From NCBI GenBank assembly GCA_963726255.1, contig CAVSBL010000002.1, positions 2,272,001-2,336,000 on the forward strand: a stretch of DNA of 64,000 bases, written 5' to 3'. Below, one piece after another: positions 1 through 64,000 of this stretch (within the stretch, counting starts at the first letter, position 1; the number at the start of each line of letters is the position of its first letter). Source of the stretch: Candidatus Bathyarchaeota archaeon. GTDB lineage: Archaea > Thermoproteota > Bathyarchaeia > 40CM-2-53-6. Below the pieces are notes generated by a model, which was not told the DNA's origin, searched no databases, and was given only the letters and a program-made list of their open reading frames with translations. The position numbers were made by a program, and so were the translations under genes.

Positions 1-992
1 ATCTCAGTGACCTCCATACCCTGAGCATGCCCATAGTGTTGAGTCCGATTAGAAAGATCCAGATTTAATGATTGAACCAATTTCTCTGATTCCAATTTCT
101 TCAATTCCTTCTCGACCATAAAACAGACATCGCAAATTCTCTGCCCCGGCTTGATCTGTTCCATAACTCTGTGGGTTAGGTCAACTATTGCCTTGTGGAG
201 AAGCGCCTGCCTTTCAGTTGGTCTTTGTCCTACAACAGCCATGCGAGAATAATCAGATATGTAGCCCCTATATGCTGCTCCTCCATCGGTCCACAAGATG
301 TCTCCCTTCTTCAATTTCCGATCATAACCTGGATGCAGACTGTGGAACGGCCCACTGTTGACATATATGAAGAAGGGTCTAGTGGCTCCCTCTTCGATCA
401 TCGTCCTGGCGAAGATTCCCGCGAATTCCTGCTCAGTCATACCCTCCTTAGCCATACCAAAAGATCTCTGACGTGCTCTTCCTGTTATGTCACATGCCTT
501 CCTCATATAGTCGATTTCAGCTGCGGATTTGATACTCCTAAGCTCCCAAAACGTCTCTGTAGCATCTACAAACTTGGCTTTGGGGAGTCCCTTTCGGATC
601 TCTTCAAAGGTGTTGTATGGTATTCCAAGACGTAAATCAGCCCCTAATTCGCAACCCATCTTGGAACTCGTTAGCCTCAAGTCGGTCAGGGCGTTTACAA
701 CAGCCTTGCCAAAGTTCAATTCTGCTCTTCCCGGGAAGTACTTAATGTTCTGATAATGGCTTTCTTGGGCATGTGTTTCTTTCAATACGGTTGAAATAAC
801 CAGCATTGGATCTTCATTTAATGGAATGATGGCGCACCATGGGCGATACGGATTGTAAACATCGATTGGCACACCAGTAAAGTAGGCGTAGTTTTCTATT
901 CCAGTCACAAGAAGAGCGTCAAGACCATCCTTACTCATGAGCTCTCTAGCTCTTCTCAATCTCACCTCATATTCTTGCGCGGCAAAATCCAA
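1..992 (-). CDS. M24 family peptidase / Xaa-Pro aminopeptidase-creatinase-like (partial, runs off window start)
   Basis: Hand translation (absent from track): TTG at 992, LDFAAQEYEVRLRRARELMSKDGLDALLVTGIENYAYFTG (creatinase-N domain), GDILWTDGGAAYRGYISDYSRM (two metal Asp), HYGHAQGMEVTE. Confidence 0.85.
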   Translation of the reverse strand, partial: MDFAAQEYEVRLRRARELMSKDGLDALLVTGIENYAYFTGVPIDVYNPYRPWCAIIPLNEDPMLVISTVLKETHAQESHYQNIKYFPGRAELNFGKAVVNALTDLRLTSSKMGCELGADLRLGIPYNTFEEIRKGLPKAKFVDATETFWELRSIKSAAEIDYMRKACDITGRARQRSFGMAKEGMTEQEFAGIFARTMIEEGATRPFFIYVNSGPFHSLHPGYDRKLKKGDILWTDGGAAYRGYISDYSRMAVVGQRPTERQALLHKAIVDLTHRVMEQIKPGQRICDVCFMVEKELKKLESEKLVQSLNLDLSNRTQHYGHAQGMEVTE

Positions 993-1173
993 AACAGTTG
1001 CCTCAAGGTCCAGCTGGATACCACATATTTAACGTATGCGCGAATCTCGCAAGTTTTCTCATGGCCCGAACGACTCGGGAGAGTTACATGCTTCCTTATT
1101 CGGAGAAGAACAAGAGTCGGTCTAAACGCCAGTTCCTTAGCGGAGGTTGTCGGAGGCTACCTAGGGAACAGTC

Positions 1174-2490
1174 TTACTGCACGTACTTTTCACCAAATCT
1201 CGTGAGCGCCTTTTCGAAACACGCAATTGGTGGCCTTGAATAACCTGTTCCAATCAGTCCCATATTGGGCTTCTTATGCGCTATCCCGGTGTTTATGACA
1301 GGCAAAATGCCAGTCTGAACGACCTTTCTTATATCAACTCCCAAGGGAGCGCCTTCGAAATTCATATATGGAATCAGAAAATTGCTGTTACTTGATGTGA
1401 CGATTTCTTTCATTTCCATCCAAAATTGCTTTAAGTTTTCCACAGAGCCCCCTATGAAGCTCACTATCGTTGGAGCCGTAATGTTGACGAGCCCACCTAA
1501 CCCGATCGTTTCAACGATCGAGCTATCCCCCATGTCAGGAGTGGCGTCTTTTGGTCCGTATCCAGGATAATACACTCCGTTTATAGCACTAGACGGCGCC
1601 GTGAACCATTCGCTTCCTAAGCCACTAAGTCGAATACCATATTCCACGCCGTTCCGAGCGATCGCAGTTACGATGGTTGAGTAGTCTACCCCGTGCCCAG
1701 AATCCGCGATTGCTTTGCATGCAGCCATCCAAATTGTGAGGAAGAAGTTATAGTGAGAACCTGTAATGAATTTCAAAATCTTAGGCACTGCGCTGTTATT
1801 CTCCTTGAGCAGGTAGGGCAGAAGTCTGTCGATGAACAGTAAAGTGGCGGCAGTGCTTCTGTTATGACACTCATCGCCCATGGTCAAAGCTTGTGCAACC
1901 ATAGGGATCAAATCTATTTCTTTAGCCTCTCTAACTGCTCTCTGGAGCGCAGGCCCTAGAATCTGTTCCATCCAACGCAGTTGTTCGATAACTTTTTCAT
2001 CATAACATCCAAACGCAGCTGTCCTTCCCCGTCCTTCATACAAGTTGCAGTACGCGAGATTCCCTTGATCCTTGTTCCTTACAACATATACCCACTGCGA
2101 CGCGGATATTGCTCCGCCCATAGAACCAACTGCGTTATGGTGATGGCAGGGACTAAGTTCAATCTCGCCTGATTCAACTAATTTGACGGCAGTTTTCGGG
2201 GTCTTGGCGAGTCCTTCATAGATTATGCTGGCAATGACACTTCCTTTCTGTGGCCAACACATTCTATTCCACTTTATGGGCGGGCCTGAATGTAGGATCA
2301 ATCTCTTTCTCATTCGCGGTATTGCTTCAGCTGCTGGCCTAACATCTATCAAAACAGGCTTGGCGTTCTGCATCTTCCCTACTACAATTCTGTTGGCATC
2401 CTCAATTTTCTTTCTTATGTCCCTTGCCATAGCCATCGAAGTGTGGTTCGGCGAATAGCGGATATTTATGACTTTTCGACCAGTCTTCAA
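1174..2490 (-). CDS. ylbE: DUF1116 / YlbE (AllG-like oxamate carbamoyltransferase subunit)
   Basis: ILHSGPPI, PCHHHNAVGSM, MGDECHNR, ARNGVEYG, PDMGDSSIVETIGLGG, PVINTGIAHK motifs; true start probably ATG near 2436. Confidence 0.9.
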   Translation of the reverse strand: MKTGRKVINIRYSPNHTSMAMARDIRKKIEDANRIVVGKMQNAKPVLIDVRPAAEAIPRMRKRLILHSGPPIKWNRMCWPQKGSVIASIIYEGLAKTPKTAVKLVESGEIELSPCHHHNAVGSMGGAISASQWVYVVRNKDQGNLAYCNLYEGRGRTAAFGCYDEKVIEQLRWMEQILGPALQRAVREAKEIDLIPMVAQALTMGDECHNRSTAATLLFIDRLLPYLLKENNSAVPKILKFITGSHYNFFLTIWMAACKAIADSGHGVDYSTIVTAIARNGVEYGIRLSGLGSEWFTAPSSAINGVYYPGYGPKDATPDMGDSSIVETIGLGGLVNITAPTIVSFIGGSVENLKQFWMEMKEIVTSSNSNFLIPYMNFEGAPLGVDIRKVVQTGILPVINTGIAHKKPNMGLIGTGYSRPPIACFEKALTRFGEKYVQ

Positions 2491-2537
2491 ACTCGCATGA
2501 TTCTTCTAATCGGATTCCAAGGTCTTGCGTGAACAGT

Positions 2538-3545
2538 TTAGGCGGGAAACGGCGAAGTTCTCTTCGAGAGCAGCAAGGATTCATAGATGCCCATGACTAT
2601 TCCAAGCAGGCTGTCTTTTCCCGAGTATGCTCCGATTCTTAGTACGTTCACGGTTCTCTCCATTAAGGTATTTTCGGACAAGAGAATTGCTTTCACTAGA
2701 TTGAAGACTGGTTCCGTGACTTCTCCTTTTGCCGCATATTCAATTAGAATCTCACCTAGTAAGTTTGTTCGTCCTTTGACTTGAGCCAGGATTTGACTAC
2801 TGGCTTCCTTCAAAAAAGCGTCATCAGCTCTGAGATAATTCGTTGCGAGCCACATACTGGCCATAAGAGAAGCGAGAAAATCATCTCCTGAAGGGGTCGA
2901 ACCTGGTCCTAAACCAACTAGAAACGAGGCGCCATTTACCAGTTCATGAAACCTCATGTATCTTATGCCTTTCATGAACCTCAGGATATGTGGAAGAGCA
3001 ATCTCCGCCATTTCATTCAGTTTTTTTTCTCGGACACTGAAACGAGAGAGACCAAGGTCAAGAGCCAGTAAGATCTCGCCCAGACTGTTCTGCATATCGA
3101 ACATAGAGCAAATCCCTATGACTGTTCTTAGATTATCCATCACATTCTTTGCACAACAAGACTCTTGTTTTGGCATGACGGGCATCGTCCAAATCTCTGC
3201 GCCTGCCAACGTAAACTGGATGCATGCCTCAGGTATGGTTAGGGAATTACCTATGCGAATAACACGCATGTTCTCTGTTATTCCTATTTCGCGAAAACTC
3301 ACAGGCAAATCCACTGCGACGGTGAGGGCGCTTCGAAGGTTTTTCGAAACAATCGCAATTAAGTCGTTGCCTTTTGTGATCACATTAACGGAAGTATCGA
3401 AAACACTGTGCACCGCGCCGACGAAATGTTGGCTAGAGATAGTATTGTATGCCCTGTTACCTACGCTTTTGCAACTTATGATTGTGTGGCATCCTGAGAT
3501 GCGCTTACTACTGCATCCGATGTTCACAGCTGGTCTGTGCGTCAT
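2538..3545 (-). CDS. ylbF: DUF2877 / YlbF (AllH-like) protein
   Basis: GAVHSVF N-terminal motif, LVGLGPGSTPSGDDFL and IGAYSGKD signatures; overlaps the fdrA stop. Confidence 0.85.
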   Translation of the reverse strand: MTHRPAVNIGCSSKRISGCHTIISCKSVGNRAYNTISSQHFVGAVHSVFDTSVNVITKGNDLIAIVSKNLRSALTVAVDLPVSFREIGITENMRVIRIGNSLTIPEACIQFTLAGAEIWTMPVMPKQESCCAKNVMDNLRTVIGICSMFDMQNSLGEILLALDLGLSRFSVREKKLNEMAEIALPHILRFMKGIRYMRFHELVNGASFLVGLGPGSTPSGDDFLASLMASMWLATNYLRADDAFLKEASSQILAQVKGRTNLLGEILIEYAAKGEVTEPVFNLVKAILLSENTLMERTVNVLRIGAYSGKDSLLGIVMGIYESLLLSKRTSPFPA

Positions 3546-5359
3546 GTCAGTTCATCGAGGAGAGAAAGGAGTTTCTTATCGTAGACAATCGGCGGAGTCC
3601 AGTCGACATGTATTGCCTCTGCATTCTGCTCCTTCAGGGAACGGAAGAAGTCTATGATTCCAATATTAATCACTCTGATTTTCGCTTGCGTCGAGCTCGG
3701 TTCCATGACTTGGCCGCGTCCAAGCAGATTACTTGCTTTGCGTCCATGTTTCGCACGTGGGAAAACCCGCTTGATGGCATAGTCGGTCCCTAAAACGCTG
3801 CTTACCTTTCCTCTTCGCGCTATTAGCGCAGCCATTTCTGTCGCCTTCGCATTGCTTGGCATTACAATTACGCCGGCTTTTTCGAGTTTCCTTTGTTGGC
3901 GACTATGGTCCTGTGGGTCTTGGTCAGTCCCACAAACCGAAACAACAATCGGTAGGTATCTTCCATCCAATGCCGCCAAGCCTTTCGCTTTTTGCAATAT
4001 GGGAATGATTATGCTTGCGGGATCTGGATGTGCGCTGTATCCAAGGATAATGTCGAGGAGAAGGACAGCTGTTTCTGGGTCCTTAGCCTCTAGTACAATT
4101 CTTTCTTTCTCAACAAGAGGGTTCAGTATTGGATGCGGTTTTCCAAGCGTAAATTCTTCTGCTCCAAGATCAACGATTGTGTGCCTAATGCTTTGATTTG
4201 GATCAGATAATCGAGTGGCATATTCAACGTTCATATTAGTGTGAACGTCGCCTAACATAGTTTTGATTATTAGACACGCCTCTGAACCCAACGTTCCACC
4301 CGTAAATAACCCTCTTACGAACTTTTGACCTACCGCCAGTTGTGACGCTTCCTTCTCTGCGATCTTAAACATCTTGGGGTGAATAGTTGAGAAAGAGGCG
4401 AGGTCAAAGCCTTCTCCGGAAATTGTTGAGACGGCCCTAAGCGCCGTCTCTTCCAAAGTCCTGCACTGAATCACATGTTCGCCGCTAACATGCAAATCGC
4501 GAGACCCAACAAAGTTGATGAAAGCGGGTTTCCTACACTTCTTCAAGAAACGTAAGATCTTTCTCTGGATCTCGTACGGAAACGGCTTTGACACGACAAC
4601 TACCACCTTGGTCTCAGGGTCACTTTCTTGCATCCTAAGCGCTTTCATCATCGTGATTGCACCCACTTCTTTGGTGACGTCATTGGATCCAGTGCCAATT
4701 GCTTGCGAAATACCGCTCCCATGTCGATGGATCAAAGAAGTAACTTCCTGAATCCCAGTTCCTGACGCTCCTACTACGCCTATGGGCCCGTTTCTTACCC
4801 TATTTCCGAAGCCTAGTGCTACCCCTCTCATGATCGCTGTTCCACAATCAGGACCCATTACTAAGCGATTTTTCTCGTTTGCAAATTGCTTTATTTTGAC
4901 TTCGTCAACTATGGAAACATTATTGCTGAAAATCATGAGGTCCAGGCCCCTCTTCAACGCGTTCATGGCTTCACGCTTGACGAAGGCTCCTGGAATTGAT
5001 ATAAGGGCCAAATTCGCTTCTGGAAGTAATTTCAGTGCCATTTCGAGAGTTCTTGTAGTTCTGCTTTTTTCCGCGATGGCAATTCTTGGCGAAGACAGCA
5101 GCTCTTCCGCTTTGCTTACGGCTTCCTTGGCAATACTTGACGAGGATGCTCTCACTGCGACTGCTATGTCATTTGGGGACCCATCTCCAATCTCGTGTGC
5201 GAACAGACCGACTTCACGGAGTAATGCTTTGTTTTGCTCAGTTGTGTTCAAAATGGCAACCCGTGAAATGCCCTCCAGCTTCTCGATCTTATTTGCAATC
5301 TGCATCAAAAATACAGAATCACGATAAGTGCCTCTGATCAACTTAGCGAACAAAGCCAT
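3542..5359 (-). CDS. fdrA: FdrA (AllF-like) acyl-CoA synthetase-fold protein
   Basis: YRDSVFLM, MGPDCGT, GASGTGIQE, GLFTGGTL, GKPHP and C-terminal VINIG...VDWTPP; ATG 5359 follows a GGTGTGA SD-like site. Confidence 0.92.
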   Translation of the reverse strand: MALFAKLIRGTYRDSVFLMQIANKIEKLEGISRVAILNTTEQNKALLREVGLFAHEIGDGSPNDIAVAVRASSSSIAKEAVSKAEELLSSPRIAIAEKSRTTRTLEMALKLLPEANLALISIPGAFVKREAMNALKRGLDLMIFSNNVSIVDEVKIKQFANEKNRLVMGPDCGTAIMRGVALGFGNRVRNGPIGVVGASGTGIQEVTSLIHRHGSGISQAIGTGSNDVTKEVGAITMMKALRMQESDPETKVVVVVSKPFPYEIQRKILRFLKKCRKPAFINFVGSRDLHVSGEHVIQCRTLEETALRAVSTISGEGFDLASFSTIHPKMFKIAEKEASQLAVGQKFVRGLFTGGTLGSEACLIIKTMLGDVHTNMNVEYATRLSDPNQSIRHTIVDLGAEEFTLGKPHPILNPLVEKERIVLEAKDPETAVLLLDIILGYSAHPDPASIIIPILQKAKGLAALDGRYLPIVVSVCGTDQDPQDHSRQQRKLEKAGVIVMPSNAKATEMAALIARRGKVSSVLGTDYAIKRVFPRAKHGRKASNLLGRGQVMEPSSTQAKIRVINIGIIDFFRSLKEQNAEAIHVDWTPPIVYDKKLLSLLDELT

Positions 5360-5579
5360 GATTTTCACACCAGTTGTTTCTCTGTGCATTCTTAGCGTAT
5401 TTCAATGGCACGGTTAGGTGACCCCCGGACTGGTCAAAAGAGCGTTACGAGACTCCGTCAAACTCGCATTATCGGCGATAAGCAACGCCTAGTGGAAGGC
5501 AATCAATTAATCGGGGTGACGTGCGATCGTTCTGTTAAAGGCGTGATCCGCAGCTTTGAAGGATGGGATCATTGGTGGG

Positions 5580-6767
5580 ATGGAGAGTAATGCTCCTGTA
5601 CTCGGAGTCACCAATGGTCCGAGACCAATGCTGCTCGGCCTTTACATTTTTGTCTTGACGCTCATGTTTGGGGTCGGTGTCGCTAACCCGATCGTACCGT
5701 TATATTCAGCTAGTCTGGGGGCATCGTGGATAGAGATCGGACTGATCGGGACAGGTTGGGGATTAGCGTACACTTTGCTCGCCCCAGTTGCAGGAGGGTT
5801 TTCGGACAGATTTGGTCGGCGACCTGTTCTGATCGCAAGCGGAGGACTAAGCGCAGCTGCGGCACTGTTCTACTTCTTCTCCTCGACATTAAGTCAAGTC
5901 ATCGTCATCAGGATATTGGAAGGCATGGTGTGGGGATTGATTTGGCCAGTTGCCGAAGCCATGACAACCGAGGCTGCTCATCCGAAACTAGTCGGACGAG
6001 CTATGAGCTTCACCGTTGTTTCATATGCGGTTGGATTTGGGGCCGGCTCACTGTCATCAGGGTCAATCGCAGAGATCCTGGGATACAAGCCGATCTTTCT
6101 GATTTATCTGGTATTCGCGATAGCCTCGATCCCCATCGCGGTTTACTGGCTTAGAGGTGTTCGGACTCAGCCGAGACCAAGTGAGAAGAAGCCTGCGGAG
6201 TTTGAGAGCGTGAGGTCGAAACCTGCTATTATGGCCTACTTTCTCGGAGTCACATATACAATTGGCTATGGGATCTTAGTTACTTTCTTCTCAGTCTATG
6301 CAAGAATGTTGGGTGTCACCCTGTTCATCATAGGCGCATTATTTGCAGTTTTTTGGCTGGCAAGGATGATAGGCTCCTTGAGTGCAGGGTATCTATCCGA
6401 TAAGTATGGACGGGAGATTGTCGCGAGCGCTGCGATGATTAGCTCGACTGCGGGGTTCATTGCGATTGCCACGTCGAAAGACGTTTGGTTGCTTCTACTA
6501 GGTGTCACCATTTCAGGATTCAGCACCGGCGCGATGGCGCCCGTTGCGGTTGCCTTGCTTTCCGACAGCGTTCGGCAATCCGTTCGCGGCTTTGCGATGG
6601 GAATCTACGAGGCAGTCTCCGGGGCAGGTGTCATTATAGGCGCTTCGATTGGGGGTCTGTTGGCAGATACGTATTCACCCCGTGCTCCTTATTTTATGGT
6701 CGTGTTCCTTAACGTAGTCTGCGTAAGTTTCTTCGTTGCCGCCCGGACTAGACGAGTTTCTGCCTAG
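5580..6767 (+). CDS. MFS transporter
   Basis: About 12 hydrophobic segments; motif A twice (GGFSDRFGRR, GYLSDKYGRE). Confidence 0.9.
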   Translation: MESNAPVLGVTNGPRPMLLGLYIFVLTLMFGVGVANPIVPLYSASLGASWIEIGLIGTGWGLAYTLLAPVAGGFSDRFGRRPVLIASGGLSAAAALFYFFSSTLSQVIVIRILEGMVWGLIWPVAEAMTTEAAHPKLVGRAMSFTVVSYAVGFGAGSLSSGSIAEILGYKPIFLIYLVFAIASIPIAVYWLRGVRTQPRPSEKKPAEFESVRSKPAIMAYFLGVTYTIGYGILVTFFSVYARMLGVTLFIIGALFAVFWLARMIGSLSAGYLSDKYGREIVASAAMISSTAGFIAIATSKDVWLLLLGVTISGFSTGAMAPVAVALLSDSVRQSVRGFAMGIYEAVSGAGVIIGASIGGLLADTYSPRAPYFMVVFLNVVCVSFFVAARTRRVSA

Positions 6768-6955
6768 CGATGCCGCGCATAGTATAGGCAGTTCTCATTC
6801 GTCTTCAACAATTCTAAGGTTGATTCACCGAAACTAACCACTCCATCGCTTTCGTCCGATCGTGGAGAGGACATTGATATTGAAGATTTATAACGTGAAT
6901 CTTGGCCAAAGGCTCAGAGGAGCGAAATAGGTACAATCTATTTCGAGGGAACGTT

Positions 6956-7717
6956 ATGCATCTTAGGGAAAAGGTCGTTCTAGTGACCGGAGCTGGGACC
7001 GGAATCGGAAGGGCAACTGCTGTTGAGTTCGCCAAGAAAGGATGTAGAGTTGCCATAAATGATGTGAATGAGAAAAATGCAAACCAAACGAGGGTACTGA
7101 TTGAGAACCAGGGCGGACTGGCCAAAATCTATCTTTGTGATGTTTCTGACTCCGAGAAAGTCGAAGCAATGGTTAGTGATATAGTCCACACCTACGGAAG
7201 GATTGACGTGCTTGTGAATAACGCGGCCATAGCTGATTCGGATAGCCCGCTGACCGAGATTTCTGAGCAGAGATGGGACAGAGTGATCCGGGTAAACCTG
7301 AACGGGGTTTTCTACTGCACAAAAGCAGCGATGCTCCGTATGAAACAAATGGGCGGCGGACGCATCGTCAACATCTCTTCGTCAGCAGCCGTGGGAGGAG
7401 GCACCGGGGATCATGCGCACTATACGGCCTCCAAGGCTGGAGTAATCGGCCTGACGTTAGCCGCTGCCCGCGAGGGATCAAGACATAGCATACTTGTCAA
7501 CTGTATTACACCTGGTGCCGTGAACACGCCAATAATCGCTTCCGAGACTGAAGCGGAGATGCTCAGGTCGGCGACGGCATTAAATAGGCTGGCAGAACCT
7601 CAAGAAATCGCTGAAGCAATAAACTTCATCGTAGAGCAGGATCACATGACAGGCGCGATTCTCTCGATTGATGCAGGCATTTACCTACTTGACAGGCCAA
7701 AGGTATCGCATACCTGA
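6956..7717 (+). CDS. SDR family oxidoreductase (FabG-like)
   Basis: TGAGTGIG, NNAA, catalytic YTASK. Confidence 0.92.
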   Translation: MHLREKVVLVTGAGTGIGRATAVEFAKKGCRVAINDVNEKNANQTRVLIENQGGLAKIYLCDVSDSEKVEAMVSDIVHTYGRIDVLVNNAAIADSDSPLTEISEQRWDRVIRVNLNGVFYCTKAAMLRMKQMGGGRIVNISSSAAVGGGTGDHAHYTASKAGVIGLTLAAAREGSRHSILVNCITPGAVNTPIIASETEAEMLRSATALNRLAEPQEIAEAINFIVEQDHMTGAILSIDAGIYLLDRPKVSHT

Positions 7718-7785
7718 GACTGACTCAGCTACAATGAACCCTTCTAGTACGCGGCGTCACTGGCAATCTGGGCCAGGAAACTACA

Positions 7786-8961
7786 CTATTTCGAGTAGAA
7801 TTCTATTGCTGCCTTGACGCCCTCCCCGGATGGCAGTGTATAGCCCTCTTTCTTGAGGGCTCTTTCTAGAGCTTCCAGAACCAAGCACACTATTCCCTCA
7901 TTCGAGTTGACGCCCATCAGTCCGATCCTCCAGATTTTTCCACCGAGTACTCCCAGGCCACCTCCAACTTCTATGTTGAAATCGTTAAGGAGAGTTGCTC
8001 TCACTTTCTTGTCCAAAACGCTTGCAGGTACAGAGACAGAACTGAGGCTTGGAAGCCTATGCCCTAGTTCGGCGTGTAACCCGAGACCCATCGCCTCAAC
8101 TCCCTTCGTGAATGCCTCACTATTTCTCTTGTGTCTCGTCCATCTCTCTTGAAGGCCTTCGTCATGGATGACCCTTAGGGCCTCTCTCAAACCGTATATC
8201 ATAGAGATTGGAGCTGTGTGATGATAAATCCTTCCCTCTGACCAATAGTTGCGGATTAGAGATGCGTCAAAATACCAGCTCTGGACCTTGGTCTTCCTGT
8301 TAAGAACGATGTCGATAGCTCTATCGTTGAACGTGATCGGCGCGAGGCCAGGGGGACAATTCAGACACTTCTGGCTTCCACTATAACAGATATCAATCGA
8401 CATCGCATCGATGTCAAGTTCACAACCACTCAGCGAAGTTACAGCGTCGACAAGCAAGAGTGCACCGTACTCATGAACAATTTTCGAGATGTCAATTAGA
8501 GGCTGAAGTGTTCCGGTCGAGGTCTCAGCATGAACTAGTGCAACAACCTTCGCATCGCTCTTCTTCAACGCGTCTTCAACATGTTCCTTTCGTATGACCT
8601 TCCCCCAATTCTCCTTAATGCCTATGACTCTGCCTCCACAGCGCGAGACAATCTCCGCCATTCTCTCTCCGAAGAACCCGTTCATTCCAACGATTATCTC
8701 GTCTCCCGGCTCAACTACATTGCATAGAGCAGCTTCCATTCCCGCAGATCCAGTGCCGGAAACCGGTAAGGTGAGCTTGTTGTTGGTCTTGAATGTGTAC
8801 CTCAGCAGTTCAGTTGTTTCGTTCATGATCTTAAAGAAGTACGGGTCGAGATGACCCACAATAGGAGACGACATTGCTTTGAGTACCCTTGGGTGCACAT
8901 TGCTTGGTCCTGGGCCGAGAAGGAGGCGAAGAGGAGGATTGAGCTCACGAAAGCCATCCAT
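7786..8961 (-). CDS. Alanine-glyoxylate / serine-pyruvate aminotransferase (class V PLP)
   Basis: LLLGPGPS, SGTGSAGME, HAETSTG, DAVTS, SGSQKCL (PLP Lys), YHHTAP, WRIGLMG. Confidence 0.93.
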   Translation of the reverse strand: MDGFRELNPPLRLLLGPGPSNVHPRVLKAMSSPIVGHLDPYFFKIMNETTELLRYTFKTNNKLTLPVSGTGSAGMEAALCNVVEPGDEIIVGMNGFFGERMAEIVSRCGGRVIGIKENWGKVIRKEHVEDALKKSDAKVVALVHAETSTGTLQPLIDISKIVHEYGALLLVDAVTSLSGCELDIDAMSIDICYSGSQKCLNCPPGLAPITFNDRAIDIVLNRKTKVQSWYFDASLIRNYWSEGRIYHHTAPISMIYGLREALRVIHDEGLQERWTRHKRNSEAFTKGVEAMGLGLHAELGHRLPSLSSVSVPASVLDKKVRATLLNDFNIEVGGGLGVLGGKIWRIGLMGVNSNEGIVCLVLEALERALKKEGYTLPSGEGVKAAIEFYSK

Positions 8962-9177
8962 GCTTAACACCACGATACTTGACAAGCATATTGCTCAGCG
9001 ATCACGCAGCAATAAACTGTTTTGAATCTTCAATTGCAAGACGTCTGAAGATTGGATGGATAGAGGTCATTATTGGGCTGATAGGTTGAGTGCGGATTGC
9101 GATCCCAATTGTCAGAGGGGGACTAGGGACACAGTAGTCATAAGAGAGTGAATTAGTGAAAGGCGAGTGTGGTAGTA

Positions 9178-10167
9178 ATGCGGAAATTGAATGTCTTGTA
9201 CGTAGGTCAGATACCGGACCCGATTCGCAAAGAGCTATCCTTGAGGCTGCCCGTAGGCTTGGCGTTAGAGTTCTTGTCCGACAAATCTACTAACGCTGAA
9301 AGACTTGAGAGTTTACAGAGCGCCCATTTCCTTATGGGTTTTCCAGACTCGATTTCTGCAGATGACTTGGAGACGGCAACGAATCTAAGATTGGTGCAGT
9401 TGTTGAGTGCGGGTTACGAAGTTTTTGATGTACAAAGAGCTACACAGCTTAGAATTCCAGTCGCGAATAATGGTGGTGCAAACGCGATTGCGGTTGCGGA
9501 ACACACGATTCTTTTGATTCTTGCCTTGTACAGGAAGTTATGTAAGTTTCATAACGGATTATTGAACGGCATATGGGTCCGGGAAAAGGACCATCCGCTT
9601 AGCCTCTTTGAGCTAGCTCATAAGCAAGTGGGAATAATTGGGTTTGGCAATATCGGAAAAGCTCTAGCCAGACGCTTACTCGCTTTCGAAACGACGATAA
9701 ATTACCACGACGTGCTGAGATATGAAAGAGCAGAAAAAGAGCTCTCGGCCGAATTCATAGCCCTTGATGAGTTACTGAAACGATCCGATATCGTCACATT
9801 GCATTTACCGTTACTGGAAACGACGACAGGGATGATCGGCGAAAGAGAATTCAACTTGATGAAAGGTTCCGCCATTCTGATTAACACTTCCCGTGGAAGA
9901 ATCATCGATGAGCAGGCTTTGTACGAAGCTCTGAAAAGCGGAAGAATTGCCGGAGCTGGATTAGATGTCTTTCTTCGAGAGGATGATATGCAAAAGGGAA
10001 TATGCGCGAACGCATTATTTGAATTGGAAAATGTAGTAGTCACCCCTCACCTCGCTGGTGATACCTACGATACATGGCTGCGAAGAATAGAAATAGGTTA
10101 TGCGAACATTAGCAGGACTGCCAAAGGCAAGAAGCCGAGGTTTGTAGTCAATAAGGATTTGACTTAG
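9178..10167 (+). CDS. D-isomer-specific 2-hydroxyacid dehydrogenase (glyoxylate reductase-like)
   Basis: VAEHT, GIIGFGNIG, INTSRG, GLDVF, TPHLAG. Confidence 0.9.
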   Translation: MRKLNVLYVGQIPDPIRKELSLRLPVGLALEFLSDKSTNAERLESLQSAHFLMGFPDSISADDLETATNLRLVQLLSAGYEVFDVQRATQLRIPVANNGGANAIAVAEHTILLILALYRKLCKFHNGLLNGIWVREKDHPLSLFELAHKQVGIIGFGNIGKALARRLLAFETTINYHDVLRYERAEKELSAEFIALDELLKRSDIVTLHLPLLETTTGMIGEREFNLMKGSAILINTSRGRIIDEQALYEALKSGRIAGAGLDVFLREDDMQKGICANALFELENVVVTPHLAGDTYDTWLRRIEIGYANISRTAKGKKPRFVVNKDLT

Positions 10168-10169
10168 AA

Positions 10170-11858
10170 TTGAAAACCAAAGCACCTAACGCTCTTGTTA
10201 GAATTCTGAAGGCAGAAGGTGTAGAGTGGGTAGCCACCTTTCCCGATACTGGTATCAACAATGCGTGTGGGGAGGAAGGGATTTCCAACCTTATGACCAG
10301 AACAGAGCGGTTTGCAGTAGCGATATCAGACGGCTTCTCGCGGGTCTGTGACGGTAAGCGCTTCGGCGTTTGTACTGTGCAAGGCGGGTTGAATGCCGCT
10401 GGCATGCAATATGCCTACGGCGCTCTCGCTCAGGCTTACGAGGACTCTACGCCTATCCTATGCATCACTGATGGAATACAAACATCAGTCAGTGAGACAA
10501 AAAGGTTCAACCTAACGGAGGCATTCAGAGGTGTTACAAAATGGAGTGGATACATAAACATCCCGCACCGTGTCCCAGAGTTCATGACTCGCGCCTACAC
10601 CTATCTAAAATCAGGGAGGCCAGGGCCTGTCCTCCTTCAGCTCCCGGTCGATCTGGGAGAATACGACGAGTCCGAATATCCCTACACGCCGGTGAAGGGC
10701 TGGAGACAACAAGGCGATCCCACGGACGTGAGGGTCGCCATACGCGCACTCCTAGCAGCGAAGAAGCCTCTGATATACGCGGGGCAAGGGGTCTTCTACG
10801 CGGACGCATGCAACGAACTGCTCGAATTTGCGGAACTCGTCCAAGTGCCAGTGATGACAACATTGAAGGGGAAGAGTGCTTTCCCAGAGAACCACCCCTT
10901 GTCAATCGGCATGAAGGGAATCCCGGTTGAGAAATTCCTTTACAGTGCTGACCTAGTTTTCGTGGTTGGCGGTAGTCTGTCGCCAGGGAGGCGATATGGA
11001 GGGTTCGCACATCAAATACCCAGCACGAAACGTAGCGATCTAATTCCGGCACACGCAGGAAAGGTCATCGTGCAGTGCACGATTGACGAGATGGATATCA
11101 ATAGATACTACCAGGTGGATCATGCAATTCTTGGCGACGCAAAATTAGTTCTAGCTCAGCTCATCGCTGAAGTGAAAGAGAGGGGGCCCGCTAAGCCCAG
11201 AGAGGACATACTGGAGGAGATACTTACCGCGAAGAAAGAGCATTTGGCGAAGTTTACCCCGCTGATGACATCAAACGAGAAACCTATCAACCCCTTCAGG
11301 GTCTACGGGGAGTTGATGAACACCGTTGACAGAAGAAATTCTTTCGTAACCCATGACTCTGGCTATACTAGAGAGCAACTTGCGACGGTTTACGAGGCCC
11401 TCATACCTCACGGCTTCATGGGATGGGGGTGCGTATCAACCCTCGGTTTCGGCTTAGGTGCTGCGACGGGTGCCAAGCTCGCTTTCCCAAAGCGAGAAGT
11501 GGTGCACGTCGCCGGCGACGCTGCTGTCGGCTACCAGCTCGGAGAATATGAGGCTCTTGTACGAAACAAGATTGGGATAACGACCATCCACATAAACAAC
11601 TCCACTTTCAGCGGAAGTGGCCCCGGGTTCTGGGGGCCTGGTGCCGCTCCATATACGGCAAATGTCACCTCATCATCGGAGATGAACATGGCGAAGGCGG
11701 TGGAGGCCATTGGAGAGCACGCTGAGAGGGTCGAAGATCCTGATGAGGTCGCCCCGGCTCTAAAACGAGCTTTGAATGAGAACAAGTCGGGGAGACCAGC
11801 ATACATCGAGGTTATCTGTAGTGCGTACCCAATTGCTGGCCGTTGGCTCGTCGAATAG
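10170..11858 (+). CDS. Thiamine diphosphate-dependent enzyme (acetolactate synthase / carboligase family)
   Basis: TRTE catalytic Glu region, GRPGPV, TLGFGLG, GDAA...NN ThDP-binding motif. Confidence 0.88.
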   Translation: MKTKAPNALVRILKAEGVEWVATFPDTGINNACGEEGISNLMTRTERFAVAISDGFSRVCDGKRFGVCTVQGGLNAAGMQYAYGALAQAYEDSTPILCITDGIQTSVSETKRFNLTEAFRGVTKWSGYINIPHRVPEFMTRAYTYLKSGRPGPVLLQLPVDLGEYDESEYPYTPVKGWRQQGDPTDVRVAIRALLAAKKPLIYAGQGVFYADACNELLEFAELVQVPVMTTLKGKSAFPENHPLSIGMKGIPVEKFLYSADLVFVVGGSLSPGRRYGGFAHQIPSTKRSDLIPAHAGKVIVQCTIDEMDINRYYQVDHAILGDAKLVLAQLIAEVKERGPAKPREDILEEILTAKKEHLAKFTPLMTSNEKPINPFRVYGELMNTVDRRNSFVTHDSGYTREQLATVYEALIPHGFMGWGCVSTLGFGLGAATGAKLAFPKREVVHVAGDAAVGYQLGEYEALVRNKIGITTIHINNSTFSGSGPGFWGPGAAPYTANVTSSSEMNMAKAVEAIGEHAERVEDPDEVAPALKRALNENKSGRPAYIEVICSAYPIAGRWLVE

Positions 11859-11916
11859 AGTGAGGCAGCAATCCAGAAAGCTTGTCGATATGCCCATTCA
11901 TCTTGAAGCGTACGCT

Positions 11917-12900
11917 TTAGATGTCCACTCTGGTTCCCTTGTTCTGTTCTATGGCCTTGTTGTATACGATGAGCGCGGTCGATATGTCTTGAATGGCCAG
12001 CCCTACAGATTTGAAGAGCGTGATCTCCTGATCTGATGTCCGACCTTTCTTCCTGCCTAGCACTACGTCTCCCAGCTCACTCCAGATGTGTTCGAAAGAA
12101 ATGGCTCTTTCAGCTATGGGAATGATTAGATCGCCAGCCTCTCTCAGAGCCACTTGCAGGGAGTCGACGATCACTTTCGCTCTTCTAACAGCTGTCGTGT
12201 CGATCTCGCGTGTATCAGGAGTATGAGAACCTATTCCGTTGACATGCATTCCGAGCTCTAACCATTCTCCGTTGAACAATGGGACCCGCGAAGTTGACGC
12301 GCAGATAACAATGTCGGCGCCGCGAAGCGTATCTCTCGGAGACGTGCCTTGTTCAACATCGATCTTGAGCCTCTTTGACATGCGTTCGCAATACTGAATT
12401 ACCCGCTGGGTTACTGTATCGAAGACTTTAGCTGCCTTAATTCTTCGTACTTCAGCCATCGCTTCGAGCTGAGTCTCCGCTTGGACGCCGGCACCGAACA
12501 CAGCAACGGTTGAAGAATTGGTTCGTGCAAGGTACTTGGTCGCGACTCCGCTTGCTGCGCCGGTTCGCATGGCTGTGAGAAACGCTCCATCCATTACAGC
12601 CAGGCATTCTCCTGTCTCGGGGTCCAGAAGTTGTACCATCGCGAGAATTGTGGGAAGGTTCTTTCTCGAAGGGTTCTCAGCATACACGGTCACGGTCTTC
12701 TGCCCTAGAGCGTTCATATCGCCCGCGATATACGCTGGCATAGTCAACATGATCCCCTTGTTCTGTTCGATTGAAATGGACGACCTAATAGGCATCTCAA
12801 TGTTGCCTAACGCGAACTGCTTGAACGCCTCTTCAACAGCCCGTATAGCGTCTTTCATCGTTAATAACGATTGGACATCTTGGCGGGATAGCAACAACAT
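11917..12900 (-). CDS. Ornithine cyclodeaminase / mu-crystallin family (archaeal alanine dehydrogenase-like)
   Basis: MPAY, LTAMRTGAASG, GAGVQA, FKSVGLAIQD. Confidence 0.9.
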   Translation of the reverse strand: MLLLSRQDVQSLLTMKDAIRAVEEAFKQFALGNIEMPIRSSISIEQNKGIMLTMPAYIAGDMNALGQKTVTVYAENPSRKNLPTILAMVQLLDPETGECLAVMDGAFLTAMRTGAASGVATKYLARTNSSTVAVFGAGVQAETQLEAMAEVRRIKAAKVFDTVTQRVIQYCERMSKRLKIDVEQGTSPRDTLRGADIVICASTSRVPLFNGEWLELGMHVNGIGSHTPDTREIDTTAVRRAKVIVDSLQVALREAGDLIIPIAERAISFEHIWSELGDVVLGRKKGRTSDQEITLFKSVGLAIQDISTALIVYNKAIEQNKGTRVDI

Positions 12901-13189
12901 GCCACTTCTCACCTATTACTCACAGTCATTCCCGAATGCGAAAGCTGTAAACTGCCTACTAAACCCGCTCTATCGAAATCTGAACACGAAAAACATATGC
13001 AGGTTGATTGATAATTTGGTGCTCTTTGAGGGCAAAATCCATGTGATGGTTCATACGGGGAAAATTCGAGCGTGGTTTCGCCGATTAGGTGAGCTCCTAG
13101 TTCAGCATCGGTCACGATGGCAATTATGGATTCTACGTTTTTCCTGTCGACGGCAAGCATTTTCCGGATACTTTCTTGACAAGCGTTCT

Positions 13190-13514
13190 TGCACCCTCAT
13201 CAAGCACCACGAAAGACGAGTGATTCACTCCATGAGTCCCCGAAGGTTCCGGACGAGCGCCTTGGATCGAGATTCCGGTACATTTCGATACGCTTGATCC
13301 TGCCGTCGCGTCCAAGGAGGATACGGAAGCAACTGTGGGCGTATTCGATGGGATTATCGAGATCTTCGAACGAGAATTGCAGGAACTATCCAGAAGATTC
13401 CTTGTTGTTAAGAAAATGTATGGTCGCGATTACTCGGACGAGGAGCTGATGCTCGACAGACGCAAACTTCAAGGAAGAGTTGGTCCATACAGGCTCGACC
13501 GTTCCTGCTTCTGA
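13190..13514 (+). pseudogene. C-terminal remnant of a KaiC/RAD55-like (RecA-fold) protein
   Basis: 13284-13514 reads FDTLDPAVASKEDTEATVGVFDGIIEIFERELQELSRRFLVVKKMYGRDYSDEELMLDR, aligning by eye with the C-terminus of 40121-41305; the upstream LIKHHERR piece is in another frame; no intact start. Confidence 0.65.
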
Positions 13515-13740
13515 CCTTTCCAACGTTGGCCGTTCAGAACTATTCAGAAAGATGCGTATTCTAGCTCAAACTATCAACAGTATCTCTGTAAGGGATGCTG
13601 ACTTGTTCAACCCGATATTACCCAATAACAAGTGAATAGTTTAGAGTGGGTTACACACTAACGCAGGCTGTGAAGTAATTGACCGACGAGAGAAACTCGC
13701 GAGAAGGCAAACGGGGTTCGCATAGTGAAGCACAAGAGCT

Positions 13741-13771
13741 GCGGGGGGTTCGAATCCCATCCCCCGCACCA
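13741..13771 (+). mobile_element. tRNA 3'-half (T-arm, acceptor strand, CCA); probable att site
   Basis: GGGGGTTCGAATCCCATCCCCCGCACCA; no D-arm or anticodon arm upstream. Confidence 0.7.
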
Positions 13772-13952
13772 TTTCGAAGCTCCCAGAACTCTTCCTTCTG
13801 CCATAGCGGCGAAAATCGCTGACCATGCGTATTGGATGAAATGTGAAGGCTATCGAGACTCAACAATAAGGACCTCAGTCAAGGCTATTGGTCGGCGTTG
13901 TAATCTCCTAGACGCTGAGGCATTCAAGGACTATATGAGCGGAGTATGGTGA
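13772..13952 (+). pseudogene. Tyrosine recombinase/integrase N-terminal remnant
   Basis: Frame runs through the tRNA fragment into AKIADHAYWMKCEGYRDSTIRTSVKAIGRRCNLLDAEAFKDYM, resembling integrase core-binding domains (GY..STI); truncated, no catalytic domain. Confidence 0.55.
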
Positions 13953-14007
13953 AAATCGTAGAGACCACCATGTGGTTAGAGTCCACACAGTCACATGGGG
14001 TATTTTC

Positions 14008-14169
14008 TCAATTACCCAATTTGCCGACTGCCCTACGTTTTGTTCTTAACGCCGAAGGATTATGCAACAGCTTGTTCATCTGGGCATTCTTACGCTCTCC
14101 ACAATAAACGCACATCATTACCCCGAGCGGCATCGCATGATGGAATTCATGGTCATGTTCGTGATGCAT
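14008..14169 (-). CDS. His-rich CxxC micro-protein (53 aa), putative metal-binding
   Basis: MHHEHDHEFHHAMPLGVMMCVYCGERK...; TTAAAT box about 40 nt upstream; below track cutoff. Confidence 0.45.
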   Translation of the reverse strand: MHHEHDHEFHHAMPLGVMMCVYCGERKNAQMNKLLHNPSALRTKRRAVGKLGN

Positions 14170-14335
14170 GGCAGTTTCACTGCGGCAACCAAGAGTCCAG
14201 TGTCATTTAAGCGGGCGGCACTTCTGGTGTGCACCACGGATGAGTATCTGCGATTGGCGCAGCACAACGACTCTTGGTGCGGGCAACAGAATTTGAACCA
14301 AGAAATGAGGCTAACCTTTGGCTTAACTCAGTGGC

Positions 14336-14367
14336 TTATATGTACCGGTAAATTGGGGTCGAGATCC
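14336..14367 (+). repeat. Direct repeat copy 1 flanking pheA
   Basis: TTATATGTACCGGTAAAT (18 bp exact) followed by tggggtcgagatcc. Confidence 0.75.
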
Positions 14368-14409
14368 TGCTCCATCCATGGTCCTCGAAATATGATTCCC
14401 GCAACAGGT

Positions 14410-15237
14410 CTACATAGCTTGGGGGTACGAACCCAAAATCTTGAGGAATGTTGTTGATCTTCTTAGAACCTCTAAGGCTTCAGCACATTTTGGATCTGTG
14501 CGGTGTCCCTCAAAGTCAACAAAGAAATGATACTCCCATGGCTTGCCTTTGATGGGTCTAGACTCGATTCTCGTGAGGTTGATCTTCCGTGTTGCAAGTT
14601 CACTGAGAGCTTTGTGCAGAGACCCGGGCGTATGTTTTGTTCCGAATACTACTGATGTCTTGTCGTTCCCTTTTGGAGACGCGTCGTTAAGACCGATTAC
14701 GAAGAATCTTGTGAAGTTCTCGGGCGAATCTTCAATGTTTCTCTTTAGAACCGTCAAGCCGTAAAGATCAGCAGCCCGTTCGCTCGCTATCGCAGCGCTA
14801 TTACGCAATCGCCTTTCCTTGATTATCTTCGCGCTGCCTGCCGTGTCGTATGTCGGTTGCGTTTCGACCTGCAATTTCTCCATGAAAGTCGCGCATTGGG
14901 CGAGTGCTTGCGGATGTGAGTATACGACCCTAAGATCCTTTGTTTGGGTTCCTGGGAACGCTAACAAGCAATGGCTTACCCTGATTTTGACCTCTCCAGT
15001 TATCTTCAGCGATGATTCCAACAGCAGGTCATATGTTTGATTTACACTTCCTTCAAGAGAATTTTCAGCAGGAACCACGCCATAATTGGCCACTCGACTC
15101 TCGACCGAATGGAAAACCTGTTTGAGCGTGGTACAGGGTTTCGTCACCGCGGTGGACCCAAAGTGCGTTAGGACTGCCTGCTCACTGTACGCTCCATGTT
15201 CGCCTTGAAAGGCGACGATGCGACCTGAACGTTTCAA
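14410..15237 (-). CDS. pheA: Prephenate dehydratase
   Basis: AFQGEHGAYSE, ENSLEGSV, SHPQALAQC, NFTRF, ACT domain with IESRP. Confidence 0.96.
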   Translation of the reverse strand: MKRSGRIVAFQGEHGAYSEQAVLTHFGSTAVTKPCTTLKQVFHSVESRVANYGVVPAENSLEGSVNQTYDLLLESSLKITGEVKIRVSHCLLAFPGTQTKDLRVVYSHPQALAQCATFMEKLQVETQPTYDTAGSAKIIKERRLRNSAAIASERAADLYGLTVLKRNIEDSPENFTRFFVIGLNDASPKGNDKTSVVFGTKHTPGSLHKALSELATRKINLTRIESRPIKGKPWEYHFFVDFEGHRTDPKCAEALEVLRRSTTFLKILGSYPQAM

Positions 15238-15375
15238 GAGTTACCTATTCCTTGATATTCATAGGCAAAACAACATCATTTAGAATTGCGTAGACCTCCC
15301 CATTGCGAACGATTTTCAGAATTTGGCTATCTGACTTAACCAAGAAACGGGTTGCTGTAGCTCGGCTCTAGCAGG

Positions 15376-15422
15376 TTATATGTACCGGTAAATAGGGGCC
15401 AAAATCCCCTCCCCAGCACCAT
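15376..15422 (+). repeat. Direct repeat copy 2 plus degenerate tRNA 3'-end
   Basis: TTATATGTACCGGTAAAT followed by AGGGGCCAAAATCCCCTCCCCAGCACCA. Confidence 0.7.
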
Positions 15423-15655
15423 CGAGACACTAATCTCACCCGACATCAACTGCTCACCGTGCCCCACCGAGATCAAGGGCTATTGCTAGTGGGATGCTGC
15501 TTCTAATCCGAGTATTCTCGTGACTTCAGTTTCTGGGATTTGCAGTTGAGAGGATAATAGTTCTGTTGAAATCGCTAGGTTGTGATTTCTTATTTTAAGT
15601 AATGCTTAATGCCAAATGCGATAACCCTAAAGCACAATCAACTGAACGTGATCCT

Positions 15656-16564
15656 ATGCAATCAACAGGCAACAGCAGTCACTTTCTCAGCAACTTAACG
15701 GATTACTTCAATATGACTAAGCCTGCCATTGCATCACTGAACGTGTTCGTCGGCTTGGCAACGATGCTCCTAGCAGTAGGGTTTCACGTCGTTACTTCCA
15801 CTTCAATGATGGTGCTTGGCTTGGCTGGTTTCCTCTCAGCTGGTGGCGCAGGAGCACTCAACTGCTTCTTAGAGAGACGACTTGATTCTCAAATGAATCG
15901 AACTCGGCATCGACCCCTGCCGTCAGGTCGAGCGTCTCCAAATGCTTCCTTCTCTTTCGGTCTCTTGCTTTCGATTAGCGGCGTGGCGTTGGCCGCATTC
16001 TTCTTGAACATATTGACGGCCACTTTCATAGGGGTGGGCGTACTATGGTACGTCTTTGTTTACACCCTGTGGCTGAAGCCTCGGACGAAATGGAATATTG
16101 TCATTGGTGGAGCGGCCGGCTCGTTCTCTGCGCTCGCAGGATGGGCTGCCGTGACGGGGTCCATCAGCCTAGTTGCGCTTCTAGTTGCGTTTCTTATTTT
16201 CCTTTGGACGCCGGGTCATTTCTGGGGCCTAGCGATTGCTAAAACGGAAGAATACGCCAAAGTTCAAGTGCCAATGCTGCCAGTGGTTGATGGTGCGAAA
16301 ACAAGCGCCGTCTATACTGCCCTTTCAAACATGGCTCTCTTCCCATTCACTCTCGGCCTTTTCGCTCTGACCGCTTACAAAGGAAACATTTTGGCAGTAA
16401 TAGTGCTCGGGGCGGTTTTGGTCGCCTACAACGCGAAGTTTCTGGCGGCCAACCTTAAAATGATAAAGCAACCGACGCCAATGAGCGCATGGCGCGTGTT
16501 CAAGATGTCGATAATCTACTTGTTCGTAGTTCTCTTCCTCGTCGTGGCAGCTCACATCATATAA
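15656..16564 (+). CDS. cyoE: Protoheme IX farnesyltransferase (heme o synthase)
   Basis: TKP, DSQMNRTRHRPLPSG, YTLWLKPRT, NIVIGGAAG, LWTPGHFW, VPMLPV. Confidence 0.94.
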   Translation: MQSTGNSSHFLSNLTDYFNMTKPAIASLNVFVGLATMLLAVGFHVVTSTSMMVLGLAGFLSAGGAGALNCFLERRLDSQMNRTRHRPLPSGRASPNASFSFGLLLSISGVALAAFFLNILTATFIGVGVLWYVFVYTLWLKPRTKWNIVIGGAAGSFSALAGWAAVTGSISLVALLVAFLIFLWTPGHFWGLAIAKTEEYAKVQVPMLPVVDGAKTSAVYTALSNMALFPFTLGLFALTAYKGNILAVIVLGAVLVAYNAKFLAANLKMIKQPTPMSAWRVFKMSIIYLFVVLFLVVAAHII

Positions 16565-16665
16565 TCCTTGGATGACTTTGTGCTAGCTCTCTTAGATCAT
16601 TGAGATAGCATAAAGCCTGTTTAGCGCTACGGGGCCTTCGATTACCACTTGAGTTCAAACGGCTG

Positions 16666-17151
16666 CTATTCGGTAACGATGAGCTGCCCATTCAACATGT
16701 AAGGGTGAACGGGGCAGAATATGTTGCAGTACATCGTGAAAATACCTGCCTTGTCGGCCACGAAGGAAATGCGGAATGTTTCATGTGGCATCAGCGCCAC
16801 ACCTCCGTCCAAGTAATGTTCGATTGCGAACCCGTGCGGCGAATAATCATCATTGTTGCACACCATAATATTTACCCTGTCGCCCCTATGGACTCTGACG
16901 ACGGGCCACGGCTCGTTGGGTGATTTTTGTATGTGTGTGACGCTGTCATTGAACCCCTCTAAATCTGCGATGATGAGAAAGTAGCCTGGAGGTCTCACAC
17001 AGGCCGTCGCCGTTTGAGTTACTGGGGGCGGATTTGCAGGCGTGCTCAATGAGGGCCAATAAACACTCACGACGGAACCTACCACTACCGCGGCTAGGAT
17101 GCCGACGACGAGAAATTTGTTCAGCAGGATTCGGCCTCTCGACGCCTTCAT
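16666..17151 (-). CDS. Membrane-anchored cupredoxin (CuA-like motif)
   Basis: N-terminal TM helix; HGF...CNIFCPVHPYM copper ligand set. Confidence 0.8.
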   Translation of the reverse strand: MKASRGRILLNKFLVVGILAAVVVGSVVSVYWPSLSTPANPPPVTQTATACVRPPGYFLIIADLEGFNDSVTHIQKSPNEPWPVVRVHRGDRVNIMVCNNDDYSPHGFAIEHYLDGGVALMPHETFRISFVADKAGIFTMYCNIFCPVHPYMLNGQLIVTE

Positions 17152-17189
17152 CGTTTACACTATATTTCCTTATTGAATGACGAAGCGGA

Positions 17190-18071
17190 CTACTGTGGTA
17201 GTCTCGGTGTTCTTCTCTGTTCGCGTTCGCAGTGGCCAAGCACGGCCTGCCCGAGCATTCTAGTGCTCAGGTACATCCCACCTATCAGAACTAGGATTGT
17301 GCCGACTACGAAATACAGTTGCGTGCTAGGTAGGATGACAAGGGCGGACGACCCTAGGCCTACGACGAGGGCGGAGAAGAAGAGGCCGGCGCACGTGGGG
17401 CATGCGGTGAATAATCCTGTGAAGGCGCCCAACCCCAGCAGCCCAGAGGCACCGCGGGGCCTGTTATGGTACTCACAGACGATTAAGGTTGCATTCAACC
17501 CCACCAGTGCGGACACCGCGGCAAGGATTAGGATGTTCGCTGGGATTACGAGCAGCCCAAGCTGGTTTGTCAGGAACACCGTTAGGACAGGTGTGAACGC
17601 TGTGCTGCCGCAGCATACCGCGATGACCGCGGATGGTGCTTGAATGAGATATTCCTGTGCAAAGTTTTCCATGGGGCGGTAGACAACGGTTCCAGAAACA
17701 ACCGCGAAGAATAGGCCATAGAGGAGGGTCGCCGCGACCATGATGCGTTTGTACCTTTCCTCGCTCAGGACTTTCGCGACGGCGAGCAATGTTGCTAGGC
17801 CAGAAACGCTTCCCGACCGAAGTTCGTTGAGAAATCGGTGAATGCCGAGGATCACAACGAGAATGCCACTTAGCGTGGAGGTGAGTACCAAGTAGGCTAG
17901 TGGTTCGAGCCGGGACAAACTCGAGTTGGAAAAGGTCGGAATTGAGTTCACGTACACTGAGTATGTTTGAAGCGGCAAGGCGATAAGCAATAACCCCAAG
18001 ATGGCCTCGCCTAAGCCAGGCCAATTAAGCCATAATGATCTTGCGGAATGAGACACGTGGTCTCCCTTCAC
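17190..18071 (-). CDS. Multi-TM membrane protein with CCG and CPTC motifs
   Basis: About 6-7 TM segments; AVCCG and FTACPTCAG. Confidence 0.75.
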   Translation of the reverse strand: MKGDHVSHSARSLWLNWPGLGEAILGLLLIALPLQTYSVYVNSIPTFSNSSLSRLEPLAYLVLTSTLSGILVVILGIHRFLNELRSGSVSGLATLLAVAKVLSEERYKRIMVAATLLYGLFFAVVSGTVVYRPMENFAQEYLIQAPSAVIAVCCGSTAFTPVLTVFLTNQLGLLVIPANILILAAVSALVGLNATLIVCEYHNRPRGASGLLGLGAFTGLFTACPTCAGLFFSALVVGLGSSALVILPSTQLYFVVGTILVLIGGMYLSTRMLGQAVLGHCEREQRRTPRLPQ

Positions 18072-18388
18072 TTCTTCATCTTACATGCTGGGGAGACGGA
18101 GTAGTGTATGTTGCGTGCTTCTTCTAATGCCTTCACATCAAACCCTTTGTCAGTCCTATAGATTACCGCATGGCATTTTCCACACTCGATCGCATCGGGT
18201 TCCTCAATCGGTGCCTGTTTTCCTGGGTTAGCCAGAAGAAGACCTCTGGGAGCAATTTGTTTCATTGGGCCTGAAAGCTCAGTCGAATCCTTCTTTGGAG
18301 CAGGTTTCCAGACTGAGCTCCCGCACCTCGGGCATTTCTGCCGATTCGTCTTCGCCGACCATCCGCATGACCCGCACAACCATTTCAT
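18068..18388 (-). CDS. Small zinc-finger protein
   Basis: CGSC, CPRC, CGKC, H...C; stop overlaps the next start. Confidence 0.6.
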   Translation of the reverse strand: MKWLCGSCGWSAKTNRQKCPRCGSSVWKPAPKKDSTELSGPMKQIAPRGLLLANPGKQAPIEEPDAIECGKCHAVIYRTDKGFDVKALEEARNIHYSVSPACKMKK

Positions 18389-18732
18389 CTGGAAATTACC
18401 GCCTGTCTTGGTGCGAATCTATCGTTGCGTGTTGCATTAATCAAAAGGCGGAGCCCAGGACACACGAGAGAATTGATCGTTTGATGTGGGGATTTCACGT
18501 TTGCATTAACGTTGGGCAATATCCCCGACCCCAATTCAATTCCCGATGTCTTGTATCACAGGGCCACATTCCTTGTAGGTGGAAGATAAACGGCTCGTTA
18601 TGCGTGCCGCACCCGTCGAATTTCCACTAGGTGGAAAGGGCGTTGAGAAAGTGGAGTGGTGGTACCCACAGTTAAGCAGCGGGGGCTCGCATTAACCTCT
18701 CACGTGAAAAATGGGAAAGGAGGTGTCGATGT

Positions 18733-18834
18733 ATGCGGCAAAGAGTTTGGATGCCCAGCTACGTCTACTCCTACAACCCATGGTACGGATACTACCCGTC
18801 CCTAACCTGGCAGGAATACGAAGTAGACTACTAA
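18733..18834 (+). CDS. Tyr/Trp-rich micro-peptide (33 aa)
   Basis: AAGGAGGTG SD, then ATG; MRQRVWMPSYVYSYNPWYGYYPSLTWQEYEVDY; T-rich tract downstream. Confidence 0.6.
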   Translation: MRQRVWMPSYVYSYNPWYGYYPSLTWQEYEVDY

Positions 18835-18876
18835 GCTGCAATCCGTTGGCAAAATCCCCTTTCCGATTTTTTCTTC

Positions 18877-18999
18877 CTATATTATCACTGAAGAACTATG
18901 AGTCGGCCCGAAGGTGGTGACAATCGCAATGGCGTATAGCACGATGCCAACAATCGCGTACGCAAATGCTGTGTAGTCTATCCTGACCAGGTCGGCCAC
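18877..18999 (-). CDS. Single-TM micro-protein (40 aa)
   Basis: VADLVRIDYTAFAYAIVGIVLYAIAIVTTFGPTHSSSVII; one hydrophobic helix. Confidence 0.35.
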   Translation of the reverse strand: MADLVRIDYTAFAYAIVGIVLYAIAIVTTFGPTHSSSVII

Positions 19000-19136
19000 C
19001 TATTGAACTCGAACAATTTCTCAGATTAATGTGATTATCGAATGGCCCATTGTTTTCCCATGTGAAGCGCAACCAGCATAGTTCTTTATTGGTCGGAATC
19101 TCACAGCGGCGCCGAACTAGTTCCCGGGTAAGCGGA

Positions 19137-20309
19137 TTGAGGCGCGTACTTGACCGCCGCGCGGTCATTTCACTGGTCCTTTCCAGGGCAGCCTATGCGA
19201 TCAATTGGTATAACGTTGCCGCGGTTTTCGCGTTCATAGCCTTTGACTACGGCCTGAACGTGTCGGGCCTGGGCATATTGACTGCAAGCTTCTACATTGG
19301 CTTGGGACTGTTTCAGATTCCGGGCGGAATAATTGCGGCGAAGCTCGGCCCTAGAAGAACTGCGATTTATGGAATGTTGTTATCTTCACTCGCAGTGTTG
19401 TTGACGGCGTTCACCTTTCAGTTCTACCAACTCGTACTCTTGAGATTCTTCGTCGGGGTCGGGATGGCCCTATTCTTTGGGCCAGGGGTCACGCTAATCG
19501 CGAAAGCATTCCGAAGGGAATCGCAGGGGCTTGGTGTTGGAACCTTCAACGGAGCTTTCTATGTTGGCGGCGCCGTTGGCCTCTTTGGATGGTCAGTTCT
19601 CGCTGACCTAACCGGCTGGCGGCTGAGCCTAGCTGCTAGCGGAGGACTGGGAATTCTGGGAGGCTTACTTCTCCTAGCCTACCTGCCTAAGGACGGTTTG
19701 CGTAAAGGATTCATTGTCAAAATGACGGACTTGAGAAAGGTTCTTTCAAACCGATCCTTATTCTTGCTCTCGTTCGAACTATTCGGGATAGGTAGCGGCC
19801 AAATTCTCATCAACACCTTCATGATTTACTACCTCGAACAATCCCTGAGGCTAGCGCCCGCCTCCGCAGGAATAATTGGGAGCCTAAGCCCGCTCTGCGC
19901 TATCCTCGCATCTCCACTCTTCGGCATCCTATACGACAAGACGAAAAGAACCCGTCTTCTTCTGTTCCTGCTTGGGACGGTGTTAGCAATTGCTGTTGCA
20001 ATAGCCTCGATAGGAAACATCTACTCCGCAATCGGCGCATCGCTAATTGCAGGTTCGAGCAGCGGCGCCTTCACGATCAGCTACTTGGCTGCCAGGAAGG
20101 TTCGCGCAGCGTCGGCGGAATATGAGACGCTTGCGGTGAGTTGGGTTAACACTATCCAAATGTTTGCAGGCTTCTGGTCCCCCGTCGCGTTCTCCCTCCT
20201 AGTCATATCATTCGGATACGGGACATCGTGGCTGGTTGGGGCAGCGTACACATTTCTCTTGATCTCAGCCATTCTCTTGGCAAAAGAGCGGCGTGGTACG
20301 GTAGCCTAG
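19137..20309 (+). CDS. MFS transporter
   Basis: About 12 TM; GGIIAAKLGPRR and GILYDKTKR motif A variants; start uncertain (track start 19050). Confidence 0.88.
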   Translation: MRRVLDRRAVISLVLSRAAYAINWYNVAAVFAFIAFDYGLNVSGLGILTASFYIGLGLFQIPGGIIAAKLGPRRTAIYGMLLSSLAVLLTAFTFQFYQLVLLRFFVGVGMALFFGPGVTLIAKAFRRESQGLGVGTFNGAFYVGGAVGLFGWSVLADLTGWRLSLAASGGLGILGGLLLLAYLPKDGLRKGFIVKMTDLRKVLSNRSLFLLSFELFGIGSGQILINTFMIYYLEQSLRLAPASAGIIGSLSPLCAILASPLFGILYDKTKRTRLLLFLLGTVLAIAVAIASIGNIYSAIGASLIAGSSSGAFTISYLAARKVRAASAEYETLAVSWVNTIQMFAGFWSPVAFSLLVISFGYGTSWLVGAAYTFLLISAILLAKERRGTVA

Positions 20310-21070
20310 TTCCTTTCTGTCAATTCCAGGAACTTGCCCAAGTACTCCTTGAGAAGCCTACGGTAACCATCCTCAGTGATGTCTTCGTTCAAGTTCGTCA
20401 TCAGATTCATGAAATATGGGAACTGGCTAGAGGCCGTCACAGGCAATTGAGGTAGGAGCCTCTCGTTCGATGCTTGGGCTCTGCCGCCAACGTCCGATAT
20501 TCTATGCCTCTTCATTTGAGCGAGTGCTCGCGCATTGTTTGCCATCATGGCCGCGTTAACCCATCTATCCTTCTTTGGGTCAGTGTATTTCACTGGTTCA
20601 TCTTTGACCCAACTCTGTAGGAAAGTGCTCAACTGGCCGTTCGGAAGGAAGCGGCCATCCCGGAAGACCTTCATCGCGATGTCGTCGGCATACAGGTCTT
20701 GAATGTTGTTTACAAGTTCGCCGATTATTCTCCGCTGGTATTCCTTTGAGAGGCGTTGCTTCGCCAGGCCGTTGACCACTTCTTCTATGATGCGGTGGTT
20801 GTGCGAGGGGTGATTAGTCTGCATTCGGTATACGTGGGACATTTCGTGCACCAGGAGCCCTTCAAGCATTCCTGACTCGACGGCCATTCCGGACACGACT
20901 ATCCTGAAGCCGTCACCTTGGGGAACCGTATACCCCATGAATGGAAGTTGCGGGTCAACGGCAACCTCCACGATATTGCCAACATCAAACCCAGACTTTC
21001 GCATCATGCCCATGGCGTTCTGATGGGCTTCCCTCACTCGCTCAACAGTAGCTTCGTTCTTTGCCAGCAT
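20306..21070 (-). CDS. Zincin-like metallopeptidase (DUF5781-like)
   Basis: LLVHEMSH (HExxH), HPSH. Confidence 0.7.
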   Translation of the reverse strand: MLAKNEATVERVREAHQNAMGMMRKSGFDVGNIVEVAVDPQLPFMGYTVPQGDGFRIVVSGMAVESGMLEGLLVHEMSHVYRMQTNHPSHNHRIIEEVVNGLAKQRLSKEYQRRIIGELVNNIQDLYADDIAMKVFRDGRFLPNGQLSTFLQSWVKDEPVKYTDPKKDRWVNAAMMANNARALAQMKRHRISDVGGRAQASNERLLPQLPVTASSQFPYFMNLMTNLNEDITEDGYRRLLKEYLGKFLELTERN

Positions 21071-21144
21071 TGTCAGTCGTGTGCAAGCTCCAACCTTAAG
21101 ACAGAGATAAATTGTAACGGTCTCCAGTTACGCATGAAGCTACG

Positions 21145-21639
21145 ATGTTTGCGATTTTTGAGCTCTACGATTATGCATCCCGCGTTCGGCGTAGGTTTGC
21201 GGATAGGCTTGCAGAATTGCCGTGGGAGACGTTGGAGAGGAATAGGGAGGCGAGTTTCTACAGCATGAAGAACATACTCCTGCATATGGTGGATAATGAG
21301 GATTGGATCGTCAACTGGGTCATACCCGGCCGGGGTGGTGATTACGTGCGCCGGAAGTGGGTTGAGTACACGAGCATTGGAATGGTGCTGGCGCATCTAG
21401 AGGAAGTTGAGAAGAAGACTCGAGCCTGGTTGGCGGGCATAGATGAGGACGGTTTGAGGCGGAAGGTGAGGTTCACTCTCTCCTCCGGAAACGAGTTCGA
21501 ACTCGTGATTGAGGAATATCTTCTCCAATCCTTCACCGAGCAACTATACCATATGGGTGAACTAACCGCGTTAATGTGGCAGGAAAACATCGAGCCGCCT
21601 AAGATGCAGTGGTTCTGGAACAACCCAAGAAGCAGCTAG
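21145..21639 (+). CDS. DinB family protein
   Basis: SMKNILLHMVDNEDW and EQLYHMGEL metal-ligand helices. Confidence 0.85.
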   Translation: MFAIFELYDYASRVRRRFADRLAELPWETLERNREASFYSMKNILLHMVDNEDWIVNWVIPGRGGDYVRRKWVEYTSIGMVLAHLEEVEKKTRAWLAGIDEDGLRRKVRFTLSSGNEFELVIEEYLLQSFTEQLYHMGELTALMWQENIEPPKMQWFWNNPRSS

Positions 21640-21774
21640 ACGAGGCAACACGCTGCCACATGATTTCTGCTTGGTAGAAATGTGGAACATTCCCCATTTG
21701 CGCTTTTTTCTCCAAGCCCCGTTAAATACGTTGACGGGTAAGGTGTCGGTGTTGAAGGCTGGAGGTGAGTCAAG

Positions 21775-21861
21775 ATGGCGAAGAAACGCAAAGTCAAGAT
21801 GAAGCTTGCAGAAAGTGGTCACGTTAAATCTGAAACCGGTCAAACCGAATACGTAGCATAA
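21775..21861 (+). CDS. Basic micro-peptide (28 aa)
   Basis: TTAAATA at 21722, GGAGGTGA SD at 21761, MAKKRKVKMKLAESGHVKSETGQTEYVA. Confidence 0.55.
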   Translation: MAKKRKVKMKLAESGHVKSETGQTEYVA

Positions 21862-21875
21862 GAGGGCTATAGTCT

Positions 21876-21916
21876 GCGGGACTGTTAATCCCGCCCTCTC
21901 CTCAGTTTTCTTTTTC
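21876..21916 (+). terminator. Hairpin plus oligo-T terminator
   Basis: GCGGGA-N7-TCCCGC stem followed by TTTTCTTTTT. Confidence 0.5.
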
Positions 21917-21994
21917 GAATAATCTGCTTCTGGTGAAAGTCTTACCTTCTAGTGGGTGGCCGTTAATCACAGCCGCTTTGCGGGTGTAGGGGAC

Positions 21995-23059
21995 CTAGAT
22001 TCGAGAGTAAATGTTGGAGGCCTGTGTTCCCTTGCTTTGAATTTCCTGCTCTATCTGCCTGAGCAGGAGTATTCGCTTGTATGTGGGTGGGTGCGTGGCG
22101 AAAGCTTCGTTGATGGACCGCCAGTGGGACTTCGCCTCCTGTTCCATCGCTAATTCAAGCTCATGCTCATCCAGTACACCGTTGTGATCGAGATCGTACC
22201 GACTCTTCTGTTCCAGAATCTCAGCGACCTCCTGCTTCGCTAGTGCAGGGTCCGCGATGAATAGGGCCCGGGCGCCGTGGGTGTCCTGCGGGGCAAGAGA
22301 AAGGCCGTACGTTATTCTAGTGAGGGCGCTTTCGAGGCTTCTAGGCGATTGCGTAAGGTATGCTGAGAAAACATCCGCGAAGCTTTCCCTAAGCCTGCTC
22401 AAGCGCAGGACTAGGAGTTGGGATATGAAATAGACGACTAAGGCAACTATGCCAGCCAAAACAATGTATCCAACTCCACTCTCCCGTTCCCCCCTCCTTC
22501 CGCCGCCTCCATAGACCTGGAAGCCAAACGCCGACCGAACTATCACGTATGCGATTAGTGGAATCGCGGACATGAATGTCATCACGATCGAGTCCTTGTG
22601 TCGAACATGACCAAGCTCGTGTGCAATGACTCCGTGAATCTCATCTTCGCTCAGCTGCGTTAACAGGCCTTGGTTGACGGCCAGGGTCATGTTCGATGAG
22701 GAGTTGCCGAAGACGAAAGCGTTAGGCGTCTGGTCGGGAACAATAGCTAGACGTGGCTGCTTCACGCCCGCCTCTTGGGCCAGCTTACTGACGGTCTGTT
22801 CTAGCCAAGCATTCTCGCCCGGCTTCAGGTAACGCAGCCGGGTCGTTAACCGAACAATATACGGGCTAATAGCGAATTCAATCAGCATGAAAATCACCGC
22901 CAGAACAAGTCCCCCGAACAATATGCCAGCAGGGGAAAAGTCGACGCCGACAGCAGCGCTGATGAAGAGGGAGACGACAGCTATGAAACCGATGAAAATG
23001 AAGAGCGTAATGATTACCGTGAAGTACATGGTGCCTTTCAGCTGCCCAAGGTTCGCCAA
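21995..23059 (-). CDS. htpX: Zinc metalloprotease HtpX (M48)
   Basis: TM helices, PNAFVFG, AHELGH, LSRLRESFAD, ATHPP. Confidence 0.93.
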   Translation of the reverse strand: MANLGQLKGTMYFTVIITLFIFIGFIAVVSLFISAAVGVDFSPAGILFGGLVLAVIFMLIEFAISPYIVRLTTRLRYLKPGENAWLEQTVSKLAQEAGVKQPRLAIVPDQTPNAFVFGNSSSNMTLAVNQGLLTQLSEDEIHGVIAHELGHVRHKDSIVMTFMSAIPLIAYVIVRSAFGFQVYGGGGRRGERESGVGYIVLAGIVALVVYFISQLLVLRLSRLRESFADVFSAYLTQSPRSLESALTRITYGLSLAPQDTHGARALFIADPALAKQEVAEILEQKSRYDLDHNGVLDEHELELAMEQEAKSHWRSINEAFATHPPTYKRILLLRQIEQEIQSKGTQASNIYSRI

Positions 23060-23148
23060 CGATTACCACGACTCAAACTTCGAGTTCGCATGCGAGAAGG
23101 AATAGAGACATTAAAGATTAGCTACCGTAATCCCGCAGTAGATTAGAC

Positions 23149-23904
23149 TTGGTCGCGGTCACGAAGGAAATAGCTTGCTCGCACTGCGCGGCACCCCTAC
23201 AGGTACAGCCTGGCGAGATTCTCGTAACATGCAGGTATTGCGGGTTCACAAGCTTCATTGAAACCGGTAAAGCGTTCGAGTTCGAGCATTCGCTCATCCT
23301 CAACTCCATCCAGGGGCCACAGGTTTTCAAGCTGGTTCAAAGCTGGATGGCCAGCAGCTTCATCGCGTCAAAGGACCTTCAGAAGAAATCAACCCTGGCC
23401 GAACAGAACCTGACCTACCTACCCATCTGGGTAGTCAGCGCCGAAGCCCAAACACATTACAAGGGAATCATAGAGCGCATCGCTCCACCCGTGCAGCAAG
23501 AAGGAGACATCTCAGACGAGTACGACTGGCTGGTGCTGGCTAGGAGGCAGACCGACTTTCCCACCCGCTCATACCACCTCTCGCTCGCCGGGAAAATCCC
23601 CTTCGACGCCGCCAGAATAGAAAGCGGCGCTAAGGTCTTGAACAGCGAGATGGATGCCGACGAGGCCGCCAGGCAAGCTCGGGACGAAATCGTGCACCTC
23701 CATGAGTACCTTGCCAAGGAGAAAATCGACAGAGTGGAGGACATTAAGACCACGTTCAACGTCACCAGCAATCTCTACCTCCACGCCCCCGTTTGGTTTG
23801 TAACCTACGTCTACAAGAACTCCCGATACCAAGTCCTGTTAGATGGCTCCTCATCGGAAGTTATCAAAGGTGACATGCCAAGTTCCGACTTCAAACTAAT
23901 GTAA
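23149..23904 (+). CDS. Zinc-ribbon protein (YdjG-like)
   Basis: CSHC/CRYC N-terminal ribbon; YLPIW and APVWFVTY...LLDG motifs. Confidence 0.7.
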   Translation: MVAVTKEIACSHCAAPLQVQPGEILVTCRYCGFTSFIETGKAFEFEHSLILNSIQGPQVFKLVQSWMASSFIASKDLQKKSTLAEQNLTYLPIWVVSAEAQTHYKGIIERIAPPVQQEGDISDEYDWLVLARRQTDFPTRSYHLSLAGKIPFDAARIESGAKVLNSEMDADEAARQARDEIVHLHEYLAKEKIDRVEDIKTTFNVTSNLYLHAPVWFVTYVYKNSRYQVLLDGSSSEVIKGDMPSSDFKLM

Positions 23905-23967
23905 GCCAATTCAGGCACGATTAATCCTTAAGAGCAAAAGCAGCTCTGTGGATTGTAGAGAACTTCC

Positions 23968-24504
23968 ATGGCCGCAAAGACACCCCTCGAACGAGTTCAG
24001 GAAAGCGACAGGCCCCTAGAACGCATAATGCTTCAGCTCCCCGGCTTCCGCGGGTACAAGGTTAGGGAGGAACGAAGGGAAGCCGACAGGATCCTGAGGG
24101 ACTACGTTTACCGTGCCCTCAAGGGCGCCCGAGACGACCTCATGGTCTGCTTCCAGCTCCTCAACAACGCTGGCACCCCAGAATTAATGGAGCCAACTAA
24201 CCAGCTCATCGCAAAGTTGGACCGAGTTGCTGAGAAGGTAAACCGTGCCTCATACGGGTACAGCGGGTTCTTTGACTCGGTGCGCATCGAAGTCCCTCAG
24301 CTGGATCAGATGGTGGCTTGCGACACGCAAATGATGGATACTGCACGGAAGTTGGCTGATTCAATTTCTAGTTTCAAAACGCAACTTAGCCAGGGGAAAC
24401 TCGAAGATACACGGAACACGGAGAATGCTCTTGACGCTTCGATTTCACAACTTGAAGCAACGTTTGACAAACGCAAGCAAGTGATTGAAGGAGTGGCCGT
24501 CTAA
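23968..24504 (+). CDS. Helical hypothetical protein, coupled to the SPFH gene
   Basis: PGFRGY..RE.RREAD, ASYGYSGFFD; TAATG overlap with the next gene. Confidence 0.75.
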   Translation: MAAKTPLERVQESDRPLERIMLQLPGFRGYKVREERREADRILRDYVYRALKGARDDLMVCFQLLNNAGTPELMEPTNQLIAKLDRVAEKVNRASYGYSGFFDSVRIEVPQLDQMVACDTQMMDTARKLADSISSFKTQLSQGKLEDTRNTENALDASISQLEATFDKRKQVIEGVAV

Positions 24505-25490
24505 TGCCGCAAGTTATCGAGTGGGTCAACGCGGGGCCCGACGACCTAGTGTACCGTTACCCTGACGAGAACATAGTTTGGGGAGCGCAACTAATCGTTC
24601 ACGAGTACGAGTACGCTGTCTTCTTCCGCGACGGCAAAAGCTACGATACCCTAGGCCCGGGTAGGCATACGTTAACAACACTGAACCTTCCCTTGATCAC
24701 AAAGGTTCTGCAAAAAATCGCTGGGTTTCAGCAGACACCCTTCAAGGCGAACGTAATCTTCGTTTCCAACAAGCAGTTCGCCGGGAAATTCGGGAATAGG
24801 GCCCAGACAACCGAACTCGCACCGCTCATGACCTTCGGTTCCTTCTGGTTTAGGGTCGAAGATGCTTCATTATTCGTGAATGAGGTTGTGGGCGGGCAGA
24901 ACGCGTACACGACTGCGGATGTTAACAATTTCCTACGAGGGTTCGTTAACGAAAAAATGATAGACACCCTCTCCAAGTACGACCTCCAGACAGTATTCAC
25001 AAAGCTTGACGAGACGTCGAATGACGTCAAAGCCAACCTTGTTGACTACTTCAAACGAATCGGGGTCCAGATGATCGACCTCAAATTCGAAGGAATCGAC
25101 ACAACGCCCGAATTCCGGGACAGGTTGTTCTGGTTGAAAACAGGCCGCGTCTCACCTGACGAAGTGATTAGAATGGAGACTGTGAAGGACGCTGCCGCGT
25201 CTCTAGGTGAATCTACAGAGGGGGGTGCGGCCTTCGGCGCCGGCATGGTTCTCGTGCCGCCATTATTCCAAACCGCCGGCGGGACGGCCCCTGCGGTGGC
25301 GCTGGTTGTCTGCCCGAACTGCCAGGCACATATCCCGTCAACATCAAAGTTCTGCCCCAACTGTGGCACAAACATAACCGGTTCCGAAACACAGCCTGCC
25401 CCTGCACCTGGAAAGAAATGTCCAAAGTGCAACAGCATCGCATCTGCAGGCGCCACGTTCTGCCAAAACTGCGGCGCGAAACTAACCTAA
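24504..25490 (+). CDS. SPFH/band-7 domain protein with double zinc ribbon (YdjI-like)
   Basis: QLIVHEYEYAVFFRDGK, GPGRHTL.T.NLP; four C-terminal CxxC. Confidence 0.88.
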   Translation: MPQVIEWVNAGPDDLVYRYPDENIVWGAQLIVHEYEYAVFFRDGKSYDTLGPGRHTLTTLNLPLITKVLQKIAGFQQTPFKANVIFVSNKQFAGKFGNRAQTTELAPLMTFGSFWFRVEDASLFVNEVVGGQNAYTTADVNNFLRGFVNEKMIDTLSKYDLQTVFTKLDETSNDVKANLVDYFKRIGVQMIDLKFEGIDTTPEFRDRLFWLKTGRVSPDEVIRMETVKDAAASLGESTEGGAAFGAGMVLVPPLFQTAGGTAPAVALVVCPNCQAHIPSTSKFCPNCGTNITGSETQPAPAPGKKCPKCNSIASAGATFCQNCGAKLT

Positions 25491-25606
25491 CCTTTCCTAA
25501 CGGGATACAAACCGAAAAGCGCACCGAACCAGTACAAAACTCGCAAGTACTCCATCAGCGGACCAAATCCGAAGTCTTATTTTCTCAATTTAAGCACTGT
25601 TTGCTC

Positions 25607-25771
25607 ATGGCAAGACGGAGAAGAAGACGTAGTCGCAGGAAACGCAGAGTCAGAAGACGGAAAACCAGTCCCGGAAGAAAAGCCAAGCGAATAATGCGTA
25701 AACATGCGAAGCACGCGCGGCGCAAAATCGGGAAACGCCTACTCGGATTAGGAAGAAAGCTCGCTAAGTAA
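25607..25771 (+). CDS. Arg/Lys-rich protamine-like small protein (54 aa)
   Basis: MARRRRRRSRRKRRVRRRKTSPGRKAKRIMRKHAKHARRKIGKRLLGLGRKLAK; no acidic residues; mixed Arg codons. Confidence 0.65.
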   Translation: MARRRRRRSRRKRRVRRRKTSPGRKAKRIMRKHAKHARRKIGKRLLGLGRKLAK

Positions 25772-25998
25772 ACAATTCGCGCAACTATTCATGGTTCTCA
25801 AAGCCGCAGTCCTCCGGCGGCCTAGACGAGCAAAACCGCTCCAAGCAAGAGGCCATAAGGCAAAGTTGAATCAACATAACTCGAACCGTCGTTTGTTGAG
25901 TAACGGACCGCTTCGAACGTCCGACACTGGCTCATATTGAAAAATAGAGGGGATAAGCCGGAATGGTCCGGCCCATCAAGTTGGATTCGGAGACGTGT

Positions 25999-26415
25999 TT
26001 ACTTGAATTTCTGAAGGTTGGCGTTGTCTTCGTTGAAGACCATGTCGAGCATAGCCAAGACTGATTTCTTAGTTGAAGCATCATCCAAGCCTTGCGCAAT
26101 GAATTCGCCTTCAACTACAACCTTTGTCTTCTGACCCATTGCGGTGTAGGTGTGCGTATGCTTCGTTCCTTTCATTGGACCAGCGAGCACTTCGGTATAC
26201 ATTGATGTAGGCGGGTTCATGGTGATCTTCCATGCCTCCGTGTACGTTGTTCCGTCGGGGCGCTTGACCTCGAGGTCGAGAGTCACTCCCTTTTCGGTTT
26301 GGTCGCGCATGCCGGTTACTTTGACTAAGCTGTGGGAGTGTTCGTCGTCGTTGATGTATCTCCAGATTTTTTCGACTGGGGCGTCGAAGACGCCTTCGTC
26401 TCTTATGTGAACCAT
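25999..26415 (-). CDS. SRPBCC/START-fold protein
   Basis: FDAPVEKIWRY N-terminal motif and C-terminal helix. Confidence 0.75.
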   Translation of the reverse strand: MVHIRDEGVFDAPVEKIWRYINDDEHSHSLVKVTGMRDQTEKGVTLDLEVKRPDGTTYTEAWKITMNPPTSMYTEVLAGPMKGTKHTHTYTAMGQKTKVVVEGEFIAQGLDDASTKKSVLAMLDMVFNEDNANLQKFK

Positions 26416-26518
26416 TTTCTGTCCCCCGACTATAACATATGACATGCATTTAACTGTTCTAAATCCGTCTAGCTGCCCGCGTCACTATTGTCAAGGACAC
26501 TTTGAACCGTTGGGTAGT

Positions 26519-27286
26519 CTACGACTCGCGCCATTTTGCTTTCAATAGGGCGAGTAATAGAAATGCGAGAGTGAACGCTGGAAGTGCGAGCCAGCTCACG
26601 AGGATTTGAGAGCCACTGGGCGAGATGCCCATGACGCTTCGAATTAGGTTTGCCGCGTGAGTCGTGGGAATGAGTTCGGCAACTGGCCTCAAGGCCGCTG
26701 GTAGCGTGGTGACTGGGTAGAAGACAGGGGGTAGGATTGAGAGGACGATCGAGATGAATGAGACAGTGATGAAGGCTGATCTGGTGTTTAGCACGTAGGT
26801 GGATAGGAAGAAGCCTATCGAGCTCGACATTACCCACGTCAGGATTATGACCAGGATCATTTCAAGCAGTGCCAGTAGGCCAAACCCGACCGTCGTGTAG
26901 GCGACGATGGCTGTTATCACGAACACTGCGGGGGCGGCGAACGCCAGTTCGGATAGTGCGACTGAGAACATGTAGGTGAACGGCGAAACCGGCGAAGCAA
27001 CGACCATAGATTGGAACTTGTGATCTATCTTCAAGCCTGTGAGGTCGGCGCCCAAGAATAGCCCTTGCTGGGTTGCGGTCATTGTGATTGCGCCAGCGAG
27101 CCCATATGCGAACGCGGTCCGTTGTCCCGCTACGAAGAGTATGAAGAGAATGGTGAATGGTGTTGCGAAGACGAAGGGCAGAAGCGTGGGTATCCTGAGC
27201 ATCGGCAAGACTCCAATATAGTACGCCAAAGCACCCGCAGCCCTCAAGTTCCTTCGCAATGAATCAATTAACGAGTCATTTTTCAT
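26519..27286 (-). CDS. ABC-2 type exporter permease
   Basis: About 6 TM; PVFYPV..LP, IPTTH. Confidence 0.88.
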   Translation of the reverse strand: MKNDSLIDSLRRNLRAAGALAYYIGVLPMLRIPTLLPFVFATPFTILFILFVAGQRTAFAYGLAGAITMTATQQGLFLGADLTGLKIDHKFQSMVVASPVSPFTYMFSVALSELAFAAPAVFVITAIVAYTTVGFGLLALLEMILVIILTWVMSSSIGFFLSTYVLNTRSAFITVSFISIVLSILPPVFYPVTTLPAALRPVAELIPTTHAANLIRSVMGISPSGSQILVSWLALPAFTLAFLLLALLKAKWRES

Positions 27287-28250
27287 AAATCGAAGTTCCC
27301 TTTGCTGGTTCAACTTTGTTGTTGGCGGGAAGGTCACGATCTATCTCTGAGCCAACAAGCTCGACGAAGACGTCGTCAAGGGACACGGGGCTGATCGAGA
27401 TCGCAACTCTCCGGTTTAGCGCTTCCTTACTAATTTCCTGAGCTTTCGTTTCGTCCGTGATGATTCGGAGAAGGTTTCCCGCGCGGACAACCTTCCCATA
27501 AGCTTGGAGTTCTTCGGCAGTGAAGCCATTGCTGACGTCGACTCTAATTCTCGCATCAAGATGCTTCTCCCTGACGTCCGAGGGGCTGCCGCTCGCCAGA
27601 ACTCTTCCCCTATCGATGATCGCAAGCTCGTCTGACAGTGATTCAGCTTCGTCCATGTAGTGTGTGGTGAGAACGATCGTGCGGCCTTCATCCCTCTTGA
27701 GCCTGATCAACTCATCCCAGACTTTCCTCCGGCTCAGTGGATCCAAGCCTATTGTTGGCTCGTCAAGAAAGATGAGTTCCGCGTCACAGGCGATAGCCAT
27801 TGCGATTAGAACCCGCTGCTTCATTCCACCCGACAGGTCCTCGGAACGAGTCTTCTCGACCTCCGTCAGTTCAAGTGTCTCAATAATTCGCTTCGCCTTG
27901 TGTGCCGCTTCGGAATGGCTTACCCCTCTCATCATGAGCGCGAGGACGATGTGGTCCTTCGCGGTGAGGGTCCAAAGCGGCCGACCTTCCTGGGGTGCGA
28001 TCGCAATCCGTTTTCTTATCGCCTTAGCATCCTTCAGCACATCTAGGCCGAGGACGCTGACTGAGCCGGAGGTAGGCAACAATTGGGTCGTGGCTATGCG
28101 GAGGAAAGTTGTCTTTCCGGCCCCGTTTCTCCCAAGAAGAGTGAATATTCTGCCCTCGTTCACTGTCAAGTCTAGGCCGTCTAGTGCCGGGATTTCGCTT
28201 TTCCCGTAGTACTTGACAAGCTTGCGTACTTCGATAATCGAGGAGGGCAA
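27276..28250 (-). CDS. ABC exporter ATP-binding protein
   Basis: GRNGAGKT, LSGGM, FLDEPT, TTHYMDEAE. Confidence 0.95.
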   Translation of the reverse strand: MPSSIIEVRKLVKYYGKSEIPALDGLDLTVNEGRIFTLLGRNGAGKTTFLRIATTQLLPTSGSVSVLGLDVLKDAKAIRKRIAIAPQEGRPLWTLTAKDHIVLALMMRGVSHSEAAHKAKRIIETLELTEVEKTRSEDLSGGMKQRVLIAMAIACDAELIFLDEPTIGLDPLSRRKVWDELIRLKRDEGRTIVLTTHYMDEAESLSDELAIIDRGRVLASGSPSDVREKHLDARIRVDVSNGFTAEELQAYGKVVRAGNLLRIITDETKAQEISKEALNRRVAISISPVSLDDVFVELVGSEIDRDLPANNKVEPAKGTSIYEK

Positions 28251-28393
28251 TGATGATTCACGCTTGGTTCCGACTCGAAAACACGCATGGTTCTATTGAA
28301 GATTGAGTCGGAGGTCTGCATTGACTTTCCTTGCTCTCACACTGTGCGGAAGCGAATTATGTGGCCTCAAAGTAGCCTTGTTTCCGTGTTCAA

Positions 28394-29044
28394 ATGGGCG
28401 ACGAGAAGTTCGAAATCGACCTCGGGAATCTTCTCTCAAGGCTCCTCCCCGACGAGAAAGACTCGGCTTTCAAGAAGTTGGACGCTGTCAAAGCGAAGCT
28501 TGTGGAGATGCACGACCGGAATCTAGTGAAGATCAATCATTCGGCTATGGAGGTTATCTGTGCTAAGGATTTGATTTTGAGGGGCTATGAGGTCGATGTT
28601 GAGCACGGCTTAGAAGAAGCGCTTGTCTGCGACCTGCTGGGAACCAAGGGCGGCGGAAGGGCCATAATTGAAATCGAGACGGGTTTCGTCCCCCCAGAGC
28701 ACGCATTGGATCCCACAGCCTTTTGCTCAGCTAGAATTGCCAGCAAGATAGCTCGGTACAGTAGATTCGCGGACAAATTCAGCTTAGCTTCACCCCTCTA
28801 CCAAGTCCTGCCAATTCCTTCACTCTTCCTGAAACCGCCGCGAGTGAGAGAGCAAGCGGAGCTGTTGGAAATGAAGACGCTGTGCGATCGCTACTACGAT
28901 AATCCACCCATAGTCCTGAAGGCGATAGCTACCGGTAGACTTCACTCGCTCTTCTTCATTGATGTGGACAGCGGGACACTGAGAGAGGTGGACCCTGAAA
29001 CTTATTCTGAGTCACTGAGTACGTGGGATAAGTTGAGAAGGTAA
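28394..29044 (+). CDS. Hypothetical protein with PD-(D/E)XK-like nuclease motif
   Basis: E helix (HSAME), GYEVDVE, VCDL...IIEIETG, SKIARY. Confidence 0.75.
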   Translation: MGDEKFEIDLGNLLSRLLPDEKDSAFKKLDAVKAKLVEMHDRNLVKINHSAMEVICAKDLILRGYEVDVEHGLEEALVCDLLGTKGGGRAIIEIETGFVPPEHALDPTAFCSARIASKIARYSRFADKFSLASPLYQVLPIPSLFLKPPRVREQAELLEMKTLCDRYYDNPPIVLKAIATGRLHSLFFIDVDSGTLREVDPETYSESLSTWDKLRR

Positions 29045-29045
29045 T

Positions 29046-29274
29046 TGCTGCCCAACTTTCGAGGCAGATGTGGCTTTCCCTTCGCGAGGGACTTTCGACC
29101 TTTCCCTCATCCAACGCCTTGGTTTTCCCTCACTCGGGCATCACGGAGTTTCTGCGGTTTCCCGCTAGCGTCGTAGCGCTACGCCCGAGCGCTCATCGAT
29201 CCACATAACGACCCAAGGCAAACCCTGGGACGGAAGCCGACCGACGAATCTACCCCTGTCTCGGTTGAGCAGCA
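29046..29274 (-). ncRNA. Putative structured non-coding RNA (~230 nt), family not recognised
   Basis: 11-bp terminal helix plus at least 7 nested helices, most mismatches being G-U on the minus strand; GAAA tetraloop; no ORF. Confidence 0.7.
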
Positions 29275-29701
29275 GACTATGATTGTCGTTGCAGAGATAT
29301 GGGGATTGTGGTTGAGCCCCAAACATCAGGTGTGATTTCCAGTGGAATGGAACATAGCTGGGTCCACCGACTCGCTACCTTCAAAAAACCAAAGCATGAC
29401 GACTCAATCAGGATGAATCAACCTATGTCTAGTTCAAACCCTCACCATTGCACGAAAAGTTCTCTCACGATGGAATTCTCATGAGCAAGGTTGCAATGGC
29501 TAGGCTTCAAGAGGTCTTACCTCATTGACGTTGGAAAAGTCTCCTGCAAGAAATGCGGACGAATATTTTCTATCGAAGAACACACTGTTCAGAAAGCCTT
29601 GGCGAAAAGAGCAGCTGAGTTCAAAGAAGACCTTCAGGAAATCGCGTTTGAGCGCAAAGGCTAGGGTCCGACGGGTATTTGCGGGCTGGCTCTTGGACGG
29701 G

Positions 29702-30724
29702 CTAGACGGATTCCATTAGGCTCGCGACTTTTTCTTCATCAAACACTTGATCTGAAATCTTACGTAACTTCATGGCGAGAGTCGCATCTCGGCCGTTTCC
29801 CAAAGCCCATTTCATATCTGAAGCTACAAACCCACTGTCCCTGAACATTCCTCTCGCGGCAAGTACGAATGGGCATGAGGTTAGGGGGTGGCCTTCTTCA
29901 AGGAGTAGTTTGAGGACGGGGCTGTAACGATAATTCTTGAACCGGAATCTGGCTTCTGAACGTGACAGGTCGATATTGATCTTGTCCGACAACCCTTGGT
30001 TTACATAGAATTCCGCTAGTTTGTTTAGGGATTCTTTGTGTCCTTCGGGAAGTTTCGTGTGGAATTCGTCTCGTAGAAATTCGATGATTCCGTGGCCGAT
30101 GTTATCGAGGAGGAGTTGGGCTTGTGCTCCTAGGTATTCGAAGCCACACGCTAATCCATACTCAACAGTCTCGAACGCAGGTAACCCCACTTTGGTATTC
30201 GAGTAGCCTGTTGGTGGGACTGTGCTAAGGTCTGCGTGCTCCGGTGCAGTGAGAACTGAGTCGGCAGGCGGTACATTCCTGAATCTGAGGCTGTATGTTC
30301 CATCTGGGGACAATCCTTCGGACAGAACTTGTGATCCACGGTGTTCTTCTCTCTCGATTGCTCCCCGTGCGAGGCATAGGGGGCAGGTTAAAAGGAAGCA
30401 ATTCTGGTTCCGGAGTTTCTTCATTAGGCCTATGAATCTCCAACCGTGCATCTTAACGAGGAAAGCCTCTCCGTCAGGTGAGAACTCGACTCCGCTCACG
30501 TAGCCAGTGTCCTTGAAGAAGCGGATAAGTTCGGAAATGGATTGGTATGGGTCTTGTGAGAGCTGTAGGTAATTCAGTTTCACTCCGTAGTCAATGATTC
30601 CAGTCCCGATTCTGTCGAGCATCTCTTGGCCGCGTTCGTGCCCAAGATAGTCGAAGGCTCTTGCTGCTCCGTAAATAACAGAATCCAACACGGCGAGCTG
30701 AATTGATTCCGTTTTTTCCGCCAT
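29702..30724 (-). CDS. Tandem-duplicated V4R/H-NOX-like domain protein
   Basis: Internal repeat VIYGAARAFDYLG...LDRIGTGIIDY versus VEYGLACGFEYLG...LDNIGHGIIEF; CPL and CPF motifs. Confidence 0.6.
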   Translation of the reverse strand: MAEKTESIQLAVLDSVIYGAARAFDYLGHERGQEMLDRIGTGIIDYGVKLNYLQLSQDPYQSISELIRFFKDTGYVSGVEFSPDGEAFLVKMHGWRFIGLMKKLRNQNCFLLTCPLCLARGAIEREEHRGSQVLSEGLSPDGTYSLRFRNVPPADSVLTAPEHADLSTVPPTGYSNTKVGLPAFETVEYGLACGFEYLGAQAQLLLDNIGHGIIEFLRDEFHTKLPEGHKESLNKLAEFYVNQGLSDKINIDLSRSEARFRFKNYRYSPVLKLLLEEGHPLTSCPFVLAARGMFRDSGFVASDMKWALGNGRDATLAMKLRKISDQVFDEEKVASLMESV

Positions 30725-31290
30725 TATATTTTCACAACTTTGTCGCAGAAGGGTGCGAGTTGTGATACTACGTCCCGTTCCGCATTCATCTCAACGGTGA
30801 GAAGTGAGCCTGAAGTGTTCCACCTGCGCATCTTCTCCGTCAATAGGTGAGCAAATTTGGCGACGGATTTTGGGTCATTGTATATGAGAAGGGTTGAGAG
30901 GCTGTCCAAGACTAGGAACTTCTCTCCAGTAATCCCGTTAATGGCCTTGGAGATGCCAATGCAGAGGTTACTTAGGTCTACACCCGACCCCAAACAAGCG
31001 TGATCGTTCTCTTCCTGAATTGATGGGACGTTCGTAATCCCGTCTACAAAGAATAATGAGCTGGATGGGATTCCAGCCTTCTCGAACGACTTGGTCAGAA
31101 CGGCGAACGGTTTGTTTAGGCTGACGTAGACCCCCCGGGAAACCTTAGCTGTGAAGTAGCGTAGGAGCTGAAGAACCGCGTCCTGATACTTGATTGGGTC
31201 GATTAGCGCGAGTATTACCGGTCGCTCTAACCCGTCCAAGCTCTCGCCAATACTGACCGAAAGATCAACGGTCAACGGGAAATCTGACAA
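30724..31290 (-). CDS. Inactive RecA/KaiC-like domain protein (DUF7504/DUF835-like)
   Basis: VYVSLNKP, FFVD, LVLDSLSTLLIYN, FCDKVV; no Walker A. Confidence 0.75.
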   Translation of the reverse strand: MSDFPLTVDLSVSIGESLDGLERPVILALIDPIKYQDAVLQLLRYFTAKVSRGVYVSLNKPFAVLTKSFEKAGIPSSSLFFVDGITNVPSIQEENDHACLGSGVDLSNLCIGISKAINGITGEKFLVLDSLSTLLIYNDPKSVAKFAHLLTEKMRRWNTSGSLLTVEMNAERDVVSQLAPFCDKVVKI

Positions 31291-31404
31291 TCATGATTTG
31301 CACGGACATAAAACCTTTCGATAACTAGCTAGAGCAGCTGTCGTGTGAATCTTAATAGTTGACCTTGCAGTTAGCGGATTGAGTATTCTGTGGATTGACG
31401 ATCA

Positions 31405-31875
31405 ATGGCTGAAGATAAGATTGGCCAGGTAATGAGTAAACCCGTCCGAACAGTCAAGCCCGACGAAAAGCTCAGTGCCGCGATGGTAATCATGGAGAAG
31501 AACAACGTCGGCAGCGTCGTTGTCGTTGAAGGCGAGAACCCTATTGGAATCATAACCGAACGCGACGTTATTCGGCAAATCCTGAAAGGAACTCAAATGA
31601 TTCAGGGAGCAGTAACACAAGTGATGTCAAAGCCTTTGATCACAGGGGGACCTGATATGCTTGTTCAGGACGCCGTGGACCTGATGCTTGAGAACAAGAT
31701 TCGTCAACTTCCCGTGGTTGAAGGAAACAAATTGGTTGGCATAGTTACGGACGGAGACTTGATGCGGTCGGTTCTCCGCGTTTCATACGAGAAGCTGAGC
31801 AAACTTAAGCTTCGGGAATTGGAAATTGAAGCGGCAAGGATAGCAGCCCAGATAGTTACATTGCTAAATCTCTAA
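31405..31875 (+). CDS. CBS domain pair protein
   Basis: VMSKPV, IGIITERD, LPVVE...VGIVTDGD. Confidence 0.93.
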   Translation: MAEDKIGQVMSKPVRTVKPDEKLSAAMVIMEKNNVGSVVVVEGENPIGIITERDVIRQILKGTQMIQGAVTQVMSKPLITGGPDMLVQDAVDLMLENKIRQLPVVEGNKLVGIVTDGDLMRSVLRVSYEKLSKLKLRELEIEAARIAAQIVTLLNL

Positions 31876-31892
31876 CACTCATATTCGGAGTG

Positions 31893-33263
31893 TTATCGCC
31901 GCCGCGACAGCACGACGGCGGATACAACCGCAACAGCGGCCACTAATCCAGCAATTAGTATGAGCCCAACACCCGAATGAGGGCCGGGTGAGGATACAGT
32001 GTTCTCGGTCGGCTGCGTTGTCGTTACAGTTGTAGAGGCAGCAGGGCGGATTCCCGTAATCTGAGCGTAGAGTAGCCCCGTGGAGGTGAATTGGTCGGTT
32101 AGCATGCTCTGGGACGCAACCTTAACGAGCGATGCTTCAAGGTCTTGGTAGGATAAGGCCGCAGTGTCCGAACCGTAATCGACGTACCCAAAGAATTGCA
32201 ATGTCCAGAAGGGTGAAACGTAATCGATTCCCTCAACCTTCGCAGAGTTAACAATTGCCGCTAGGAACTCCTGATCCAGAGGCGCCCAGAAGCTGAACAC
32301 GTCGTTCCGGAACACGTCGATATTTGTAGCCAAGCTTTGGCTCACCAGCGTTCCAGCCTTGTACAACCAAGCCTCATCCATGATGACCCGCTTCCCATGT
32401 TGCTTCGCGATGTCGGAGAATGCGAGGATACGTTGTAGGGTCGGGCCAACGACTGGATAGACGTGTAAGGCTATGAAGTCTAGGCTGGTATTGGCCGCAA
32501 GGCTCTGCACATACCCATCGTTAACCCATGTTCCACTTCCCGCCCCCACTTTCGTGCTCCCCCTGTTCAGGCCATTGAGAATGTAGTTCACGTACGCCGT
32601 GTACGAGTCGGGAGAGTTGAATTCGGTGAAACCCGTCAGCCTGTATTGCGTGTCCGGCTCGGCGCCCAAATCCAAGTAGTCAGGTTGCAGGTCCTGAATG
32701 AGTGCCACAATCATCTGCTTCCTCTGCAACTCGAAATCCTGGAACGTTAGCTTCGAGTAATCGAACGCTATCGGAGAGAAGGGGGTATTTGCGAATAGCA
32801 CGGACGACTCAATCTCAACCACCATACCCCTTTTCCTAACTTCCTGCACGACTTGTTTGTAGAATTGCACGTAAGCTTGGTAGTTCGGAAAGTTGGGTGT
32901 GTATAGTGGTTAGCCTACTGGGAAGGTGACGCCGCCAACGCTCAACTCCTTCAACCGATCCAGATACAGGGTTACAGCCTGCATCGTGTTCGGCGAAAGC
33001 AACGCGTCTCCCCGATTCGCGTTTGCGGGTAGCAACTCTGCACCGAAAATCGGCGAACCCGTCCCAGGCCCCATTGCGGCTAAGGTGGTGTTGAAACTGT
33101 CCAAACTCGATTTGAGGGTAGAATAGAGTTCCTGGTATTCGGGCGGAACCTGAGCCTGACCTACCCCCGAGAACGCAGAGGCACTTGGAATTAGTAGGAG
33201 GCTGAACAGAAAGAGGCTGCTGGCCAGATAGGTTTTCGCGGAAACTCGACCCCGGCCCATCAA
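31893..33263 (-). pseudogene. Secreted, C-terminally anchored glycoside-hydrolase-like protein interrupted by one in-frame TAA
   Basis: Track ORFs 32910-33263 and 31893-32870 share a frame: VTFPVG*PLYTPNFPNYQAYVQFYK; signal peptide, GAEP, LHVYP, MDEAW, Thr linker, TM plus RRR tail. Confidence 0.7.
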
Positions 33264-33307
33264 CCGGCCAGTTTCAATATTAGGGGGTTGTGAACGAATC
33301 GTTCAAG

Positions 33308-33673
33308 TTACGCAAGTTCGATTGCTATGAGCTTGGATAGGGAGAACCAGTCTTCGATAACCTCCTTCGCAGCCTTTCCATAGTACTTCTCGTAGAGCGC
33401 AACCTTGCACCGCCAAGCCTCGTCCGTGGCTTCCTCAATGTAGTAGGCTTTTCCCGTGAAGTTCTTTCCACCTATTTCGAATGAGACTGCGCTGTTCTGC
33501 TTGAGGTTCTTCATCCAGTCCGTCTCGCTCCCCTCGTGGCTAAGGTACACCTTACCCTCCCCAAGCGCAAACCACAACTCTACCGTGTGCGGCCGCCCCG
33601 TCTTCCGCCCCTTCGTCGTAAGATGAATGAACTTCTGGGACCTAACCTTCGCCAAATCGTCCTTGCTGGCCAT
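33308..33673 (-). CDS. Deazaflavin (F420)-dependent nitroreductase-family oxidoreductase
   Basis: LTTKGRKTGRPH, DWMKNL. Confidence 0.82.
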   Translation of the reverse strand: MASKDDLAKVRSQKFIHLTTKGRKTGRPHTVELWFALGEGKVYLSHEGSETDWMKNLKQNSAVSFEIGGKNFTGKAYYIEEATDEAWRCKVALYEKYYGKAAKEVIEDWFSLSKLIAIELA

Positions 33674-33769
33674 GAGGTCTCATCTGGGGGCGTCTCTATG
33701 GCGGATCGTACTAATTATGATTGGAAACCGACGGTATGAGGAGGGTTGCGTCAGCTAAGGCTGAGGGCG

Positions 33770-34297
33770 TTAGTCGGTTTGTGGGAAGTCGCCTTGAAAG
33801 ATTTCCTCTAGTGCCCTTCTAGGTGAAGGTTCAGGTTGCTCGGCCGCATAGCCTAACGAGAACATTGCCACGGGACGAACAGACTTGACGCCTAGAACCT
33901 GCTGCACTTTCCCTTCGTCAAAGTCTCCGACCCAGACGGTTGCCAAGCCAACGTCGACCGCCGCAAGCACAGCGAAGGCTCCAGCGATCGTCGCATCCTG
34001 AATGCTGTAGAGCTCCTTACCCCTCTTCCCGTATTTCGCAGCCGAACGTTCGGGGTCAGCGCAGAAGACCAAGCAGACGGGAGCCTGCGCGATGAACCCT
34101 TGATCATGCGCCGCCTTCGCAAGAGCATCCCTCTTAGCCTGATCACGAACCACAAAGACTTTGTACGCTTGCAGGTTCCCGGCTGAAGGCGCCATGTTGA
34201 CGACTTGGAAGATGTGCTGCAGTTTGCTTTCCTCAACGGGTTGAGGCTTGTAGGTGCGCACTGAACGCCTCTGGGTTAGAACTTCAACGAACTCCAT
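33770..34297 (-). CDS. Nitroreductase family protein
   Basis: RRSVRTY, APSAGNLQ, GLATVWVG. Confidence 0.93.
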   Translation of the reverse strand: MEFVEVLTQRRSVRTYKPQPVEESKLQHIFQVVNMAPSAGNLQAYKVFVVRDQAKRDALAKAAHDQGFIAQAPVCLVFCADPERSAAKYGKRGKELYSIQDATIAGAFAVLAAVDVGLATVWVGDFDEGKVQQVLGVKSVRPVAMFSLGYAAEQPEPSPRRALEEIFQGDFPQTD

Positions 34298-34413
34298 TAG
34301 GAATCATTCTGAGGTTGAAGACGGGCCGATTAAAGGGGAATTCTTGGCACCCAGAATTGCAATCCAGCGAGCCCAGAATTTACCACCAAACCCGTAACCC
34401 CACACGATTTCCC

Positions 34414-35460
34414 ATGCCGATTCATTTCGAGTCGGTTAGCAGAGAAGCACAACTTCTCAGCCCCCTCCAGAACTTTGAACGGGTCAGCCAAACCATCGAG
34501 CACAGGGGGGACCCGCTTACCGGCCGACGCGTGATTGTGCTCCGAGGACGGTTGGACTATGTTAAGCGGTTCATAGAGTCGGATGAGAGCGCCATTGACG
34601 GCTTGGCGGATTCAACGCAACAGGACTGCCCCTTCTGCCCCGCATCTGTGGAACAGAAGGCGCCAAAATTCATTCCTGAAATCTCACCCGAAGGCCGGAT
34701 ACGGGTGGGTGATGCGATCTGCTTCCCAAGCCTCTTCGCCCACGAGGACTTCAACGCGGTCGTCGTCCCAACACGTTCACACCGTGTCCCGTTAAATCAA
34801 ATGCAGCCCTCCATGTTCGTTGATGCATTCAAGGCGTGCATTGAGTATTTTCGCCGACTGTACGCCTATCAGCCCGCGGTGAAGTACAATGCGATTGCTG
34901 TGAACTTCTACCCACCTGCTGGCTCAACTGTCGCCCATCCACATGTGCAGGCTCTCGCGAGCGACCTGCCCCTTCCCGGGACCGAGCAGCTTCTGGACGC
35001 GAGTCTAGAATACTTCCTGAAACATGGTTCCTCGTATTGGGCCGAGCTGGTTGAGGAGGAAAGGCGCCTCCGGGAAAGGTACCTTGGGACGATGGGTGGG
35101 GTGTGTTGGTTGACGCCGTTTGCGCCTTTCGGTTTGAATGAGGCCCAGGCCATCGTGCCCCGCGTTCCAAACTTAAGCTCGATTTCCGACGAAGACCTTC
35201 AAGGCCTCGCCGAGGGCCTCGCTAAAGTTCTGAGGTACTACCACGACACCGGCGTGAGAAGCTTCAACATGGCGCTGTATTCGGGGCCGTTTGGTGAAGC
35301 CCTCGATTACTTCGACGTTGGGCTTCGAGTTGTCTCCCGCTATGGGTACAAGCCTAAGTTTGTGAGCGACGTTTGGGCGCTCCAGTACCTGCTCGGTGGC
35401 CAAGAGGCCTATGAGGCGCCGGAAGAAACTTGCAGCAAGCTCAGAAAATACTTCGAATAG
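34414..35460 (+). CDS. galT: Galactose-1-phosphate uridylyltransferase-like (HIT fold)
   Basis: DPLTG, CPFC, AGSTVAHPHVQ. Confidence 0.8.
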   Translation: MPIHFESVSREAQLLSPLQNFERVSQTIEHRGDPLTGRRVIVLRGRLDYVKRFIESDESAIDGLADSTQQDCPFCPASVEQKAPKFIPEISPEGRIRVGDAICFPSLFAHEDFNAVVVPTRSHRVPLNQMQPSMFVDAFKACIEYFRRLYAYQPAVKYNAIAVNFYPPAGSTVAHPHVQALASDLPLPGTEQLLDASLEYFLKHGSSYWAELVEEERRLRERYLGTMGGVCWLTPFAPFGLNEAQAIVPRVPNLSSISDEDLQGLAEGLAKVLRYYHDTGVRSFNMALYSGPFGEALDYFDVGLRVVSRYGYKPKFVSDVWALQYLLGGQEAYEAPEETCSKLRKYFE

Positions 35461-35476
35461 CTGAGGTTGGCTAGGC

Positions 35477-36781
35477 GTGAAGCTCATTTCCGCTGAAGAA
35501 GCGGCTAGGGTGGTCAAGTCTGGCGATAGGGTTGTTCTGAGCAACCTTTGCTCTGAACCGAGGCTTCTGCCCAGCCTTATCTTGGAACGGGCTCGGGAGC
35601 TGCGTGCGGTTAGGTTCTTTCATTGCAGGCCGATGGGCCGGTTTGTTGAACGTTACTTGGAGCCTGGGATGGAGGAGCATGTGAGGTGTGCGACCGCGTT
35701 TGCTGGCGGTGTACGCGCCATTATCGAGCTGATGAAGGAGGGGAGGGCGGATTTCTACCCGATTCCGCTGAGCAGGCTGCCCTGGCTCTTCAGGTCGGGC
35801 CTTTACAAGCCTGACGTATTCATCGCGACAGTGTCTCGACCCGACGAGCGCGGTTACTGCAGCCTGGGAATTTCGGTGGATTATGGGCGTGCGGCGTTGG
35901 AGACCGCTGGGGTTATGATTGCTGAGGTGAACGAGAATATGCCGCGAACCTGCGGGGACTCAGAGGTGCACGTTTCCAAGATAGATTACATGGTGGAAGC
36001 CTCGGCTCCGATCTACGAGCTGCCCTCAGCAAATGTTTCCGAGGTGGGGCGCCGTATCGGGGAGAATGTTGCTGAGCTGGTTGAGGACGGTTCGACGATT
36101 CAAATAGGGTTCGGGGCGACGGCGGAATCGATTCCTCCCTTCCTGAAAGAGAAGAAGGACCTGGGGATGCATAGCGAGATGTTGCCTGAGAGTGCGATGA
36201 AGCTGGTTGAAGAAGGCGCCTTGAATGGGAAGGAGAAGAGCGTTGACAGGGGGAAGGTTGTGTGCGCGTTCAGCGCGGGAACACGGAAACTCTACGAGTG
36301 GTTGGACAACAATCCCAGAATCGAGATGCGGCCTTTCGATTACACGAACGACAGCAGAATCATTGCCCAGAGTCATAAGATGACGGCGATAAACACGGCG
36401 TTGCAGGTCGACTTGTACGGCAACGTCTACTCGGATATGCTAGGGTTTGATGAATACTCAGGCGCGGGAGGCCAACCGGACTTCATCCTAGGCGCGATGT
36501 TGAATCCTGAGGGAAAATCCATCATAGCCCTACCATCCACAACCTCCAACAACAAAACCTCTAGGATAGTTTCCTTCCCAAACCTAGCGCGCAACCCCAG
36601 ATCCCCTGCGATGCCGACTGTCTCAAGGTTCTACGCGGATTACGTGGCCACCGAGTGGGGAATTGCCTCGCTCAGAGGCAAGACAAGAGGGGGAAGGGCG
36701 AAAGCTCTAATCGATGTAGCCCACCCGAACTTCAAGGACGAACTTTGGAAAGAAGCACGAGAAATGAAGTTCACAACGTAA
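35477..36781 (+). CDS. Acetyl-CoA hydrolase / 4-hydroxybutyrate CoA-transferase family
   Basis: SLGISVDY, EVNENMP, LGMHSEM, SGAGGQPDF, ATEWG. Confidence 0.92.
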   Translation: MKLISAEEAARVVKSGDRVVLSNLCSEPRLLPSLILERARELRAVRFFHCRPMGRFVERYLEPGMEEHVRCATAFAGGVRAIIELMKEGRADFYPIPLSRLPWLFRSGLYKPDVFIATVSRPDERGYCSLGISVDYGRAALETAGVMIAEVNENMPRTCGDSEVHVSKIDYMVEASAPIYELPSANVSEVGRRIGENVAELVEDGSTIQIGFGATAESIPPFLKEKKDLGMHSEMLPESAMKLVEEGALNGKEKSVDRGKVVCAFSAGTRKLYEWLDNNPRIEMRPFDYTNDSRIIAQSHKMTAINTALQVDLYGNVYSDMLGFDEYSGAGGQPDFILGAMLNPEGKSIIALPSTTSNNKTSRIVSFPNLARNPRSPAMPTVSRFYADYVATEWGIASLRGKTRGGRAKALIDVAHPNFKDELWKEAREMKFTT

Positions 36782-36890
36782 GAGCGATTCTAATCTAGGA
36801 GAGAGACTGAGGAGTCTCCGTCGGTACTAGCAGGGTGGGGAATGTAAAATAGTCATTAATCTTTAGTCGAAAGTGGAAGAGTGTTCGCTC

Positions 36891-37841
36891 ATGAATTTGG
36901 TGATTGGTTCGACGGGTTCGATTGGAAGCGCAGTAGTCGATCAGTTGTCATCCCAAGGGCGGCCGGTCAGAGCGCTTGTTAGGGATCCTGGTAAAGCTAA
37001 GAGAATTTTCACACATCCAGAGAAAGTTGAGTTAGTCGAAGGGTCGGCGGAGAACCCTGAGGCCTTGAAAAAGGCGTTTGATGGCGCGAAGCTTGTGTTC
37101 AATTGCCTGAACCTTCCCTACCCAGAATGGAGTAAGCTCCCAGAAATACACAAGCGGATCGTTGAGGCTGCAAAGCAGGCGTCGGCGAAAATGGTCTTCC
37201 CAGGAAATGTGTACATCTATGGCCACGCCCAATCGGACCGCGTGAACGAAGCCCATCCGAGAAATCCCTGTTCGAGGAAGGGTGTACTCCGCGTTCAGTT
37301 GGAGGATATGTTCATGGAATCGTCGCGAAGGAACGAAGTTCCCACAGCCATTGTACGTTTTCCCGATTTCTATGGACCGAACGCAAGTGGGGCAAGCTCC
37401 CTAACAGGGAACATCTTCAAAGCAGCGCTTGACGGTGGAACCGCACAATGGTACGGCGACTTAGACGTCTTGCATGAGTTCATCTTCATTGAGGATGCGG
37501 GGAAGGCGATGGTTATGGCTTCGGAACGGGCGGATGCCTACGGACAAGATTTCAACGTTCCCGGCCCCGAACCCATCTTGGCCAAGGATTGGATAAGCTT
37601 GGTTTTCAAAGAAGCGGGTACAGCGCCAAAGATGAAGGGAACCAGTAGGGTGAGCATGCGATTCTATGGAATGTTCAACAAAATGGCGAAGGAATTCGCT
37701 GAGATGCAATACCTGACCCAAGAACCATTGATCCTGGATGGAACGAAATTCATGAAATTCTTCGGCACAAAATGCCCAACACGAAACTATTCTGAGGCGA
37801 TACGTGAAACGCTCGCGTGGATGAAAACGCAACATGGCTAA
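36891..37841 (+). CDS. NAD(P)-dependent epimerase/NmrA-like oxidoreductase
   Basis: GSTGSIG, PGNVYIYG, RFPDFYGP. Confidence 0.88.
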   Translation: MNLVIGSTGSIGSAVVDQLSSQGRPVRALVRDPGKAKRIFTHPEKVELVEGSAENPEALKKAFDGAKLVFNCLNLPYPEWSKLPEIHKRIVEAAKQASAKMVFPGNVYIYGHAQSDRVNEAHPRNPCSRKGVLRVQLEDMFMESSRRNEVPTAIVRFPDFYGPNASGASSLTGNIFKAALDGGTAQWYGDLDVLHEFIFIEDAGKAMVMASERADAYGQDFNVPGPEPILAKDWISLVFKEAGTAPKMKGTSRVSMRFYGMFNKMAKEFAEMQYLTQEPLILDGTKFMKFFGTKCPTRNYSEAIRETLAWMKTQHG

Positions 37842-38811
37842 CATCTTGGTTACGTTCCGGGCTGAGAACGAGCAAAGGGAAATTCTCACGAAAGCCTTGG
37901 ACGCAGTTACACGCATTGCCTTCCTATCTGACTTAACCGGCAAGGAGCGCGCAAGGGAACTTGCCAGCGCCGACATACTGATTTCATGGAGCCCCAGGCG
38001 GGAACTGCAGCCTGAGGAATTCCGGCTAATCGCTCATGCGAAGATGATGCAATTACTCTCCGCTGGCGTAGACAGCATACCCTTCTCCCAGCTCCCGCCA
38101 GGCCTTATGATCGCAAGTAATGCTGGGGCCTACGCGGAGCCTATGGCGGAACATGTACTCGCAATGATCTTGGCTGTATGGAAGAACCTTGTTGACCGGC
38201 ACGTGAAACTTAGGGCCGGCAACTTTGACCAAGAGAACGAGAACCGCATGCTACGAGGTTCCACGTGTGCAATCCTGGGTTTCGGTGGGATAGGGAAAGC
38301 AACCGCACGCCTCCTGCGCTGCTTCGGAGTCAAGATAATGGCGGTGAACACGACCGGCCGAACCGATGAGCCAGTCGACTTCATCGGGACCCTGAAGGAT
38401 CTAGAGCATGTACTACGCCAAGCCGATATCATCATAATCACGCTTCCGCTAACCAATTCGACTCGAAAGCTAATCGGAAGAGAACAGTTGGGATGGTTGA
38501 AGAATGATTCGATGCTTGTCAACGTGGCCCGCGCGGACATTATCGACGAGGGTGCACTATACGAGAAGCTGAAGGGGAACCCTCAGTTTTCGGCCGCGAT
38601 TGATGCTTGGTGGATTGAACCTTTTCGCCACGGGAAATTCGCCACAGATTACCCCTTTCTGGAGCTTCCGAATGTTCTCGGTTCGCCGCACAATTCAGGC
38701 GTAGTTCCCGGTTCCTTCCTGCGGGGCACGAAGTACGCAGCCGAGAACGTGAAAGGGTTCCTGAACAACGAACCCGTGTTGGGCGTTGTTAAGAGAACTG
38801 ACTATTCGTGA
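37834..38811 (+). CDS. D-2-hydroxyacid dehydrogenase
   Basis: MAEH, GFGGIG, NVARA, SPHNS. Confidence 0.9.
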   Translation: MANILVTFRAENEQREILTKALDAVTRIAFLSDLTGKERARELASADILISWSPRRELQPEEFRLIAHAKMMQLLSAGVDSIPFSQLPPGLMIASNAGAYAEPMAEHVLAMILAVWKNLVDRHVKLRAGNFDQENENRMLRGSTCAILGFGGIGKATARLLRCFGVKIMAVNTTGRTDEPVDFIGTLKDLEHVLRQADIIIITLPLTNSTRKLIGREQLGWLKNDSMLVNVARADIIDEGALYEKLKGNPQFSAAIDAWWIEPFRHGKFATDYPFLELPNVLGSPHNSGVVPGSFLRGTKYAAENVKGFLNNEPVLGVVKRTDYS

Positions 38812-38824
38812 GAGCGGCTAACCT

Positions 38825-39277
38825 TCAAGTTGATGTGCTGTTGGACCATGATTGAATCCGTAGGGTGGATGGGGTCCAGAGCATTTGGGCCGTGGCGTGA
38901 AGTTCGACGAGGACGGGCCCGCTATAGTAATTCTTGGCCTCCGTGCTTGTGGCGTTGAAGATTGTGAATTGGAAGGTGTGTGTTTGGAGGGGGAGTAGGG
39001 CTAGGCTTTGTGCTGGTGATTCTGACGTGTCCCAATACATGTAGATTCCCTGGTTCGTGACCAACCATACTGCCCGGTTGAGCGCCATTGGCCATGGGGT
39101 TGGGTTAGTTAGGCTAACTTCGTATGTGGGCACTTTGCTGGGCAAGAGTTGCACGGTAAGCGTTGGATTGCGGCTAGTGCTCGGCACAACCCATGGTGCA
39201 ACCGCATACGCGAGAAATATGAAGAGCAAGACGTACCCGATTGCCCTCTTACTGTTCATTTTCGTTCTCTTGCTCAT
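38825..39277 (-). CDS. Membrane-anchored hypothetical protein
   Basis: N-terminal basic stretch and TM helix, beta-rich ectodomain (LTNPTPWP). Confidence 0.6.
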   Translation of the reverse strand: MSKRTKMNSKRAIGYVLLFIFLAYAVAPWVVPSTSRNPTLTVQLLPSKVPTYEVSLTNPTPWPMALNRAVWLVTNQGIYMYWDTSESPAQSLALLPLQTHTFQFTIFNATSTEAKNYYSGPVLVELHATAQMLWTPSTLRIQSWSNSTST

Positions 39278-39534
39278 GAACTATCGGTGTGCGTGACTTC
39301 CACCCTCTGCTATCAACCTTAGGGCGAGAGCTGAAACGTTGAGGGTCAACTATCGGAGAGGCGCGTCGTAGAGACTGGGCTTGGAAGCGTTAGAGAACTG
39401 GAGCAACGGTGGTTCGTATACCAGCGTATGCGTTCACATACGACTAAACGGTATACTTGCTTTCCCTCCATCCTTCAAATATAATGACCGACATAATGCT
39501 GGAGTTATCTAGTTTCAGGGAGGTGTGTGATCAA

Positions 39535-39912
39535 ATGGATAGGACGATTGTGCACTTCGAGATTCCCGCGAACGACCCAGCTAAGCTTTCGCAGTTCTAT
39601 TCGAAGCTGTTCGGGTGGAGCTTCGAGAAATGGGAAGGCGCAGGCGCCGGGGCGGAATATTGGATGATCAAGACTAGGGCTAAGGACGATGCGATGGGGG
39701 TTAATGGTGGAATGATGAAGAGGATGGACCCGAACCAGACCCCGCTCAACTATATCATGGTTGAATCGGTTGACGACTTCAGCAAGAAACTAGTCCAACT
39801 AGGCGGGAAAATCATAATGCCAAAAACGGAGATACCGAACATGGGCCACTTCGCCGTGGCGCTGGATCCGGAAGGCAACGGCTTCGGCATCTTCGAAACA
39901 AAGGAAGAGTAG
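39535..39912 (+). CDS. VOC/glyoxalase family protein
   Basis: VHFEIPA, FYSKLFGW, DPEGN; GGAGGTG SD. Confidence 0.92.
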   Translation: MDRTIVHFEIPANDPAKLSQFYSKLFGWSFEKWEGAGAGAEYWMIKTRAKDDAMGVNGGMMKRMDPNQTPLNYIMVESVDDFSKKLVQLGGKIIMPKTEIPNMGHFAVALDPEGNGFGIFETKEE

Positions 39913-40120
39913 AACGAACTATGGAGATGGGACGAGCCCAACTCCACCCAACTTATTTTCGTAACTGAGCACACACATGAAAATACGTGGTAATTCCATC
40001 GTTGAATATCTAATTCTGGACCTCAATGCCAGACAAACCAAGCCTCTCGGGTTTCTATGCGGTAGACCAATCCGTCAAAGTAAAATTCCACAGTCCTGTA
40101 TGCCGACAGCGAGTTGATAG

Positions 40121-41305
40121 TTGTCGCACCCAATCCGCATTTTGCCCTTTCGGCGTTTGCTTGGAGTCCTGGCGATGCTGGTTTTGGCGTTTGCAGTAAT
40201 CTTTCCTCCGTTTGTAGGACCGAATTCATTGCTCAACGCTTTTCTTCAAGCATTGACGCTCGCCACGCAATTGAACGGGCAATATCGGATCACTGGCATT
40301 CTTTTGATTCTAGGCGTCTTGGGTTGTTTGGTGATCTTTGTCGGATTGATCTTGGCTCTAGCTCTCTTCTCATATGGAAAGAGGGCGACCTGGGTCAGAG
40401 CGGTAGTGCTCCTCTCAGTTGTCGGCATGCTTGTGGCAACTGTATCCTTGTTTGATTATAGCGGAGATTTCATCAGCGAGATTGTGACCGTCACGAAGGT
40501 CGGGTTCTGGCCGAGCCTCAAGTTCTTCGGAATCGGATACTTCATCTCTTGGATTATGATCGCGCTAGCATTGTATTCTTCGCGAAAGGTGCCTGTGTCT
40601 GCGGTTCAGGAATTCAAACTACCAGTCGCCCCGAGCCCTACGGAATTGATACCGATGGGGTACTCTGCTTTGGATAATTTGCTGATCGGGGGCCTCCCAG
40701 TTGGTGCCGCTGTGGTCTTGACTGGTCCACCGTGCGATGAGAAAAAACTGATTGTCAGACGGTTCCTGGAAACTAATCTTAGGAATGGCCGCCCTTGCAT
40801 ACTCCTCTCCAGCAGCCTCGACGCTGTAACAGACTTGATTCCTATATACCGTAAGGAGCTTCAGGTCATAATCTGCCACCCCCAGGCTGAAACAGTTGCT
40901 TCCAACTTTGACAGCATTGTCAAACTGAATTCGGTTGATAGCCTGACCGAAATCAACCTTGAAATCAGTAAAGCTCTCGCAAGATTGCCCTCCGGCAAAC
41001 CGTCTGTCCTTTGCTTGGACATTCTTGATGACGTTCTGCTCGAACATCATGAACGGGCAAGAAGATGGCTCATGGACATCCTAGGGAGAGGAAAATCAAC
41101 CCGTGTCACCTATCTCGCGACACTGAATCCGGCAATGCACTCTGACCAGGAATCCCAAGCGGTTCTAGAGACCTTTGACGGACACATCGAACTGTTCGAA
41201 GGAGAAATCCAAGTGAGGCCCAAGCTCATCAGAATCAAGAAACTGGCTGGGCGCAAGTTCCTAGATGAAGAACTACTCGTTCGAAGAGAAAGAATTCAGG
41301 AATGA
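40121..41305 (+). CDS. 4-TM membrane protein fused to a degenerate RAD55/KaiC-like ATPase domain
   Basis: Four TMs, then GYSALDNLLIGGLP and an altered Walker A (GPPCDEK). Confidence 0.78.
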   Translation: MSHPIRILPFRRLLGVLAMLVLAFAVIFPPFVGPNSLLNAFLQALTLATQLNGQYRITGILLILGVLGCLVIFVGLILALALFSYGKRATWVRAVVLLSVVGMLVATVSLFDYSGDFISEIVTVTKVGFWPSLKFFGIGYFISWIMIALALYSSRKVPVSAVQEFKLPVAPSPTELIPMGYSALDNLLIGGLPVGAAVVLTGPPCDEKKLIVRRFLETNLRNGRPCILLSSSLDAVTDLIPIYRKELQVIICHPQAETVASNFDSIVKLNSVDSLTEINLEISKALARLPSGKPSVLCLDILDDVLLEHHERARRWLMDILGRGKSTRVTYLATLNPAMHSDQESQAVLETFDGHIELFEGEIQVRPKLIRIKKLAGRKFLDEELLVRRERIQE

Positions 41306-41460
41306 ATTGGACTTGATCGACGGAAGTTTCATCGGCGACTACACGGAAATTTCAGTCGGTTCTGACAACGCTTTTCACGCTCTCTGGACGGACATGAACA
41401 AACAGTAGCTTGGTCGTACGGGTTCCAGTTAGTTCCAATTAGTATCCACCAACAGGACAT

Positions 41461-41703
41461 CTACCGGTCTTCACTGAGTATTTCGGGAGGGGTGGTTGAA
41501 AAATTCCTTGTAGCGTTATCGTATTCATGATTCTTGAATGCGGCTACAGATTCTCGCCTGCATCGGGGACAGATCCTAAGCTGATATCGATTGCTTGGCA
41601 GCGGGCGCTTACACCATTCGCAACACCTAACAACGAGTGGTTTCTCAGCCTGTTGTTCGGAGTCAAGTAGTAGCTCCTCAAGATCCTCAGCCAAATCCAT
41701 CAT
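41461..41703 (-). CDS. Small zinc-finger protein
   Basis: Acidic N-terminus, CEWC and CPRC. Confidence 0.45.
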   Translation of the reverse strand: MMDLAEDLEELLLDSEQQAEKPLVVRCCEWCKRPLPSNRYQLRICPRCRRESVAAFKNHEYDNATRNFSTTPPEILSEDR

Positions 41704-42031
41704 CCACAACCTCAAGTCGAAGTCAGCGGTTGCTCGGGAGAAACGAGCTATGAGACACTACCGCGAGCGAGAGGATTGTGTTGCGTGGGGCTGCGTGATA
41801 ATGGGCTTGTGTAAGAGGAAAGTGTCGTAGGCAGTATCCAAATCTTTGAGATGCCTTATCCAACCAGCATATTCCGCGTCAGTTTGAGCGAACCGTTTTG
41901 CAGCCGCCTCAATTTGCATTGTCAATCTGGACGGTTGATCGGTCTCTCCTTTGGTTATTCATTGTGTCCCCTAAGGTTCAAAGCTTTGGTGACTGAAAAT
42001 TCGGTACTGACCTGGAGGTAGAAGTGGTGCG

Positions 42032-42667
42032 ATGAAGTTCATACCTTTCAATAAGGATGCCTGGGTTGACTGGTACAAGGATGGAAGAGTAGCCGAACAT
42101 ATACCCGTCCTTGCGAGGCTTCTAAAGGAAGCCAACGCAGAAAGGGTCCTTGACTTCGGCACAGGTACAGGAAGGCATACCGTTTACCTAGCCAAGATGG
42201 GATTCGAGGTCTATGGTTTCGATTGGTCGGAAGCTTCGGTAAGAGTTGCCAACCGCGAATTAGCCAGACAAGGGCTTTCGGCTAACCTCAGGGTTTGGGA
42301 TATGACTGAGACTCCGCTTCCCTATGCGGATTCTTTCTTTGATGGCGTGATCGGAGTCCGCGTACTCCACCACACGTACGCCGAGAAGATTAGGCGGATT
42401 GCATTGGAAATTGAAAGAATCACGAAGGTTGGGGGCTTGGTGTACGTGGAGGTTCCGACGTACGAGAAGGCACTGAGGCAGAAGCTTGAGGGAATGAGGT
42501 CGAAGGAACCTGAGCCTGGAACGTTTGTGCCTTCGGAGCGTGACGAAGCCGGGATTCCGCATCACCATTGCACGAGAGTCGAATTGTTGAAGTTATTTCC
42601 AAACTTCACTGTTCGCACATTTGAGGAGTACGACGAGCACTACTGTTTTACTGGAATCAGGAATTAA
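42032..42667 (+). CDS. Class I SAM-dependent methyltransferase
   Basis: VLDFGTGTG, GFDWS, FFDGV. Confidence 0.92.
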   Translation: MKFIPFNKDAWVDWYKDGRVAEHIPVLARLLKEANAERVLDFGTGTGRHTVYLAKMGFEVYGFDWSEASVRVANRELARQGLSANLRVWDMTETPLPYADSFFDGVIGVRVLHHTYAEKIRRIALEIERITKVGGLVYVEVPTYEKALRQKLEGMRSKEPEPGTFVPSERDEAGIPHHHCTRVELLKLFPNFTVRTFEEYDEHYCFTGIRN

Positions 42668-42735
42668 CTTGCACTACGCGCAAAGATAAGGGGGACAGGT
42701 CTCGCACATAACACGATTTGATTCCAACTTCGCAA

Positions 42736-43692
42736 TTAGCCAGCCCCGACGCCCTTTAAAGCGATATAGGTGAAGAGCAAGAGTAATCCAATGATAGTTC
42801 CCCTCTTCACCACCGCAGGCGCTAGGTCCTGCTCGTTTTGCTCATAACGCAGAGCATTGATTATGGGCGCTACAAGGAATATGATGCATGGCGAGAAGAC
42901 GAGGAGAATCCAAGGTAGTCTGCCAACAAGCACAACGCTGACGAATAACGCGAAAGCCAAGAAAAGCAGTACGATGCATGCCTTGAGCGCCACCTTCTTG
43001 CCAACCAAAGTCACTGTTGTCCTTATCATGTCTCTATCAGAATCATGATCTCCAATCTCATTGACAAGCTCTACAAACATGGACAACAGGAAGAGCATAC
43101 CGCTGAACGCTACTCCCACGAAGTCAAGGGGACGATAAACGGAGTAAGCCATTAACCCATATGTGGCACTCCAGGAAGCGTGGCAGACAATATCAAGACC
43201 AGGCCTAGCCTTTGCCCTCAGACCGAAAGAATAGCCAGCAAAAAGCAGAATCACCAGAATCCCAAGCAACCTATTCAGAAAACTAAGCAGATAGACCGAT
43301 ACGATCCCCATTCCCAAAAGAACCAAAACAAGATCCCAAGCCGCACCCACAGACAAGTCACCCGAGGCTACAGGGTTGCTTAGCTTGCCAGCCTTTCTGT
43401 CAAGTTCTGTATCGGCAATATCGTTAATCACGAAGCCAAAAATGGAGGACGCTGCAACGAAAAGAAGCACTGGCAGAATTCTGCCATCGACTGGAAATCT
43501 TGCCACAAATGCACAAGCCGAGGCGGAAACCAAGTAGGATGGTCCGTACTCATGGAACCTTACGATTCGCACAATCGCGTACCACAAAGGAATTCGCTTC
43601 GTAGAAGCGAACGCTCCAACCTCGACGTTGTTCACTAAGTGATTCCCCAAATGGAAAGAGACACCAATGCCTGGTCTTCCAGCACTAACCAT
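42736..43692 (-). CDS. UbiA family prenyltransferase
   Basis: NDIADTELD and NEIGDHDSD Asp-rich motifs; multi-TM. Confidence 0.88.
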   Translation of the reverse strand: MVSAGRPGIGVSFHLGNHLVNNVEVGAFASTKRIPLWYAIVRIVRFHEYGPSYLVSASACAFVARFPVDGRILPVLLFVAASSIFGFVINDIADTELDRKAGKLSNPVASGDLSVGAAWDLVLVLLGMGIVSVYLLSFLNRLLGILVILLFAGYSFGLRAKARPGLDIVCHASWSATYGLMAYSVYRPLDFVGVAFSGMLFLLSMFVELVNEIGDHDSDRDMIRTTVTLVGKKVALKACIVLLFLAFALFVSVVLVGRLPWILLVFSPCIIFLVAPIINALRYEQNEQDLAPAVVKRGTIIGLLLLFTYIALKGVGAG

Positions 43693-43991
43693 TCAGCGCA
43701 TCAGACCAGCAACTATCATGCCAACACCAATTAGACCACGTAGAATTCTGCCCGCCTGAAAAGCCCAGGGCTGATCGGACGAACGCCAGTAGAATGTGTT
43801 TAGAAATCCGTCGGCTGACAGGTAAATGCCAGCTAACATGAGGAAAGTTGGTAGAATCAAGCTGAGTCGAAACAGCTTGCATGTTGATGAAACTAATCTG
43901 CTTTTCCTAATGACGTCAGCAGAGAAAATGCCAGTTCAAAGCAGTAACCCAGCGAGCTGGAGAGGACATTGACCGTGTTTCAACAGAAGGC

Positions 43992-44531
43992 TTAGGTCAC
44001 GCCGGCCGCGAACGAATTGTGAAGTTTCTCGAATGCGACATAGCCTTCCTCTTCACCGTAATGTTCCCGGACTCCCGAGACGAAGTCCTTCATGGATCGC
44101 CATGCCAGGTTGGTTGCGAACATGTCGGTGATGATGTCCAACTTGACAATTCCTCGGTCGACGAGCACTCCGAGAGATTCGAACAGTGCACCGATCTGGA
44201 AGAATGCTACTTGCTCTGGTTTGTTGAGTTTCAGGAAATCCTCGAAGGATGATATCTTCGAGTTGAGTACGGTTAGCCATGCAGATTGAACCTCGGCTGT
44301 GTTTGCGAATTCGTACAAGCGCATTATCAAGTCCATGTTTGCGAGTTCGTGGTTCTGCTTCAACTGATCTGTGGTTACCTTGGCTTGTATGCTGGCGGCC
44401 CGTGCTTGCTCCGTCGCAGCCTCGATGAGTGCGTTGTTCTGCCTGAGCTGAACCACAACGAAGACAACGCCGACTATTATTGCGAGCGAGCTTACGAGCG
44501 AAAGGTCGCTCGTTACGCTTCCCAAATCCAA
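43992..44531 (-). CDS. DUF4760-like protein
   Basis: N-terminal TM, coiled coil, FESLGVLV.RG. Confidence 0.7.
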   Translation of the reverse strand: MDLGSVTSDLSLVSSLAIIVGVVFVVVQLRQNNALIEAATEQARAASIQAKVTTDQLKQNHELANMDLIMRLYEFANTAEVQSAWLTVLNSKISSFEDFLKLNKPEQVAFFQIGALFESLGVLVDRGIVKLDIITDMFATNLAWRSMKDFVSGVREHYGEEEGYVAFEKLHNSFAAGVT

Positions 44532-44954
44532 ATCATCGAACCCCCATCTTGTTTGGTTAAGGTGCGTTTACGGTGTTTGGTCCTTGATTAAGTAGAAGCG
44601 GCAGTAGCCCAGAGCGCATAATTTCCAAATGCAATCACTAAACCAATTGAACGAATCCATATATTGACTACCTAGGACGAACGCAGCCTCGGACGCCGAA
44701 TTACCCAATTTGAGAACAAAAGGCGCTACGGCGTGCGCACGCTTGGAGGGACCCCCCGGGGGGGTGACTCGGTTTTCCGAGTCTGACGGGGCTTGTTTTG
44801 GCGTTTTCTTGGGATGTGGGTAATATGGCCACGTACGAGTCCAGGCGTGGACTGGTGAGGCTGTTCCTATGCTGAGCTCGTTCGCGGTGGGTGAGCATTT
44901 CGGTTACCTCCCTACCCACAAACTTGGCTTCAAGAGTAAACTCGGCCGAGCAGG

Positions 44955-45353
44955 GTGATTGAGCACCCGGTGGAGGAGTTGGCCCAACAGACCCCAGGTG
45001 CGAGCGGCAAAACGCTGGTGGTTTCGCTATCCGATGACGAGTTTGATGAGTTGCGACGAGCCATTGGCGAAGCCAACCTTCCGAACCTGTCGCTACTGGT
45101 CTTTCAGGCGATTCAGGCTGGGTTGGAGAGCGATGAGGCGCAGTGGATCCAGAGGAAGCGAACGCGAACCGTGAACATCCACGTTTCGAGAAAATTCTGG
45201 GAGAAGATTAGGTTGAAAGCACGTATGTCCTGTGTAACGCAGCAAGCACTCATCATGGTATGGTATCGTTCGCTCGACGATGTAATGAACACTCAACTCA
45301 AAATCACTAGATCCGATTTTCGGCGAACAGCGACAAACATCTCAACGAGATGA
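44955..45353 (+). CDS. Putative tandem ribbon-helix-helix DNA-binding protein
   Basis: Two RHH-like units: TLVVSLSDDEFDEL...LSLLV and TVNIHVSRKFWEKI...QQALI. Confidence 0.45.
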   Translation: MIEHPVEELAQQTPGASGKTLVVSLSDDEFDELRRAIGEANLPNLSLLVFQAIQAGLESDEAQWIQRKRTRTVNIHVSRKFWEKIRLKARMSCVTQQALIMVWYRSLDDVMNTQLKITRSDFRRTATNISTR

Positions 45354-45525
45354 AGGTCAGAAACGCAAACGACAAGGTGGTTTTAAGGATAAGACCTGTC
45401 ACTTTGACAAGGAACAGACTTCGAGGAAAATGATGCAAATGGTAACCTCGCGAAAAAGCGGAAAGCGAACGTACCGAAGAATCGCCTTCCGAAAAGGAGA
45501 AGATCTCTACCCATGGTGCGCTCCC

Positions 45526-46647
45526 ATGCCCGTTGTCAGAGTCAGAGGCAATTATCGAGAGATGGGAAACCAGCATGGAAGCCAAACCAAGAACTTGGTT
45601 CAGAGAGCCGTTCAGCACGCGTGGGCAAGTTTTCCGTCTCTTTCGAACATGAACAAATCTGAAATTTCGCAGGACCTCGAACAGTACGCCGGGAACATCA
45701 AGAAACTAAATGTTGGCTTTCTAGACGAAATGGAAGGATTAGCCACGGGCGCAGGTGTTTCCCTTGAGGACATTGTCTTCCTTAACTCACAATACGACAT
45801 GCTCCTAATGAGATGTGGCGAGAAAGCCCTACAAGCCTTGCTCTGTAGTGCGTTCGCTGCATGGGGCGACGCGACTAAGACTGGCGACCTAATCCTAGGA
45901 CACAACGATGACGGTGCACGTTTCACGGATCAATTCCTAGTTCTCCTTGATGCGACCCCGCAGACTGGACACAATTTCTGCGAGCCCGTCGTCCCAGGTA
46001 TTTTGGGATACCATGCGGTTGTAAACGACGCCGGTTTCTGTGCTGTCGGGAACGCACTCGAAAAATGCCCCCTACCAAACGAAGCCAAAGTTGGGGTTCC
46101 AATCTGGGTGATATTTAGGCAACTCGCACAATTCGGAAACAACGTGGAATCAGCTATTCAGTTTCTGCGTGGCATTAACACGGGAACGGTGTTCAGTTTC
46201 CTTTTGGCTGACAGAGAGCGAAACGCTGCTATTGTTCACCGTTCACCGGAGGACATGGTTGTAATCAGACCGAAGCAAGACTACCTTGTGATGACCAACC
46301 ACGCGTTATCGGATGAGATTAAGCCCAACCTCGTCCTGAGAGAAATTCCATCCAGTACCCATCACAGATTTGAATCGATGCAAAAGGCTGTGAAGGCTAG
46401 ACTCGGAAAGATTGACGAGAAGGCAGGAATCGAGATCATGAGCAATCACTATGATGCTTCAACGGGCAAGACCAGCCCCAGCGGAAACACTCCCTGCAGG
46501 CACTACGAATACGAAGGCCGACTCTCTGGAACATGCAGAAGCGCAGTTGTCAAATTCGGCAAAGGCAAGTCGACTCTACACATCGCCCTCGGAAACCCAT
46601 GCATAGCTCAATGGATTGAAACCAACATAAAGTATCGGCCCTCATGA
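45526..46647 (+). CDS. C45 family Ntn-hydrolase (acyl-CoA:6-APA acyltransferase-like)
   Basis: GNQHG, EMEGLATG, nucleophile CSAF, GHNDD, TNH. Confidence 0.88.
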   Translation: MPVVRVRGNYREMGNQHGSQTKNLVQRAVQHAWASFPSLSNMNKSEISQDLEQYAGNIKKLNVGFLDEMEGLATGAGVSLEDIVFLNSQYDMLLMRCGEKALQALLCSAFAAWGDATKTGDLILGHNDDGARFTDQFLVLLDATPQTGHNFCEPVVPGILGYHAVVNDAGFCAVGNALEKCPLPNEAKVGVPIWVIFRQLAQFGNNVESAIQFLRGINTGTVFSFLLADRERNAAIVHRSPEDMVVIRPKQDYLVMTNHALSDEIKPNLVLREIPSSTHHRFESMQKAVKARLGKIDEKAGIEIMSNHYDASTGKTSPSGNTPCRHYEYEGRLSGTCRSAVVKFGKGKSTLHIALGNPCIAQWIETNIKYRPS

Positions 46648-46673
46648 TTGGCATATGCGAGTGATGAAGGATT

Positions 46674-47192
46674 CTAATGTTTTTTCGTTCCTCGAGCCAG
46701 TCGTGGGTCGACATATTTCCAGTCTGTACTCAGATTCATGAAGTCATTTCGTTCCTTTTCAGTCGTTGGTATTTCCTCGAACGTACAGTACTCGTCGCCG
46801 CAGGCGGCGCAGTCATTGTGAACCTGCTTTCTACTAGGATCTACCTCCATTGTCTTGGCCGGGTCGACGTAGCAGTAGAGACCACCTAGATCAAGTTCAC
46901 CGTATTCCCGAAAGATCTTGGCGAGAACGCAGTCGTAGACCCTTCCGTTCTCACGTTCGACATAGGCGCCATACTTTGCAATGGGGTAGTCCGGCAGCCC
47001 GCGTTTCATCCTCTCACCTACCCATCGGCCATATCGCAGTATGGACTTCGTAATCAACTGTTTTCCCTTCTCTGCGCCAAATTCTTCCACAAGTGTCTTG
47101 GAGAACGCCAAATGGAGAAGCGCTATCCTCGTTATAGCCATCTCAACTTGCTCCCTTGCTTCTCCGATGAGAACGTGCTCTTCCTGTGCCAT
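46674..47192 (-). CDS. L-2-amino-thiazoline-4-carboxylate hydrolase-like protein
   Basis: CVLA...LYCYVD...GDEYC Cys triad; GAGGAGG SD. Confidence 0.75.
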   Translation of the reverse strand: MAQEEHVLIGEAREQVEMAITRIALLHLAFSKTLVEEFGAEKGKQLITKSILRYGRWVGERMKRGLPDYPIAKYGAYVERENGRVYDCVLAKIFREYGELDLGGLYCYVDPAKTMEVDPSRKQVHNDCAACGDEYCTFEEIPTTEKERNDFMNLSTDWKYVDPRLARGTKKH

Positions 47193-47455
47193 TCGTTCAG
47201 TCCTCCTCAATGTTCAAGCAAGGAACCGGAGTATGAACCCGTGAGCTTAACCATTTCGAGCTATTCTCGTAGCCTGGAACACAGCGAGTCCTAGGCGAAT
47301 GAGAGACACTGCAAATCGCGTGCTGGGCTACCAGCGCGAAGTTGTGACAGATGAAGACAGTCCAAACTGGGTTAGGTTGCTTGAAGATATCGTGAAAGAA
47401 GCAGACGTCGAGGGTGAAGGAAGTGGTGAAATATCGACCGTTCCAATTTCTTGGT

Positions 47456-48655
47456 TTAGATGCTGCCATTCACTGCTCGTATCTGACCTTTTCGCACCAC
47501 GTGAAGTATATTGCGCGGTGACAGATTTTCCGTGTTCTCAATCGGATTTCCCTTTGCAATTACAAGATCCGCATCATATCCTGGCTTTACCAATCCAGAT
47601 TTTTTTAGTCCCAAACAATCCGCCGCCCTGGATGTTGCCGCGATTAGCGCTTCGTTATTTCCGAGGTGCTTGGCTAGATTGACTATCTCGCGGTAGTTCT
47701 CTCCGTGAGGCTCCGTCTCGCATCCTACGTAGTCTGTGCCGGCTACAACTTTAAGGTGGAATTGTTTTGCGATATTCATGTCCTCGGTAAGGTGTCTCTT
47801 TGTAAGCCTGTCTCGTTCTTGATTCGTTGTGGGTTTCATGGCTAGGTAGGCGCTGAGGGTTGGCACATAGAACATTCCCCTATCGTGAATCCTTTTTGCC
47901 AGCTCAGGTGTGAGTCCGATCCCGTGTTCGATTGAGTCTACGCCTGCCTCGATTGAGTTGGCCAGAGCTTCTTCTCCGTAAGCGTGGGCTGCAACCCTCA
48001 ACCCTGCAGAATGCGCTTCCTCCACGATCGCCTTGAGTTCTTCCGCTGTAAATTGGCGGCGGACCTTGCTTCCTTGAGCGAAGCTCCCGGACGCGTAAAC
48101 CTTCACCAAGTCTCCACCATCTCGTACGACTTTTCTAACTGCTTTGCGGCATTCCCACGGTCCGTCGCAATAGTAGGAATAAGAGAGACGTTCAGCTATA
48201 TCTAGAGGAAAGATGGATGCGTCATCATTTCCTCCGGTTTGTGACAGAGATTTGGCCGCTGATACTATTCTCGGCCCTTCGATGATCCCCTCTTCGACCG
48301 CCCGTTTCAGAAATGTGCTGGCTTTGCTGCCCAAGTCTCTCACCGTGGTGAATCCGGCGTTCAAGAGTCGGCGCATATCTGCTACGGATCTCAGAGCGAC
48401 AAGGGTTTCCGGTGTCGTCACCCACTCCATCAAATCATATCTCTTTGAGCCGAAGAAGTGCATGTGCGCGTCAATAAGCCCAGGAAGAATCGTTGAGCCC
48501 TGAATGTCTATAAGGCGCGTATCCTGCGGTTCATTCACCTCGCCTTTTCGTCCTACTTCCACTATTACGCCTCGGGACTGATCTACGACAACGCACCCAC
48601 CCTCGATGAAATCGTCGCCAGTGAAAATCGAGCCACGCAGAACTAAACTTGCCAT
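47456..48655 (-). CDS. Metal-dependent amidohydrolase (Xaa-Pro dipeptidase-like)
   Basis: PGLIDAHMH, GFTTVRD, AHAYG, SIEHG, AGTD. Confidence 0.92.
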   Translation of the reverse strand: MASLVLRGSIFTGDDFIEGGCVVVDQSRGVIVEVGRKGEVNEPQDTRLIDIQGSTILPGLIDAHMHFFGSKRYDLMEWVTTPETLVALRSVADMRRLLNAGFTTVRDLGSKASTFLKRAVEEGIIEGPRIVSAAKSLSQTGGNDDASIFPLDIAERLSYSYYCDGPWECRKAVRKVVRDGGDLVKVYASGSFAQGSKVRRQFTAEELKAIVEEAHSAGLRVAAHAYGEEALANSIEAGVDSIEHGIGLTPELAKRIHDRGMFYVPTLSAYLAMKPTTNQERDRLTKRHLTEDMNIAKQFHLKVVAGTDYVGCETEPHGENYREIVNLAKHLGNNEALIAATSRAADCLGLKKSGLVKPGYDADLVIAKGNPIENTENLSPRNILHVVRKGQIRAVNGSI

Positions 48656-48864
48656 GTCTCCTTTCTTCCTATAAGAGAAGTTAAACTCTTGCAGACAATG
48701 ATAAATGCGCAATTCGGCTGTCCCTAATCAAAGGTGAGATTGCGACAGCGAACGGGTCTGGGTCACGTGATGGGCAAGCTATTGGTTTGCGTCCAAAAAG
48801 CTCGGTAGCCAGTTGTGTGTTTTCCATCGATGCTACCAATTTATTCGAATCTTGTCCATATATA

Positions 48865-48878
48865 CTAAATATATTTAG
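48865..48878. promoter_or_regulatory. 14-bp perfect palindrome in a divergent promoter
   Basis: CTAAATATATTTAG between the amidohydrolase and the dpp operon. Confidence 0.45.
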
Positions 48879-48945
48879 CAAGGCAAGATTGCAATCCAAA
48901 CCCAAACCAATTATACCGAACCCAATCCGATTACTCTGAAAAGAT

Positions 48946-50697
48946 ATGACGAAACAACTATCGATTCCTAAACTGACAGCTTTCGTGATCCTCTCCTTGT
49001 TGATGCTTGCGCAAGGAACCTCAACGGGCTTTGCGCACACATCTCCACTTCAGCAAACAAGTACTACGACGACCCTGCATGTTGCGTTGACAATTGAACC
49101 CGATACATTCAACGTTTACACATCTACGCTCGCGATTGAAGACGTTTTCATAAACGCGTTCTACGACACGCTGTACGTTGAAGGATTAGATTACGCGATG
49201 CATCCGAAATTGGCTACGGGCTATACGATTAGCCCCAATGGGACTGTTTGGACGGTCAGTATCGTCCACAATGCCACTTTTTCGGACAATACGCCCGTGA
49301 CAGCAGAAGACGTCAAGTATTCCTATGACCTTGCAGGAATGTCCGAAATAGATCACATGCAAGTGGTCGACAGTTACACATTACAGTTCTACTTCAAAGC
49401 TCCGTATGTCGAAGACTACGTTCTGAGAAGCATCTTTGCAAACTATTACGGAAAGGTGTTGCCTGAGCACATATGGTCCAAAGTGAGCGACCCATACTCA
49501 TACAGAAACAAGGAAGCCATCGGCAGCGGACCCTGGATACTGGACAATTGGGTCGAAGGGCAATACCTCAAGATGAGAGCCAACCCCAACTACTGGGGTG
49601 GAAGACCAAAACTTGACTATGTGATCTTCAATTTCATCCCAAGTTTGGACACCCAAGTACTCTCTCTTGAGAGCGGAACTTCTGACATGATCTACGTGGA
49701 TCCATCATACGTAGCAACACTGATCGGAGTACCAAACATTAACGTGACCATTACCCCTCAGTTAAGAAACAATTACATATCATTCAACCTAAACCGATAC
49801 CCAATCAACGTCAAAGATTTCAGGCATGCTTTAGCTTACGCGCTTGACCCGAATACTCTCGTCCACAACGCTCTGTTCGGGTTCGGGATACCCGGGCAAC
49901 AAGGCTGGGCCACTCCAGGCGACCCTGTATTTTACAATCCGAACATCACACAATACCCATACAGCCTCACAACGGCCAATCAAATTCTTGACAACCTCGG
50001 ATGGAAAATGGGCGCCGATGGAGTACGTTCCACGACCAACGGAACGAAACTCGCGTTTGACCTTCTAACCCCTTCAGATACTCCAACAACTATTCGGATA
50101 GGCGAGTTCATACGAGATCAGTTTGCGAAAATCGGAGTGAAGCTCAACGTTGTGGCCATGACAACAAAAACAATCATCTCCCAAGAGTTCAAAGGGCAAT
50201 ACTCACTTGCTATGATGGGATGGTTCAGCATATCGGTCGAGCCCTCAGTCGATATGAGATGGCACTTCCTCCCCGGTGCATTCTTCAACGTCTACGGATA
50301 TGACAGCCCAGAATTCAATACGCTGTTTGCCGATTACAAAGTTGCACCGACCTTTGCAGACTATCGGAACAAAATCCTCCAGATGCAACAGGTACTCTCC
50401 GACGACCTGCCAATATTGATCTACTCATTCTCACCATCTATAAGCGCCTATAGAACTGACAAATTCCAGGGATGGATCACTCCAGTTATGTCCGACGATA
50501 CACTTCAAGGCGTCTTGAATTGGTATAGTCTACAAAACCTTCACCCTCCGACAGCATCAGAAACTATGACGCAAAGTACAGCTATGCAGCCTACAACCGC
50601 GACTACAATTCCTGACTGGGCATGGTGGGTCGTGGGAATAGTCGTCGTCGCAGCACTAATCGTTGCAGTAGTGTCAAGGCGGAAAAAACGAAGCTGA
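48946..50697 (+). CDS. dppA: Peptide ABC transporter substrate-binding protein (family 5)
   Basis: Signal peptide, TAEDVKYS, IGSGPW, NPNYWG; Thr-rich linker and C-terminal TM anchor. Confidence 0.92.
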   Translation: MTKQLSIPKLTAFVILSLLMLAQGTSTGFAHTSPLQQTSTTTTLHVALTIEPDTFNVYTSTLAIEDVFINAFYDTLYVEGLDYAMHPKLATGYTISPNGTVWTVSIVHNATFSDNTPVTAEDVKYSYDLAGMSEIDHMQVVDSYTLQFYFKAPYVEDYVLRSIFANYYGKVLPEHIWSKVSDPYSYRNKEAIGSGPWILDNWVEGQYLKMRANPNYWGGRPKLDYVIFNFIPSLDTQVLSLESGTSDMIYVDPSYVATLIGVPNINVTITPQLRNNYISFNLNRYPINVKDFRHALAYALDPNTLVHNALFGFGIPGQQGWATPGDPVFYNPNITQYPYSLTTANQILDNLGWKMGADGVRSTTNGTKLAFDLLTPSDTPTTIRIGEFIRDQFAKIGVKLNVVAMTTKTIISQEFKGQYSLAMMGWFSISVEPSVDMRWHFLPGAFFNVYGYDSPEFNTLFADYKVAPTFADYRNKILQMQQVLSDDLPILIYSFSPSISAYRTDKFQGWITPVMSDDTLQGVLNWYSLQNLHPPTASETMTQSTAMQPTTATTIPDWAWWVVGIVVVAALIVAVVSRRKKRS

Positions 50698-50803
50698 ACT
50701 CCAAACAGTATGTGCTACATGCCTCTCATGAAAGGTATTTGGTACATACCCTTTTTCTTCCTTAACCCTGTAAAGGTCTAGAATAGTTGGTGGAGATGCT
50801 TCC

Positions 50804-51778
50804 ATGGGAGCAGCCTCATTCATTCTGAAAAAAGCTCTCATGATGGTCGTGACCTTTTACGTTATATCGACTGTGATTTTTCTCCTTCCTAGGCTTACGC
50901 CGGTTGACCCGAAGAGTCTGTTAGCGGACAATCCGAGAATACCGGAAAGTATTCGCCAAAATCTAATTGCATCCTTCGGTCTCAACAAACCGTTGATTGA
51001 TCAATACGTAAGCTTCTACGCGAACTTGTTCAGGGGCAACCTAGGATACTCGTTCTTGTACCGTGATCCCGTGGTCACGGTTCTACTAACAAGACTTCCG
51101 TGGACGATTTTGCTTCTGGGCACATCAACTGCGATTTTCATTGCGCTTGGCATCGTCATCGGGGTGCTCCAAGCCTCTAGGTACGGAAGCAAGTTCGACG
51201 TAGCTACCTTGGTGACGTCGCTCGCCGCAAGTTCATTCCCATTCTTCTTCGTCGGAATGATTTTCATATACCTATTTGCGTTTGTTATGCCGATTTTCCC
51301 AACCTTTGGAGCAATGTCGCCAGGAGTGACCTTTGCGGCCCCCTTGGACATGCTGAAGGACATTGGTTGGCACCTAGTGCTTCCTGCGATCACCATCGTG
51401 ATCGTTAACATCTCGAGGTACTCATTCTACCTAAGGAACATCATGGTTGGAGTCCTATCAGAGGACTACATCATAACTGCAAGAGCCAAGGGTCTAAGCA
51501 ACACGAAAGTTCTCTTCAAACACGGTCTCCGGAACGCGATGTTGCCAACGATGACCATGATGGCCATGGATTTCGGATTCATACTCGCAGGCGGAATCTT
51601 TGTAGAGACTGTGTTTTCCTACCCAGGTGTAGGGAGCCTAGCTTACGAGGCCATCTTGAATGCCGACTATCCCCTAATGAATGGCGAATTCATTCTTCTC
51701 TCACTAGTGATACTGGCTGCAAACTTCACTGCTGATGCACTCTACTCGGTTCTGGATCCTAGAATCAAGAAGGGGTAG
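50804..51778 (+). CDS. dppB: Peptide ABC transporter permease
   Basis: GNLGYS, DYIITARAKG, ETVFSYPG, LDPRI. Confidence 0.93.
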   Translation: MGAASFILKKALMMVVTFYVISTVIFLLPRLTPVDPKSLLADNPRIPESIRQNLIASFGLNKPLIDQYVSFYANLFRGNLGYSFLYRDPVVTVLLTRLPWTILLLGTSTAIFIALGIVIGVLQASRYGSKFDVATLVTSLAASSFPFFFVGMIFIYLFAFVMPIFPTFGAMSPGVTFAAPLDMLKDIGWHLVLPAITIVIVNISRYSFYLRNIMVGVLSEDYIITARAKGLSNTKVLFKHGLRNAMLPTMTMMAMDFGFILAGGIFVETVFSYPGVGSLAYEAILNADYPLMNGEFILLSLVILAANFTADALYSVLDPRIKKG

Positions 51779-51786
51779 GGAAGATC

Positions 51787-52686
51787 ATGGCTAAGAACAA
51801 AAACCAGTTAAGTCGAATTCACCACATTCGAGATGAACTCTCAGGATTCTGGAAATCTTACCGCAGAAGCAAACTGGGCCTTGCCGGACTAGTATTATTC
51901 GTGGTTATTGTAGCAGTTGCTTTGACTGCTCCAATCATAGCCCCCTACGATCCATTTAGCCGCGTAGGGCCTCCCTTCGGCGCACCGAGTTTCAGCCATA
52001 TTCTTGGGACGAACGACGCAGGCCAAGACATATTCAGTGAGCTCTTGTACGGTACAAGAACATCTCTCCTTGTTGGGATATCTGCCGCTCTAATAGTTTC
52101 AGCACTTGGCACCCTCGTCGGCCTTGTTGCAGGCTATTCTGGCGGAATGGTTGAGAGCACTTTGATGCGAATTACTGACATATTCCTACTTGTTCCTGAC
52201 CTGCCATTCATAATGATTCTCGCTCTCTACCTAGGTCCAAGCGTGTGGAACATAGTCTTAGCAATTGGCATACTCTGGTGGAGCGGAACTGCAAGAGTGA
52301 TCAGGTCAATTGTTTTGACAATAAAGGAAGAGCCCTTCACCGAAGCCGCAAGAGCGATTGGCGCGAGCAACACGCACATAATGCTATCTGAGATTTTGCC
52401 GCATACGATTCCGGTTATAATCGTTGGCGTGATCAGGTTCACAGGGTTCGGAGTCCTATACGAGGCTGGACTGAGCTTCCTCGGCCTAGGAGACCCAACC
52501 GCGAAGAGCTGGGGGACAATGCTTCATTTCGCCCAATCCCGCGGAGCCTTCGTGAGGGGTATGTGGTGGTGGTTTATGCCTCCGGGGTTGTGCATCTCTC
52601 TAACTATCATCAGTTTTACGTTGATTTCATTCTCGCTAGACCGAATCCTGAATCCCAAAATGAGAGGAATGGGAAGAGGCAGCTAA
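51787..52686 (+). CDS. dppC: Peptide ABC transporter permease
   Basis: HILGTNDAGQD, EAARAIGA, LSFLGLG, SWG. Confidence 0.93.
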   Translation: MAKNKNQLSRIHHIRDELSGFWKSYRRSKLGLAGLVLFVVIVAVALTAPIIAPYDPFSRVGPPFGAPSFSHILGTNDAGQDIFSELLYGTRTSLLVGISAALIVSALGTLVGLVAGYSGGMVESTLMRITDIFLLVPDLPFIMILALYLGPSVWNIVLAIGILWWSGTARVIRSIVLTIKEEPFTEAARAIGASNTHIMLSEILPHTIPVIIVGVIRFTGFGVLYEAGLSFLGLGDPTAKSWGTMLHFAQSRGAFVRGMWWWFMPPGLCISLTIISFTLISFSLDRILNPKMRGMGRGS

Positions 52687-52690
52687 TTCA

Positions 52691-53674
52691 ATGGCTTTAT
52701 TGGAAATCAAGCAACTCAAGACCTCTTATTTCACTCCAGAAGGAACGGTGAGGGCCGTAGACGGAGTCAGTCTCAAACTCGAAAAAGGACACGCACTGGG
52801 ATTGGTTGGAGAGTCCGGCTGCGGTAAGACAACTGTTGCGCTATCAGCAATGAAACTGCTCCCCTCAAATGCGAGGATTACCGGGGGAGAGATCATGTTC
52901 AACGGAGAAAACTTGGCGGCGAAGACCGATGACGAAATGAACAAGATCCGGTGGAAAGAAATGTCGCTGATTTTCCAGGGCGCCATGAACGCGTTGAACC
53001 CCGTTTTCAAAGTTGGAGACCAAATCGTCGAAGCAATAAGGACTCACAATAGGAACATGACTAAGGGCGAGGCGGAAAAGAGAACACGAGAGCTACTGGA
53101 ACTGGTCGGGGTAGACCCCTCAAGGGCACAGGACTATCCGCACGAATTCAGTGGAGGGATGAAGCAGAGAGCAGTAATCGCGATGGCCCTCTCCTGCGAT
53201 CCGGATGTCTTAGTAGCGGACGAACCGACAACAGCACTAGATGTCATCACTCAAGGACGAATCTTGGAGCTGATAAGAGATTTGCAAGCCAAACTCGGGC
53301 TTTCAATGATCGTCATCACACACGATTTGTCACTCACTGCTGAGATATGCACCGAAATTGCAATTATGTACGCGGGGAGGGTCGCTGAGTTCGGGAAGAC
53401 AAGTGACATTTATGATGAGCCAATGCATCCCTACACCAACGCTCTCCTAGGAGCTTTTCCAAGCATTCTAGGCCCGATTAGAAAGATGGAGACCCTTGCT
53501 GGGTTTCCACCCGACTTACGCAACCCTCCGACAGGTTGCAGGCTCTTTCCAAGATGCCCATACGCGGAAAGCCGATGCGAAGAAAGAGAACCTGAACTGG
53601 AAGAGGTCAAGCAGGGGCATTTCGTAGCCTGCTACAACTGGGGACTAGTGAAGCAATCATGGAAGAAACCCTAG
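52691..53674 (+). CDS. dppD: Peptide ABC transporter ATP-binding protein
   Basis: GESGCGKT, FSGGMKQR, DEPTT, C-terminal Cys cluster. Confidence 0.94.
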   Translation: MALLEIKQLKTSYFTPEGTVRAVDGVSLKLEKGHALGLVGESGCGKTTVALSAMKLLPSNARITGGEIMFNGENLAAKTDDEMNKIRWKEMSLIFQGAMNALNPVFKVGDQIVEAIRTHNRNMTKGEAEKRTRELLELVGVDPSRAQDYPHEFSGGMKQRAVIAMALSCDPDVLVADEPTTALDVITQGRILELIRDLQAKLGLSMIVITHDLSLTAEICTEIAIMYAGRVAEFGKTSDIYDEPMHPYTNALLGAFPSILGPIRKMETLAGFPPDLRNPPTGCRLFPRCPYAESRCEEREPELEEVKQGHFVACYNWGLVKQSWKKP

Positions 53675-54645
53675 AAGTTCAAGACCTTCAGAAACGGTTT
53701 CCAGTGAGTCGAGGAATCTCCCTATTTGGTGGGGAAAAACTCTGGGTGCGCACAGTAAATCGCGTAAGCTTCACGATTAAGAGGGACGAAATTATGGGCC
53801 TGGCCGGGGAAAGCGGTTGTGGCAAGACGACAACTGGACGAACGGTGCTCAAACTTTTTGAACCCACGGGCGGGAAAATTCTCTTCGAAGGGCATGACAT
53901 AACGAACCTGAAACCCAGCGAGATGAAGCAGTATCGTCCGTACATGCAGATGGTGTTTCAAGATCCCTACAGGTCTTTGAACCCTCGGAAAAACGTGATG
54001 GACATCTTATCGCTTCCAATCGACACTCACGGACTTGCCAAGAGCAGGTCAGAGAAACTAGACATGATAATGAAGGTTCTAGCAGAGGTGAAACTGCATC
54101 CGCCCGAGCGTTATGTGTACAAGTATCCTCATGAGCTGAGCGGCGGGGAAAGACAGCGGGTTGCCCTAGCTAGAGTACTTGTTCTCAGACCGAGGCTGAT
54201 AGTTGCGGATGAACCCGTATCCATGTTAGATGCGCTCGTGAGAATCGGCGTGCTTGATCTGCTCCTAGACCTGAAGAAGAAAACAGGTTTTGCTTGTCTC
54301 TTCATAACACATGATCTAGCGCTGGCTCGTTACACTTGCGATCGGATCGGAATAATGTATCTTGGAAAGATTATCGAAATAGGCTCAAAGGACGCTGTAA
54401 TCGGTAACCCGGCCCATCCTTACACGAAAGCTTTGATTTCAGCAGTTCCCGTCCCGAATCCATCTGCAAGAAAAGTGCAACTCAAAGTAGAAGGCGACGT
54501 GCCCAGCCCCATAAACATACCTTCCGGATGTCCGTTCCATCCGAGATGCCCATACGCAGATGATCGCTGTCGTAAAGAAGAGCAGCAATTGGTTAGCATA
54601 GACGCAGACCACTACGTAGCCTGCTACAAACACAATTTCATTTGA
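53659..54645 (+). CDS. dppF: Peptide ABC transporter ATP-binding protein
   Basis: GESGCGKT, LSGGERQR, DEPVS, CPFHPRC. Confidence 0.94.
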   Translation: MEETLEVQDLQKRFPVSRGISLFGGEKLWVRTVNRVSFTIKRDEIMGLAGESGCGKTTTGRTVLKLFEPTGGKILFEGHDITNLKPSEMKQYRPYMQMVFQDPYRSLNPRKNVMDILSLPIDTHGLAKSRSEKLDMIMKVLAEVKLHPPERYVYKYPHELSGGERQRVALARVLVLRPRLIVADEPVSMLDALVRIGVLDLLLDLKKKTGFACLFITHDLALARYTCDRIGIMYLGKIIEIGSKDAVIGNPAHPYTKALISAVPVPNPSARKVQLKVEGDVPSPINIPSGCPFHPRCPYADDRCRKEEQQLVSIDADHYVACYKHNFI

Positions 54646-54760
54646 TGCTTCTTTTGTGCTCGTTATCACCTCTTGTTACCAGTAGGTCACCAACGTCTGT
54701 CAGTTAGTTCTCACGCGGTGGAAGACGGCTCGACGCCGAAGAATGACGCAAAGGCACAAG

Positions 54761-55921
54761 CTATTGTAATGCATACTTCTTGAAAGCTACCTTGCAAGGA
54801 TTATCACGTGTGATGTGAATCTCTCTCTTTCCGGGAGAGAACACCATCGAGTCCATAGTTTTCATGGCCATTTCAGGAGGCAGGTCTTCGTTTGGATGAG
54901 TACAGATTGAAGTAGGGTAGCTGACATGATCCTTTAGGAATTCGAAGCATGTGTCGACTTTGATTCTTCCAAAATTCTTGTTGAGGAGCTTGTTCATCCT
55001 GTTACACCGGACTATGGTGCCGGCTCTCTGTGGAACGACCCGATCCCCAGAAGTATTCCTAGCCAAGTAGTGATTTGCGTGGGCAAAGCATTTGTCCACA
55101 TAAAAGTAGTTATAACTCTTGGCGGTTGTTTCAATATCGTAACATTCCCCATTTTCATCCGCTATTAGATAATTCGCGCCGCCTCCTCTCTGCGGCGTAA
55201 TTACCGCATTAATTGCTTCTCCAATATTCTTAGACCCAAGCACGCCCCTGGTGATTACGGAAAACGGCACACCAACCGTAAAGTCTCCGTCGCTCGTTGC
55301 GTTTATGCACAGACCTATTCCCTTCGAATTCAACCCCACGAACGCTGGGCAGCCCATAATATTCAGAGTTAGGAACTCAACACCGGAATCTGTCCTCATC
55401 TTCATCAGGAAATCAAATTCGTCAAGGTTCGGATGCAAACTGCCGTCATTGTTTTGCCCTATGATCGTCTCACCCTTTTCGGTGGCTTCTCCGGTCGCAC
55501 AAAATGAGGTGCACCCCGCGGGTCTGCCGTATCTTGAGGCTCTTGCAGAGGCGTAATAGAATTGAAGCTCATTGAATGAGGTTAGGAGGGTTATTTCCTC
55601 GAGTTTTCGTTTTGATCCTTCGCTTAGCCCTTTCAATTCCTGAGCAATTTCACCAGAATAATCCTCGATGTAGGGCCAGAATTTGCTAGCAGTCTTGAGT
55701 ATCTCATCCTTCGAGAGATTCGCCGCGTCCTTGTAGAAGGAAAGGCTGCGGTTGATCATTTCTGAGATATCTTGCGCAAACTTTTCCCCGTATTGAAAGC
55801 CTCTTTCGTGAGCGGAGCCAGTAAATTCAATAATTCCGAAATCGGGATGCCGAGTATCAATCATAGTTGTCAGGGCGTCCTGGATGTTCTCGTTGTATGA
55901 AGCGAGGCTAGGCATAAACAC
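54761..55921 (-). CDS. C45 family Ntn-hydrolase
   Basis: RGFQYG, ELKGLSEG, GCTSF, GQNND, HANH, SICTH. Confidence 0.88.
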   Translation of the reverse strand: MFMPSLASYNENIQDALTTMIDTRHPDFGIIEFTGSAHERGFQYGEKFAQDISEMINRSLSFYKDAANLSKDEILKTASKFWPYIEDYSGEIAQELKGLSEGSKRKLEEITLLTSFNELQFYYASARASRYGRPAGCTSFCATGEATEKGETIIGQNNDGSLHPNLDEFDFLMKMRTDSGVEFLTLNIMGCPAFVGLNSKGIGLCINATSDGDFTVGVPFSVITRGVLGSKNIGEAINAVITPQRGGGANYLIADENGECYDIETTAKSYNYFYVDKCFAHANHYLARNTSGDRVVPQRAGTIVRCNRMNKLLNKNFGRIKVDTCFEFLKDHVSYPTSICTHPNEDLPPEMAMKTMDSMVFSPGKREIHITRDNPCKVAFKKYALQ

Positions 55922-55944
55922 TTTCTTACATTACCGGTGCACGT

Positions 55945-56304
55945 TCAGATTCTCGCGAGCTTTCGTCGTGTACGCTCATTCCGCACGTTGCCCGTATTCA
56001 ATGTGGACGCCGGTTCAAACAGAAGAATCTGCGCTTCTTCTTCGGCAACGGGTCTGTGGTCCAAGCCGCGCTTAACGACAATGAACTCCCCTTGCTCAAC
56101 CCAAAGATGCCTATTCCGAAACTCCATCCGGAATCTTCCCTTGACGACTAAGAACATCTCGTCTTCCTTATCGTGGCGATGCCAGATGAACTTACCCTTG
56201 AGCTTGACAAGCTTTACCTGCTGCCCATTCAGATCGGCGGCGACGCAGGGCTTCCAATATTCTCGGATCTGCTTGAATTCCTCCGCGACGTTTACTTTCT
56301 TCAC
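55945..56304 (-). CDS. Cupin domain protein
   Basis: FIWHRHDKEDE, HRP, NTG. Confidence 0.9.
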   Translation of the reverse strand: MKKVNVAEEFKQIREYWKPCVAADLNGQQVKLVKLKGKFIWHRHDKEDEMFLVVKGRFRMEFRNRHLWVEQGEFIVVKRGLDHRPVAEEEAQILLFEPASTLNTGNVRNERTRRKLARI

Positions 56305-56451
56305 AAGTCTACCTTCTATTGATTCAGTTGCCTGCGAGATTTCGGAGCAAAACTCTGTGAATTCAATTCGATTGCGAGCCGACTAGCCAACTGAATTCAT
56401 GACGCACACTAATGATTGCGTTTACAACAATTTGCATGTAATTCAAATCGG

Positions 56452-57819
56452 TCATGTTCCTATGATATCTGGCATTATTCGTGGTTTCGATTCCCCCTTG
56501 TAATCTGTGAATTGTGTTAGCATTTCCATGAAGCGCTGCACGTCCGCCTCGTTGCTTGCGATTCCGAGCGATGCTCGGAGTGCTCCGACTGGTTTGTCAT
56601 TCATGCAAGACGAGAATTGTTGAAGTGAGAAGTTTTCAGGGGAAAGTGAGTCGAAGCACTGGTATGCTCTCACTGCGGGATATTGAAATGCTGCTTCGGC
56701 TGCCCCGGGATTGCAGAAGCAGCCTGTTCGAATCGAAATCTTTTCCTTAATGGCGCGTTCTTCGATGAGCCTGTAGTCTAATTCTTTATCAGTTGGGGTC
56801 AGCATGTTCAGAGCTATCGTTGCTCCGCGACGTTCGTTTGTCGTTGGCCCATAAATCTTGATAAGCGGAGTGCCATTGGAATTTCGCTGTTCCTGTAGTT
56901 TCTTGAGCAGAAGTGCGTTGAGCCTCGTTACATGGTCATTTATGCGCTGCATACCAACTTGATTCAGAAAATTAAGACCCATCGTGACGGCGGGTATACT
57001 GAGGAAGCTAGGAGTTCCATCCTCGTGAGCTTGACTGGATGTCTTGAGCAGATGGACACTATTTTGGGCCGATACGAATCGCACTGTTCCGCCCCCGAAC
57101 CAAGGTCGACATAGTTCGCGCAACGCTTCGCGTTTCGCTATCAGCGCTCCAACGCCTGTTGGGAAACCAAACATCTTGTAAAAGGAAATCACGATGAACT
57201 CCGGCTTCACTTCTTGAAGGTTCAAGACGCTGGTAGGCACGTACGCCGCTGCATCGAGCAAGACATCGTAGCCCTCCTCCTGCGCAACTTGAATCCAGTT
57301 TAACGGATGTTTGACTCCTGAGAAATTCGATTGCGCCGGATACGCGAACAAGTTGTGCTTGGATCGATTGGGCTCGGGGAGGGATAGGGTCTCTATCCGC
57401 ATTTGGGCGTCTACCGGAAGGTAAGTCACTGTTGCTCCTCTGGCTTTCGCGAATTCACGGATTCCGTTCACTGAATTGTGGTTGTCCGATGTGAGGGCGA
57501 GGTGCGATCCCGGTGTGAATGGGTAGCTTTCGCCAACCAGCTTGAGTCCTCCGCTCGCATTTAGAGTGAAGATGACCAAGTATTCGTCTGGCGGAGCGTT
57601 GAAGAAGTTCAGGATGGAGGTTCGGGCAGTGTCAATGTCATGAGTGCTGGCTGTGGAAGCAGGACTTAGCGAATGCGGGTTACCATATATGGCACCCGTG
57701 AGCCACTGGTTGTACTCACGTATGAGCGATTCGGGATACAATCCTGACCCGGTATAGTCCAAGTACACTTGACCAGTTGCGTCTAATCGTGAGAATTCTG
57801 TTTTCCGAAGATGCTGCAT
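56452..57819 (-). CDS. Class V PLP enzyme, molybdenum cofactor sulfurase (MOCOS)-like
   Basis: YLDYTG, HNSVNGIRE, AQSNFSG, SFYKMFGFPTG, RTGCFCNPG. Confidence 0.85.
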   Translation of the reverse strand: MQHLRKTEFSRLDATGQVYLDYTGSGLYPESLIREYNQWLTGAIYGNPHSLSPASTASTHDIDTARTSILNFFNAPPDEYLVIFTLNASGGLKLVGESYPFTPGSHLALTSDNHNSVNGIREFAKARGATVTYLPVDAQMRIETLSLPEPNRSKHNLFAYPAQSNFSGVKHPLNWIQVAQEEGYDVLLDAAAYVPTSVLNLQEVKPEFIVISFYKMFGFPTGVGALIAKREALRELCRPWFGGGTVRFVSAQNSVHLLKTSSQAHEDGTPSFLSIPAVTMGLNFLNQVGMQRINDHVTRLNALLLKKLQEQRNSNGTPLIKIYGPTTNERRGATIALNMLTPTDKELDYRLIEERAIKEKISIRTGCFCNPGAAEAAFQYPAVRAYQCFDSLSPENFSLQQFSSCMNDKPVGALRASLGIASNEADVQRFMEMLTQFTDYKGESKPRIMPDIIGT

Positions 57820-57984
57820 TGAAGCAACCTCCCACGGTTATGTCCACGCAGAATGCTCGTATAAGCCATTAGGCGATCAATCCATGATGAGATTGGCCCT
57901 TTTGGAAACGAGCCGAATCAATCTTTCTTAAACCTGGGGTCGACATCCTTGGTGGGCATCAAATGGCGGGTTCCCAGATTTTTT

Positions 57985-58695
57985 CTAGTCCTCAGGAAGC
58001 TGGTACCATCTCTTCTTCTCGCCAAGTCTAGCGCGTAACTTCCATTTCGTTGTCTTGGCCGTTGCCTCAATCTGGGTCAATAACGCATCGCATCGTTTGA
58101 TAACAGTAGAGCGCATGGCGTCGTCTTGGCTGAGTTTGTCCAGATTTCTTAGGACTCTGTTGAGGTTCATTGTGAAAGTCTTGTAGATGCCCCAATCGTT
58201 GGAGCACAAGTCTGCGATGTATTTGCTGTTGATCTTCTCTGGACGGTCGTCGTTTGCAAGTTCATGGTCATTCAGGAGGCAGATCATGTCCTTGACATCT
58301 TTTTCGTTCAGCTCGGCAATTTGGAGTTTGGTCATTAGGAGATCAGTTAGCGGGATCGTTGGGTAGTCCAGCTCTAGTCGGCCGCGCAGGTCCAGCTTAT
58401 GGGACATGGAGAGGACGTCAAGGAAGACGTCGATTCGTAGCTTATCCTTTCCGAAGAATAGCAGGCGCTCCGAGCCGTGGAGCAAATTGAAGTCCTCATC
58501 GCCAGAGTAGCCGAGTTTCTCGAATAGTCGCATGATTTGCTGGGATTGTGAAGAATAGCCAACGAAATCTATGTCCGTCAAAGCCCTGGGGATGACTTGG
58601 GCACGTGCGCTTTGACTGTGGATTCTGGTGGCGATGGATCCTATTAAGCGGAGTATTACATCGTTCGCCTTCGCTGTGTCTAGGACTAATTGCAT
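57985..58695 (-). CDS. Pol-beta superfamily nucleotidyltransferase-like protein
   Basis: IGSIA...DIDF and RIDVF. Confidence 0.7.
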   Translation of the reverse strand: MQLVLDTAKANDVILRLIGSIATRIHSQSARAQVIPRALTDIDFVGYSSQSQQIMRLFEKLGYSGDEDFNLLHGSERLLFFGKDKLRIDVFLDVLSMSHKLDLRGRLELDYPTIPLTDLLMTKLQIAELNEKDVKDMICLLNDHELANDDRPEKINSKYIADLCSNDWGIYKTFTMNLNRVLRNLDKLSQDDAMRSTVIKRCDALLTQIEATAKTTKWKLRARLGEKKRWYQLPED

Positions 58696-58730
58696 ATTCC
58701 CGAGAAAATCTTGTTCCGTTATCAGTTGCT

Positions 58731-59702
58731 TTAGCCTTCTACTCGGTAGAATTCTCGAATGCTTTTCTCGTCAAGGTCGACGACATACCCTCTCAGTATA
58801 CCCTCGGTGTACTCGCTTCCAGGGTTTACGCAGAGTGTTTTGCCAATGAACGTGTCTCCACCTGATTCATGTATGTGCCCGAATAAGCCCAACTTCGGTT
58901 GATATTTCTCAATAATCTTACGAACCGCGGTGCTACCTACCGGAATCCGCATGAATTCTCCGCCGACCAAGACTGGCTGAAGTTGCTCGTTGAGCTTCGG
59001 GGCTACGTCAAGCCCGGAGTCATAGGGGGGAACGTGCAGATTCAAAACGCAGTTCTTCACGTTCTTTACGCCGGCAACCATTCCCTCTAGCATGCTCTCA
59101 AGTTGTTCCTCAGTGTATTCGCCAGGTGTCTTCCAGGGCGTGTGGTTGCTCGCTCCTGAACTTATCATCTCGTGAACTCCATCGAGAACAACAACCTCGT
59201 TCTCGGGGTTCTTGACATACTTGGATGAGCGAATTACGTCACCGCATTTGGGGTCATCATCGTTTCCAGGTAACATGAAGAACTGGGTTCTCAAGCCTGC
59301 CAATCGTTCATCCGCAAGTCTCATCCATTCCTGCATTCGTTCGAGAATGAGTCGGTTGATTAGGGCATCGAATTTGGGACGGTTTGTCCTGAGTTCTTCC
59401 ACTTCCTGCGGTTCTGTAGGATGGGGATAGAATCCGGAGTTCTCAATTAGCTTTCGCATGTCAGCAACTTCTTCACTAGTTTTCATCACGTGATCTTTTT
59501 CTAGAAAGTTGCAGGTATAGTCGCCGTTCGCTTGTTTAACCATTGGGATAATCCTTTTGCCAGTCAGGTCTCCGCCTATGATTACGATGTTCGCTTTGTA
59601 GACATCTAATTTCGCGACATTCAGAGCCTTCTTGAAGCATACGTTTGATGCGTGAATGTCGCAACAATAGTAGATACGGGTCTTTTGCATTACCACTGCC
59701 AC
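58731..59702 (-). CDS. Calcineurin-like metallophosphoesterase
   Basis: DIH, GGDL, PGNDD, HVPP, GHIHE. Confidence 0.9.
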   Translation of the reverse strand: MAVVMQKTRIYYCCDIHASNVCFKKALNVAKLDVYKANIVIIGGDLTGKRIIPMVKQANGDYTCNFLEKDHVMKTSEEVADMRKLIENSGFYPHPTEPQEVEELRTNRPKFDALINRLILERMQEWMRLADERLAGLRTQFFMLPGNDDDPKCGDVIRSSKYVKNPENEVVVLDGVHEMISSGASNHTPWKTPGEYTEEQLESMLEGMVAGVKNVKNCVLNLHVPPYDSGLDVAPKLNEQLQPVLVGGEFMRIPVGSTAVRKIIEKYQPKLGLFGHIHESGGDTFIGKTLCVNPGSEYTEGILRGYVVDLDEKSIREFYRVEG

Positions 59703-59767
59703 ACTATGATGTTTTCGTCAGTAGAGAAAAAAAGGGCGGTAAAAAAAGGTGAGGGAAGGCGAAGCGG

Positions 59768-61447
59768 TCATTCTGGTGGGATCGTCTTGAAGATTTGGTT
59801 GAAGTCGATGCCGCGTCTAATGTTGTACCATCGTACGGCTAGGTAGATGATGATGCCGGCAAGAATTGTCACGCCAGTGGCGATGAGTCCTGTCGAGATG
59901 GCGTACTCTGCGAATGAGAGGCCTGGGGTCAAAGGCGGAACCGAACCGATGACTCCTGCGAAGAGGTAGAAGGGTACTATGATTATCAACCAGATTATTG
60001 CGAGTGGAAGCAGCCACTTGCGCCAAGGTACTGCTTTTGTTAGGTCGGGGCGTCTTCTAGGCAGGAGTAGTGCGCATATTGCAGGGAACATGTACGAGGG
60101 CATGAACATCAGTGTGTTCCACCACGCGTAGTTGACTGGGTTAAAGTCCGGTGCATAGATTAGGAGCAGATAGAATATCACTCCAAGGATTCCTTCGATG
60201 AGTACTATCTTCATTGGTTGTCTGTATTTTGGATGAACTTCTGAGAACGATCTGGGAATCATTCTGTCTATGCCCCAGCTAAAGACGAGCCTATTGATGT
60301 ACAGCATGCTTGCTGGGATGACGACCCAAACACCGATGATCGCGGCTAGTCCTGCAATAACCCAAACGGGCCAGAGACTCGGCAAAGCAATGTCTAGCAG
60401 CAGCGCGTTTATCGGGGGCAGGCTAAGCGGCGCATCTCCCCGGGCGTTCCAGAATAGGAAGCTCCAACCTACAGAAAAGTGGTAGCCGAACACCGTTAGC
60501 ATCAGCCAGATGAGTCCAAGTGAGAATATTATGAAAAAGGTCAATGATCCGAGTATTGATATCGTTAGGCTCTTTTTGACGTTGCCTCTGAGTTCTCCAG
60601 CGATGGATGCCGAGTACTGGAAACCGCCCATAACGAAGAGTATGTAACCAGCCAAACCGGCCGTAGCAGCGAAGTTGTATCCGCCGTTCGGGTCGTAACC
60701 GTCCTTAATCGCGGTCTGGACGAGTTCACTGGGTGAGACTCCAACAAGCGTTTTCATGTTGCTGGCTAGGGCTGTCGAATTGACTCCGAGTGCCCCAACT
60801 CCAATGAGAATGAGGCTTGCGATAGAGATCACACCGAGCCCAGCAATTAGTCTGTAGTATTTTCTCGGGGGCATCATAACAACTAACATGCCTACTATGA
60901 TAACGGCACATCCGAGGTAGATTGAAGTTGGTGAATCCATAATCCATGGCGCTGTACTCGTGGTCACACCAGCAATTCTGAGAATGTCAACCATCTGTTT
61001 GATGTTTCTGACAGTCACCCACGCCATCCAGCTCCACACCGGAGTCCAAGACCAGACGATCATCCAAGAGTTGATCCAGCCCCAGAATGGTCCCATAAGT
61101 CGAGCCGGAATAACGTAGTCAGCCCCGCTTCTTGGCATAGTTGTTGTGAGCTGAACGTATAGGATTGCAAGAACGTAGCTCGCCAGACCAAACAGCAATA
61201 CGCCGAGTAGGTAGGGGGGCCAGCCTAGTATCAAGCCCGCGGGGAATATTCCCAAGTAGGCTACTGACCACGCGAACTTGCTCCCCATTATGTTGCCAAT
61301 GTTGAACAGTGTGGCTTGGCTTGTGTTTGCTTCCTTTATGAGCCCTGATGCTTTGCGTGCGAAGAGTTTCTCTTCAATCGATCCTGAATTCGAAGTCGAA
61401 GTGAAAATCCTCCCGAATTTTCCAAACCGCCGATGAGATTTCCGCAC
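59768..61447 (-). CDS. APC family amino acid permease
   Basis: FARKASGL, MPRSGADY, IAGEL, about 12 TM, FKTIPPE tail. Confidence 0.9.
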   Translation of the reverse strand: MRKSHRRFGKFGRIFTSTSNSGSIEEKLFARKASGLIKEANTSQATLFNIGNIMGSKFAWSVAYLGIFPAGLILGWPPYLLGVLLFGLASYVLAILYVQLTTTMPRSGADYVIPARLMGPFWGWINSWMIVWSWTPVWSWMAWVTVRNIKQMVDILRIAGVTTSTAPWIMDSPTSIYLGCAVIIVGMLVVMMPPRKYYRLIAGLGVISIASLILIGVGALGVNSTALASNMKTLVGVSPSELVQTAIKDGYDPNGGYNFAATAGLAGYILFVMGGFQYSASIAGELRGNVKKSLTISILGSLTFFIIFSLGLIWLMLTVFGYHFSVGWSFLFWNARGDAPLSLPPINALLLDIALPSLWPVWVIAGLAAIIGVWVVIPASMLYINRLVFSWGIDRMIPRSFSEVHPKYRQPMKIVLIEGILGVIFYLLLIYAPDFNPVNYAWWNTLMFMPSYMFPAICALLLPRRRPDLTKAVPWRKWLLPLAIIWLIIIVPFYLFAGVIGSVPPLTPGLSFAEYAISTGLIATGVTILAGIIIYLAVRWYNIRRGIDFNQIFKTIPPE

Positions 61448-61485
61448 GTATTTAATACTTGCCGTATCTCAGCAGAACTGTTCCA

Positions 61486-61505
61486 AATACAATACAATAC
61501 AATAC
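61486..61505. repeat. (AATAC)4 tandem repeat in a divergent promoter
   Basis: aatacaatacaatacaatac. Confidence 0.6.
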
Positions 61506-61586
61506 ACCTCGTAAATGCATTTTGTCCGTCATTCCTTCTTCCAGTGCACTAGCCGTCATTGCGCTAGTGTTTTTCAGAGGGGGGCC

Positions 61587-63395
61587 ATGGGCGAAACCAA
61601 CATATCGACGCCCTTTGTGACGAGGGCCAGTGATACGCAATTGTCGGAACCAGATGCGGTCGATGTCGTGATCATCGGAAGTGGCGGCGCTGGTCTCAGA
61701 GCTGCAATCGAAGCAGCCGACCGTGGCGCCTCCGCCATACTTGTTTCGAATGGTGGTGTAGGAAAATGCGGGGCCACAATGATTGCTGGGGCTGACATAA
61801 CGTTAGATGGCGGCGGGGCCTCGCGGATTGGTCTCACTGGAAACGAAGCTGATACCGAGAAGGCTTTCTTCCATGACATAATGGTTCAAGGATATTACCT
61901 TAACAACCAAAAACTAGTTGAGGCATATGTCCGCGACGCCCCAGCTAGAACAAAGGAGCTGATAGATTGGGGAATGAGATACAGCTGGGACGGAAAACGA
62001 GCAGTTCTAAGCCAGGGTCCGGAGATCAATAGGGTACTTACTGAGCAAGTGAAGAAACGCAACATCACTCTCCTAGAAGATGTGTATGTTACGGATCTCT
62101 TGACCCAAGGGAACACGGTTGTAGGTGCCTATGGAGTCGATGTTGAGCGGGGGATATTCAAGGAATTAAGAGCGAAAGCTGTAGTCATCGCAACTGGAGG
62201 TTGGCAGAGAGCATACTCATTCACGAGTGCCCCTGGGGGGTTATCAGGCGGGCTTCACGCAGCGGCATATAGAGCCGGAGCCGCCTTGGTCAACATGGAG
62301 ATGGTTACCTTTTGCCCTAACGTTATACTATGGCCTCCAGCATTGCGCGGCGACATTTTCCCCTACATTCTAATTGAGATGTTTGGAGACCTACTTGACA
62401 AGCGCGGACGCCCATTCTTAAGAGACGAATACGATCCGTTGATCTACAAAATCGCCACTACCACTGAGTGGAACAAACTGATCTTCTCACTAGCAGCGAC
62501 CCGCGTAGTCCTCAGAGGAGATGGGTCGCCCACTGGGGGAACATACTATTCCATCAAGACGGTTCCGCTCAATATCGTCGCAGAGGCCGAGAATATGTAT
62601 CCAGGCTGGAGGTGGATTCGCACAGACTTCTCTGAGCTCATGGATTGGTTGAAGGAAGGAAACGCGGTGGAAGTCGCGCCAGCGGCCCATTATATGGAAG
62701 GTGGCATACTAGTCGACGAACACGCGGCGACTACGCTAAAGGGTCTCTACGCTGCAGGGGAATGTTCCGGGGCATTGTTCGGAGCAAACCGTGTAGCTTC
62801 TGCGATAACGCAGATACTTGTCCAAGGAGCAATCGCAGGCAAGTCTGCCGCAGCTTCGGCCAAGAAAGTGAGCCTCCAAGCTCCTGACAAAGAACAACTA
62901 GCGAAGATTCAGTCACGACTCACACGACCGTTCACCCAGAAAAATGGCCCGCGCTCCATAGATCTGAAAAAGAAAATCAGGGAGATTGCCGACAAACATC
63001 TATGGGTTATTCGGAACAAGAAAGGGCTTGAGGAAGCTATAACCAAACTTCAATCGATTATCAAAAATGAGCTACCCCGAGTTTCAATACAGACCAAAAC
63101 GCGGGTTTACAACAAAGAATGGATTGATACAATAGAGCTCGATGGCATGGCTCTAGTGTTGCAAGCATCTGCGCAGGCAGCCCTGATGCGAACCGAAAGC
63201 AGAGGAGTTCACAACAGGGCCGACTACCCTAAGGCCGACAACGACAAATGGCTCAAAGAGATAATAGTCAGGCAAGTAAACGGCAAATTGGCTCTAAAGA
63301 CCCGGCCGGTCACGGTGACAAAGATGAAACTTCCAAGAGGGAAGTTTGGTTTCGAAGAAGGAATAGTCAAAGCCGTTAAGGAATTAGGAGAATGA
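61587..63395 (+). CDS. SdhA/FrdA/NadB-family flavoprotein (non-canonical)
   Basis: IGSGGAG, IATGG, HYMEGG, AAGE, GANR, RTESRGVH.R.DYP. Confidence 0.88.
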   Translation: MGETNISTPFVTRASDTQLSEPDAVDVVIIGSGGAGLRAAIEAADRGASAILVSNGGVGKCGATMIAGADITLDGGGASRIGLTGNEADTEKAFFHDIMVQGYYLNNQKLVEAYVRDAPARTKELIDWGMRYSWDGKRAVLSQGPEINRVLTEQVKKRNITLLEDVYVTDLLTQGNTVVGAYGVDVERGIFKELRAKAVVIATGGWQRAYSFTSAPGGLSGGLHAAAYRAGAALVNMEMVTFCPNVILWPPALRGDIFPYILIEMFGDLLDKRGRPFLRDEYDPLIYKIATTTEWNKLIFSLAATRVVLRGDGSPTGGTYYSIKTVPLNIVAEAENMYPGWRWIRTDFSELMDWLKEGNAVEVAPAAHYMEGGILVDEHAATTLKGLYAAGECSGALFGANRVASAITQILVQGAIAGKSAAASAKKVSLQAPDKEQLAKIQSRLTRPFTQKNGPRSIDLKKKIREIADKHLWVIRNKKGLEEAITKLQSIIKNELPRVSIQTKTRVYNKEWIDTIELDGMALVLQASAQAALMRTESRGVHNRADYPKADNDKWLKEIIVRQVNGKLALKTRPVTVTKMKLPRGKFGFEEGIVKAVKELGE

Positions 63396-63401
63396 AATAC
63401 G

Positions 63402-63722
63402 ATGACAACTAGGACAGTGCACGTTAAGGTCTCACGGTTCGAACCAAGCACGGACAAGGCACCGCACTTCCAGACCTACGAAGTGCCGTGGCACCCTAGG
63501 ATGACGGTGATGGACGCTTTGGATTACATATACGAGAACCTGGACCCATCCCTAGCATATCATTCCCATACATCCTGCCACAGAAGAGCCTGCGCCCGCT
63601 GCAACCTAACCGTGAACTCCAATCCAGGCCTCTCCTGCCACACAGAAATCAACGGAGACATCACCTTAGCACCATTACCCCGCTTCAAAGTGATCCGCGA
63701 CCTCGTCGTTTCAGGACTGTAG
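63402..63722 (+). CDS. 2Fe-2S protein (SdhB/FrdB N-terminal domain only)
   Basis: TVMDAL, SCHRRACARC...SC, IRDLVV then stop. Confidence 0.85.
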   Translation: MTTRTVHVKVSRFEPSTDKAPHFQTYEVPWHPRMTVMDALDYIYENLDPSLAYHSHTSCHRRACARCNLTVNSNPGLSCHTEINGDITLAPLPRFKVIRDLVVSGL

Positions 63723-63838
63723 CGAAGGCACGCGGCCAACAGCCACATTAGCACCTGTGATCTTGGCGGTATCCACAGATTCCAAACTCACTCACAGGTT
63801 TTCTTTATCTACATGCTATCGACCCCCTATGATGGAGT

Positions 63839-64000
63839 CTGGCTGCACTGAAATCTCCAATTCCCAAAGTTGAATTTGAGCGGAGGCTGAGCACAACTCG
63901 CCAAGCGTTAGCTAATTCAGGATTTGACGCAGCGCTTGCAGTGTCTGGTTACGGTGAGCGGGACGGGAATGTGTGCTATTTGTGTGGGCACAAGAACGCT
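63839..64000 (+). CDS. M24/creatinase-N family protein (partial, runs off window end)
   Basis: Hand translation IPKVEFERRLSTTRQALANSGFDAALAVSGYGERDGNVCYLCG matches the creatinase-N pattern. Confidence 0.6.
   Translation, partial: MAALKSPIPKVEFERRLSTTRQALANSGFDAALAVSGYGERDGNVCYLCGHKNA

What the first reader, a model, noticed from the sequence alone, without database searches (positions are those of the whole stretch)
29046..29274. Unrecognised ~230-nt multi-helix structured RNA
Seen: on the minus strand the ORF-free interval folds almost completely. Helices (plus-strand coordinates): terminal 29264-74/29046-56 (11 bp, 1 G-U); GGGGUAGAU/AUCUGCCUC (29248-56/29061-69); GGCUUCC/GGAAAGCC; CCCAGGG-UUUG-CCUUGGG (29212-29); CGCUCGGGC/GCCCGAGUG (29183-91/29131-39), enclosing UAGCG/CGCUA and GCGG-GAAA-CCGC; CCAA-GGCG-UUGG; GAGGGA/UCCCUC. 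AUGUGG/CCACAU could form a pseudoknot or alternative pairing. Most mismatches are G-U only on the minus strand, and the junctions are purine-rich (GCAGAAAC, GAGGGAAAAC, GUCGAAAG). It lacks the ordered RNase P, SRP, tRNA or group I/II intron signatures that I can recognise. Inference: a compact ribozyme-like or scaffold RNA of an undescribed family.
Basis: partly seen in the sequence, partly recalled or inferred. Interest (0 to 1): 0.88.

Follow-up and report, generated by a model that had tools for sequence, protein, structure and literature searches.

The report
Abundant circular structured RNA in archaea
This stretch is a real gene for a folded RNA of no described family; the cell seems to cut it out of its transcript and join it into a 200-base circle, and it nearly always sits next to one uncharacterised nuclease-like protein gene in several archaeal lineages.

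Summary
Window 29046-29274, minus strand, is a single-copy gene for a structured RNA. It matches no Rfam family, and it is not RNase P or SRP RNA, which lie elsewhere in the genome. Across 17 homologues from Bathyarchaeia and Nitrososphaeria, 94.9% of cells are paired and 56 of 71 pairs show compensatory changes; slid controls give 34-41%.

Contigs from four metatranscriptomes, each of a different study, join ~29255 back to ~29056, giving a 200-nt circle. It carries a bulge-helix-bulge-like motif: a 3-nt bulge, a covarying 4-bp helix and a second bulge. Canonical cleavage there predicts the observed joint. After ligation, helix P2 is capped by a GNRA tetraloop and the circle folds as a four-way junction. 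The genome encodes two EndA paralogues and RtcB.

In 25 of 26 loci checked the gene lies tail-to-tail with a 216-aa protein that has no Pfam family and a restriction-endonuclease-like fold. In the remaining genome the protein lies on another contig. The protein also occurs widely without a detectable RNA.

The function is unknown. My best inference is a stable circular RNA that partners this protein. Six literature searches found no description of it.

The parts
29046..29274 (-). Precursor of the structured RNA (index 1 = 29274, index 229 = 29046); full-length match of covariance models R1 and R2
   Evidence: full-length model matches; conservation drops outside these ends
29058..29257 (-). 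Mature 200-nt circular RNA (index 18-217). The joint can equally be written 19-218 or 20-219, because 2 letters fit both sides.
   Evidence: back-joints 29255->29056 (X5, X2), 29251->29055 (X1) and 29257->29059 (X9); the 230-nt X9 contig equals 200 nt plus a 30-nt overlap; circular fold -84.3 kcal/mol, z = -3.74
29264..29273 (-). P1 5' strand (index 2-11), the outer helix of the processing stem; removed on maturation
   Evidence: 10 pairs, 9 with compensatory changes, 95.9% paired
29047..29056 (-). P1 3' strand (index 219-228)
29260..29263 (-). 5' strand of the 4-bp central helix of the BHB-like motif (index 12-15, CGAG)
   Evidence: 67 of 68 cells paired; 2 of 4 pairs covary (GC:10/AU:7 and AU:9/GC:8). 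This helix was not part of the model used to align.
29060..29063 (-). 3' strand of the central helix (index 212-215, CUCG). In the mature circle, 212-214 pair with 19-21 as the top of P2.
29257..29259 (-). 5' bulge A16 C17 A18; predicted cut after C17
   Evidence: ANA in all 17 sequences; joint position; BHB geometry from PMC6379350 and recall
29057..29059 (-). 3' bulge A216 A217 A218 (AAA, AGA or AAU in the homologues); predicted cut after A217. After ligation G215-A216-A217-A18 forms a GNRA tetraloop.
29248..29256 (-). P2 5' strand (index 19-27)
29061..29069 (-). P2 3' strand (index 206-214)
29193..29247 (-). P3 arm with the conserved GGG...GCCU hairpin
   Evidence: helices 4 and 5: 94-100% paired; 15 of 19 pairs covary
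29131..29191 (-). P4 arm; the base helix is conserved and the tip varies in length
   Evidence: helix 6: 97.4% paired; 8 of 9 pairs covary
29072..29129 (-). P5 arm with a purine-rich 5x5 internal loop (GGGA on both strands)
   Evidence: helix 12: 94.1% paired; 7 of 8 pairs covary
29296..29302 (-). Weak TATA-like element (CCATATC) 21 nt upstream of P1. Homologues have TATAAAT, TTATATA or ATAAATA at the same distance.
   Evidence: sequence reading; promoter function inferred
28394..29044 (+). Linked gene: 216-aa conserved protein with no Pfam or NCBIfam family and a restriction-endonuclease-like fold; convergent, and its stop codon ends 1 nt before the RNA gene

Best explanation
Window 29046-29274 (minus strand) is a self-contained gene for a non-coding RNA of an undescribed family. 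Shown: the RNA is structured, conserved and present as a circle in RNA libraries. Inferred from anatomy: the transcript starts just upstream of P1, about 21 nt downstream of a TATA-like box, and ends just after P1. Its two ends pair into a 10-bp stem followed by a bulge-helix-bulge-like motif: a 3' bulge AAA, a 4-bp helix CGAG/CUCG and a 5' bulge ACA. The tRNA-splicing endonuclease, of which the genome has two EndA paralogues (the heteromeric kind that accepts relaxed motifs), cuts after the second nucleotide of each bulge. RtcB then joins A217 to A18. This frees C212-C214 to pair with G19-G21, so P2 becomes a 9-bp hairpin capped by a GAAA tetraloop that spans the ligation joint. The 200-nt circle folds as a compact four-way junction (P2, P3, P4, P5). 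More weakly inferred: the stable circle works together with the product of the neighbouring gene, a highly conserved protein with a PD-(D/E)xK-like fold, as its RNA partner, regulator or substrate. What the pair does is unknown.
For: Structure. On 17 homologues, 94.9% of 1138 cells are paired and 56 of 71 pairs have changes on both sides; 0 of 500 shuffles reach this, and slid controls give 34-41%. The 13-sequence set gave 96.4% and 52 of 70.

New family. There are 0 Rfam matches at gathering score in the 64 kb window and only chance-level rows at E<=10. RNase P RNA (173.6 bits) and SRP RNA (163.6 bits) lie elsewhere in the genome.

Circle. In 4 of 4 metatranscriptome runs laid, each of a different study, contigs join ~29255 back to ~29056. 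One 230-nt contig equals 200 nt plus a 30-nt overlap, as a closed cycle gives.

BHB. The central helix is paired in 67 of 68 cells, with 2 of 4 pairs covarying, although it was not in the aligning model. The 3' bulge is 3 nt in all 17 sequences. Canonical cleavage predicts a circle of index 18-217, which is one of the three equivalent placements of the observed joint. The BHB-constrained precursor fold is only 1.5 kcal/mol above the minimum free energy. EndA is present twice and RtcB once.

Own transcription unit. A/T-rich TATA-like boxes lie 20-23 nt upstream, and T-rich tracts follow P1 in most lineages.

Link to the protein. It is the only neighbour shared by all 6 close loci. It is adjacent and convergent at the 7 further RNA loci found beside a relative of the protein in the species genome collection and at 9 of 10 RNA loci from the phylum-wide search; six of those 9 appear, by identical model scores, to be the same genomes as six of the 7. 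The tenth genome has the protein on another contig. No RNA-positive genome lacked the protein, apart from the weak G006/G010 element listed under Noticed in passing.
Against: Only assembled contigs were laid, not raw reads. Strand, true ends and the circular-to-linear ratio are therefore unmeasured, and an RNA library can contain DNA (caveats).

The motif is not a strict BHB. After the 5' bulge, three more nucleotides (G19-G21) have no partner in the precursor conformer, so the h' helix starts late. One of 17 sequences has an A-G mismatch in the central helix. The 2-nt ambiguity of the joint means the exact cut sites are not proven. The rule that cleavage falls after the second bulge nucleotide is from my recall, not from a call.

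The alignments were fitted to the model, which inflates the pairing counts; the central helix is the exception.

The protein occurs without a detectable RNA in 11 of 18 protein-positive relatives and in all Nitrosopumilaceae loci. It therefore does not strictly need this RNA, and adjacency alone does not show binding.
Confidence: 0.7

Rival explanations
1. The functional RNA is the linear ~229-nt molecule closed by the terminal stem. The circles are a minor by-product or an assembly artefact.
For: The linear precursor fold is very stable (-105.6 kcal/mol). P1 covaries in 9 of 10 pairs, which fits a structural closing stem as well as a processing stem. Contigs cannot give the ratio of forms.
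Against: The same back-joint is seen in 4 of 4 runs from 4 studies, including sequence variants from different strains. The junction contig in X5 has a word depth of 3090, the same order as the other contigs. The joint falls exactly where a covarying BHB-like motif predicts it. The joint creates a GNRA tetraloop.
Confidence: 0.08
2. The circle is a spliced-out archaeal (BHB) intron, or a selfish intron-like element. Either the ligated flanks are the functional product, or nothing is.
For: Its biogenesis is the same as that of archaeal introns. Its distribution within the genus is patchy (5 of 22). Splicing in silico leaves a short open frame across the joint; this is my reading and was not tested.
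Against: The flanks outside P1 are not conserved. With the transcript ends inferred, the 'exons' would be about 17 and 12 nt long. The excised part is the conserved, covarying part. It is present in 7 of 7 sampled genomes of one family, which points to vertical retention.
Confidence: 0.04
3. The RNA and the protein are a two-part accessory module, such as a defence system or an RNA-antitoxin/nuclease-toxin pair, that spreads horizontally.
For: Both are patchy among relatives (protein 18 of 61, RNA 7 of 61). The Bathyarchaeia proteins linked to the RNA group with Nitrosopumilaceae rather than with other Bathyarchaeia proteins (support 94/92). The protein has a nuclease fold.
Against: The protein is about 50% identical across classes and is found in very many Nitrosopumilaceae, which looks like a housekeeping gene. 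The neighbours are ordinary metabolic genes with no mobile-element or defence genes. PADLOC was not searched. A very stable circle would make a poor labile antitoxin.
Confidence: 0.12
4. The RNA has a function of its own that is unrelated to the neighbouring protein; the adjacency is inherited synteny.
For: The protein exists without the RNA in many lineages. In G074 the two are unlinked. The genes are convergent and so are not co-transcribed.
Against: Adjacency survives where all other synteny is lost, across two classes. Every RNA-positive genome has the protein.
Confidence: 0.2
5. It is a circularly permuted or highly divergent copy of a known RNA such as SRP or RNase P.
For: Thermoproteus makes a functional SRP RNA by BHB-dependent circularisation of a permuted gene (PMC4731332; search listing and start of the abstract only).
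Against: Canonical RNase P and SRP RNAs are present. The local-mode Rfam scan at E<=10 gave no partial match to any family over the RNA except one 12-bit chance row.
Confidence: 0.02

Closest known systems
Circular SRP RNA of Thermoproteus (PMC4731332; search listing and start of abstract seen)
   Same: It is a stand-alone non-coding RNA gene whose functional form is made by BHB-type excision and circularisation.
   Different: That RNA is a permuted member of a known family. This one matches no family, is not permuted as far as can be told, and this genome has a normal SRP RNA.
Circular pre-rRNA and circular 23S rRNA of archaea (PMC12918454, passages read; bioRxiv 10.64898/2026.03.23.713588, abstract start in the listing)
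   Same: A long processing stem carries a BHB at the base of the mature RNA, and the product is excised and ligated to a circle.
   Different: This is a 200-nt RNA from its own promoter. It is not part of an rRNA operon and is patchily distributed.
Circles derived from tRNA introns (archaeal tRNA introns; metazoan tricRNAs, PMC4536317, listing only)
   Same: The EndA plus RtcB pathway makes them, and the circles are stable.
   Different: There is no tRNA host (0 tRNAs in the window). The 'exons' are only the two stem strands. The circle itself is the conserved, covarying product.
Bacterial Y RNA with Rsr/Ro (recalled, no call)
   Same: A structured RNA gene sits beside the gene of a protein with which it forms a particle, and its distribution is patchy.
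   Different: There is no sequence or fold relation, binding is not shown here, and the RNA is circular.
Large orphan structured RNAs such as OLE, ROOL, GOLLD and raiA (recalled; those that are Rfam families were covered)
   Same: They are conserved, covarying, abundant RNAs of unknown function found by comparative genomics.
   Different: Those are bacterial or phage RNAs and are linear. There is no match to them.
Circular isoforms of IS200/IS605 omega RNAs in archaea (PMC12558985, listing and abstract start)
   Same: They are archaeal circular non-coding RNAs tied to a nuclease gene.
   Different: There is no TnpB or IscB gene here, the partner gene is convergent rather than upstream and overlapping, and no transposon ends were seen.

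Membership tests
Any Rfam 15 family | Covariance-model score at or above the family's gathering score | tested here: not met
   0 matches in 64 kb; best row over the RNA is 12.3 bits against a gathering score of 45.
Archaeal RNase P RNA (RF00373, RF02357) | Match to the family model; the one RNase P RNA of the genome | tested here: not met
   the genome's RNase P RNA is at C2:86923-87217 (173.6 bits). Nothing matches at the finding.
Archaeal SRP RNA (RF01857) | Match to the family model | tested here: not met
   the only match is at C2:202764-203081 (163.6 bits).
Substrate of the archaeal splicing endonuclease (BHB motif) | Two 3-nt bulges on opposite strands separated by a 4-bp helix (PMC6379350) | tested here: inconclusive
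   The 3' bulge is 3 nt in 17 of 17 sequences. The 4-bp helix is paired in 67 of 68 cells and covaries. The 5' bulge ANA is present but is followed by 3 more unpaired nucleotides, so the motif is the relaxed (hBH-like) kind.
Substrate of the archaeal splicing endonuclease (BHB motif) | Excision and ligation at the bulges | tested here: met
   the joint is compatible with cuts after C17 and A217, within a 2-nt ambiguity. This comes from contigs, not from biochemistry.
Substrate of the archaeal splicing endonuclease (BHB motif) | The enzymes are encoded in the genome | tested here: met
   two PF01974 genes (80.9 and 53.3 bits). RtcB (571.4 bits).
Covalently closed circular RNA | Resistance to exonuclease; retarded migration on 2D gels | not testable with these tools
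   Only back-joined contigs are available.
PD-(D/E)xK nuclease superfamily (the neighbouring protein) | Restriction-endonuclease-like alpha/beta core | tested here: inconclusive
   AF2 model pLDDT 92.3. VIA-align best rows are 3dnx (Z 8.9), XisH 2okf (8.7), AF1548 (8.2), NucS (6.7) and Can2 (6.2) over residues ~46-201. Foldseek found no row at E<=0.001. The tool notes that Z values of 7-8 are common for models without a clear match.
PD-(D/E)xK nuclease superfamily (the neighbouring protein) | Catalytic D...(D/E)xK motif on strands 2 and 3 | tested here: inconclusive
   D80, E93 and E95 are invariant (D...ExE) with no lysine at the canonical place. K46, K85 and K118 are invariant elsewhere. Activity was not tested.
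PD-(D/E)xK nuclease superfamily (the neighbouring protein) | Match to a sequence family | tested here: not met
   Pfam, NCBIfam and PDB sequences: nothing significant.

The most novel reading that the evidence does not exclude
The 200-nt circle is the RNA subunit of a previously unknown archaeal ribonucleoprotein. Its almost perfect four-way junction, with 0 to 2 unpaired nucleotides between arms, is bound by the adjacent protein, which has a PD-(D/E)xK fold like that of the junction-resolving and repair nucleases. The RNA would act either as a Holliday-junction mimic that holds the nuclease in check, or as a scaffold that directs it. The coupling is ancient: it spans Bathyarchaeia and Nitrososphaeria and was later lost in the ammonia oxidisers.
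Probability: 0.25. Interest if true: 0.92.

Novelty: new variant of a known kind. Interest (0 to 1): 0.82.

Why it matters
Archaea are known to circularise tRNA introns, rRNA precursors and, in one genus, SRP RNA. A dedicated gene whose only conserved product is a circular, highly structured RNA of a new family would add a new class to the short list of widespread archaeal non-coding RNAs. It is shared by Bathyarchaeia and thermophilic Nitrososphaeria, and it assembles at high word depth from peat, soil, sediment and freshwater RNA.

It also gives a handle on a large protein family that is so far blank: 2601 relatives, none listed with a name or a Pfam domain, about 50% identical across classes, and present in the globally abundant ammonia-oxidising archaea.

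The RNA was found in 7 of 7 sampled genomes of family f47. The tree output places an f47 genome within a clade whose named members it labels Wolframiiraptoraceae, a family that a search listing (PMC9246946, abstract start) reports to contain a cultivated species. The question may therefore be testable at the bench.

Tried and rejected
RNase P and SRP identity were rejected.

Permuted known family: a local-mode Rfam scan found no partial matches. I did not scan a rotated circle, because that would need a joined sequence, which I may not type.

tRNA or permuted tRNA: ARAGORN found 0 tRNAs in the window. By eye there is no conserved T-loop.

C/D-box or K-turn reading of the purine-rich loops: my inspection of the alignment found no conserved box C or D and no 3-nt-bulge-plus-GA arrangement.

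RNA in protein-positive genomes that lack an adjacent copy: none was found with R1 with filters off on 11 loci, nor with R2 on 5 whole genomes or R1 on 5. The tool warns that an empty answer without a positive control shows nothing. The Nitrosopumilaceae loci have a small Cys-rich ORF downstream of the protein gene instead.

Conserved neighbours other than the protein: none.

Sequence families for the protein: none in Pfam, NCBIfam or PDB sequences. The ESM Atlas gives only 'hypothetical' clusters, and the nearest named one is PDDEXK_14 at 0.86, which is a lead only.

In one search no contig covered 28394-29053 or 29274-29700. Depths in that call are not a measure of expression.

Literature: searches found no paper on this RNA or protein. 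Supplements were not seen, and subscription journals are not in the library.

PADLOC and PHROGs were not searched.

Full report
1. The observation. The interval 29046-29274 carries only ORFs shorter than 60 aa. Its minus strand folds to -105.6 kcal/mol, against a shuffle mean of -83.4 (sd 4.8), z = -4.65, with 0 of 200 shuffles as good. The plus strand is weaker at -82.2 kcal/mol, z = -3.02. The sequence is single-copy in the 2.42-Mb genome.

BLAST found full-length homologues in 6 of 60 relatives: four more in the same genus, at 100, 96, 92 and 84% identity, and two in another family of the order, at 79 and 78%. It also gave two short rows that look like chance.

2. What it is not. No Rfam family reaches its gathering score anywhere in the 64-kb window. 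At E<=10 over 28800-29550 there are five chance-level rows, and only one touches the RNA (12.3 bits against a gathering score of 45). The window holds no tRNA. The genome has an ordinary RNase P RNA (173.6 bits) and an ordinary SRP RNA (163.6 bits) far away on the same contig.

3. Structure and covariation. RNAalifold on six sequences gave 70 pairs. A covariance model built from them (R1) found diverged copies, and a second model was built from those (R2).

On 17 sequences from Bathyarchaeia and Nitrososphaeria (A6), 94.9% of 1138 cells are paired and 56 of 71 pairs have changes on both sides. No shuffle of 500 reaches any of the five measures, and sliding the partners by 1-3 columns gives 34-41%. 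The 13-sequence set gave 96.4% and 52 of 70. These alignments are fitted to the model, which favours it.

Many conserved pairs are G-U on the minus strand, so that strand is the functional one.

The architecture is P1 (10 bp), then a short internal region, then P2 (9 bp), which opens into a four-way junction with arms P3, P4 and P5. The arms are separated by 0, 1, 1 and 2 unpaired nucleotides. Four, including the pseudoknot, are paired in only 35-53% of cells. One is intermediate at 69%.

4. The RNA is a circle. A run search returned 9 RNA runs from 7 studies that hold a small share of the stretch. I laid four of them, one each from four studies; all are kept as contigs.

In all four, contigs lie on 29055-29257 and carry a back-joint. 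The joint is 29255->29056 in X5 (word depth 3090) and X2 (62.9), with 2 letters fitting either side. It is 29251->29055 with 3 letters between in X1, and 29257->29059 with 1 letter between in X9. Read against the homologues, the extra letters are strain substitutions at the same joint, not a different joint.

One X9 contig is 230 nt long, made of a 30-nt repeat of its own end plus 200 nt. That is what a closed cycle gives in a 31-mer graph; the k value is my recall. The joined RNA is therefore 200 nt, index 18-217, or equivalently 19-218 or 20-219.

Contigs cannot give strand, ends or the ratio of circular to linear forms.

5. How the circle is made. PMC6379350 (passages read) defines the substrate of the archaeal splicing endonuclease as two 3-nt bulges separated by a 4-bp helix. 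It states that (alpha-beta)2 enzymes also cut relaxed forms.

Immediately inside P1, C12-G15 can pair with C212-G215. This leaves A216-A218 as a 3-nt bulge next to P1 and A16-A18 as a bulge on the other strand. The 4-bp helix was not part of either model, yet it is paired in 67 of 68 cells, and two of its pairs switch between G-C and A-U (GC:10/AU:7 and AU:9/GC:8).

Cutting after the second nucleotide of each bulge (recalled rule) gives exactly index 18-217.

In the precursor the motif is relaxed. G19-G21 lose their partners to the central helix, so the inner helix begins only at G22. The BHB-constrained fold is 1.5 kcal/mol above the minimum free energy.

After ligation, C212-C214 pair with G19-G21, and the four nucleotides G215-A216-A217-A18 become a GAAA loop (GAGA in some homologues) that closes P2. 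The circular fold has this form at -84.3 kcal/mol, z = -3.74, with 1 of 200 shuffles as low.

The genome encodes two EndA paralogues and RtcB.

6. Transcription unit. In all 17 loci an A/T-rich element lies 20-23 nt upstream of P1. It is TATAAAT in the Wolframiiraptoraceae-type loci, TTATATA or ATAAATA in others, and a weak CCATATC here at 29296-29302. T-rich tracts follow P1 in most lineages. This is a sequence reading, and promoter and terminator function are inferred. It fits a short independent transcript on the minus strand.

7. The linked gene. Of all window proteins, only the 216-aa ORF 28394-29044 (+) is found at all six close loci, at 69-94% identity. It is always convergent and abuts the RNA.

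Used as a probe of one genome per species, it found 189 relatives, and the best 80 were kept. Ten of those 80 loci carry the RNA at the same place and on the opposite strand. Three of the ten are genomes already counted.

In a phylum-wide sample, R2 found the RNA in 10 of 150 other genomes: 7 of 7 in family f47, 2 in f57 and 1 in f14. In a class-wide sample it found 2 of 150. Nine of the ten phylum hits have the protein adjacent and convergent; by identical model scores, six of these nine appear to be the same genomes as six of the ten loci above, so the distinct loci checked number 26. The tenth, G074, has the protein on another contig.

The reverse does not hold. The protein is in 18 of 61 relatives, while the RNA scores strongly in 7. 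The other 11 show no RNA next to the gene, and three of them show none anywhere. None of the Nitrosopumilaceae loci has it.

On a protein tree of 46 rows, thinned from 98 by dropping rows above 80% identity and rows shorter than 170 aa, the RNA-linked proteins need 3 changes of state, and a single origin is not excluded. The RNA-linked Bathyarchaeia clade is sister to Nitrosopumilaceae with support 94/92.

8. The protein. There are 2601 relatives at E<=0.001, and none of the 120 listed has a functional name (most carry no name, the rest are labelled 'hypothetical protein') or a Pfam domain. Pfam, NCBIfam and PDB sequence searches are empty.

Thirty-seven columns are invariant over 34 sequences. 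They include K46, N48, H49, S50, E53, E70, D80, K85, E93, E95, K118 and R121.

The AlphaFold model is confident (pLDDT 92.3, pTM 0.88). Foldseek finds nothing at E<=0.001, but its top rows are PD-(D/E)xK nucleases. The exhaustive aligner gives 3dnx Z 8.9, XisH 8.7, AF1548 8.2, NucS 6.7, and Can2, restriction enzymes and a tRNA-splicing endonuclease subunit at 5-6, over residues ~46-201. The tool warns that such Z values are middling.

I read the protein as a restriction-endonuclease-like fold with a D...ExE variant motif. Activity is untested.

9. Function. Nothing here shows what the RNA does. The neighbours beyond the pair differ from locus to locus and are ordinary genes.

I commit to the following. 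The maturation pathway runs through EndA and RtcB (about 0.75). The circle is the main mature form (about 0.85). The circle is a partner of the adjacent protein (about 0.5). The alternatives are listed with the rivals.

10. Novelty. Six full-text searches and passages of two papers on circular archaeal and environmental RNAs gave no description of this RNA or protein. Supplements and subscription journals were not seen.

The biogenesis is of a known kind. The RNA family, its dedicated gene and its link to a blank protein family are new as far as these searches reach.

Noticed in passing
L108:1501-1682 (-) and L109:1501-1682 (-) (genomes G010 and G006, same genus): A 182-nt element shares the P1 strands, the CCAGG...CUUGG hairpin and the GCCACA..CUGC segment with the RNA (26 bits with R1). 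It was not found by R2. It has a symmetric 3x3 loop instead of the staggered bulges, ends in UUUUU, lies next to a metallo-beta-lactamase-fold gene, and neither genome has the protein. It may be a linear relative or a decaying copy.
   Followed up: partly
L072:3660-3850 and other Nitrosopumilaceae loci (for example L029, L102): In Nitrosopumilaceae the place of the RNA, directly downstream of the protein gene, is taken by a conserved small ORF with 7 cysteines (about 40-60 aa) on the same strand as the protein gene.
   Followed up: partly
window 29702-31290 (-): A 340-aa ORF without any Pfam or NCBIfam match overlaps by one base a 188-aa KaiC-like/DUF7504 ORF. The 340-aa gene is missing at the syntenic place in G015.
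   Followed up: no
window 29275-29700: About 425 nt between the RNA gene and the next long ORF hold only two small plus-strand ORFs (61 and 57 aa, the second with one CxxC) and no Rfam match.
   Followed up: no
protein tree: The RNA-linked proteins of Bathyarchaeia genus g1 and family f6 group with Nitrosopumilaceae rather than with the other Bathyarchaeia proteins. One genome of g1 (G012) carries a distant paralogue-like copy (48% identity) without the RNA. This hints at transfer of the pair between classes.
   Followed up: partly
genome G000: The assembly is rated 98.5% complete but 9.3% contaminated. The RNA and the protein lie on the 2.3-Mb main contig.
   Followed up: no
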